A model generated the notes under the pieces. The model saw only the letters and a program-made list of their open reading frames with translations, made no database searches and was not told where the DNA came from. A stretch of 63,965 nt of DNA, counting the filler, from Octopus bimaculoides (Eukaryota): the NCBI RefSeq assembly GCF_001194135.2. It is 7 parts of 7 records of this genome, joined end to end, with 100 filler letters (N's around TTAATTAATTAA, not from the genome) between each part and the next. Parts side by side here need not be neighbours in the genome. Positions count along the whole stretch, not along the records: positions 18,476 to 30,694 come from NC_069000.1; 6 more parts are not named here. One strand, 5' to 3'. The first letter of the stretch is position 1. The number at the start of each line of letters is the position of its first letter. Positions 1-63,965 of the stretch are shown here, piece after piece. Position numbers and translations under genes: made by a program.

Positions 1-13299: not shown

Positions 13300-13889
13300 C
13301 CAGGTTAGCTTGGGAGGTTAAGCAGTTGTGGTCGATGAAAAAGATGGTAGTAATACCAATAATTGTCAGAGCCCTGGAAACAGTGAGTAGAAATCTTGAT
13401 AACTTGATAAGTATATGGAACAAATAGGGGCTGCAATAAGGGTGGAGCACTTGCAGAAAACAGCACTGCTTGGAACCGCTCGAATACTCTGGAAGGTGCT
13501 TGAAAATTAAGGGGTGTTACCTTAGTTCACTGGTAGTGAACAGCTGACACCGTAGTACATCTCCAGCATTAGAAGCTGTGCAAAGGCAAATATAATGATA
13601 ACAATTTTACTCACTGTGTTCCAGGACTCCGACAATTATTGGTACTACTACCACCTTTTTCAGCAACTACAACTGACCTCCCAAGCTAACCTGTTATATC
13701 TATCGACTTTTCGTTCTTGGAATAAATAGGGGCTACAATAAGGGTCGAGCTTTTGCAGAAATCAGCACTGCTTGGAACCGCTTGAATACTTCGGAAGGTG
13801 CTCGAAAGATTAGGGGTGTTACATTAGTTCACTTGTAGTGAACAGCTGACACTGTAGTACATCTCCAGCGTTAGAAGCTGTGCAAAGGC

Positions 13890-13964
<75 letters not shown>

Positions 13965-13965
13965 T
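13300..13965 (+). mobile_element. R4/Dong-clade non-LTR 3' ends (two tandem copies) with (AAT)n tail
   Basis: LAWEVKQLWSMKKMVVIPIIV...LQKTALLGTARILWKVLE. 13420-13590 is repeated at 13725-13890 and followed by (AAT)n. Confidence 0.75.
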
Positions 13966-14075
13966 CGAGAGCAAACCTCAGCGTAACCAGTGGTGATATC
14001 CTGGCGAGTCCATGACCACCACCTCATTTCTGCATCGTTTCGACAGCAGATTAATTGCAGGGCTTGTGATCCGGG

Positions 14076-14310
14076 CAGTGGTTCTCAACCATTTACCTGT
14101 GGACCACCCCTTTGATTCCTAGTTTACTCTGCTAGACCCTCAGAGCCATTCGATTTTTGAAAAGCCATATATTTTTATGATTAAATATTATTAGGAATTG
14201 TATAAAAAAATTATTAAAATATTTTATGTATTATAAAAGTATAACCAAATTATTGCTCATAAATTTATGTGGACCCCCAAGTGCCATTTGGACCCAGTTA
14301 AAAACCACTC
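14076..14310. mobile_element. hAT-type MITE
   Basis: Termini CAGTGGTTCTCAAC and GTTAAAAACCACTC (degenerate). No clear 8-bp TSD. Confidence 0.55.
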
Positions 14311-14511
14311 ACCTAGAGAAAGACATGAGTTGTTAATTAGACCATTTCTTCATTTTTGGTTATTTGATAAAGTGTTTGGGCCTGGTGAAAAAGGAATCGT
14401 TTTGAGTAAAAGTCAAGCTAATCATAGACTTTATCTTTGCGCTAGTTTCGTTTCCCAGTTAATCCTAATCTAATTCAGACATATTTTATCCTATCTTCTG
14501 AAAATATCATC

Positions 14512-15050
14512 TATCAGGTCATCCCATAAGTTCTGTCCGAATTTTGAATAAAAAAAACAAGTGATCAAATGTTATATTTAATTTAAATTTAATCATCAAT
14601 GTACTTTCCCTGATTATCCATGACTTCCTTCCATCTATTTACAAGCTTTTTAATCCCATCAATGTAAAACTCTTTTGGTTTCAAAGCGAAGAACACTGAA
14701 ATGTCAGTTTCGACCTCCTCCTGCTTTGCGAAAGTTATGTCCCCCAAATGATTCTTTAAACTACGAAACAAATAGTAGTCTGAAGGAGTAAGGTCGGGAG
14801 AATAAGGTGGATGAGGAATTCTTTACCAACCAAGCTCTTCGATCTTCTGTGATGTGATCTTTGCAGTGTGGGGTCGCGCATTGTTCTGATGAAACATCAC
14901 TCCTTTTCGATTCACTAAAGCGGGTCTTTTTTCCTTCAAAGCTTGGTTCAAACGCTCTAATTGCTGACAGTAGACTTGAGCATTGATTGTTGCATTAGGT
15001 GGTAACAATGCAACATGAAATGGGAACATCTGAATAGTTGGGGCCAAAGA
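14512..15050 (-). mobile_element. Mariner transposase 3' half with TIR
   Basis: TINAQVYCQQLERLNQALKEKRPALVNRKGVMFHQNNARPHTAK, a PHPPYSPDL-type segment, and FRSLKNHL...GIKKLVNRWKEV. TA plus TCAGGTCATCCCATAAGTTCTGTCCG at 14512. Confidence 0.85.
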
Positions 15051-15118
15051 TGGAACAACGTTTCTCACTTTAACATCGACAACAATAACAACAACAGTTA
15101 CATCATAATAATACATCG

Positions 15119-15175
<57 letters not shown>

Positions 15176-15639
15176 TCGATAATAATAATAATAATAGCAT
15201 GCGCAGCTGACAACAAGGTATGCGATATTTAAACGGTTCCGCCAACGAATTCCAGATAAACCATCGACACCCGGATATATGTCTGCAAACATATAACTCT
15301 GAACGATGTCAAACCAAATAGGGTTTTTTTGAAATCGTTTAGTACGTGCGTTTCAGGTTTGCGTAAATATATCATAAGAAATGCATCCATTACAAAAACC
15401 ATCCTCTGTGAAAGCATTTCAAATATGATATTAGTTATTCACGACGGCGGGAGCAGTATTAGTTCCGACTAATAATTTGTATGCCCTATTTAATGTGAAT
15501 ATGCCTAAGGGAAGCCCATAATACCTCATAATTCGTCCTCAGAAAGCATCTTGTATAGATGTATAGTGATTAAAAGCACAAGAGTATCAGTAGTAGACGA
15601 AGAATATCCAGTACTAGCGACTAAAATGCCTGATCACAT

Positions 15640-16100
15640 GACTTCAGCGTCTTTGCGCGTCATCAACAGCAGATACCCATATGTCTGAGCGGGTATGCAT
15701 ATAATTACCTTGCTTTATCATTCCGTTTTCTTTACAAATTTCTTTACATATGAAGGAGACCTTTCGAACAATCCTAGCTGTTCTTAATAGTACAGATTTT
15801 GTAATAATGCAGCTCTCATAGTTAGACCGATCTCGGAAAGAAACTACCAAGTCTCTTGGTATCAGTACCTTGGACACCCATAACCACAGAAGCCGTCCAC
15901 AGTCTTCGCATTTCTCAAACTAAATCTTGATGCTTTCCTATTTTTCCCTTCCCTTTGACCGTTACATTAATACTAGCAGACACAGCCACATCTGTAAGAA
16001 AGCACTCTTTCGACACGTAGCCCACAATTATAATATTTGGTTGTCTTGCTTGAATCTCATAGTAAGTTTGAAAAATGAAGTCACATAAGACCTTAAATAG
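15640..16100 (-). mobile_element. R4/Dong-clade REL endonuclease fragment
   Basis: ENDLFKVLCDFIFQTYYEIQARQPNIIIV...KIGKHQDL resembles the W-D...-R-PD..D..KY.DL REL motif. Confidence 0.7.
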
Positions 16101-17508
16101 ATCATTTTCCGTCACACTCTCTCTCTACTTCAAACCCCCTTTGCATTTATGTGTCCCAGTGCAATACCTTGCTTGCACAACAATTTCTGCATTTATACAC
16201 CTTCTGTGCCAAAGGACCACAAGAATCTATTATGTGCACAATGGACCCCTCTTTCTCTTTAGACATTCTATACTTAACATTCTCTGAGTGTGATTACAGT
16301 GGGGTCTAACGAAGGAATTATTTAAGCAATCACCTGGAGAGGCGTATTTTACACCTTAGATGGATGCTAATGATTACGCAAAAACTCCCAAACGTGCCAC
16401 AGGTGTAAAGATGTATCAAAACGTAATCATCTTAACTAATCTAGTTCATCCATTTTCTCTCTCTCTCTCTCTCTCTCTCTCTNNNNNNNNNNNNNNNNNN
16501 NNNNNNNNNNNNNNNNNNNNNNNNNNNNNNNNNNNNNNNNNNNNNNNNNNNNNNNNNNNNNNNNNNNNNNNNNNNNNNNNNNNNNNNNNNNNNNNNNNNN
16601 NNNNNNNNNNNNNNNNNNNNNNNNNNNNNNNNNNNNNNNNNNNNNNNNNNNNNNNNNNNNNNNNNNNNNNNNNNNNNNNNNNNNNNNNNNNNNNNNNNNN
16701 NNNNNNNNNNNNNNNNNNNNNNNNNNNNNNNNNNNNNNNNNNNNNNNNNNNNNNNNNNNNNNNNNNNNNNNNNNNNNNNNNNNNNNNNNNNNNNNNNNNN
16801 NNNNNNNNNNNNNNNNNNNNNNNNNNNNNNNNNNNNNNNNNNNNNNNNNNNNNNNNNNNNNNNNNNNNNNNNNNNNNNNNNNNNNNNNNNNNNNNNNNNN
16901 NNNNNNNNNNNNNNNNNNNNNNNNNNNNNNNNNNNNNNNNNNNNNNNNNNNNNNNNNNNNNNNNNNNNNNNNNNNNNNNNNNNNNNNNNNNNNNNNNNNN
17001 NNNNATATATAAAACTTATCCAATATGGACGGTATAGAGGTGTATTGGTCCAATATGGACGATGTGTAGGTCTATAGATAGACTACACTATATATTTGTA
17101 CAAAAAAAAATGAAAAAATATCGACCGACAGAGAGACATGTTGATCTACAGAAAGACGCGAAGAGATACCATCAAACAAATTAACAAATAAGCAACAACA
17201 AAAATATAAAAATGAAATGGAAATAAATACAGGAAAAAATGTCGTCTAAGACAGCATCAAATGAAATGTTGATAAAACTCCAATAAGTTACGAAACCAAA
17301 CAAAAATAAGATGTGTTTTTGTCTGTTTTTTTCCTTTTTTCTGTTTTACATCTCACTTGTTTATTTACATAATAATTTATGCCACGGCAAAGATTTTGGT
17401 CATGGAGCCATTACAAAAACTGATGCAACTGCTTGTGTACACACATATATAAATACATATGCATGCATTTCTTCTTGTTGCTTTTTCTCTTTACACACAA
17501 CACACATA

Positions 17509-17558
<50 letters not shown>

Positions 17559-17884
17559 TACACACATATAAAGAGAGAGTGTATTGAACGAAGTGTTCAT
17601 GTAGTGAGCAGTCGCTGTAGAAAACTGAAAGGCTGGGTAATTTACGCAGGAGATTTATGTGTATAAACTGAATATAAACAGGACACTCACCTATGTATGT
17701 ATGTGTGTATGAATGTATGTACGTATGTATGAATGTATGCAAGTATTATGTATTTGTATATATATATGAATGTAGGTATGTCTGTTTCTAGCTATCTAAA
17801 AACATACATGCATGCATATATATATATATATATATATATTGGTATTTGTTGTTTTATCCTGTTCTTTTTGTCATGGATTTGCCG

Positions 17885-17932
<48 letters not shown>

Positions 17933-18327
17933 GTTTGTATGTATGTACGTACACGCATATATATAATATGTATATATTTATCACAATAAATGTGCATACA
18001 AGATTGTGTATATTGCAAGAACCGTATGTGTGTGTTTGTGTGTGCGTGTGTGTGTGTGTATGTGCGTGTGTGTGCGCGTGTGTGTGTGTGTGTGTGTGTG
18101 TACAAGTGTATGTTTGTCCTTATGTGTGTGTAATTACTCAAAGCTGAGTTTTCACCATCAACACTCGGAGTTGCGATCTTCGGAAGGTCGGGCGTTTGTG
18201 AAAAGTGGTTAGTAAAGTCTTATACACACTTACTCAAATGAATTATACACACACACACGCGAGCGGGCACAAGCAAGCACGCATGCAAGTACACACACAC
18301 ACATGTGTGTTTGTATATATTGTATAT

Positions 18328-18375
<48 letters not shown>

Positions 18376-18419
18376 NNNNNNNNNNNNNNNNNNNNNNNNN
18401 NNNNNNNNNNNNNNNNNNN

Positions 18420-18431
18420 TTAATTAATTAA
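18420..18431. other. Synthetic assembly linker TTAATTAATTAA inside a 100-bp N gap (also 30739-30750, 45619-45630, 52896-52907, 60564-60575, 62908-62919)
   Basis: An identical 12-mer flanked by 44 N on each side occurs six times. It gives stop codons in all six frames, as in standard pseudomolecule join spacers. Confidence 0.95.
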
Positions 18432-18475
18432 NNNNNNNNNNNNNNNNNNNNNNNNNNNNNNNNNNNNNNNNNNNN

Positions 18476-18520
<45 letters not shown>

Positions 18521-18940
18521 GACATACACTTTCTGGGGACTGTGTGCCAGGTCGTACAAGAGGAGGTGTTGGGCGACCGGAGGGTTGAGGTTATGTAGGA
18601 AAGATTAGAACACTTAACGACCGGATGGCATGCTGAAACGACGGCGGGACATCACCTCCACCATAGGGTTTGTCAGAATATAGGTCTGTTATTTTTAGGG
18701 TCTCATGTACAACATTGTATAAATAACCAAATTATACGCACGCACGCACACGCACACACACACACAGGCTCACATATACACACGATCACATTGAAGAACG
18801 TGACATTAATACATAGTAGAATATATGTAATATAAACATATATAGGATATTATACACGCAAGCACGTAATCACATGTACATATATATATATACATATACC
18901 ATACACACACATAATGTATATATATATATATATATATATA

Positions 18941-18974
<34 letters not shown>

Positions 18975-19168
18975 CACACATAATTAAAGAGTTAACGATT
19001 CACCGCTGTTTAATTATAAATACCAACTTTATATAACCAGTTGAGTGGTCTGTCCTTTGCACGCAACAACGCGCGCGCTGCGTGTATTTGCACGCGCGCG
19101 CGCACACACACACACATATATAAATCCATATATAAGTATATATATATATGCATATGCACCCATATATG

Positions 19169-19211
<43 letters not shown>

Positions 19212-19828
19212 NNNNNNNNNNGATAGATAGATAGATAGATAGATAGATAGGATAAATAAAACAAAGAGGATAAATAAAACTGAATCCATGAATAAATATA
19301 ATTTATTATCTTTAATCGGTAGATCTTCCAAGGTGGCTCAAAGGACTCATTAAAAGTACACCACACACATTCGCACGCACGCACACACACACACACACAC
19401 ATACGCACGCACATTAAATGTTATGAAGGTTCACCGAGGTGCTTCCCTGACAATCAGATAAATCAGGACGGCGAAACTATAAAGTCATCCGCACCATCTA
19501 TTATATAGAATCTATTTACTTGACTCTGTCTTTCGTGTTGAGCACTCTATGAGTTAAAGATCTATCAAAAATTCATATATACTAAAAACCGCAGCGAAAA
19601 TCAGGCTATCTTTTCCACATTGCATTGTAGTTCAACTTGTTTAAGGTTTCGCGGAATAGGATCGAATCTAAAATCTCGTTATTCGGGAGAGAACATATTA
19701 AACGCATAGCGTTGGTGTGTGTTAAGAGGGAATATCGGCTGCTTCTTCTGGCAGATTCGGAAGACTATGTAGATACTCTTTCAATTAATGATAGAACGGA
19801 TGACGACGACGACGACGACGACGACGAC

Positions 19829-19896
<68 letters not shown>

Positions 19897-20447
19897 NNNN
19901 NNNNNNNNNNNNNNNNNNNNNNNNNNNNNNNNNNNNNNNNNNNNNNNNNNNNNNNNNNNNNNNNNNNNNNNNNNNNNNNNNNNNNNNNNNNNNNNNNNNN
20001 NNNNNNNNNNNNNNNNNNNNNNNNNNNNNNNNNNNNNNNNNNNNNNNNNNNNNNNNNNNNNNNNNNNNNNNNNNNNNNNNNNNNNNNNNNNNNNNNNNNN
20101 NNNNNNNNNNNNNNNNNNNNNNNNNNNNNNNNNNNNNNNNNNNNNNNNNNNNNNNNNNNNNNNNNNNNNNNNNNNNNNNNNNNNNNNNNNNNNNNNNNNN
20201 NNNNNNNNNNNNNNNNNNNNNNNNNNNNNNNNNNNNNNNNNNNNNNNNNNNNNNNNNNNNNNNNNNNNNNNNNNNNNNNNNNNNNNNNNNNNNNNNNNNN
20301 NNNNNNNNNNNNNNNNNNNNNNNGATATCTAAACAAAATGTACAGGAGATCGATTCCCAGCAGGGTCATTGTTACTTCTTTTTTTTTATTTTAGGTGTGT
20401 GTCTGTGTGTCCCCCACATGTGTACGAGAATGAGAATGCGTGTGTTG

Positions 20448-20486
<39 letters not shown>

Positions 20487-20640
20487 TTTGTGTGTGTGTG
20501 TATGTGTGTGTGTGTGTGTTTGCAAATGGGTGGAAGTGTATGTTCTCGTGTAAAAATGTGTCGCTTACACATCGCCCTCACACACATCTGCAACCATATA
20601 TACGCATACACGCGCACACAGACTCCTATTACAGCATACC

Positions 20641-20688
<48 letters not shown>

Positions 20689-20862
20689 TGCACACATATA
20701 CACATACATACATAGAGAACTCCACCTACACACTCAGACACGCGGACAGAAGCGGCAGGTTTATGGCTGTCTAAACCTCCAGGGACATATCTATTAACAC
20801 CAATGAGCAGTAAATGAAAATAAAATGTGTGTATATAGCGTGTGTGTGTGTGTTTGTGTGAG

Positions 20863-20895
<33 letters not shown>

Positions 20896-20948
20896 CTGCG
20901 TGTGTGTTTGTGTGTTTGTGTGTGTTTGTGTGTGTTTGTGTGTGTGTT

Positions 20949-21010
<62 letters not shown>

Positions 21011-21049
21011 TAGATATATCTATCTATCTATATATATATAGAGAGAGAG

Positions 21050-21105
<56 letters not shown>

Positions 21106-21594
21106 GTGGTAGAAAGAGAGACAGACAGACATAGATAGTCAGGCATAAGTGAGAAGAAAAGAGATAGGAGAGAGAGAGAGGCAAAGATAACTTGTGGGAA
21201 AGAGACAGACAGATAGAGAGAGAGAGAGAGATGGGGAGAGAGAGAGATGGGGAGAGAGAGAGAGAGAGAGAGTAGTGGTGGTGGGTAGGGATAACGAGTG
21301 GAAACGTGTGTGTGGGGGGAGAATAATTGTTTACAACTTTACGCTCCATTAACCAATTGGTCGAGATGATATTTAAAACATTGAAGTGTTGTTGGTGTTG
21401 CGGTGGTGGTAGCAGAGATGGTGGTGATGAACGTGATGGTAGTGGTGTTGGTNNNNNNNNNNNNNNNNNNNNNNNNNNNNNNNNNNNNNNNNNNNNNNNN
21501 NNNNNNNNNNNNNNNNNNNNNNNNNNNNNNNNNNNNNNNNNNNNNNNNNNNNNNNNNNNNNNNNNNNNNNNNNNNNNNNNNNNNNNNNNNNNNN

Positions 21595-21653
<59 letters not shown>

Positions 21654-22419
21654 TACACATATATATGAGTTCATATACAACTAGACTCAACAACGCTATC
21701 TCATTTGCGACTGAGTAAACTGAAGCAATGGGAAATAACGTGCTTTGCTCAAGAACACAACTCAACGCTCGATCCGGGAATCGAAACTTAGACCATGCGA
21801 TCATGAGTGCAACGCCTTAAGCCACGCATCTTCACATAGCGAAATTATATCTAAGTGTTCAATTCCTGGTCTGCGTCCTTATCACAGATGCAGGGACCCT
21901 AGATGAAAATATATATTTTTCTATATCTCTATTTCATCTCTTCAAATGAGTAAAGAGAGAAGTGTGAACGGGTGTAGTTTCATTGAAGCAAGTAAAAGAA
22001 AAAAAATCATAATTTATGACGAACTCGAACTCAGGAACTCGTGATTCTCGCCTAAATGACTGTTCAAATATCAAAGTGACCTTTCACATTCCGATTACCC
22101 TGTCAAATGCAATCCTTATTTATTCCCATTGTTTGGAATTAATCACGCATTATCTCGTAGCTTTGAGATTTCAATGATGTGATTATTTTTAGAATGACAC
22201 TGTAGAGTAAGTGTAAGAGACCGGATCTGACCGATTTGAACATAAAGCAGGCTGAATATTTGAGCCTGATATGGACCGGTTTAAATGCTAAAGGGTTAAA
22301 TTCGGTTTGCTTCGTTATACATTAAATCCCCTCTGAGAGGAATGAAAAACCAAGTCGAGCCTGGTTCGAATTCAAAAACTGGAGAATGAAAACTAAACTC
22401 TGCATTTAAAGATAGGTGC

Positions 22420-23280
22420 AGCGCCTGAAATTTGAGGGAGGATATCATCGTTCCAGGGAATGACTGGAATTTTATTTTATCGATCCTGGAGGATTAAAAG
22501 ACAAAATCGATTGCTGTAGGATTTGAATTCAGGACGCAAAAAGCTGAAACAAATATCATGAGTTTTTGTTTTCACCCCACCCCCGTCTCAGATGTTCTAG
22601 CGATTCTGCCAGCTCGCTGCGTCAAGGAAACGAAACTTAGTCCATCGTCTTAACTACTCGTCTGCGATGACTAAGTCTAAGAATTCGTTCTAGCGTAAGC
22701 ACAAGGCCTGAAATTTTGAGGGGAAGGGGACGATTACATTTGTACTTTTATTTTTCATCGACCTCGTAAGAATAAAATGCAAAGTCGGCTTTAGTGAAAT
22801 TTGAACTCAAAGCATAAAGCCGGAAGAAAAGCCGCTAAGCACTTTGTCCGGTACATTAACAATTAACAACCCGAGGCCAGCAATCTAGAAGAGGTGGGGT
22901 TAATCGATACTATTGACCCCAGAACTTAACTGGTACATTATTTTATCCACCCTGAAAAAATGAAGAGAAGAGTTGACTTCGGTGGGATTTGAACACAGAA
23001 CATAAAGTCGGGAGAAATACTGCTAAGCATTTTGTCCGACGCACTAACGATTCTACCAATCCACAACAACAATAATAATCCTTTCACAAGGCCTGAAATT
23101 TTGGTGGGAGGGACTAGTCGATCATATCGACCCCAGTGATCGATTGGTACTTCTTTTATCGACCTCGAAAGGATGAAAAGTAAAGTCGATCACCATGGAA
23201 TTTGAATTCAGCCGTAAAGCCGGACGAAATGCCGCTAAGCATTTTCTCCGGTGCACTTACGATTCTGTCAGCTCACAACC
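22420..23280 (-). mobile_element. Head-to-tail array of 4 Nin-type SINE copies
   Basis: Four successive units of about 200 bp, each with G(A)ATTTGAA(C/T)(T/A)CA and CTAAGCA..TT.TCCG motifs. Confidence 0.75.
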
Positions 23281-23764
23281 TTCGCCTTAATAATAAAATG
23301 ACGATAATTTGTTTCTAACATGTGTAATGTTGGGAAAACAGGGTAAAATCGGTACGAATCTACCCCAGAATGGTGAAAGGAAAAATTGTTTCTTGTAAAA
23401 TTCGAACTTACAACGTTAAAAAGTGAGACTTTACACTATAATACGATCGATTTTGCCATTCACGAATCTACTTAAATAACATTCACAACTGTGACAACAA
23501 CACTAACAAGACAATATAGTGAATTTAAATGCAAATTGGAACGAGAAGCTCAACCATAATATGTGTATGTCAATATTTATTTCAACACACATATATGTGC
23601 GTGTATACATATTTGTGTATGTATGTGTGTAGGTGTGAGCGAGAGAGGGAGAGAGAGATTAAAAGAAAAATTATAAATAAGAAGCAAAATAGTACAATAT
23701 GTTTTTTCAAAGTCGCATTCCATGACAGGGAAATAAACTGAAATCGAAGTTTGTGTATGGAATC

Positions 23765-24409
23765 ATGTCAGCTCTTTTAAGAAATACCACCCTAAACCAT
23801 CGACTGGAAGTGACTGTTCAACCGAAATACTTCGAAGAGGCTCTATTATGTCTTGTGGAATCAATTATATACATAAGAAGTAAAGGGAGAGTGTTACGGG
23901 ATGCAAAACATGTTTATCGCGAAGGCACGAAGAAAACTGCCATGAAGTACTGCACTTCATTTAGTCTGCAATATTCTTGTAATGAATCGAGTGAACTTCA
24001 GAGCAGAATTCTAAACCAAATCCAAAGAGTTCGGTGGCTTTGCTGCATAGAAGGACAAAATGCTAATTGCAGTTTGAGCATGAAATTCTACAAGAATTTC
24101 GTCAGTCCAACTCAATTTAGCAGTGCTCTGCAAATTTTTGAAACATGGCAGATTCGCATTCGGATAGTGACTTTCACAGAGGTGGGACATGCCCAAAACC
24201 AAGTACAGGAAATGGTAAATACTTTAACGAACTGTATATCTTATATCCATGAATGCAAATTTTCCATTTCCCCTTTATCGAACATTAATACTTTTGAAGA
24301 TTTGTTCAGTTTTCTTGACTTGGTATCCTTCTCTGATGTTTCGTTGTATCATTTCTTCTTTGATCTTAATTTCCAAAATTCTGATGAAGATGAAAGTGTT
24401 TCGCAATAA
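23765..24409 (+). CDS. ATG101: ATG101-like HORMA-domain protein, 214 aa, single coding exon, divergent
   Basis: Uninterrupted ORF from ATG 23765 to TAA 24409 (the track starts it at GTG 23753). Ungapped blocks match human ATG101 as recalled: [28 protein letters not shown] vs [41 protein letters not shown] vs [21 protein letters not shown] vs [39 protein letters not shown] vs [40 protein letters not shown] vs LRDVQPYLY. Length is close to ATG101 (218 aa). Orthologue versus paralogue is not established. Confidence 0.85.
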   Translation: [214 protein letters not shown]

Positions 24410-24454
24410 AATGATTTCTTTGAAGTTTCGGTTTTTCATTTTATTATTTTGACA

Positions 24455-24650
24455 TGTGGATTTGCAGAATCGTTAGAGCGTCAGAATAAAACGGTCTTGT
24501 AGTTTGTTTTTCGATTCGCTACGTTCTGAGTTCAAATCCTGCAGATGTAACCTTTCGAGATCGTCAAAATAAGTACCAGTAAAGTTAGTGCGGTCGATGC
24601 AATAGGCTTGCCTCTCCCCTAAAAATTACTGGCATTGTAGTAAAATTAGA
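24455..24650 (+). mobile_element. Diverged Nin-type SINE just downstream of the ATG101-like stop codon
   Basis: GCAGAATCGTTAGAGCGTC...ACGTTCTGAGTTCAAATCC...AAAATAAGTACCAGT. Confidence 0.7.
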
Positions 24651-25029
24651 ATTTTTTTCATTAATTTATTTAACGGTTATATTTCCAAAAATATTTCATT
24701 TCTGTTAAGATTATAATTATTTTTATGTCATTTTTAATATTTCAAAAGGAAAACGGTGGTTTCCAGAATCCGATAGAGTAACCTTAATTTATTTTGCTAC
24801 ATTCGTTTCTTTCGCGTTCAAGACTATCCAAAGGTAATATTTATTTTTCCTCCATCCTAGGATCGAAATAATAATGTTTTAAATCGATTGCATCTCTGCA
24901 CCTAAAATTATTGTCTGTCTTCTAAATTTAGAAATACCCACTTTTTCTTAAAGAGATTAAATATGACATTTTTGTTGTGCAATACTGATTTCTATTCTAG
25001 ACTTAAGTATTATCGCAAGTTCTAACATT

Positions 25030-25260
25030 CCCGGGGTCGGTACCCGGTTTCCACGGCCTCTAAGTGAACGATATCACACCATTCACCCTGATCGGAAGAC
25101 TAGTCCGTCGCGAGGTTGCTCGTTTACAGTCGAGTGGACTGGAGCAATGTGAAATGAAGTGTCTTGCTCAAAAACATAACGCACCACTCGGTCTAGGAAT
25201 GGAAACCACAATCTTAAGATCGTAAGTGCAATACCCGAACCGTTAGCCCAGGTACCTTCA
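25030..25260 (-). mobile_element. Third tRNA-derived SINE family (V-domain-like). Partial copies at 21690-21830, 29985-30100 and 58790-58925
   Basis: Minus strand reads TTGAGCAAGACACTTCATTTCACATTGCTCCAGTCCACTCG.CTGTAAA...CCTCGCGACGGACTAG. Confidence 0.6.
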
Positions 25261-25309
25261 CGACTTATACCTAAGGTCGCTAATATGATCTGTGTGGAGT
25301 GAAATACTT

Positions 25310-25570
25310 TTGTACTCTAGGCACAAGTACGCAACTGGTACTTAATTTATCAACCCCGAAAGGATGAAAGGCAAAGTCGACCTCGGCGTAATTTGAACTC
25401 AGAACGTAATAAACCTATATTCTTTTCTACTTTAGGTACAAGGCCCGAAATTTGGGGGGAGGCGGGGCAGTCGATTAGATCGACACCAGTACGCAACTGG
25501 TATTTAATTTATCGACCCCGAAATGGTAAAGTCAAAGTTGACCTCGGCGTAATTTGAACTCAGAACGAAC
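25310..25570 (-). mobile_element. Nin-type SINE partial copies. Further copies: 26005-26210 (+), 27690-28060 (-), 33895-34105 (-), 38515-38720 (+), 51380-51540 (+), 57935-58125 (-), 59340-59730 (-)
   Basis: Same diagnostic motifs as the 3075-3290 copy. Confidence 0.75.
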
Positions 25571-28389
25571 AGGACAAGTTATTACACTTGGAAAAGTTCA
25601 GGACAAATTATTACATCTGGTAAAAGCACAGAACAAGAAAATTTTTACTTAAAATATTGCAGCTGAGGATAAATTTTGAAATAAAAGATTTAGATTTAGA
25701 AAATATTAGTTTTTATTAAAACTAAAAATTTTATTAGTCTTGACCAAATGCCTATTTCTTTTACATAATGAATTTACCTACCATATATTCTATTTTACTT
25801 TGCATTAAACTTTAGCTATAATGGTACTTCTGGCTCTCATTTTTCAAGTATTCTAGTGTGTCAATATTTTATGCATATATATATACACACATGCACACAT
25901 GCACAACCTCCCTAAACTAGAAACCTTTATCCAAATATAACCCTTGCCATAATTAAACTCTCAATGAGGGACAATTACACAATATTAATGCATCGTATTA
26001 TCTCAGCAGACAAGCGAAGGTGGTGAACTGGCAGAACCGGTTGCGCGTCCATTAAAATGCTTTGCGACATTTCGGCCGCTTTTTTTTTTTTTTTCCTTAA
26101 ATTCTGAGTTCAAATTCCGCCGAGGTCGACGTTAACTTTCATCCTTTTAGTTTCAGCAAAATAAATACCAGTTAAACCCCGGGGTCGGTGTAATCGACTT
26201 ACCTTCTTTCACTAAAACAACCATAAACCCAAAAGCCCTAAATATGTTGAACCCTTACCCCACCCACTCTTATAAGTGTGTGGACTCTTCCAACTTAATA
26301 AATCGAGAATTCCAAACAGCTGAAAGTAAAAATGAGGATGCAATCATCTAAAGCCGCGATTTTTAAGTTCAAACTCTGCCGAAGTCAATTAAATTATGTT
26401 CTGCCCNNNNNNNNNNNNNNNNNNNNNNNNNNNNNNNNNNNNNNNNNNNNNNNNNNNNNNNNNNNNNNNNNNNNNNNNNNNNNNNNNNNNNNNNNNNNNN
26501 NNNNNNNNNNNNNNNNNGTAACAGTAGAATGATATTTGATCTCTACACAAAGTTTGTTATATTAAGGGAAGAAAGAAACAGGATATGTTGAAAATTGTTA
26601 TGTTTCTTTTTCCTACGGTCATTAAAGTCCTTAATTAAAATGAGTTTGTGAAACCAGGCGGCTAAATTTTCATATTAAGAATAGATTTCCTGCCCTAAAC
26701 TACGAAAAGCTCGCTTCCTTTTAAGAATACTCTTCAAGCAATAAGATATATGATGGCTCTTTTATTGACGCGCAGTATAAAGGTTAACCAGACTCGGAAA
26801 CGTTTATTCCCTTCAAAAGGGACATTAGGGACTTCTTTTTGTAAGGGCTTGGTCTGCAGAGTAGGGGCCATGTCAATGAATTGTTTCCTGGGCCTCCGTA
26901 ATGTGGGGCGGAAGTTTTCTTGAAACCAGCGATTTGGCCCCAGTATTTGTAGCAGTGTGAGTTCTATTAAATACATCGAAGTTCGATACGGGGGAATTAA
27001 ATCGGGCGACATTTGAAGTCTGTTGTCCTCAGCAGAACAGAAATGATCCTCTCTACGGACGACTTCCACAGTTTCTGTTTACTAAATTTCGTTCAAGTTT
27101 TTGTCGATGCGAGGCGAAAGAAGATATTTGCACGACGTACAATTGGATTGAAACAAAATTAGTGTATTGTATTTGACGGCATATAAGATGCGCCTTCCCG
27201 CCCAAGGCCAAGTCAGGGAAGATGTGGGGGCATGCACCGCTGCAACACGTTGCAGCTCGTTGCTATCATTCACCATTTGTCAGTATATTTCCAGGTCCAC
27301 TCGGAGACCCGCAGGGCAGATTGCCAATTGGTCCCCATCTCCTCATCTACTGTATCCATGTGGCATGCGGTTGACCAACACAAGCAATCAACCTATCAGG
27401 ATCCTCAGAGAAGAGAACCCTAAGCAGGATCTAACTCGGAAAATTGAGCAACATGGCCAGACAACCTGAGCTGGCGCACATGAATCATGCAAGTAACAGG
27501 ACGCATCCGATCAATTGGAACTCATAATACTACGAAACGCTCTGGTATCAAAGGAGTTCAGATGGCTCCTAAGTGCTCCGGACCTAAGAGTATCTTGATG
27601 TAAGACAAAGACCCAGTCCTTCCTCCACCGAAAAAGGAAATTCACTGCTGTATAAACAAATGCATAAATGGTTCCTCATTCATGCATGAGGCCTGCGGCC
27701 TTGAGGGGAAGGGCTTAATCGAGCTATCGACACTCGTACTTGAATAGTACTTTATTTTATCGACCTCGAAAGAATGAAATGCAAGGTTGACTTTAGCGGA
27801 GTTTGAACTGAGAACCAAAGAAGCCGCAACTAAATACCACCAAGCATTTTAACCGATGCTCTACTGATTCTGGCAAAACACCGCTCTTGATGTCAATGTA
27901 TGCACAAAGCCATCAGTTTTAGGGGAGTAAATAACATCGATCCCAATACTTAACTGGTACTTTATTTTATCGTCCCCTAAAAGGTTGAAAGGAAAAGCTG
28001 ACCTCAGTTAGACTTGAACACAAAACGTAGAGTTTGTCCGATCTTCTAACGATTCTACCTTTGTTCTAAACATCTTTCCAAACAAGGGCTCTTTTGCCGT
28101 GTATAATATCAAGGCCAGATTAAGGACCCGTGGTGAGGTTTTGTTATCAGTATGTAAACTCCATGACGCTGTTTCAATTCCTCGCTGGAACTAATCTTAT
28201 CAATGCTTTTATTAGATAAAGAACTTAATAAATGTGTTTATTACATACCCAGCGGAGAGTGGGGAGGGACCAGGAAGTGTGTTACCACAGTGAAATGCCG
28301 CGTAGCGACTGAGAGAGTTCGTTCTTTATTAGACGCATGACAACTCAATACAGATGTTTACATATCCACACATATAAGTGTGAGTATAT

Positions 28390-28459
<70 letters not shown>

Positions 28460-28855
28460 TTATATATATATATACACATACTCGCACATATACATACACA
28501 CACAAATACATACACATATACGTAGAGGAATAATTGCACACGAGAGTGGTAAATATGGAAATATTTAAGTGTGTGTGTGTGTTTATACGTGTCACTTTGC
28601 ACTCATTAACCAATTAACAAAAAACAATTAAGTTTTTAAGCTGAAATTTTACATTAATTACAATAGTGTACTCGTCTGACCATGGCTTACACTTAACTGT
28701 ACTTAAAGAATGGTGGCATAATGTATGTATGTATGTATGTATGTGCGTGTCTGTGTGCGTATGTGGATCGACACACATGTATGTACATATGTGTGTGTAT
28801 ATGTGTATATATGCACACGCGCGCACGCGCACGCGCGCGCACGCGCGCGCGCGCG

Positions 28856-28952
<97 letters not shown>

Positions 28953-29675
28953 TTGTGTGAATTTGTTTATGAATGTTTCTAAAGATTATATTAAATTAAC
29001 TGAAAACTACCCAAACGACCCATTTTTAATTCATCCACCATCCAAACATCTCCATTGTATTTTTGTATTCTTTTTAAACAAAAATCCCCGGCAGATCTTT
29101 GGACGTTAGTTTATAAAGTGTCTTCGGTAAATAATAACATTAAAGATCAATAAAAATGTATATTGGAATATATTTTTGACGCTCGGCAGGTTACCCAGGA
29201 GGCCCTGGGAATATACCGACAAATGATGAATGCGGCAATGCGCATGCCTCAAACACCTGGCCTATTTCCTGGCAAGACATAGAGAGAGGGCATTCAGCAG
29301 TCTTGTGTTTCTTTTCTTTTGCTTTTTTTTTTCTTAAACATTATACTCTATATAATCTATAATGCTGCTTTAAGATCTCCTTTAAAAAAAGTTAGATTAA
29401 TAAACCATGTATCAACGGCTTAAAACATAATTTCAATACTTTACATGCCAGACTCGAGTTCTTTATACACACATCCATCATATGTGTGTACGTGTACATA
29501 TATATATATATGTGTGTGTATGTGTGTGTGTGTAATGTATATGTATGTATTTATAGTGACATAGTCCTCGCAGGGAGAACACCTGTGTGTTAAGATGTAG
29601 AATTAATAGTATCTGTAAAGGTGTGGTGGTTTATCGTTTTAAGGCGTTTCTACACCGATAACCAGCATGTGCCCC

Positions 29676-29746
<71 letters not shown>

Positions 29747-30112
29747 ATACACATAAATACGCTATAGGTAAATATGAACACAGACTAGCAAGCACGCATG
29801 TTATACAGTTAGATGTGCGTGATTTTGTGTGTGTGTGTGTGTGTGCATTCATTTAACAAATGTCCGCATATTACGGCTGCTCTCTCTTTCTCTCTCTCTC
29901 CTTTTCTCCCTCTCTCTCTCTCTCACAATCTCTGAATACTCACCCTTCATGAGAAACACTAGAATCACTGCGAGTTCTGATGCTGGAGCAACGTAAAATG
30001 AAGTATTTTGCTCAAGAGCACAACGCACCGCCCGGTCTGGGAATCGAACTCCCGATCATGCGATCGAGAATGCAACACTCTAACCACTAGGCCACGTACC
30101 TTTATTTATATA

Positions 30113-30230
<118 letters not shown>

Positions 30231-30606
30231 CGTTTATATGTGTATGTAGGCATACATGAGTATATGAACACACACATACAGTTACGCATACGCACTCACA
30301 CACGCACGCATGCATGTTTGTGTGTATATGTCCTTATAAAGAGAAATCCATTTATTCATGGCCTCGGTCTCGCTTTAAAAGAAAGAATCTCTGCGTTATC
30401 TTCGGGTGTCAGATCGAATTACAGGATGTCTATCTCTGTTTATACATTCTTAGTCAGTGTTTGCTTCTGTATAAGTGTGTGTGCATGCAAGGGTATATGT
30501 GTGTGTTTATATGTATGTTCTTATTTGTGTATATATATTGATAATGTATATATGCCTGAATATATGTAAACGTTAGCACCAATACACGTATGCATTAATA
30601 TACACA

Positions 30607-30694
<88 letters not shown>

Positions 30695-30812
30695 NNNNNN
30701 NNNNNNNNNNNNNNNNNNNNNNNNNNNNNNNNNNNNNNTTAATTAATTAANNNNNNNNNNNNNNNNNNNNNNNNNNNNNNNNNNNNNNNNNNNNCACACA
30801 CACACACACACG

Positions 30813-30844
<32 letters not shown>

Positions 30845-31313
30845 GCTTATACATATGTAGCTTAAGTGGCCAAATCTTCAGTCTCTATCAATAATATTCC
30901 TGTTTAATAATAATAAATTTATACTCTACAATAATATAGAGTAACCAACTAGATTAATGCAAAATTGTTTTTATTATAATTGAACAATAAAGCAAACATT
31001 AATATATAAATATATCTATGTAGCTATAGATATGTAATATATATATATATACATACATACACATACATAGATAGATTAAGATATATAATATATGTATATA
31101 TATATAGCTATAGATATTTAATATATATTGGTTTCAAGTTTTGGCGCAAGTCCAGTAGTTTCAGGGGAGGGGCAAGTCGATTACATTGACCTAGATTCTG
31201 GTAGTTCGTCACCCTATAATATATATATATATTATATATAAAATATACCTTTCTATATAAATGTATAAATATGTATGTGTGCGTGTATTTATATACTCAC
31301 ACATGCATGCATG

Positions 31314-31355
<42 letters not shown>

Positions 31356-32099
31356 CTCTCACACACACATACTCACATGTGTGTGTACATATGTGTTTAT
31401 ATATGTATGTGTAAGCAATTTATATATATGTGTAAGCATTGTTTAGTATGAACGTTTATCTCTTACATTTTTCCTCATTTTGAAAACAAAAAATGAAAAA
31501 AACAAGCTGAATCTCTCTTAAGGTAATTAGTTAAAAACAATGTCATTCACAAAATTTCAAGAAAGCTTAGTTAATAGATTTTTATCTAGAATACAGTCCT
31601 TATGTATGCTATTTCCTGCTGTTAAAGTGGGGTGAAGTGCCTTGATCTAATTGTCCCTACATTGTACACATTTTACTTTGTTTATTTTTTTGTCAAGCGT
31701 ATGTATTCTGTATACTTAAACATGCTTCATTTTTTGTGAAGGAAATTTGTGGTTAAAATTCCAAATTTAAAGAAGAATAATATATGTTTGATGATGTTTT
31801 CTTTAAATTATTTTTAAAATGTATGTTATGTTTTGGCTACACATTTGCTTCAAGAAAACCTCAAGAAAATTGATGTTTCAAACCTTATTTGTCTCAAATC
31901 AGGGTATCAAGGATTGTGAGTTGATTATTCTTGTCTTTTACTACAGTAGATCATAGGACTGTTGACAAATTAAGATATTTTCCTGCACTGTGGTCATGCT
32001 GAGGCACTGTCTTGAAGGGTATAGTTGAACAAATCAACCCCAGTACTTGTTTTACACACACAATCACACGTGTATATATATATATATATATATTATATA

Positions 32100-32810
32100 A
32101 ATCATCATCATCATCGTTTAATGTCTGCTTTCCATACTGGCATGGGTTTGACAGTTGGACTGAAGACTCGCAAGCTAGGAGGTTGCACCAGGCTCCACTC
32201 TGATCTCGCAAGGTTTCTACAGCTGGATACCCCTACCAAGGGCAACCACTCCGAGAGTGTAGTGGGTGCTTTTTACGTAGCACTGGCACAGGGGCCAATC
32301 AGGTGGTACTGGCATCGATCACGCTTGAATGGTGCTTTTTTTATGTGCCACTGGCACAGATGCCAGTCAGGTGGTAACTGGCATTGGCCACGGCAGTGAT
32401 TTCACTTGACTCAACAGGTTTTCTCAAGCACAGCATATTACCCGATGATTGAAGGGTACTCTTAAATGGGTTGGTTATGTGACACTGGCATAAGCCACAG
32501 CTACTGTCTCACTTGGCTTGATGGTTCTTCTCAAGCACAGCATATCTCCAAAGGTCTTGGTCGCTTGTCATTGCCTCCATAAGGCCCAACATTTGAAGGT
32601 CGTGCTTCACCACTTCATCCCAGGTCTTCTTGGGTCTACCTCTTCCACAGGTTCCCTCCACTGTTAGGGTGTGACACTTTTTCATACAGCTGTCCTCATC
32701 CATATGTAACACATGACCATACCAGTGCAGTTCTCTCTCTTGCACACCACATCTGATGCCTCTTATGTCCAACTTTTCTCTCAGGGCGCTTACACTCTGT
32801 CGTGTATGAC
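32100..32810 (-). mobile_element. RTE-clade LINE 3' fragment, same family as 35416-36682
   Basis: LHWYGHVLHMDEDSCMKKCHTLTVEGTCGRGRPKKTWDEVVKHDL, with an (ATC)n tail at 32100-32113. Confidence 0.9.
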
Positions 32811-32866
32811 ATGTACATCCACAAAATCTATTTTATAGTTATATACAGCATATCATAATGACTTAC

Positions 32867-32968
32867 ACATCGTTCTGCTGCAGCAAACTCACTGTTGCAA
32901 ATGCAACCTTGCAATATTGTCGGTGCAGCTTCATCAGGGTCCATCCATTTGGCCATCCTCAAAATGAG
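32867..32968 (-). CDS. Candidate internal coding exon (LILRMAKWMDPDEAAPTILQGCICNSEFAAAERC), product unknown
   Basis: On the minus strand a CTAAT branch-like motif and TTTACTTCAATCAG acceptor precede 102 open nt (phase 0/0), followed by a GTAAGT donor. The stretch is GC-richer than its flanks. The mirror frame on the plus strand is also open (see findings). Confidence 0.5.
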
Positions 32969-35415
32969 CTGATTGAAGTAAATTTTTATTAGTGTTCTGT
33001 AGGAGACGGAGGTGTTGTTATTTATAGATAGATGCTATTGACGTCATCCTCACTTCAGTTGCTATCAGAAGTTAGGGCTTGGTCTTAAAGTAGGTTGAGG
33101 TCAAGATTGTTGTTTTTGTAAGGCTCTCAGTTCATTTTAATTATTGTCTGTTATTTTCAATTTGGAGTGTATTGTTTGTATTGAAGGGTTCATGTTTGTT
33201 TATATTCACTTTTTGGTTGGACTGCTCAATATTCGTGTTGTACATTGTGTAAGGTATTTTTTTTTTTTATTAATGATGGTTATCAAATATTTTTATGGTT
33301 AGCTTATAGTATTCTATTTGTTATATCAAGCCCAATTTTTGCTGGGGTGTTGGCTATCTAGAATTATCTTTATATCTCTTAAAGGTCTGACTGTTCTTGT
33401 GTAAGCATCTTAGGGCTTGTTCATGTCTTGTTTTAATGAATGTGTTTTTTGATGTAAAAAATATAATTTTTTGTAAATATTTAGTAAAGCTCCTCTACGC
33501 ATAAGGTGCATCTATCGAATAGCTGTTCTATCGATTGGGAACTAATTAGTACTGCTAAGCCTTATAAAGTGGAGGGGAATAGATGAGCTTTACCAAATAT
33601 TTACATAAAAACACTCATTAATTAATAAAAGATACTTGGTTTTATCATAGAAGCTTCATGCTTTAGAGTGATTTCAGTTAAAACTTCCATCAAAATCCCA
33701 TGTTAATTTATGCTCCAAACACCAGCTTAATAATGACAAAACTATTTTACTAAATCTATCATTATTTTTCAAAATTAATTGAAACAAAGCAGTGTATTTC
33801 AATAGGAATATGGTGACGAAAAGAGTTAATCTTTAGATCAACCCTGATTGAGCAAACCTATGTGAGAAGGCAGTCTACCAATGTTCATCCTTATTTCTTT
33901 ACTACCCACAAGGGGCTACACACAGAGGGGACAAATGAATCAAGTTGATTATATCAACCCCAGTGCATAACTGGTACTTATTTAATCGACCCCGAAAGGA
34001 TGAAAGGCAAAGTCGACTTCGGCGGAATTTGAACTCAGAACGTAAAGACAGACGAAATACTGCTAAGCATTTCGCCTTGAGTACTAACGATTCTGCCAGC
34101 TCTCCACCTGTTCATTCTATTTGCCTAAATACACAATATCTGGCATTATTTAGGAATGTACTTATGCATTGTCTTTTTGTTTTTTTTTCTTATATGATTT
34201 AGCTGCTGCTTCTAGCAAGTCCACCTACCACATAGAATCTCCCACCTTGGCCTGGATAATTATTGTTTAAAATCAACAGTAATCAAATCCTACAGTTTTT
34301 TTAAATCATTTTTCTCGAATCATTGTCTGTAAGCTTATCAACATTATATCAAAAACGTTCATTTTCACTGATTGCCTGAGCAACCTACTCATGGACACAG
34401 TAATTTATAATTGATAATAAAGGCTGAGTCATTTATAATCTAATTGAAATTAAAAAAGAAATCAGTTAATCAAAATTCACCTAATCATTTTTTATTCAGT
34501 TCTTTTTTACTTTTTGCTTTCTGCATCATAATTCTTTTATAAACCTGGTGATTGAATGTTTATATTTGTTGCTGGTAGCTATAACCATTCTTTAACTGCT
34601 TTACACAAGATAAACTTAAGTTCCAATCACTTCTGTAACTGGCATACTTTTATTTATTCATTTGTCAAAAAAAAAACAAAAAATAAGATTAAAGGTAAAA
34701 AAAAAAAAGTAAGTAAAATCTAGTCTTCTTTCTGATGTCTTGATTTTATATTTTTCTTATAGCAATATTACAGTTCATTATCTTCATTGTTTTGTGGACT
34801 TTGATAGGTTTTTCAATTTCTTACTACTTGAGATTCACTAATATGCTGCATTATACATGTCATAATAGTCTCTTTTGTCTGAAACAGTAATCCCTTTGTC
34901 ACCATTGAAAGCAACTTCTGAACTTTTACTAACTGGTTTGAAATAGTAACAAAGCTACACTTTCACTAACTTTATTCTCTGTTCTGATAGCAAAATCAGT
35001 TGCAGATTTATCAACTATTTTGAGTGAAACATCACAGCAGTTTATAGAATTTATGATTTATTGGTTATACTGGAACATTGAGTACACTTCAACAGGTGAA
35101 TCCCCGAAATTCCAAGTCAGCTACCTTTAATTCTTTTTGGCTTAAAAACCCTTTAATTCTTATGATTGCCTGAAATCTGTAAATCAGTTTTGTCTTGGCC
35201 ATAATATTATAATGTATCTTATTGGATAAGTTCTTCTTTCATTGTATCCTTTACTAGAGCCTAGTGTACCTATCTTTCCATATCTTCAACACCTCTGTTT
35301 CATTATATACAAAAGGTTTCTTAACATGTTTGGATAATTTTCCAGTTGTACTATTTATGAATAAATTCCTTTTATCAAGTAGAAGCTCATAAAACATTGA
35401 TTTATCAATATTTTC

Positions 35416-36682
35416 ATGCTAGACGTAGTTGATAGTTTCCGTTATCTAGGTGACCAAGTTAGTAGTGGGCGAGGGTGCGCTGAAAGTGTAGCTGATAGAA
35501 TAAGAATAGCCCGGGCAAAGTTCAGAGAGCTCTTACCTCTGCTGGTGACAAAGGGCCTCTCGCTCAGAGTAAAAGGCAGACTGTATGACGCATGTGTATG
35601 AACAGCCATGCTACATGGCAGTGAAAAATGGGCCGTGACTGCTGAGGGCATGCATAAGCTCACAAGGAATGAAGCCAGTATGCTCCAATGAATGTGTAAT
35701 GTCAGTGTGCATACTCAACTGAGTATAAATACCTTGAGAGAAAAGTTGAACCTAAGAAGCATCAGTTGTGGTGTGCAACAGAGACGATTGCGCTGGTATG
35801 GTCATGTGGCGAGAATGGATGAGGATAGCTGTGTGAAAAAGTGCCACACCCTAGCAATTGAGGGAACCTGTGGAAGAGGTAGACCCAGAAAGACCTGGGA
35901 TGAGGTGGTGAAGCATGACCTTCGAACATTAGGCCTCACCGAGGCAATGACTTGTGACCGAGACCTTTGGAAATATGCTGTGCGTGAGAAGACCTAGCAA
36001 GCCAAGTGAGACCATAATCCGAGGCCTCTGCCAGGGGTGTAGCCAGCCCACTTATGTGTACCTTTCCTTCATTGGACACTAAACTCCGCTTGCGAAGACC
36101 TGTTGAGGCAAGTGAAATCGAAATCGAACCAAATTCGACGACTGGCACCCATGCCAACCTCTCCTTCATTGGACACTAAACTCGGCTTGTGAAGACCTGT
36201 TGGAGGCAAGTGAAATCGAAATCGTGATGGCACCTGTACCAGTGGAGCGCTAAGAGAACTGTCCGAGCGTGATCATTGTCAGAACATCTGGCTGGCTTCT
36301 GTGCCAGTGGCATGTAAATAGCACCATTGGAGCATGATCATTGCCAGAATCACCTTACTGGCACTTGTGCTGGTGGCATGTGAAAAAGCATTCGAGCGAG
36401 ATTGTTGCCAGTGCCACTGGACTGGTTCCTGTACAGGTGGCACGTAAAATACACTATTTTGTGCATGGCTGTTGCCAGTACCGCCTTACTGGCTTTCGTA
36501 CTGGTCGCACGTAAAAGCACCCACTACACTCTGAGAGTGGTTGGTGTTAGGAAGGGCATCCAGCTGTAGAAACTCTGCCAAATCAGATTGGAGCCTAGTG
36601 TAGCCATCTGGTTCGCCAGTCCTCAGTCAAATCGTCCAACCCATGCTAGCATGGAAGGTGGACGTTGAATGGTGATGATGAT
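35416..36682 (+). mobile_element. RTE-clade LINE 3' fragment (RT C-terminus, repetitive 3' UTR, (GAT)n tail)
   Basis: VVDSFRYLGDQV...RIRIARAKFRELLPLL, LRWYGHVARMDEDSCVKKC...GRGRPRKTWDEVVKHDL. Internal stop codons are present. Confidence 0.9.
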
Positions 36683-37130
36683 ATCTACTTGCTTCTATAT
36701 TCTATTTAATTTTTTTTCAAATCCCAGAGTCATTGTTCATCTCAGTTTCTATAGCTTTAAGTGGAAGACATTGATGATTTCTTTTGGTAAGGGTTTTAAT
36801 CAGTGACTGATCATGTTCTCAGAAGGTTTTACTCCTATTCTTGGCATGTTCATCATGTATAATAATGTATTGTGGTAAAATAATGAAAATCATGTCATAG
36901 ATTTCCTATGCTTGTAAATTATATTTTTGAATGAGAATGAGCATTTACAGTAGTGTAAAATTGCTCACTATTTAAGTGGTGTGAATGAAATAGGATTCTA
37001 CATTTCCAAAACTATTGTCGTAACAAATATAGAATCAACGCAGATAATTGCATAGATGGCGTATTGAACAACTATCCAGAAATCAGTAGTTTATGTCCTA
37101 TTGCTGCCATTGTAGGGTGTTTAAGGACAA

Positions 37131-37351
37131 TATGACGGAGTGCTGAAAAGTGCCTGGCATTAGGTAAAAGAAAATACAGGAGTATCTGTTAATTATGATT
37201 TTATTCAACATATTCCCCTCTCAGATTCACACACTCATTGCAGTGGTCCTTCAGTTTTTCTAAGTCCTGTAAAAGAACTTGGAAGGTTGGGCCTCCAGCC
37301 AGGCCTTTCACAATATCCTTAAAGCCAGGAACTTTTCAGTACTCACTCATA
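37131..37351. mobile_element. Tc1/mariner MITE
   Basis: TIRs TATGACGGAGTGCTGAAAAGTGCCTGGCATTA and TAAAGCCAGGAACTTTTCAGTACTCACTCATA with TA ends. Confidence 0.75.
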
Positions 37352-40300
37352 CATTTAACTATGAATCACTGAGTCTGACCTTTTAGAGGAAGGACTGCTA
37401 TTCATGGCTTTTTGAAGCTATCCAAGACTAGTCAGATTCCAGGAGCTAATGTTTCTCTTGGATAGTTGTACCATATTTTCTAGCATGCAAGTTAATGTAG
37501 TAAATAGTGTAAACATGCAATGTAAGCATTTAAACATTGTCACTATTTTTCCAAATCCTGCTGCATTTCACATGGAATTTTTCATCTTCCAAGACCATCA
37601 ATCTTTTTGGTAGTAAGTTTTGGTCTGATTACTTTGACTTGTATGCCAGAAAATATGGCAAGTTGACAGACAGCTTCAGGAAAAACTGAAGTAGAGAGAG
37701 ATTTCCAGAGAGTCGATGTTCTGGATGAGAACGACTAAGTGTAGCAGTTAGTGTGGGTCATAGAGAAGTGTGTGATGTGAGGGTGGCAGTAGGAGGAAAC
37801 ATGAGTGCATTGGGAGTCCCTGAGTGGCAGTGGTGTGAAACCAACCAACACTGAGAAGCAGTGACTCCTGTATTAAATGATAAGCAAAGCAAAATAAGGA
37901 ACTAGCACATCTATGAGACAGAGTTTAGAGTGTGTTTGTGCCAATCAACCAGGTGAATTTTTTGTCACATATGCTACACTGTAATAATACCTATCAAAAG
38001 CAAACATTTATAGAATTCAAATGAGACCCTCAGGAGAATAATGATCCTACATCTGGAACAGTGCTGCTGCTGTACTACATTTATCCTCACTTGCACCCCC
38101 AAAATGTTGACTCAGGTTTCTTGTAATAAAGAGTCCCTGTCTGATGATTGTTAGTTTGCCACTTCACACTTTGAAGCTTCTTCAACATGAAACTACTTTG
38201 TCACATGAATTAGCTATTCAGTTATGAGACTAAATTTACAACATACCAACTTTACTGCCTAGTATACAAATGCCAGCTTTTGTTTTGACTTTTGAAATTG
38301 GACATGCATGGATTCACACACGCATTCATGCACACGTGCGCACATGTAGTATTTAATAAATATCATCATTTGAGGGTATTGTGTTGGCAGAATAGATAAA
38401 GTGATAGGAAAATGCTTTCTGGTTTTAATTTTCATATATTTACCTACTGAGTTTTTATCCAATCAAGATCAACTTTGTCTTTTGTTCTTCTGGTATTATT
38501 AGTATTAGTTATTAAGGGAGGTGAACTGGTAGAAACAGTAGCATGCTGGGAAAAATGCCTAGCAGCGTTTCATCTGTCTTTATGTTCTGAGTTCAAATTC
38601 TGCCAAGGTCGACTTTATCTTTCATCCTTTTGGGGTTAATAAAATAAGTCCCAACTGAACAATTATAATCAACTTTCCCCCTACCCTCAAATTGGTGGCC
38701 TTCTGCCAAAATCTGAAACCATTATTAGTATTAGTTATTATAATTTTAGACTTTTAAGGAAAACTGACATGCCTTATGACTACGGTTAGTGCAATGTTTG
38801 CTTTTGTATTCTAGACAACTGTTGCTGTGCTTATTATATTTTACATTATGTATTATAGTTGTTAGTTATTTCATTCCATGGTGAAGCTCAGCCTGATTTG
38901 CATTTACTTTTCATCCTTTTGGTGTCAATAAACTTGAGCTGTTAGAATTAATGATACATTGTTCTGTAAAAAAAGATCATTATTTTATATTTACAGAAAT
39001 TATATTCATAATTTTGTTCCTCTAATTTTTCTGAAATGTTTAATCTCTACTGAAATAAAGTTAGTAATGAGAATCAAATGAAATAATTATTTTTTCACTA
39101 ATTCCACATTATGGATTTATGTCTAATTTATTTAATCTTTCTTGAACTAAATTTTGATAAATTACTTCCTGTTATTAAACTAATTGAAATATTTCTTTCA
39201 AATTATAATTTTTGTCTGTAATTTCTATAGTATAATTGTCTGATCCCATGTATAACATTTTTTATTTTGGCTCAACTTCAAATTCTATTATGTGGAATGA
39301 ACATTATTTATTTCATGTTCTTTTATTTAGTTCATCTATATAATGAGTTCTTGCAATTTTGTGTTTTTGTAAAATTGGATGATATACAAAATTTATCAAT
39401 AAGTCTTATTAAAAATTATAGATTTTATTGTAGGAATATGTTTTCATAGTGTTCTAAGGCTGACACTTTTGATTACTAGCATAATCATCATGGATCAAGT
39501 AAAAACAAATGTAAATCTCTTGTAAACCCTATAATTGTTGCTTAGGTTCATTCTTTTTGTTTAGTGGGTATGACATAGGTACCCTTCAGCAGTGGCTTCT
39601 GTATTAAATGATAAACAAAACAGGATAAGGAGCTAATACATCTATGGGACAGAGTTTAAAGTGTGTTTGTAAGGGACTTCATGCTAATCATCTAGATGAA
39701 CTTTATTTGGGGTGCAATCTAAGATATGTTTGGTGTAGCAGTAGCACTTTTCCAGATGTAGGACCATTATTCTATGCCAGTCTATTTCTTAAAATATTCT
39801 CATATGATTTGATACTTCTTAGCAAGTATGCTACCTGAGGTTAATTTTTACCTTCTTTTTGCTAAGTGTGTGTGACATAGGTAGGTACTCTTCAAGGTAG
39901 AATGTCATTCAGTTTCACATAATATTTTCACATGATCTGATATTTCTTTTTGGCAACATGATTCCATAGAATTAAAAGTATTGCTCAAACACAAAAGAAA
40001 ACGACTGTAATATACTGGAACCAAAGGCTTATGAGCTTAGTTAATTTCACTTGAAATGAAACTTCAAGGTATCCTCCACCAAAAGCATTTTCAGGCAAAT
40101 ATTAGAATCTGATACTTCACAAACAGCAATGACCCCTTCATGTAGGTCTAAGGTTTCATTTTATTTAGAATTTGCTTACCATTGTTGATAATGGTTTCCT
40201 TGAAACTATAAGCAAAAGAGCATTACAATTGAAGTAATCTTGCTGTCAAAGATCAGAGGGTGCGACTACTTTCACTGTTGAAGTGTGCAAGCCACATCCA

Positions 40301-40795
40301 TAAGTAACAAAATAATAATCATTCCCATAAAGGTGTGCATGTAGATACTTATTTTGTAAATATCAACTTATTCAGCTGGATTTCTGTCAGCATATTCAAA
40401 TGATATCTCAAATGAATTCTGTATTTTTCAAGTTTCCAACTGGTTTGTTGTCTTTCATTTTGCAATCTTCACATTGGTAATCTTCAAGTTTCTGTATATC
40501 TATCTTTATATCCTGCTTCGGGATATTTGCTGCTTAACCCTAGAATATTCAAATTTACTTTGTTATATATAATAGTTATTTCTTTTATCTTTTACTTGTA
40601 TTAATCATTAGACTGTAGTCATGCTGGGGCACTAACTTGAATTTTTTTAGTCGAATGAATTGCACTCAGCACTTATTCTTTTAAAGCCTGGTACTTATTC
40701 TATCAGTTCCTTATGCTGAACCACTAAGTTACAGGGAAGTAAACACACCAACACTAGTTGTCAAGTGGTGGTGGGGGACAGACACAGACACAAAG

Positions 40796-40839
<44 letters not shown>

Positions 40840-41651
40840 ACATGATTGGTTTCTTTTAGTTTTTGTCTACCAGATCCACTTACAAGGCTTTGGGTGGTAT
40901 GAAGCTATAGTAGAAGACACTTGCTCAAGGTGCCGTGGAGTAGGACTGAGCCCAGAACCATGTGGTTAAGAAGCAAGCTCCTTACTGCACAGCCACACCT
41001 GTGCCTATTTATTCACATTTTATAAACTTAATCCTATATTATCTTGTAGCTTCTTGATTTTAGTGATGTGACTGCTTATTTTTAGAATGACATTGCAAGA
41101 TATGTGTGTGAGGCTGGATCTGGTCAGTTTGAGCATAGAACATTTGGAATATTTTGGCTGGATATGGTTCATTTAAATGCTAAAGGGTTAAAATCTTGTA
41201 TTAATTTTTTTGTATGTGTGTGTGTGCGTGTATGTTTATAGTTATTTGTGTGTATGCATGTATATATATATGTATTTTGTATTTTGATATATATATTTTT
41301 TTTTTGCACTCATTATTTTCTTTCATTATAGATTATTATTAGCTGTTCTTGTTACTTGTTTCAGTCATTTGACTGTGGCCATACTGGAGCATTGCCTTAA
41401 AGGGTTTTAGTTGAAGGGATTGACCCCAGGACTTATTCTTTGTAAGCCTAGTACTTATTCTATCGATCTCTTTTGCCGAGCTGCTAGGTTACGAGGACAT
41501 GAACACACCAGCATCAGTTATCAAGCAATAAATGGGGATTCATAGACATACACACATAAATGCATACATACATACATGCACACACTCACACACACACATG
41601 CATACATACATACATACATACATACATACATACATACATACATACATACAT

Positions 41652-41682
<31 letters not shown>

Positions 41683-42183
41683 NNNNNNNNNNNNNNNNNN
41701 NNNNNNNNNNNNNNNNNNNNNNNNNNNNNNNNNNNNNNNNNNNNNNNNNNNNNNNNNNNNNNNNNNNNNNNNNNNNNNNNNNNNNNNNNNNNNNNNNNNN
41801 NNNNNNNNNNNNNNNNNNNNNNNNNNNNNNNNNNNNNNNNNNNNNNNNNNNNNNNNNNNNNNNNNNNNNNNNNNNNNNNNNNNNNNNNNNNNNNNNNNNN
41901 NNNNNNNNNNNNNNNNNNNNNNNNNNNNNNNNNNNNNNNNNNNNNNNNNNNNNNNNNNNNNNNNNNNNNNNNNNNNNNNNNNNNNNNNNNNNNNNNNNNN
42001 NNNNNNNNNNNNNNNNNNNNNNNNNNNNNNNNNNNNNNNNNNNNNNNNNNNNNNNNNNNNNNNNNNNNNNNNNNNNNNNNNNNNNNNNNNNNNNNNNNNN
42101 NNNNNNNNNNNNNNNNNNNNNNNNNNNNNNNNNNNNNNNNNNNNNNNNNNNNNNNNNNNNNNNNNNNNNNNNNNNTGTTTTCC

Positions 42184-42232
<49 letters not shown>

Positions 42233-42608
42233 TACATACATATATATATAAATATATATGACATGCTTCTTTCAGTTTCCATCTACCAAATCCACTCACA
42301 AGGCTTTGGTTGGCTCGAGGCTATAGTGGAAGACACTTACCCAAGGTGCCATGCAGTGGGACTGAACCTGGAGCCATGTGGTTGGGAAGCAAGCTTCTTA
42401 CCACACAGTCAAGCCTGACTATTTTATTCTTTTATGACACTTACCTTAACCTTTTAGTGACCATATTTTTGTCGAAGCACACTGCCTTTGGTTCAGGTAA
42501 TTTTGAAAACGATAAAGAATTTAGTAATGAAACTTTGTCATTATTAATCTGGTATTTAGAAGATAAATCAACTTGAAATTTTGAAAGAAGGTTTTAATTT
42601 AGATCTGT

Positions 42609-42836
42609 TTAACCCTTTAGCATTTGGGTTTCTCTGTGACATGTATTGCTTATTTATTCATATTGCTTTGAATTAATCATGAATTATCTTGTAGCTTTGA
42701 GATATCGATGATGTGATTGTTGACATTTAGAATGACATTGTAGGGTAGGTGTGAGAGGTTGAATCTAGCCAGTTTGAACATATAGCAGGTACAATATATT
42801 GGCTGGATATGGCCAGTTTAAATGCTAAAGGGTTAA
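42609..42836 (-). mobile_element. piggyBac-type MITE. Other copies: 42915-43143 (opposite orientation), 22080-22299, 41030-41190
   Basis: TTAA-CCCTTTAGCATT ... AATGCTAAAGGG-TTAA termini. Confidence 0.8.
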
Positions 42837-43749
42837 ACCTGAAGTTTGTGTCATAAAAGCAGAGGTTGTCTCAGGTGGGCTGATATCAAAAGGGTTAATT
42901 TGCATTTGGAAATTTGAACCATTAGCCATTTAACATTTAAACTGGCTATATATGGCCAAAATATTCTACTTGTTTTATATTGTGATTGGCCAAATCTGGC
43001 TCCTCACACCCACTCTACAATGACATTCTAAAACTAACACATCATCAAACTCTTAAAGCTACAAAATAATTCATAATCAATTCAAAGTAATGTGAATAAA
43101 TAAGATTACATTTAACAGAATAATCTGAACAGTAAAGGGTTAACTAGCTTACATTGACAGCTTCTATTTAATGACTGGTACTATATATATATATATATAT
43201 ATANNNNNNNNNNNNNNNNNNNNNNNNNNNNNNNNNNNNNNNNNNNNNNNNNNNNNNNNNNNNNNNNNNNNNNNNNNNNNNNNNNNNNNNNNNNNNNNNN
43301 NNNNNNNNNNNNNNNNNNNNNNNNNNNNNNNNNNNNNNNNNNNNNNNNNNNNNNNNNNNNNNNNNNNNNNNNNNNNNNNNNNNNNNNNNNNNNNNNNNNN
43401 NNNNNNNNNNNNNNNNNNNNNNNNNNNNNNNNNNNNNNNNNNNNNNNNNNNNNNNNNNNNNNNNNNNNNNNNNNNNNNNNNNNNNNNNNNNNNNNNNNNN
43501 NNNNNNNNNNNNNNNNNNNNNNNNNNNNNNNNNNNNNNNNNNNNNNNNNNNNNNNNNNNNNNNNNNNNNNNNNNNNNNNNNNNNNNNNNNNNNNNNNNNN
43601 NNNNNNNNNNNNNNNNNNNNNNNNNNNNNNNNNNNNNNNNNNNNNNNNNNNNNNNNNNNNNNNNNNNNNNNNNNNNNNNNNNNNNNNNNNNNNNNNNNNN
43701 NNNNNNNNNNNNNNNNNNNNNNNNNNNNNNNNNNNNNNNNNNNNNNNNN

Positions 43750-43799
<50 letters not shown>

Positions 43800-45070
43800 A
43801 TATATATGATGGACTTCTTTCAGTTTCTGTCTATCAAAGGATAAGGCTTTGGTTGGCCAAAGGGTATAGTAGAAGACTTGCTCAGGGTGCCACACAGTAG
43901 GACTGAACTTGGAACCATGTGGCTGGGAAGCATACCTCTTACCAAACAGCCGTGCTTGCACCTATATGATATCAAATTTGCATATGTAATTTACATATTT
44001 CTTAACTACAGAATATTTTGAACTTACATTTTAATATTTACACTACAACTTTGTTACCATACACTTTTATTCCAAATGACCCACTTGAGTGTTTTGGATA
44101 TTTGGTCAAATAAATCAGTCTTTTAATGCAATTAGTAACATTTTCATGGTTCTTCCTAAATACTCAGTTAAATAACATTTAATCATATGTTCTTCAATTT
44201 TTTTTTTGTCATATGCTACATAAATAAACTAATTGAATACTTCTAAGTTATGACTGAATATTGATAATATTGAGCTCTTATTATGTTTGTTGTTTAGATG
44301 GTGAAAATCCCAATTTTTTTTTCACCATTCATAGATTCTAATAACATTAATATTTTATATAAATACTCAATCACAACTTCTCATATCAGTTTTTAAAAAA
44401 ATACACATTAACCAATGTTTCTTGTATTGTTGATTGTGCACTTAGATTTTGGCTTTATTTTCCAAGCCTTTAAGCATGAATTTTATTAATTAGACTGTCA
44501 ATTTGAATTAGTTTCTGTCTGACTTTAATTAACTTGGTATGCAACATTCCTATCAATTCCTATAATTTTTAGCCAATTAGTTATTTTTCTTTTAAGACTT
44601 AATTTTATCCTGTAATTTTGTTTTGCAAGTTAAAATTATTCCATATCACTTCCTTGATCTCATGATATTTTATCTTTTGATTTATTCCATAAAATACAAG
44701 GCTTTTGTTGTCACCATAGAACATTAAATTGATAAACTTTAACATTTTAAAATATACATTTAAATTCAAAACAGTTTTTGAGAGTATTAAATACATTTTA
44801 TGGTTTAAAGTAAACTTCTGAAACTATCTCTTCTCACATATGATATGTACATATATATATATATATATATACACNNNNNNNNNNATATATATATATATAT
44901 ATATCAAATGTAAGAAGACATATTTTATTTTATGTGTGTGAGTGTTTGTGTGTGTGCGTGTGTATGTGTGTGCATGTGCATATGTGTGTATATATGTATA
45001 TATACATATATGTGTCTATATATATATGTATTTGTATATGTATATATGTGTACACACATGTGTGTGTGCG

Positions 45071-45104
<34 letters not shown>

Positions 45105-45527
45105 TATATTTCACTGCGAGGGTATGTACTCCTCTTATAGGGAAGAATCCATCCTGGTTACACTGGTTTAATACCCTATATCTATCATAAATATTACATC
45201 GATATAAATGGGTTTATAAATATCACATTGATATAAATGGGTTTATCAAAAATATAGAATATGACAAACGAAGAAAATTGCGAGTATATACCTACAAATG
45301 TTTCAATTTTATTCAATACTAATTTATAAATAAAATAAAAACAAAAATTTGCATTTAGAATATTATATGAGTAAAAACTCACCAGGGCTAATTTAGATAA
45401 AAGGATTACATGTTAGTAGGTTGAGATTTTAAAACAGATTGAATAAAGGAAAATATGTTTATATGCATGTGTAGGTGTTAAAACAGAAATTCACAGACAT
45501 GTATATATATATATATGTGTGTATATT

Positions 45528-45574
<47 letters not shown>

Positions 45575-45674
45575 NNNNNNNNNNNNNNNNNNNNNNNNNN
45601 NNNNNNNNNNNNNNNNNNTTAATTAATTAANNNNNNNNNNNNNNNNNNNNNNNNNNNNNNNNNNNNNNNNNNNN

Positions 45675-45716
<42 letters not shown>

Positions 45717-45717
45717 T

Positions 45718-45787
<70 letters not shown>

Positions 45788-45859
45788 GGATATCAATATT
45801 TAGCTTCTCAATGTGTACATGAGCAAGAGAGAGAGGGGGGATTTATGATGGAATTCTGT

Positions 45860-45990
45860 GAGCGTCTGACGAAATACTTTGCAACATTTGTTACAACTTT
45901 TTATGTTCTCAATGTCCAAGCAGGTGTGCTGAACTTGTCTGTATAGAGCCGTCAAGATGGCGTTTTGTATATAAATGGCCAAAAGGCAAG
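45860..45990. promoter_or_regulatory. Possible promoter element (YY1-type CAAGATGGCG at 45953-45962)
   Basis: Motif in a short non-repetitive CpG-containing stretch. No exon is attached. Confidence 0.25.
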
Positions 45991-46539
45991 CAAATCACCA
46001 AAGTCGTTTCTCAACATTATATATAAGTGCATATGCACGTATATGTTTTTGTGCGTGTAGCATGCTGCATGTGTGTGTGTATGTATGTGCGTGTGTGGTA
46101 TGTGTGGTATGTGTGTGAATATGTGTATGATTTCTGGTCTCCATGTTTGAGTTTCACGTTAGCGATTATTCAAATGACTGAAGTGGGAAGGAACATGCGA
46201 CGTTATATAAGGAAAATATTCATTTGATAACACATTGATAACACATAATTAGATATCGAAATTTGATTGATTGTCGAAAATCATATAGGACTTGCGTCAC
46301 ACATTCATATATTGAACTCCCATGCTCAAAAACTTCATCTATATTCACCGATTCACCGATGTAACATTAGCTTGTTCATACTCGAAAATTTCTTAAGAAA
46401 TATCAATGGAAACGTTTGCGGTCTTTTCTTGAAATTCATTAAAGGCTGAAATATTTGTTGTTGTTGTGATTATTATTTCTCCCTGGTGGCAAATAAAAGA
46501 AATCATCATCATCATCATCATTATTATTATTATTGTGTG

Positions 46540-47069
46540 AGAGAGCATTGCTTGCCATCAAAGTGACACTGGAGTAAAATATACGAAGCCCAGTATACCC
46601 ATCATGATTACCCGTCTGATAAGGGTATACTAGGCACATGCATCACAACCATATGTGCGTGACATGGTGGTCTTATATCAATGTAAGCAGCATATGACCT
46701 TGCAGGTGGGGCCCAGTTAGAATTTTCTTCAGGTTGAGTAGCCCATNNNNNNNNNNTCACCCAGGCCATACTGAGGCTTTTCTTCTTTGTGCGGCTGTCT
46801 TCAGTTATGGCTTTATTGATCAATAATTGATCTTTACAGCCGTATGAGCCTTTGCAGCATCCCTTCTACTCTTCTGGAAACAGGTTGTTATTTTCCAGGT
46901 GCTTACTCAATCTCTGCGATATTATTGCAGTAAAGGCTTTGTAGATCGTAGGAGACAGGTTATAGGTGTTTTAACCAGAAGTTGGGGATCTTGTCGTGCC
47001 CAGGCGCCTTCCAGTTGCTCAGTCTTTGCAGTGTCTCAGTGACCTTTTCAGTTGTTATAGGGGTTCAGA

Positions 47070-47070
<1 letters not shown>
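46540..47070 (-). mobile_element. R4/Dong-like LINE RT fragment plus probable 3' UTR with (AAT)n/(GAT)n tail. The same UTR-like sequence lies at 12090-12615 (+)
   Basis: LQRLSNWKAPGHDKIPNFWLKHL and INKAITEDSRTKKKSLSMAWV. Confidence 0.75.
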
Positions 47071-47124
<54 letters not shown>

Positions 47125-47599
47125 GTACGTGTGTTTTATCGTAAGTTTTATCGCTTTAATTTGTCTCCGAAAGTTGTTGTTTATTTTATTACAAAATGTT
47201 TGTCGAAACCACCGCCATTGCATAGATCTGGTTGGCGCGTCTGTTTTGTATCCCCTTAGGGGTTCAAATCCGAAAAGAAAATATTCAATTTGTTTTGGAA
47301 AAAATAATTATTAAAGCAAACATAGCGACATCTTTCAAACAGAAGGGGAGGTGAGCTCTTACCAAGCTCAAAGTATAGTGGACCACACGATCACTATGAC
47401 AACAAACAACGGGAGCAACAGCAACAACGACAACACAGCACGCGGGAATTTAATTCTAATTATGAAGTTGATTTCCCTGCAATGCCAAAGACATCAACTG
47501 ACAGCAACAACAATACGACAACGAGCACGGAACAATTATGATAGAGGAAAAAAAACAAAAACAACAGCAGCCTCGTCAACTTAAACAGCATTAATATTT

Positions 47600-48900
47600 C
47601 CAAACATCAACAACAATACGTTCGCAGCGATGGTTACAAAAGGCACAGGGCTGTACAGTGTACAGGATGGATAGCCTACAGAAGGATATATGTCTGGCCC
47701 GAGCGGCAAACTGATACGGCTGGAAAAGCGCGGGCGGACATTGTCCTGTGTGGCAGAAACACAAAAAACAACTGTAGTTGATAAATGTTTCCATAAAGAC
47801 AAAGCGACAAGAGACAGCTCGTGAGGCTGATGTGGAAGGCACACTGAAAGAGATAACGCCCGACATTCAGCATGTCTCGACGTAAAAACAGTTTGCAGAC
47901 GTTTCAGGGCTCTTCAAGTCTCTGGCCACCAAATATTCCGGGCTTCCCTGCCGGAGCGAAAAGTATGTGGTGTAGGAGTGGCTGTGTGGTAAGTAGCCTG
48001 CTTACGAACCACATGGTTCCGGGTTCAGTCCCACTGCGTGGCACCTTGGGCAAGTGTCTTCTACTATAGCCTAACAGGCTGATAGAATAAGCACTAGGCT
48101 TAAAAAGAATAAGTCCTAAAGTCGATTTGCGCGACTAAAGGCGGTGCTCCAGCATGGCCGCAGTCAAATGACTGAAACAATAAAAAGAGTAAAAGAGTAA
48201 AAGAGAGGTCTACCGCTCGTATTTAGGAAGAAGGATGGTGCGCATAACAGTCTCAGGAATTTCACCGAAAGTAAATTTATGATGGATTTTTGCGTGTATC
48301 TTTTAAGAAGGGAGTAACAACTTCGTATAGGTGAAGCAGATTCGACGTGAAAATTGGTCTAGGATCAATGCTACTCCATATTATACCAGACACGAACCAT
48401 AAGACTTCAGACTTCATTCGCCTTCCAGGAGGAGAAGAGCTGCATGTTATTGGTTGAGGATAGAAATCCACGGTGCCGCCAGTGTGAGGAGATAGAACAC
48501 TAGAGGGCTTCGTGTCCTCAACAGAAGACAGGGAGTCATAGAACCCGCTTACTCCCAACACCAAGTCCCCAAAAGCCTCAACAAGTAAACCAGCAACGAA
48601 CAATAACAAAAGCGGCGCCAAACCTGGTAAAACGGCATCATCGACAACAGGAACAGCAAAAGCAGCAAATACTGGAAGCTCGCAAACACCAACAGCGGAT
48701 GCACTACCACCACCTTCGAAAGTAGAATGGATAATAGTAACGGATACACACAACACCCAGCGTCTCTCCCAACGAAGCTCTCCAACTCCCTCCCTCTCTC
48801 CGTCTCGTCTAAACTCAAATACATACATAGACTCTCACCCCCGATTCCACAGACACGGATTCATCTGCATCACCCAATAAAAATGAGGGGGGGACCCCAA
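47600..48900 (+). mobile_element. Decayed L1/Tx1-type LINE ORF1 with a gag-like zinc knuckle
   Basis: VEDRNPRCRQCEEIEH*RASCPQ is CX2CX4HX4C at 48474-48515 with an in-frame stop. YLGRRMVRITVSGISP lies upstream, and the fragment is interrupted by a SINE. Confidence 0.65.
47965..48205 (+). mobile_element. CORE-like SINE inserted in an older LINE. Other copies: 5963-6075 (-), 7310-7660 (-), 40590-41010 (-), 41345-42415 (-, gapped), 43805-43965 (-), 52975-53170 (+), 53870-54460 (-), 57335-57500 (+), 60635-61355 (+)
   Basis: Same head and tail motifs as 12838-13225, with a (AAAAGAGT)n tail. Confidence 0.8.
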
Positions 48901-49178
48901 AACCAAAGGAAAAGGACAAAAATAAAATACAGTCCTGTTTGAAATCACAAACTATTCAGAGTTTTCGATGTTTTGATCTGGATTAAATTCTTTGATCTTC
49001 AGAATTTAGTCGTGTTGATGTTATTGGCGTATCAGATAATTTCTCCCAAGACAAAAGCCATCATAGATATTGTTAAAGAACCTTCTGTTAATCAAAACAG
49101 CTCTTACACTCCCGTATATGATTCCCTGTAAGACATTTGGAGAATTCAATGTAAGAGGCAACGACCTGAAATTGTTTC

Positions 49179-49215
<37 letters not shown>

Positions 49216-49702
49216 TTATCTATCTATCTATCTAACAGTCTGTCTGTCTTTCTATGACTCAGTCTATCTATCAATCTATCTTTCCCTCTTCTCTACAATC
49301 TCTATTACTTTATAAATCGGTGTGTTATTGCGCCTTTCAGCATTTCTGGTGAGTTATATAAATTTCCCTTTTACTGTAATTCTCGCTTCTTTACAAACAG
49401 CTGATTTATTATCCAGGCTGTCTGCGAGATACACAATCTAACTGAGAGAGAAAATCTATGCTTCTAACCAAAACAAAAGCTAATAAAAAGAAAATACATT
49501 AAGTCGCAATTGCAATCCTTTCGTTGCTGGACCTACATGCTTATTCGAACAAATAACAACAGCCAAAACAAAGCGTTTTCGAACGGGGCCAAAGACAACT
49601 TCTGAAATATTATTTGATATTCCCTTTGGAGAGTTACGTAATACACTTTTATAAATAAATGCACATATGCATATATGTGTATGTAAGTGAGTTTATGCAT
49701 AT

Positions 49703-49761
<59 letters not shown>

Positions 49762-50713
49762 NNNNNNNNNNNNNNNNNNNNNNNNNNNNNNNNNNNNNNN
49801 NNNNNNNNNNNNNNNNNNNNNNNNNNNNNNNNNNNNNNNNNNNNNNNNNNNNNNNNNNNNNNNNNNNNNNNNNNNNNNNNNNNNNNNNNNNNNNNNNNNN
49901 NNNNNNNNNNNNNNNNNNNNNNNNNNNNNNNNNNNNNNNNNNNNNNNNNNNNNNNNNNNNNNNNNNNNNNNNNNNNNNNNNNNNNNNNNNNNNNNNNNNN
50001 NNNNNNNNNNNNNNNNNNNNNNNNNNNNNNNNNNNNNNNNNNNNNNNNNNNNNNNNNNNNNNNNNNNNNNNNNNNNNNNNNNNNNNNNNNNNNNNNNNNN
50101 NNNNNNNNNNNNNNNNNNNNNNNNNNNNNNNNNNNNNNNNNNNNNNNNNNNNNNNNNNNNNNNNNNNNNNNNNNNNNNNNNNNNNNNNNNNNNNNNNNNN
50201 NNNNNNNNNNNNNNNNNNNNNNNNNNNNNNNNNNNNNNNNNNNNNNNNNNNNNNNNNNNNNNNNNNNNNNNNNNNNNNNNNNNNNNNNNNNNNNNNNNNN
50301 NNNNNNNNNNNNNNNNNNNNNNNNNNNNNNNNNNNNNNNNNNNNNNNNNNNNNNNNNNNNNNNNNNNNNNNNNNNNNNNNNNNNNNNNNNNNNNNNNNNN
50401 NNNNNNNNNNNNNNNNNNNNNNNNNNNNNNNNNNNNNNNNNNNNNNNNNNNNNNNNNNNNNNNNNNNNNNNNNNNNNNNNNNNNNNNNNNNNNNNNNNNN
50501 NNNNNNNNNNNNNNNNNNNNNNNNNNNNNNNNNNNNNNNNNNNNNNNNNNNNNNNNNNNNNNNNNNNNNNNNNNNNNNNNNNNNNNNNNNNNNNNNNNNN
50601 NNNNNNNNNNNNNNNNNNNNNNNNNNNNNNNNNNNNNNNNNNNNNNNNNNNNTACATATATATATATATATACATATATATGCATATATATACACACATA
50701 CTCACTCATTTAC

Positions 50714-50748
<35 letters not shown>

Positions 50749-50902
50749 CATATATGTCTGCGTATATATATAAGTATGTATATATCTATATATGTATGTA
50801 TGTTTGTGTGCATGCATGTATTTAAGCAGGTAGATATATACAAGGATTTGTGTGTATACACCCCAATATATAAGTGACATCGTTTGAATAGATAGGTATG
50901 TG

Positions 50903-50949
<47 letters not shown>

Positions 50950-51106
50950 ACCCAACCCAGTCCCTTGGTACAATTCGGTAATTCTTGTGTGGAGAACAGA
51001 GGGGAATCACAGCATCAGTTTGGTGTGAATTATAATATAAACAATGTCTTGGAGAAATTGTGTCATAGTGGGAGATAGAATACGTAAGGATTTCTATCTT
51101 GAGAAT

Positions 51107-51378
51107 GGGGACGAGCTTTTGAGAGACAAACAAGTTTAAAAGGACGACATGTTGAGGCAAATGAGAACTGGGTCGATACGTTGAAAGAAATGACAACGGG
51201 GTCTTATTGAGACAAACATGAAATTGGACGACATTTTGAAATAAATAAGAATAAGGATGACACGTTGTGAGAAACGAGAATAGGAGCAACATTTTGGAAG
51301 AAACGAAAATGGGGGTGATGTGTTGAAATAAATGGAAATGAGGACATTTTGGAAAATAAACATGAATGAGGGCGACAG
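51107..51378 (+). repeat. Degenerate minisatellite, unit about 28-29 bp, about 9-10 copies
   Basis: Approximate consensus GGACGACATTTTGAAANAAACGARAAT, e.g. GGACGACATGTTGAGGCAAATGAGAACT, GGACGACATTTTGAAATAAATAAGAATAA, GGAGCAACATTTTGGAAGAAACGAAAAT. Confidence 0.7.
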
Positions 51379-52338
51379 GCTAGTTTCTTGCTGTTTTTGT
51401 TGTTATTATTTTCTTCCGACGTCAACTTTGCCTTTCATCCTTTCGGGGTCGATAAAATAAGTACCCTTTTAGCAGTGGGATCGATGTAATCGATTTCTCC
51501 CTTCTCCGAACTTGCTGATTTCGTACCAAAATTTGAAGTCATTATTTTCTTCCCTCATTCCTTGTCGTTGTTAAGACATCCGCGGGACTCAAGGCCATGA
51601 CAGGCGACCATTTTACTGCTTACACCAAAGACGCTTTGTCCTCTCGCCTCAGCCAAACTATCGCTGTATAAACGTCAACAGATTATCATTCAGCCATATT
51701 GTAAAGGTAAATGTGCTTAAACAACCGTATTCTCTTCTCTCGAAATAACCTCTCACAGCATCTAACAATGTCAGAGATTGAAAACTAACTATCGACAACA
51801 GTTTCGGGTAAAACAGCCACATCAACAATAAAGTCGAGATGAACCGCAATCAGTAAGCATGGCTCGAGTGTGTGTCGCCCGGGCCAGCCCTTGAGATTTT
51901 CGCCCCACTCCAAGCACCTAAGCCTATACAGTCATATACAGCAGACCGAAAAGTATCAGCACCACCCCCATAAAAGCATCGCCAGGGAGGGATCCCACCT
52001 TTATCTTCCCACATTATGTAAGATGCTCATATTGTCTGTGATGCAGAAACCCAGTATATTATTCGCCTTGGTTGGCTGGAGCATAATTTGCTCAATGTGT
52101 GCGTATGTATGTGTAATGTATGTACGTATGTATGTATATATTATTTTATTCTTTTACTTGTTTCAGTCATTTGACTGTGGGTATGCTGGAGCACCGCTAG
52201 AAATAAGAGCTAAACTACTCATGCTGTAGTTAACGCACCTGAATGAAAACATATACACTAACAGGGAAAGAAAAATGCCGATCGAAGCATTCCTCAGAGC
52301 ACGCCATTCCTCAGAGCATTAGGTCCTCGGGCCATCCC

Positions 52339-52374
<36 letters not shown>

Positions 52375-52670
52375 TAAAATTAAGAAAATGGAGATGTAGC
52401 ATTAATATAATTTAACTGCAAAAATTCAACATATTTTCTTACAGCTGTTTCGATTTCGCCTAAAGAATTAAATTCTAGTAATTAAATCATTGTATTGAAC
52501 AAATAACTTAACGGTATGTTTTTCTACTCCTCCGATGAGATTTTACCCAATGCAATGATTTAATTACTCGAATTTAATTCTTTGGGCAAAATCGAAACAG
52601 CTGTAAGAGAATATGTTGAATTTTTGCAGTTAATAATTTATATTAATGTTACCTCTCAATTTTTTTAAAT
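52375..52670. repeat. Long imperfect inverted repeat (arms about 100-120 bp, loop about 50 nt)
   Basis: TTAACTGCAAAAATTCAACATATTTTCTTACAGCTGTTTCGATT...AGTAATTAAATCATTGTATTG pairs with CAATGCAATGATTTAATTACT...AATCGAAACAGCTGTAAGAGAATATGTTGAATTTTTGCAGTTAA. Confidence 0.9.
52527..52609 (+). ncRNA. Decayed minimal hammerhead ribozyme (U4->C)
   Basis: CCGATGA at 52532-52538, stem II GATTTT/AAAATC plus CCCAA/TTGGG, GAAAC at 52594-52598, palindromic ACAGCTGT stem III, GUA triplet, weak stem I. Confidence 0.55.
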
Positions 52671-53172
52671 TTTAGTTTGAATATCTATAAACCAAGATTT
52701 ATAGTTAAACTTATTATTTTATGAATATTAGTATTCATTAAAAATGGTAGGCAATGAACCAGTAATTCATTGGCTATTCTTATCCCTTAATGAGGATATT
52801 TTCACACCTATTTAAATATATATATATATATATGGGTATATATGTATATGTNNNNNNNNNNNNNNNNNNNNNNNNNNNNNNNNNNNNNNNNNNNNTTAAT
52901 TAATTAANNNNNNNNNNNNNNNNNNNNNNNNNNNNNNNNNNNNNNNNNNNNATATATATATATATATACGTATGTGTCTGTGTTTCTCCCCCCACTATTG
53001 CTTGACAACAGCCGATGTTGGTGTGTTTACGTCCCCGTAACTTAGTGGTTCGGCAAAAGAGACCAATAGAATAAGTACAAGGATGACAAAGAATAAGTCC
53101 TGGAGTCGATTTGTTCGACTAAAGGTGGTGCTCCAGCATGGCTGCGGTCAAATGACTGAAACAAATAAAAGA

Positions 53173-53210
<38 letters not shown>

Positions 53211-53251
53211 GTAAATATATATATATAATATTTATATATATATATATATTT

Positions 53252-53305
<54 letters not shown>

Positions 53306-53427
53306 GGTAATAAAAGGGTAAAGTTAATTAATTAATCAATCAATTAATTAATAATTTTACCAAGCAGATCGGCACGTTAAAATAACCTTTATAGGTAAAG
53401 TTACACAAATATTCTATAATTATAAAC

Positions 53428-53855
53428 ATAATTATAATTAGGGTTCAGCAAAATTGCTTCACCACATACAGAAATTTAGAAATAGGAGTTAAAAGTCCTT
53501 TTCTACTACCGTAAGAATCTCCCATACAGTAACACACTTTTTTACGTAGGCAAAGGGAAAAATAATGAATTAACACGACTTCGATTATCCACAGACGCGT
53601 TTCGAGATTAAAGTAACTAATTTACTTACTTCCCGTCATCAGTGTAGCAGAAGTAAGTAAATTAAATATTTTAATCTCGAAACGCGTCTGTGGCCAATCG
53701 GAGTCGTGTTGATTCATTATTTCTCTCTTTGCCTACGTAAAAGAAGTTTGTTACTGTCTGGGAGATTCTTACGGTAGTAGAAAAGGAATCTTGAACTCCT
53801 ATTTCTAAATTCGGTATGTGATGAAGCAATTAGCTGACCCCTAATTATAATTATA
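53428..53855. repeat. Long imperfect inverted repeat (arms about 200 bp, loop about 19 nt)
   Basis: 53428-53631 is the reverse complement of 53651-53855, e.g. CTTTTCTACTACCGTAAGAATCTCCCA / TGGGAGATTCTTACGGTAGTAGAAAAG and CCACAGACGCGTTTCGAGATTAAA / TTTAATCTCGAAACGCGTCTGTGG. Confidence 0.9.
53589..53648 (-). ncRNA. Minimal type I hammerhead ribozyme (Penelope/retrozyme type), apparently intact
   Basis: Minus strand reads GCTACA-CTGATGA-C-GGG-AAGTAA..TTACTT..CTC-GAAAC-GC-GTC|TGTGG. It has a complete CUGAUGA/GAAA core, stem I CUACA/UGUGG, stem II, a palindromic ACGCGT stem III and a GUC cleavage triplet. Confidence 0.7.
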
Positions 53856-55039
53856 AAATATTTTCTATATATTACTCTTTTACTTGTTTCAGTCATTTGA
53901 CTGCGGCCATGCTGGAGCACCGCCTTTAGTCGAGCAAATCGACCCCAGGACTTATTCTTTGTAAGCCTAGTGCTTATTCTATCGGTCTCTTTTTGCCGAA
54001 CCGCTAAGTTACGGGGACGTAAACNNNNNNNNNNNNNNNNNNNNNNNNNNNNNNNNNNNNNNNNNNNNNNNNNNNNNNNNNNNNNNNNNNNNNNNNNNNN
54101 NNNNNNNNNNNNNNNNNNNNNNNNNNNNNNNNNNNNNNNNNNNNNNNNNNNNNNNNNNNNNNNNNNNNNNNNNNNNNNNNNNNNNNNNNNNNNNNNNNNN
54201 NNNNNNNNNNNNNNNNNNNNNNNNNNNNNNNNNNNNNNNNNNNNNNNNNNNNNNNNNNNNNNNNNNNNNNNNNNNNNNNNNNNNNNNNNNNNNNNNNNNN
54301 NNNNNNNNNNNNNNNNNNNNNNNNNNNNNNNNNNNNNNNNNNNNNNNNNNNNNNNNNNNNNNNNNNNNNNNNNNNNNNNNNNNNNNNNNNNNNNNNNNNN
54401 NNNNNNNNNNNNNNNNNNNNNNGGTTTGTAAGCAAGCTACTTACCACACAGCCACTCTTACACCTATGTATTATGTGTGTGTATATATATATATGCATAA
54501 ATATGTTGTGTGGGTTTGGGTGTGTGTGCGTGTTTGTGTGTGCATGCGTGCGCGCGCAGAATGTGCCTGGGATTAAACAAGAAAAAATAACAGTAGAAAA
54601 GGATATTTCTACCAAGTGGTCACTCGATCTTCTAGTGAGAAGTCATATCTGCTCCAAATTACACCGTATTGTCTGAAAAAGAATATCTCGGACTAAATTA
54701 CGAAGGTAATCCTACATTTAATAAGTGTGGAGAAAGAAAAGAATGAATGGGGTATGGTGGTCACGGCTGACATGCTTTTGATCATAGGTCAGTTGGATTA
54801 GGGTTGATCTAGAGCTGAGCAGCAACAAAAAAGAAACGAAAAATATTACACATATCTCCAGGTGTAAGACGAAATCTAAATTCTTTATATATACGCAGAT
54901 GCTGTGAGGTGCTATACATCACATGGATACGGACTGGTTAACCGACCAGATATCATTATTAAAGATGTAAAGAAAATGTATGCAATAATTAAAGTCATGT
55001 ACCTCAGACAATATGTTTTAGAGAGATTGTGATAAGTTT

Positions 55040-55760
55040 CCTAACTATGAAGTCGTGATGCTGCTGCTACTGCTACTGCTGCTGCTGCTGATTATATGGT
55101 TGATAGTGATGATGACAATGATAGCGATAATAATAACAGGAAGGAGGATTATGGTCGTGATGATGGGTGTTGGTGATGAAGATGGTAGTGATGATGATGA
55201 CGATGATGATGGTTAGGATAATGATGAGACTAATAGTGCTATTGATAATGATAATGACCATGATGATGACAATGGTGATAATGGTAAAGATGGCGATTGT
55301 GGTGGTGGTCGTCGTAGTGATAACTTTTAGAACGATGATTTTGGTGGTAGTGATGATGATAATGCTAGTGGGAGAAGTAATGATGATGGCGATGATGGTA
55401 TAGGTGCTGGTGGTCGTTTACATGAGTACAGTGTGTGAGTTACTGGAACAATAAGACTTTCAGAAAGATACAGCAAAGTGAGAATTGAAACTACCTTGTT
55501 GGACGAATAGCAGGTTGGTGTGAAGCGGGGCTGGAAGTGAATGGTGGTGTGAAAGATTGGATGGCTGTGTTGGTGGTTGCGTAGTTGTATTCGTGGTATA
55601 GGTAGTGTTAGTGGTGTTGGGGCTGTTAGATTTCTCAAGATTAAACCAGTGTGGTGGTGATATTAGTGGTATTGTTGACATTGCTGGTAGTGGTGTCGGC
55701 AGCGCTGGTGGTTGTGTGGTGATGTTGATGTGACGATATAACTAATATATTATCCAGCTG
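55040..55760. repeat. Long cryptic trinucleotide array (GAT/GGT/AGT/GCT)
   Basis: Mixed (GAT)n, (GGT)n and (GCT)n. This array is the source of the spurious poly-M/V/I/T ORFs. Confidence 0.85.
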
Positions 55761-56061
55761 TGGGTTGTGGAATATCGTGACCTACCATACAGATTTTCAA
55801 GATTAAATCACAGTATCCAAATAAATAGGTGAGATCGAAGAATATTAAAATAATGAACTCGATTGCTGTTTGTGTGTATGTGTATTATATAGTTTGGTTG
55901 TACATATATGTGTGTATATGTATATATATATATACGTGTGTGAGTCTATGTATGTATATACCTATGCGTGTATATGTTTGCATGAGAGTGTGTGTGCGTA
56001 TGTATGACTATGTAACTGCATGTGTGTGAATGTATGTCTGTGTATGCGCGCGTATGTATAC

Positions 56062-56095
<34 letters not shown>

Positions 56096-56271
56096 CAGTT
56101 ACGGAGTCTGTAATAGAAATATTAATGTGTCCAGGTACTGCACTAAAACATTCACCTTTGAGCATTGTCATACATACATACATACATACCTATCTATCTG
56201 TCTGTCTGTCCGTCCGTCCGCTCTCCATCCGTCCGTCTGCCTGTCTGTCTGTCTGTCTGTCCGTCTGTTTT

Positions 56272-56346
<75 letters not shown>

Positions 56347-56699
56347 GTCCACCTATTTATCTGTCTGTCTCTCTATCATCTATCAATCTGTGTGTGTATA
56401 TGTGTGCGTGTGTAGCTGTCCACCAATCTGTCTGACGCCCGTCTGTTTGTCTGTCTGTCTATCTGCACAATACATTTATACATAATATATATACTCGTAA
56501 ATATTCATATTACATATACAGAATACACATAGGTATGTATACGTATGCATAAATACATACATACATGCATACATATACATATATATATATATATTATGCA
56601 TATATAATATGTATACATACATACATATATACATAATTTGAAGAAAAGCAACAAAAATTCAATAGGCTATAGCAGTACGTACGTTTCATACAAACTTCA

Positions 56700-56960
56700 T
56701 TTATTCATGTAGTGAAACCTGGACAATGAAGCAGGAACTGCAGGTTCGCTTCAATGGTAGGTACACCGGCTTTTTTCGAGGGGGTCAAAGCATTTCATAA
56801 ACGAGGAAAAATTACGGATACATTCAGCTTGTCTCTGTTATTGCTGCTTAATCTTAAGGAAGGCTTTTCTTGGTGATTGATATCATGCTGTACACGAGGC
56901 CATCAGAAGTAGAAGACGAAGACCACTCATTACATTGATGTTATTGGCGGATATATGTGA
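56700..56960 (+). mobile_element. Decayed RTE-like LINE fragment
   Basis: SETWTMKQELQVRFNGRYT resembles the RTE ETWT..E.E.R.NG.YT segment, and TTHYIDVI follows downstream. Confidence 0.5.
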
Positions 56961-57521
56961 TGAATGGGAGATAGAGATCCTTGGTGCGGTGTGGTGGAAT
57001 GCGTTACAGTTGTCTAATGGGGAGCTACTGTATGAGAAAGAAAGAGATGAATGAAAAATGTGCGGGCCATGATAATTAGGATTGATTGGATTGCATAACG
57101 TTTGGGAGAGAGGTGTCATGATGTAGTCAACTTCATTTGTCTTTATCAACCCCTCAAAGAATGAAAAGCAAACTTCACCGTTGCAGGATTTGAATTCAGA
57201 ACTTTAAAAGTCCTTTAATAAATACGGCAAATTATTCTAATCAGTACATTACCTGTCCCCTGAAAATGATTGTTGAGCTTCGAGCCAATAGATCGGAACA
57301 CAGTATGTTAGAAAAACAACCAAATACTTATTAACAGGCGCAGGCGTGGCTGTGTGGTAAGAAGCTGACTTCCTAACTACATGGGTCCATGTTCAGTCCC
57401 ACTTCGGCCCTTCGGCAAGTGTCTTCTACTATAACCTCGAGCCGACTAATGCCTTGTGAGTGGATTTGGCAGACGGAAACTCAAAGAAGCTCATCGCATA
57501 TATGTGCGTGTGTGCCTGCGC

Positions 57522-57580
<59 letters not shown>

Positions 57581-58226
57581 NNNNNNNNNNNNNNNNNNNN
57601 NNNNNNNNNNNNNNNNNNNNNNNNNNNNNNNNNNNNNNNNNNNNNNNNNNNNNNNNNNNNNNNNNNNNNNNNNNNNNNNNNNNNNNNNNNNNNNNNNNNN
57701 NNNNNNNNNNNNNNNNNNNNNNNNNNNNNNNNNNNNNNNNNNNNNNNNNNNNNNNNNNNNNNNNNNNNNNNNNNNNNNNNAGAAAAAGATTGCCTTATGA
57801 GACAATCCATTTCAAAATATACTGAATAAAGAACGAAAATCCTTAATCGAAAGTGTTTGGGATCAGGACTGATTTGTGGTCTGAAAAACAACAATACTAA
57901 ATACTCGTCAGCAACACCGCTGCCGCCGAGCAATATTCTTTTCTACTCTAGGCATAAGGCCCGAAATTTTTGGGGAGGGTCCAGTCGATTAGATCGATCC
58001 CAGTACGCAACTGGTACTTAATTTATCGACTCCGAGGGATGAAAAACAAAGCCGACCTCAGCGGAATTTGAGCTCAGAACGTAAAGACAGACGAAATACC
58101 GTTAAGCATTTCGCCCGGCGTGAAACCGAGCGATATTAGAGAAGGAATTTCACGTGGTCTCTTGCCTTGTTAGTAATTGCAGCGAAGTCACTTTAAAATC
58201 AAACCTCACTGTCTCACAAGGTTAAA

Positions 58227-58265
<39 letters not shown>

Positions 58266-59006
58266 GAGGGAGAGAGATAAAAAAAAGAAAGGAAAACAGG
58301 ATCATAGCTAGAACACCTTTGATTATAGGTCTTGCTGATATGGTTTAAACAATATATTGCCTCTGAGTACATAGATATATGGAAAATATTAACGGGGGTG
58401 AGGAAGCAAAGGTTCAGGCCTGGACAGCTTTTATGCGTGGGCTGGCAGATGCATTGGAAATCCTCATATGTATGTAACATTCAAATACTGAGGTTCAGCT
58501 GATCTCTCGCACCCAAACGTGTGATCTTGTGGCTGAAAGTTATTTCAATCCAGATTGAGAACGTTTAAAGTTTCAAATCTTAACACTGTTGATTATAGTT
58601 GATTTGACAGAAATGGTAGCAGCTACTTTACATCATTGAAATACATTGCCTAACGCTCTGGTTTCAGCCCTTGCAAAGGTCACTTTTGCTTTTCCATCAT
58701 TTTATACCTAGGGGACAACAAAAAAAGCTCCTTTTTGAATCATATAGACTAATAGCACCGCATTCTGTGGTGTATATATTCCCCCTCTGGAAGGGCAGTC
58801 AGTCCGTTACAGGAATACCGGTTTTTGTCAGCTGAGTGGATTGAGCAACCTGAAATGAAATGTTTTGCTCAGGAACACAACACATCAACCGGTCTAGGAA
58901 TCGAAATCACAATCTTACCATCTAAGCACGCGCCTCCGCCCAACCGAGAAAAAAAAAACATCACTCAAATTCAGATGTTGATTTAATCACCTATAAACCT
59001 TGTTAC

Positions 59007-59009
<3 letters not shown>

Positions 59010-59082
<73 letters not shown>

Positions 59083-59275
59083 AATTATTATTAATTATTA
59101 ATTATTATTATTATTATTAATTATTATTATTATTAATTATTATTAATTATTATTAATTATTATTATTATTAATTATTATTATTAATTATTATTATTATTA
59201 TTAATTATTATTATTAATTATCATCAATTATTATTATTATTATTAATTATTAATTATTAATTATTAATTATTAAT
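59010..59275. repeat. (ATT)n array with interspersed ATTA units
   Basis: Directly visible. Confidence 0.95.
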
Positions 59276-59866
59276 ATTGCAATGTATTTTTCTCTGATAA
59301 TCTTCCAATTCTGTTATTCTTTTCTCTGATGCTCCACCAATCACTATATTTGATGAAATGTTGGGAGAGGAGGTTAGTCGATTACATCGACCTCAGTACT
59401 CAACTGGTACTTATTTCATCGACCCTCGAAAAATTGAAAGGAGAAGTCGACCTCGGTGGAATTTGAACTTACAACGTAAAGACGAAATGCAAGCATTTTG
59501 CCGGGCTTGCTAACGATTCCTTTCTACTCTAGGCACAAGGCCCGAAATTTTGGGAGAGGGGGTCAGTCGATTAGATCAACCCTAGTACGCAACTGGTACT
59601 TGATTTATCGACCCCGAAAGAATGAAAGGCCAAGTCGATCTCGGCGGAATTTGAACTCAGAACATAAAGACAGACGAAATGCCGTTACGCGTTTCGGCCG
59701 GTGTGCTAACGATTCTGTCAGCTCGCCAGTGGCAATGGTCGATAAGACCGAATTATCGCTTGACCGCTGTATGGCAATCGACTAATACAGAATAATTAGT
59801 TGGAAATTATTATGAATGCTTAAGCTTGTTTAAACATAATGTTTCTATGTGTGTATGTGTGTGGGC

Positions 59867-59924
<58 letters not shown>

Positions 59925-59929
59925 GTCTG

Positions 59930-59974
<45 letters not shown>

Positions 59975-61014
59975 TTATTTATTTAGCAATCTATCGATGC
60001 ATATAATGATTACACAAGCATCATTCGTATCCATTTATACGTATACACACACATATGCATATATACTCACATATAGAGAGAGGGGAGAGGGAAATGTGTG
60101 CAAAAACTAATGATGCTTGCATAATCATCATAAGCATGTGTGATTATATGCACAAATATTCAGACACACACACAGACACATACACACACACAGACACATA
60201 AGCACACACATGTACGAACACACACACACTTTTATATAAATACCCACACAAGCATGCATATACACAGATATGTGTGGAAATGCGTGTTTGCGTGTGTTCA
60301 TTCGTATTGCATGTGAGCATGTGTGTGTGTGCGCACCCGTGTGTGTATGTGCATGTGTGCATGTGTATGCGTGTGCATGTGTGTATGCGTATGTGCATGT
60401 GTGTATGTGTGTGTGTGCGTATGTGTGTGTGTGTGTATGTGTGTGCACCAAACGAAATTATTATTATATGCCGGTAAGAATGAGAACCTCAGACGAACCG
60501 AAACCGTAAGCAGACAATTNNNNNNNNNNNNNNNNNNNNNNNNNNNNNNNNNNNNNNNNNNNNTTAATTAATTAANNNNNNNNNNNNNNNNNNNNNNNNN
60601 NNNNNNNNNNNNNNNNNNNATGTATATATATATATAGGCGTGGGTGTATGGTAAGAGGCTTGCTTCCCAACAACATGGTTCTGGGTTCGGTCCCACTGCG
60701 TAGCACCTTGGGTAAGTGTCTACTACCGAGCCGGCCAAAGCCTTGTGAGTGGATTTGGTAGACGGAAACTGAAAGAAGCTCGTCGTATAATATATAAATA
60801 TATGCATATATCCATACATATATGTACATACCTACATCTATATGTATACATACATGCATACATGGGTACAGGACATCAAGAAAAACGTTAAACACAATGA
60901 GAAACGAAAACAGAAAAACGAAAGCAGAAAACGAACTTTTTTCGAACAATATGTGTGTGCGCGCGCGCGGATGTGTGTGTGAGCGTGTGTGTGAGTGTGT
61001 GTGTGTGAGCGTGT

Positions 61015-61058
<44 letters not shown>

Positions 61059-62134
61059 CAAACATCTGGTAGTGCGTTGCGTGCCGTTACTTGATAAATG
61101 AATAAATGCATTGTAAATAAACAACAGATAAAAAAACGTATACGTAGAAGACACAGAGGCTTGTCTGCGTTTGTTCCCCCCACCATCGCTTGACAACCGA
61201 CGTTGGTGTGCTTACGTACCCGTAACATAGCGGTTCGGCAAAAGAGACCGGTAGAACAAGTACTAGGCTTACAAAGAATACGTCCTAGGGTCGATTTGTT
61301 CGACTAAAGGAGGTGCTCCAGCATGGCTGCAGTCAAATGATTGACACAAGTAAAAAAATATAAGACCACACACACACACACACACGCACCCCCACACATA
61401 TATCTCCTCTGCCTTGTAATTGCTCTACTTATGTGTGTGTGTGTGTGTGTGTGTGTGAGTGTGTGTGTGTGTGTGTGTATGTGTGTGTGTGTGTGGATGT
61501 ATATATGCATGTATGCATACGTGCGACTGTTTCTCGCGGACGTCTTCGTTAGCTGACGTCAAATTAGTGTAATAAGATGATGTCAAAATTCTTCAGATTA
61601 GCAGCTGTACATAAGTTAAAGAAAAAAAATAACGCAAAACGTTCTCTCAGAAAACAAATATCGTAACGGATTGCTCTCTTCTTGGCAATACGTAAGAAAG
61701 ATAAGTATATTATTATTCTTCGTAATATTCAATCGCCGTCACTGCCTCCCGATGTGATCTGTATTCCTGTAACTACTTACAACATAGACTAAAATTGGCA
61801 TTATTTTAAACTAAACATTATTCGTACATCCTTTCAACTGAATGTTATTATTTGATTTCCTTGCTTAAACATATAGTATTCACACTTATAAATATATTGT
61901 GTATATAAGTTAGATAATATTATATTTCCCCAATGAATTTCTCTATAAATATATGCTGCACTGATGTTAACCTCATCGGTCAGAAGGTACTTATATACAG
62001 ATAAATAAATGATTAAATTTATGTTGTAATGATTTATTTTCAATTTTTGCCAATTTAATGAAGTCAGTTGAAAACCTTACAAAAGAGACCATTGCTTCGA
62101 TACTTCGGAAACGAGGTGACTAACTTCACCCCCA

Positions 62135-62196
<62 letters not shown>

Positions 62197-62616
62197 CCTA
62201 TCTATCTGTGTGTTTGTCTGTATTTGAATCTATCTGTGTATCTACACATACATATACGAATGTATGTGTGTGTATATATACACAGATATACAAATATAAA
62301 TATATATATGTGTGTGTATGTGTGTGTGTATGTGTGTGTGTATGTATGTATATATGTTTGTATACAAGATTGTAATTGTTTGACATGCGACTTGATTTGG
62401 GACCATAGATTGAAGCTGAAGCAATTACAACGTGGAAGAACAATTTTACCCATTTAAGAACACACAAAAATTTTTACATTCATCCTTCATTTATTTCTTG
62501 AAACCTTTATAAACTTGTCAGTTGTTATTTTCCAACAGCTGTAATGCAGTTGCGTGAACAGCTAAACAAAAAGGATTTTCTTAAATGATTGAAATAGCAC
62601 TTTCGTTTGTAATTGC

Positions 62617-62648
<32 letters not shown>

Positions 62649-62823
62649 TGGATGGATGGATGGATGGATGTATTATGTATGTATGCATGCATGTATGTAT
62701 GTATACGAATGCATATATGAACACACACACACATTTATATATACATATATATAAACATGTATATATACATATACATATATATGCATTTTACACTTTATAT
62801 ATATATGTATAGATATGTATTAT

Positions 62824-62863
<40 letters not shown>

Positions 62864-63139
62864 NNNNNNNNNNNNNNNNNNNNNNNNNNNNNNNNNNNNN
62901 NNNNNNNTTAATTAATTAANNNNNNNNNNNNNNNNNNNNNNNNNNNNNNNNNNNNNNNNNNNNACCCACCTACCTACCTACCTACCTACCCACCTACCTA
63001 CCTACCCACCTACCTACCTACCTACCTACCTACCTACCTATCAATCTATCTATGTATCTACATACCTACTTACCTATATACATATATACATACATATATG
63101 CGCACATACATAACACATATAAACACCCACATATGTATA

Positions 63140-63187
<48 letters not shown>

Positions 63188-63761
63188 CATCTATATATAT
63201 ATATATAAATAGAAATATACATACATGCATACATACATACACACACATACACACACACACACATATAGATATATATAAGACCATACATGCATACATTTGA
63301 TTATAGTATACCCGTAAGTGATAGAGGTGTATCAAAATGAAGCGCCCGCCCCTGTCATTGATTAGACAAGATGACACTAATCTGACAATTAAGTAATCCA
63401 TTACGATAATTCGGAATGCATCATTGACTTGAAGTTCAGTGTTGTTTGGTAATCCAAAACTCCGGCAATACCCGAAGATATCCAATGATGAATAGAACCT
63501 ATGGCATGGCGTAAAAACATGACAAACACAGATGAATTAGTTATCTGATATTGGTGATCATCTGTTGATTAATTGCTTGCTAATTTGGTAATCCTGGTGA
63601 GTTGATAGTGGTGTAAGACATTAAGTAATTTAATGGATCTTGTACATACTGCACCTCATCTTCTACCCATGTTTACGTCACTATAAGGACCTTGTAACGA
63701 AACAATTGTAGCAGTACCAGATAACCTATTTATCTATCTATGTCAAATGTATATACTACAT

Positions 63762-63871
63762 TGATAAAGCTGGTAAGACATCAAAAAGACTGTTACTCAG
63801 AGTTTCACGTCCCCGTTCGTTCGTCGAACGGGAACGCGAACAGTTTTTGTGATGTCTTTTCAGCTTTATCA
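63762..63871. repeat. Fold-back inverted repeat
   Basis: TGATAAAGCTGGTAAGACATCAAAAAGACTGTT pairs with AACAGTTTTTGTGATGTCTTTTCAGCTTTATCA, with an inner CGTCCCCGTTCG / CGAACGGGAACG hairpin. Confidence 0.85.
63790..63823 (-). ncRNA. Truncated hammerhead remnant at the centre of a fold-back
   Basis: Minus strand reads (CGA)ACGA-ACG-GGGA-CGT-GAAAC-TCTGA-GTA|ACAG. The 3' half of the core, stem II and stem III are present. The CUG and the stem I 5' arm are replaced at the inversion point. Confidence 0.4.
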
Positions 63872-63965
63872 GTAAAGATTATTACTCTACCTCCGGTATT
63901 CGAGTACTATTTTTGCAACTTGTTTCACATTTATGTGCTAATTCTGATATATATATATATATATA

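Follow-up and report, generated by a model that had tools for sequence, protein, structure and literature searches.

ATG101 is an open-type HORMA protein, locked by a short β5–αC loop (5 residues in Atg101), that stabilises ATG13 and recruits downstream factors through its WF finger (PMC4824606). In human ATG101, the WF finger and, at the C terminus, the amphipathic helix characteristic of the canonical protein (human G201–L218) are both membrane-inserting (10.1101/2025.11.07.687251). Atg101 conserves both finger residues, Trp and Phe (PMC4824606), unlike the octopus protein described here. ATG101 is among the most conserved of the autophagy-initiation proteins: molluscan classes are 67–81% identical to one another, whereas the coleoid gene evolves at a dN/dS of about 0.5. 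Our references for the human protein were Q9BSB4 and structures 4WZG, 5C50, 5XUY and 8DO8. Fission-yeast Atg101 (4YK8), the HORMA partner of Atg13, is also a structural match of the octopus protein (E = 8e-07), although a far weaker one than human ATG101.

Divergent ATG101 homologues with altered fingers are found in insects, such as KAJ9577477.1 from Diploptera punctata (P0007, finger VPF) and XP_058053470.1 from Anopheles bellator/cruzii (P0013/P0019, finger WSY), and divergent copies may be recurrent in animals. Unlike the coleoid proteins, however, these homologues are far less divergent and keep a C-terminal extension, and they are not specifically allied to the coleoid clade.

Here we describe a coleoid ATG101-derived HORMA gene, which is a variant of a known family and not a system of a new kind. 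A long-lived natural ATG101 that has the HORMA core minus the two membrane-inserting elements amounts to a separation-of-function variant, and could reveal the activity of the HORMA core by itself, be it stabilising ATG13, competing for ATG13 or binding new partners.

A single-exon ATG101-like gene in coleoids

The gene lies in the piece spanning positions 18476–30694 of the window (the whole 63,965-nt stretch of Octopus bimaculoides DNA analysed; Table 1). This piece is AT-rich eukaryotic DNA with many microsatellites and assembly gaps, and the gene is its sole convincing coding feature; the remaining ORFs of at least 60 aa are simple-repeat translations or have no Pfam match. The frame opens with the ATG at 23765 and closes with the TAA at 24407–24409, giving 214 codons without stop or frameshift, which confirms the intact 214-aa ORF claimed in an earlier note on this DNA. 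An in-frame stop stands upstream at 23735–23737. In the third Octopus species, and in that species only, an upstream in-frame ATG adds 21 codons (L002 340–402, SRR11869390); the true start is probably the conserved ATG, in the context AATCATGTCA, rather than this upstream one. The AATAAA hexamer at the end of the frame is shared by all three Octopus species and absent in Argonauta and cuttlefish; possibly it serves as a poly(A) signal, in which case the 3′ UTR would be very short. Scans of the locus for bacterial-type promoters and terminators and for tRNAs were irrelevant to eukaryotic DNA or empty.

Table 1. Features of the ATG101-like locus, in window positions
Feature	Position	Strand	Remarks
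ATG101-like HORMA CDS, single exon	23765..24409	+	ORF, Pfam, PDB sequence matches, AF2/Foldseek, O. sinensis orthologue
Helix A and R-S-x-G-K loop, residues 20–42, including Y36/I37	23822..23890	+	best-conserved coleoid block
β4–β5 loop, WF-finger equivalent, residues 113–120	24101..24124	+	W-P-F replaced by T-Q-F
C-terminal acidic tail	24374..24406	+	stands where the canonical C-terminal helix would be
AATAAA hexamer, possible polyadenylation signal	24405..24410	+	read from sequence; overlaps TAA stop
Dispersed repeat of ~190 bp, outside the gene	24441..24638	+	30 nt past the stop; in all three Octopus species
Inverted copy of the ~190-bp repeat	22985–23172	inverted	72–74% identical; ~590 bp upstream of the start

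The proposal that the product is an ATG101-type HORMA protein is genuine by sequence, profile and structure comparison. First, the product scores 35.9 bits (E = 8.2e-09, residues 15–163) with the Pfam family ATG101 (PF07855), for which the gathering cut-off is 26.5, and this is the only Pfam family to exceed its own cut-off. Second, phmmer against PDB sequences returned human ATG101 chains only (E about 1e-06), residues 13–144 of the octopus protein aligning without a gap with residues 7–138 of human ATG101. Identity in this block is 31/132 (23.5%), ranging from 10 to 40% in 20-residue blocks, close to the roughly 25–30% in the best blocks that had been estimated for an ungapped alignment. Third, hhalign, run on profiles of the coleoid family and molluscan ATG101, gave a probability of 97.2% (E = 3.5e-11, 187 columns, 19% identity), a profile–profile likeness that is far beyond chance. 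In length (214 versus 218 aa) and in collinearity over residues 10–205, the octopus protein also follows canonical metazoan ATG101.

The predicted structure leads to the same family. An AF2 model computed from a mixed alignment (pLDDT 88.4, pTM 0.86) has human ATG101 as its top PDB matches in Foldseek (E about 1e-17, TM about 0.8). Since that alignment included canonical ATG101s, we repeated the prediction with only the 7 divergent coleoid sequences; pLDDT was then 69.2 and ATG101 was again the top Foldseek match (E = 1e-13, TM 0.63–0.73). In the AF2 model, β5 ends at residue 134 and αC begins at 140, leaving a β5–αC loop of 5 residues (135–139). The octopus protein is thereby predicted to keep an ATG101-type open HORMA core with a short β5–αC loop.

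The earlier note had taken the gene for a lineage-specific paralogue; it is no recent octopus novelty but belongs to an old lineage common to Octopus, Argonauta and cuttlefish. A word-indexed search found the O. sinensis protein annotated as ‘autophagy-related protein 101-like’ (P0001, VCDQ01008190.1), which is 84% identical to the window product, and a protein from a third Octopus species (runs SRR11869390 and SRR11869394), which is 76% identical; no relatives of at least 90% identity were found in the 15-billion-protein collection. Three further distant clusters, all scoring well above canonical ATG101s, came from an exhaustive HMMER search of 1.84 billion cluster representatives: the 207-aa Argonauta hians protein GAB1601838.1, a 216-aa group and, with a frameshift, a relative of the 216-aa group. 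The 216-aa protein is present in run ERR12945500, which the Sepia officinalis genome paper identifies as reads of the cuttlefish Acanthosepion esculentum (PMC13218726). Identity between the Octopus, Argonauta and cuttlefish lineages is 35–39% (37% for Argonauta versus the octopus copy).

Because copies occur in Octopus, Argonauta and cuttlefish, the gene lineage is, on this distribution, at least as old as the octopod–cuttlefish split. Over ~9 kb the window and the O. sinensis contig are collinear, with 88–93% nucleotide identity, so the two loci are orthologous. Comparison of the Octopus flanks with those of Argonauta and cuttlefish revealed no synteny, the matches being limited to the CDS and repeats. 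The O. sinensis and Argonauta copies, both single-exon members of the lineage, are orthologues or close co-orthologues of the window gene. We found no literature linking ATG101 or ATG13 to octopus or other cephalopods, and no papers naming the run accessions other than ERR12945500; the coleoid gene is so far recorded by automatic annotation only, and we found no literature on it.

A decapodiform-like relative of the cuttlefish copy lies at 10001–10669 of a long-read metagenome contig (L005; ENA ERZ21867824, contig ctg94170l). It is intact apart from an in-frame 6-bp deletion and a 1-bp insertion, the latter within a run of T near codon 113; the insertion is either a homopolymer or assembly error or a very recent disablement.

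The ORF is contiguous at the window, O. sinensis, Argonauta and cuttlefish loci, whereas in the scallop Pecten maximus canonical ATG101 is spread over about 8 coding exons (about 7 introns) across 5 kb. Because the coleoid copies are intronless where the normal gene of the family has introns, which is the pattern by which retrogenes are recognised, the coleoid gene most likely arose as a retrocopy, derived from spliced ATG101 mRNA earlier than the octopod–cuttlefish split. No A-tract follows the ORF and no direct repeats flank it as remnants of a poly(A) tail or of target-site duplication; at such an age, erosion of both is expected.

Surfaces kept, rewritten and missing

Comparison with the 75 near-invariant columns of canonical ATG101 (at least 95% in metazoan ATG101) shows 13 to be kept and 39 to be changed in all six coleoid copies, whose full-length identity to ATG101 is 19–23% in a collinear alignment. 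The residues retained are, in human numbering, E19, R32, G35, C57, Y64, S69, L72, F102, E120, W122, L148, D179 and D184; these 13 and the ATG101-like predicted fold support the view that the HORMA core is preserved. At 22 positions, the coleoid copies are invariant yet unlike the canonical consensus, as in E32 for H26, W91 for D85 and H196 for L189.

The earlier note had three interaction surfaces lost from this protein. Two of these, the WF finger and the helix at the C terminus, are indeed absent; the third, around L30/H31, is rewritten but conserved. The mapping of L30/H31 to Y36/I37 was exact. However, the block that holds these residues has not decayed and is the best conserved in the family, with 12/23 residues identical in Octopus, Argonauta and cuttlefish compared with 48/214 (22%) over the whole protein. 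It reads CLVE(S/T)I..IRS in coleoids versus ..FHT.L.HR. in canonical ATG101, and the canonical invariants H26 and H31 have become E and I/V, respectively, in all six coleoid copies. Even between the Argonauta and L005 copies, the block is still alignable at the nucleotide level, with 78% identity. Because 12 of 23 residues are identical across lineages that share only 22% overall, the comparison points to a helix-A/loop surface that is rewritten yet constrained, not lost.

This block, conserved within coleoids and different from the canonical one, is the candidate ATG13 interface. Because the helix-A invariants are altered (H26 to E and H31 to I/V), an unchanged ATG13 would not necessarily be bound. 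Published contact residues for ATG101 on the ATG13 side are I131, R133, V134 and Y138 (PMC6070014); in the searchable literature, we found no support for L30/H31 as ATG13 contacts.

The other two surfaces bear no such mark of constraint. Human W110-P111-F112 is replaced by T116-Q117-F118 at nt 24110–24118 (ACTCAATTT), exactly as first noticed, and the Trp is missing from every coleoid copy (T/T/T/S/D/D in the six), so that the equivalent tripeptide is T-Q-F in the window, S-K-F in Argonauta and D-Y-V in cuttlefish. None of the 8 residues of the finger loop is conserved over the three lineages, the cuttlefish loop is 4 residues longer, and the AF2 pLDDT falls to 71 in residues 113–120. The replacement of the C-terminal helix by an acidic tail was also described correctly: the canonical C terminus SVGTTMRK(L/F)(L/I)KDTLAL is absent, and every coleoid copy terminates before that segment. 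The tail has 0/11 residues conserved among lineages, is acidic in Octopus, and is modelled with pLDDT below 50 at residues 210–214.

Extra copy or sole ATG101

Because the WF finger is missing along with the C-terminal helix and the core is kept, we infer a HORMA subunit that is deficient in membrane anchoring. The octopus protein would be a conserved HORMA-pairing subunit incapable of membrane anchoring; should ATG13 be its partner, it would stabilise or sequester that protein and not aid recruitment. The partner would then be held in a stable but recruitment-poor state, which would make the protein a subunit that tunes or buffers the initiation of autophagy. The divergent protein would act beside canonical ATG101, which is an assumption, there being no canonical cephalopod protein among the matches listed. 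Taken as a whole, this reading, of a functional, single-exon, divergent ATG101 retrogene encoding a HORMA-pairing, non-anchoring tuning subunit beside canonical ATG101, has in our judgement an even chance of being right.

Whether the gene is a second ATG101 bears directly on this. The claim of a second paralogue in the earlier note stands as regards an ATG101-type protein; as regards ‘second’, no canonical cephalopod ATG101 appeared among the best 120 of 453 matches to human ATG101 or the best 120 of 840 matches to a 10-mollusc profile. Vertebrates, insects and cnidarian-like sequences are present among the matches listed. Unnamed top matches in 20 clusters, placed by their identity to named sequences, were tube worms, Paralvinella, Mytilus, a tick and anonymous singletons.

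These results would also suit a different, less likely history, in which the gene is the sole coleoid ATG101: the retrocopy would have displaced its multi-exon parent before the octopod–cuttlefish split and then evolved fast, and its product would still pair with and stabilise ATG13, with membrane recruitment of the ULK complex achieved by other means. In addition to the lack of any cephalopod among the matches listed and the resolution of unnamed top matches into annelids, mussels and ticks, the collection does include annotated O. sinensis and A. hians proteins (the source of the divergent copies), and the gene is conserved across coleoids with a strongly constrained helix-A block. Against this, cluster representatives can conceal named members, and a moderately divergent canonical cephalopod gene could fall outside the matches listed; heterobranch gastropod names, too, are absent from the matches listed in both searches. 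Further, a sole essential gene would not usually have shed 39/75 metazoan-invariant positions, the functionally essential WF finger and also the C-terminal helix while evolving at a dN/dS of 0.4–0.8. Because the loss of the WF finger and of half of the invariants at a dN/dS of ~0.5 ill fits a sole essential gene, we favour an extra copy beside canonical ATG101, which we regard as probable, and consider displacement of the parent gene unlikely.

The two histories differ in what they would mean. As an extra copy, the gene would exemplify an ancient retrogene that was kept, probably as a regulator. If it is the sole cephalopod ATG101, a major animal group would have a rewired autophagy-initiation complex, in which ATG13 stabilisation and ULK-complex membrane recruitment would be organised unlike in every other animal studied.

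Two mollusc-like singletons (P0166 and P0169) are among the matches listed in the canonical searches. Another match, P0018 (runs ERR3510665-79), is divergent, with about 45% identity to all canonical ATG101s (42% to scallop ATG101), and contains WPF. It was considered as a divergent cephalopod ATG101 and rejected, as it has neither repeats in common with cephalopod loci nor an excess of derived residues in common with the coleoid clade.

Old retrogenes frequently gain new roles, and the protein might have been neofunctionalised outside the ULK complex, its rewritten, conserved helix-A surface binding a new partner in, for example, a tissue-restricted or germ-line process. The 22 coleoid-invariant positions that differ from the canonical consensus fit such a role, as do the unconstrained WF loop and tail. 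By contrast, the protein has gained no domain, and its closest relatives in structure and in sequence are ATG101 only. We consider this proposal unlikely, a little more so than a sole coleoid ATG101, and retain that of a tuning subunit beside the canonical protein.

Selection on the frame and genomic surroundings

The suggestion that the gene is kept under selection holds: the frame is maintained across lineages with a dN/dS of 0.2–0.8, although constraint is weak. Between pairs, dN/dS is below 1 in all six comparisons, at 0.38–0.81 within Octopus, depending on pair and method, and 0.22–0.32 between two cuttlefish species. Synonymous sites are changed more often than nonsynonymous sites in three Octopus pairs (Fisher test, p 0.0004–0.016). 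When the window is aligned with O. sinensis, 0 indels fall in the CDS, compared with 14 gap openings in 2090 bp of flank, and the two CDS indels of the third Octopus species are both in frame. In simulations, a stop-free frame survived 55, 93 and 125 random substitutions with frequencies of 0.08, 0.02 and 0.007, respectively. Open frames of 207–216 codons are kept across lineages that are 35–39% identical. Together, these comparisons argue that purifying selection, weak but real, maintains the frame.

A neutrally decaying processed pseudogene, with a frame left open by chance, is correspondingly very improbable. What favours it, apart from the L005 insertion, concerns recent divergence and transcription: the CDS of the window is 91.5% identical to that of O. 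sinensis, compared with 92.7% and 91.0% in the flanks, and differences fall at 21, 14 and 20 sites by codon position, a skew that is not significant. Because the CDS is no better conserved than its flanks and the codon positions differ so little, recent constraint in Octopus is weak. No trustworthy evidence of transcription was found in the Logan contigs carrying the gene. We rejected these contigs as transcripts: they are genome-collinear, with an A-rich low-complexity tract at the start and repeats at the end. Run ERR12945500 was also set aside as RNA evidence, as it served a genome depth-of-coverage analysis (PMC13218726), suggesting genomic DNA reads. The earlier note had named a dN/dS near 1, lack of expression and disablements in sister species as the signature of a young pseudogene; dN/dS is below 1 in all six comparisons. 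The L005 1-bp insertion could be taken as a sign of decay, but the contig is from a long-read metagenome, the insertion falls within a run of T and the remaining frame is intact. Frames of 207–216 codons in lineages 35–39% identical would be impossible without selection on the coding frame, and because they persist a neutral pseudogene is excluded; frame conservation, dN/dS and the indel pattern largely refute it.

That the protein belongs to another HORMA family (Mad2, Rev7, p31comet or HORMAD) and merely resembles ATG101 can be dismissed as next to impossible by the Pfam, Foldseek and hhalign results: low identity to ATG101 is all that favours it, whereas the alignment to ATG101 is collinear over its full length, ATG101 leads in both Pfam and Foldseek, and in Foldseek human ATG101 is followed by fission-yeast Atg101, with Mad2 (E = 2e-04 or worse) and Rev7 (3e-02) far behind.

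The gene is bracketed by inverted copies of a ~190-bp repeat (Table 1). Because the O. sinensis locus has several copies, the repeat is probably a common SINE-like element that brackets the gene by chance. Elsewhere in the piece, short assembly gaps and microsatellites predominate in the flanks, the latter being (GAT)22, (GT)n, (AG)n, (CA)n and (TA)n at 19829–19896, 20440–21272, 28391–28949 and 30143–30227, and most of the long ORFs of the piece are translations of such repeats. Runs of N, marking short assembly gaps, occur near 19212–19225, 19897–20300, 21450–21590 and 26407–26515. The segment at 26518–27506 is relatively GC-rich (0.42–0.47) and 92% identical to O. sinensis, with several ORFs of 60–110 aa on both strands, none of them matching Pfam, and may represent either conserved non-coding DNA or an old repeat.
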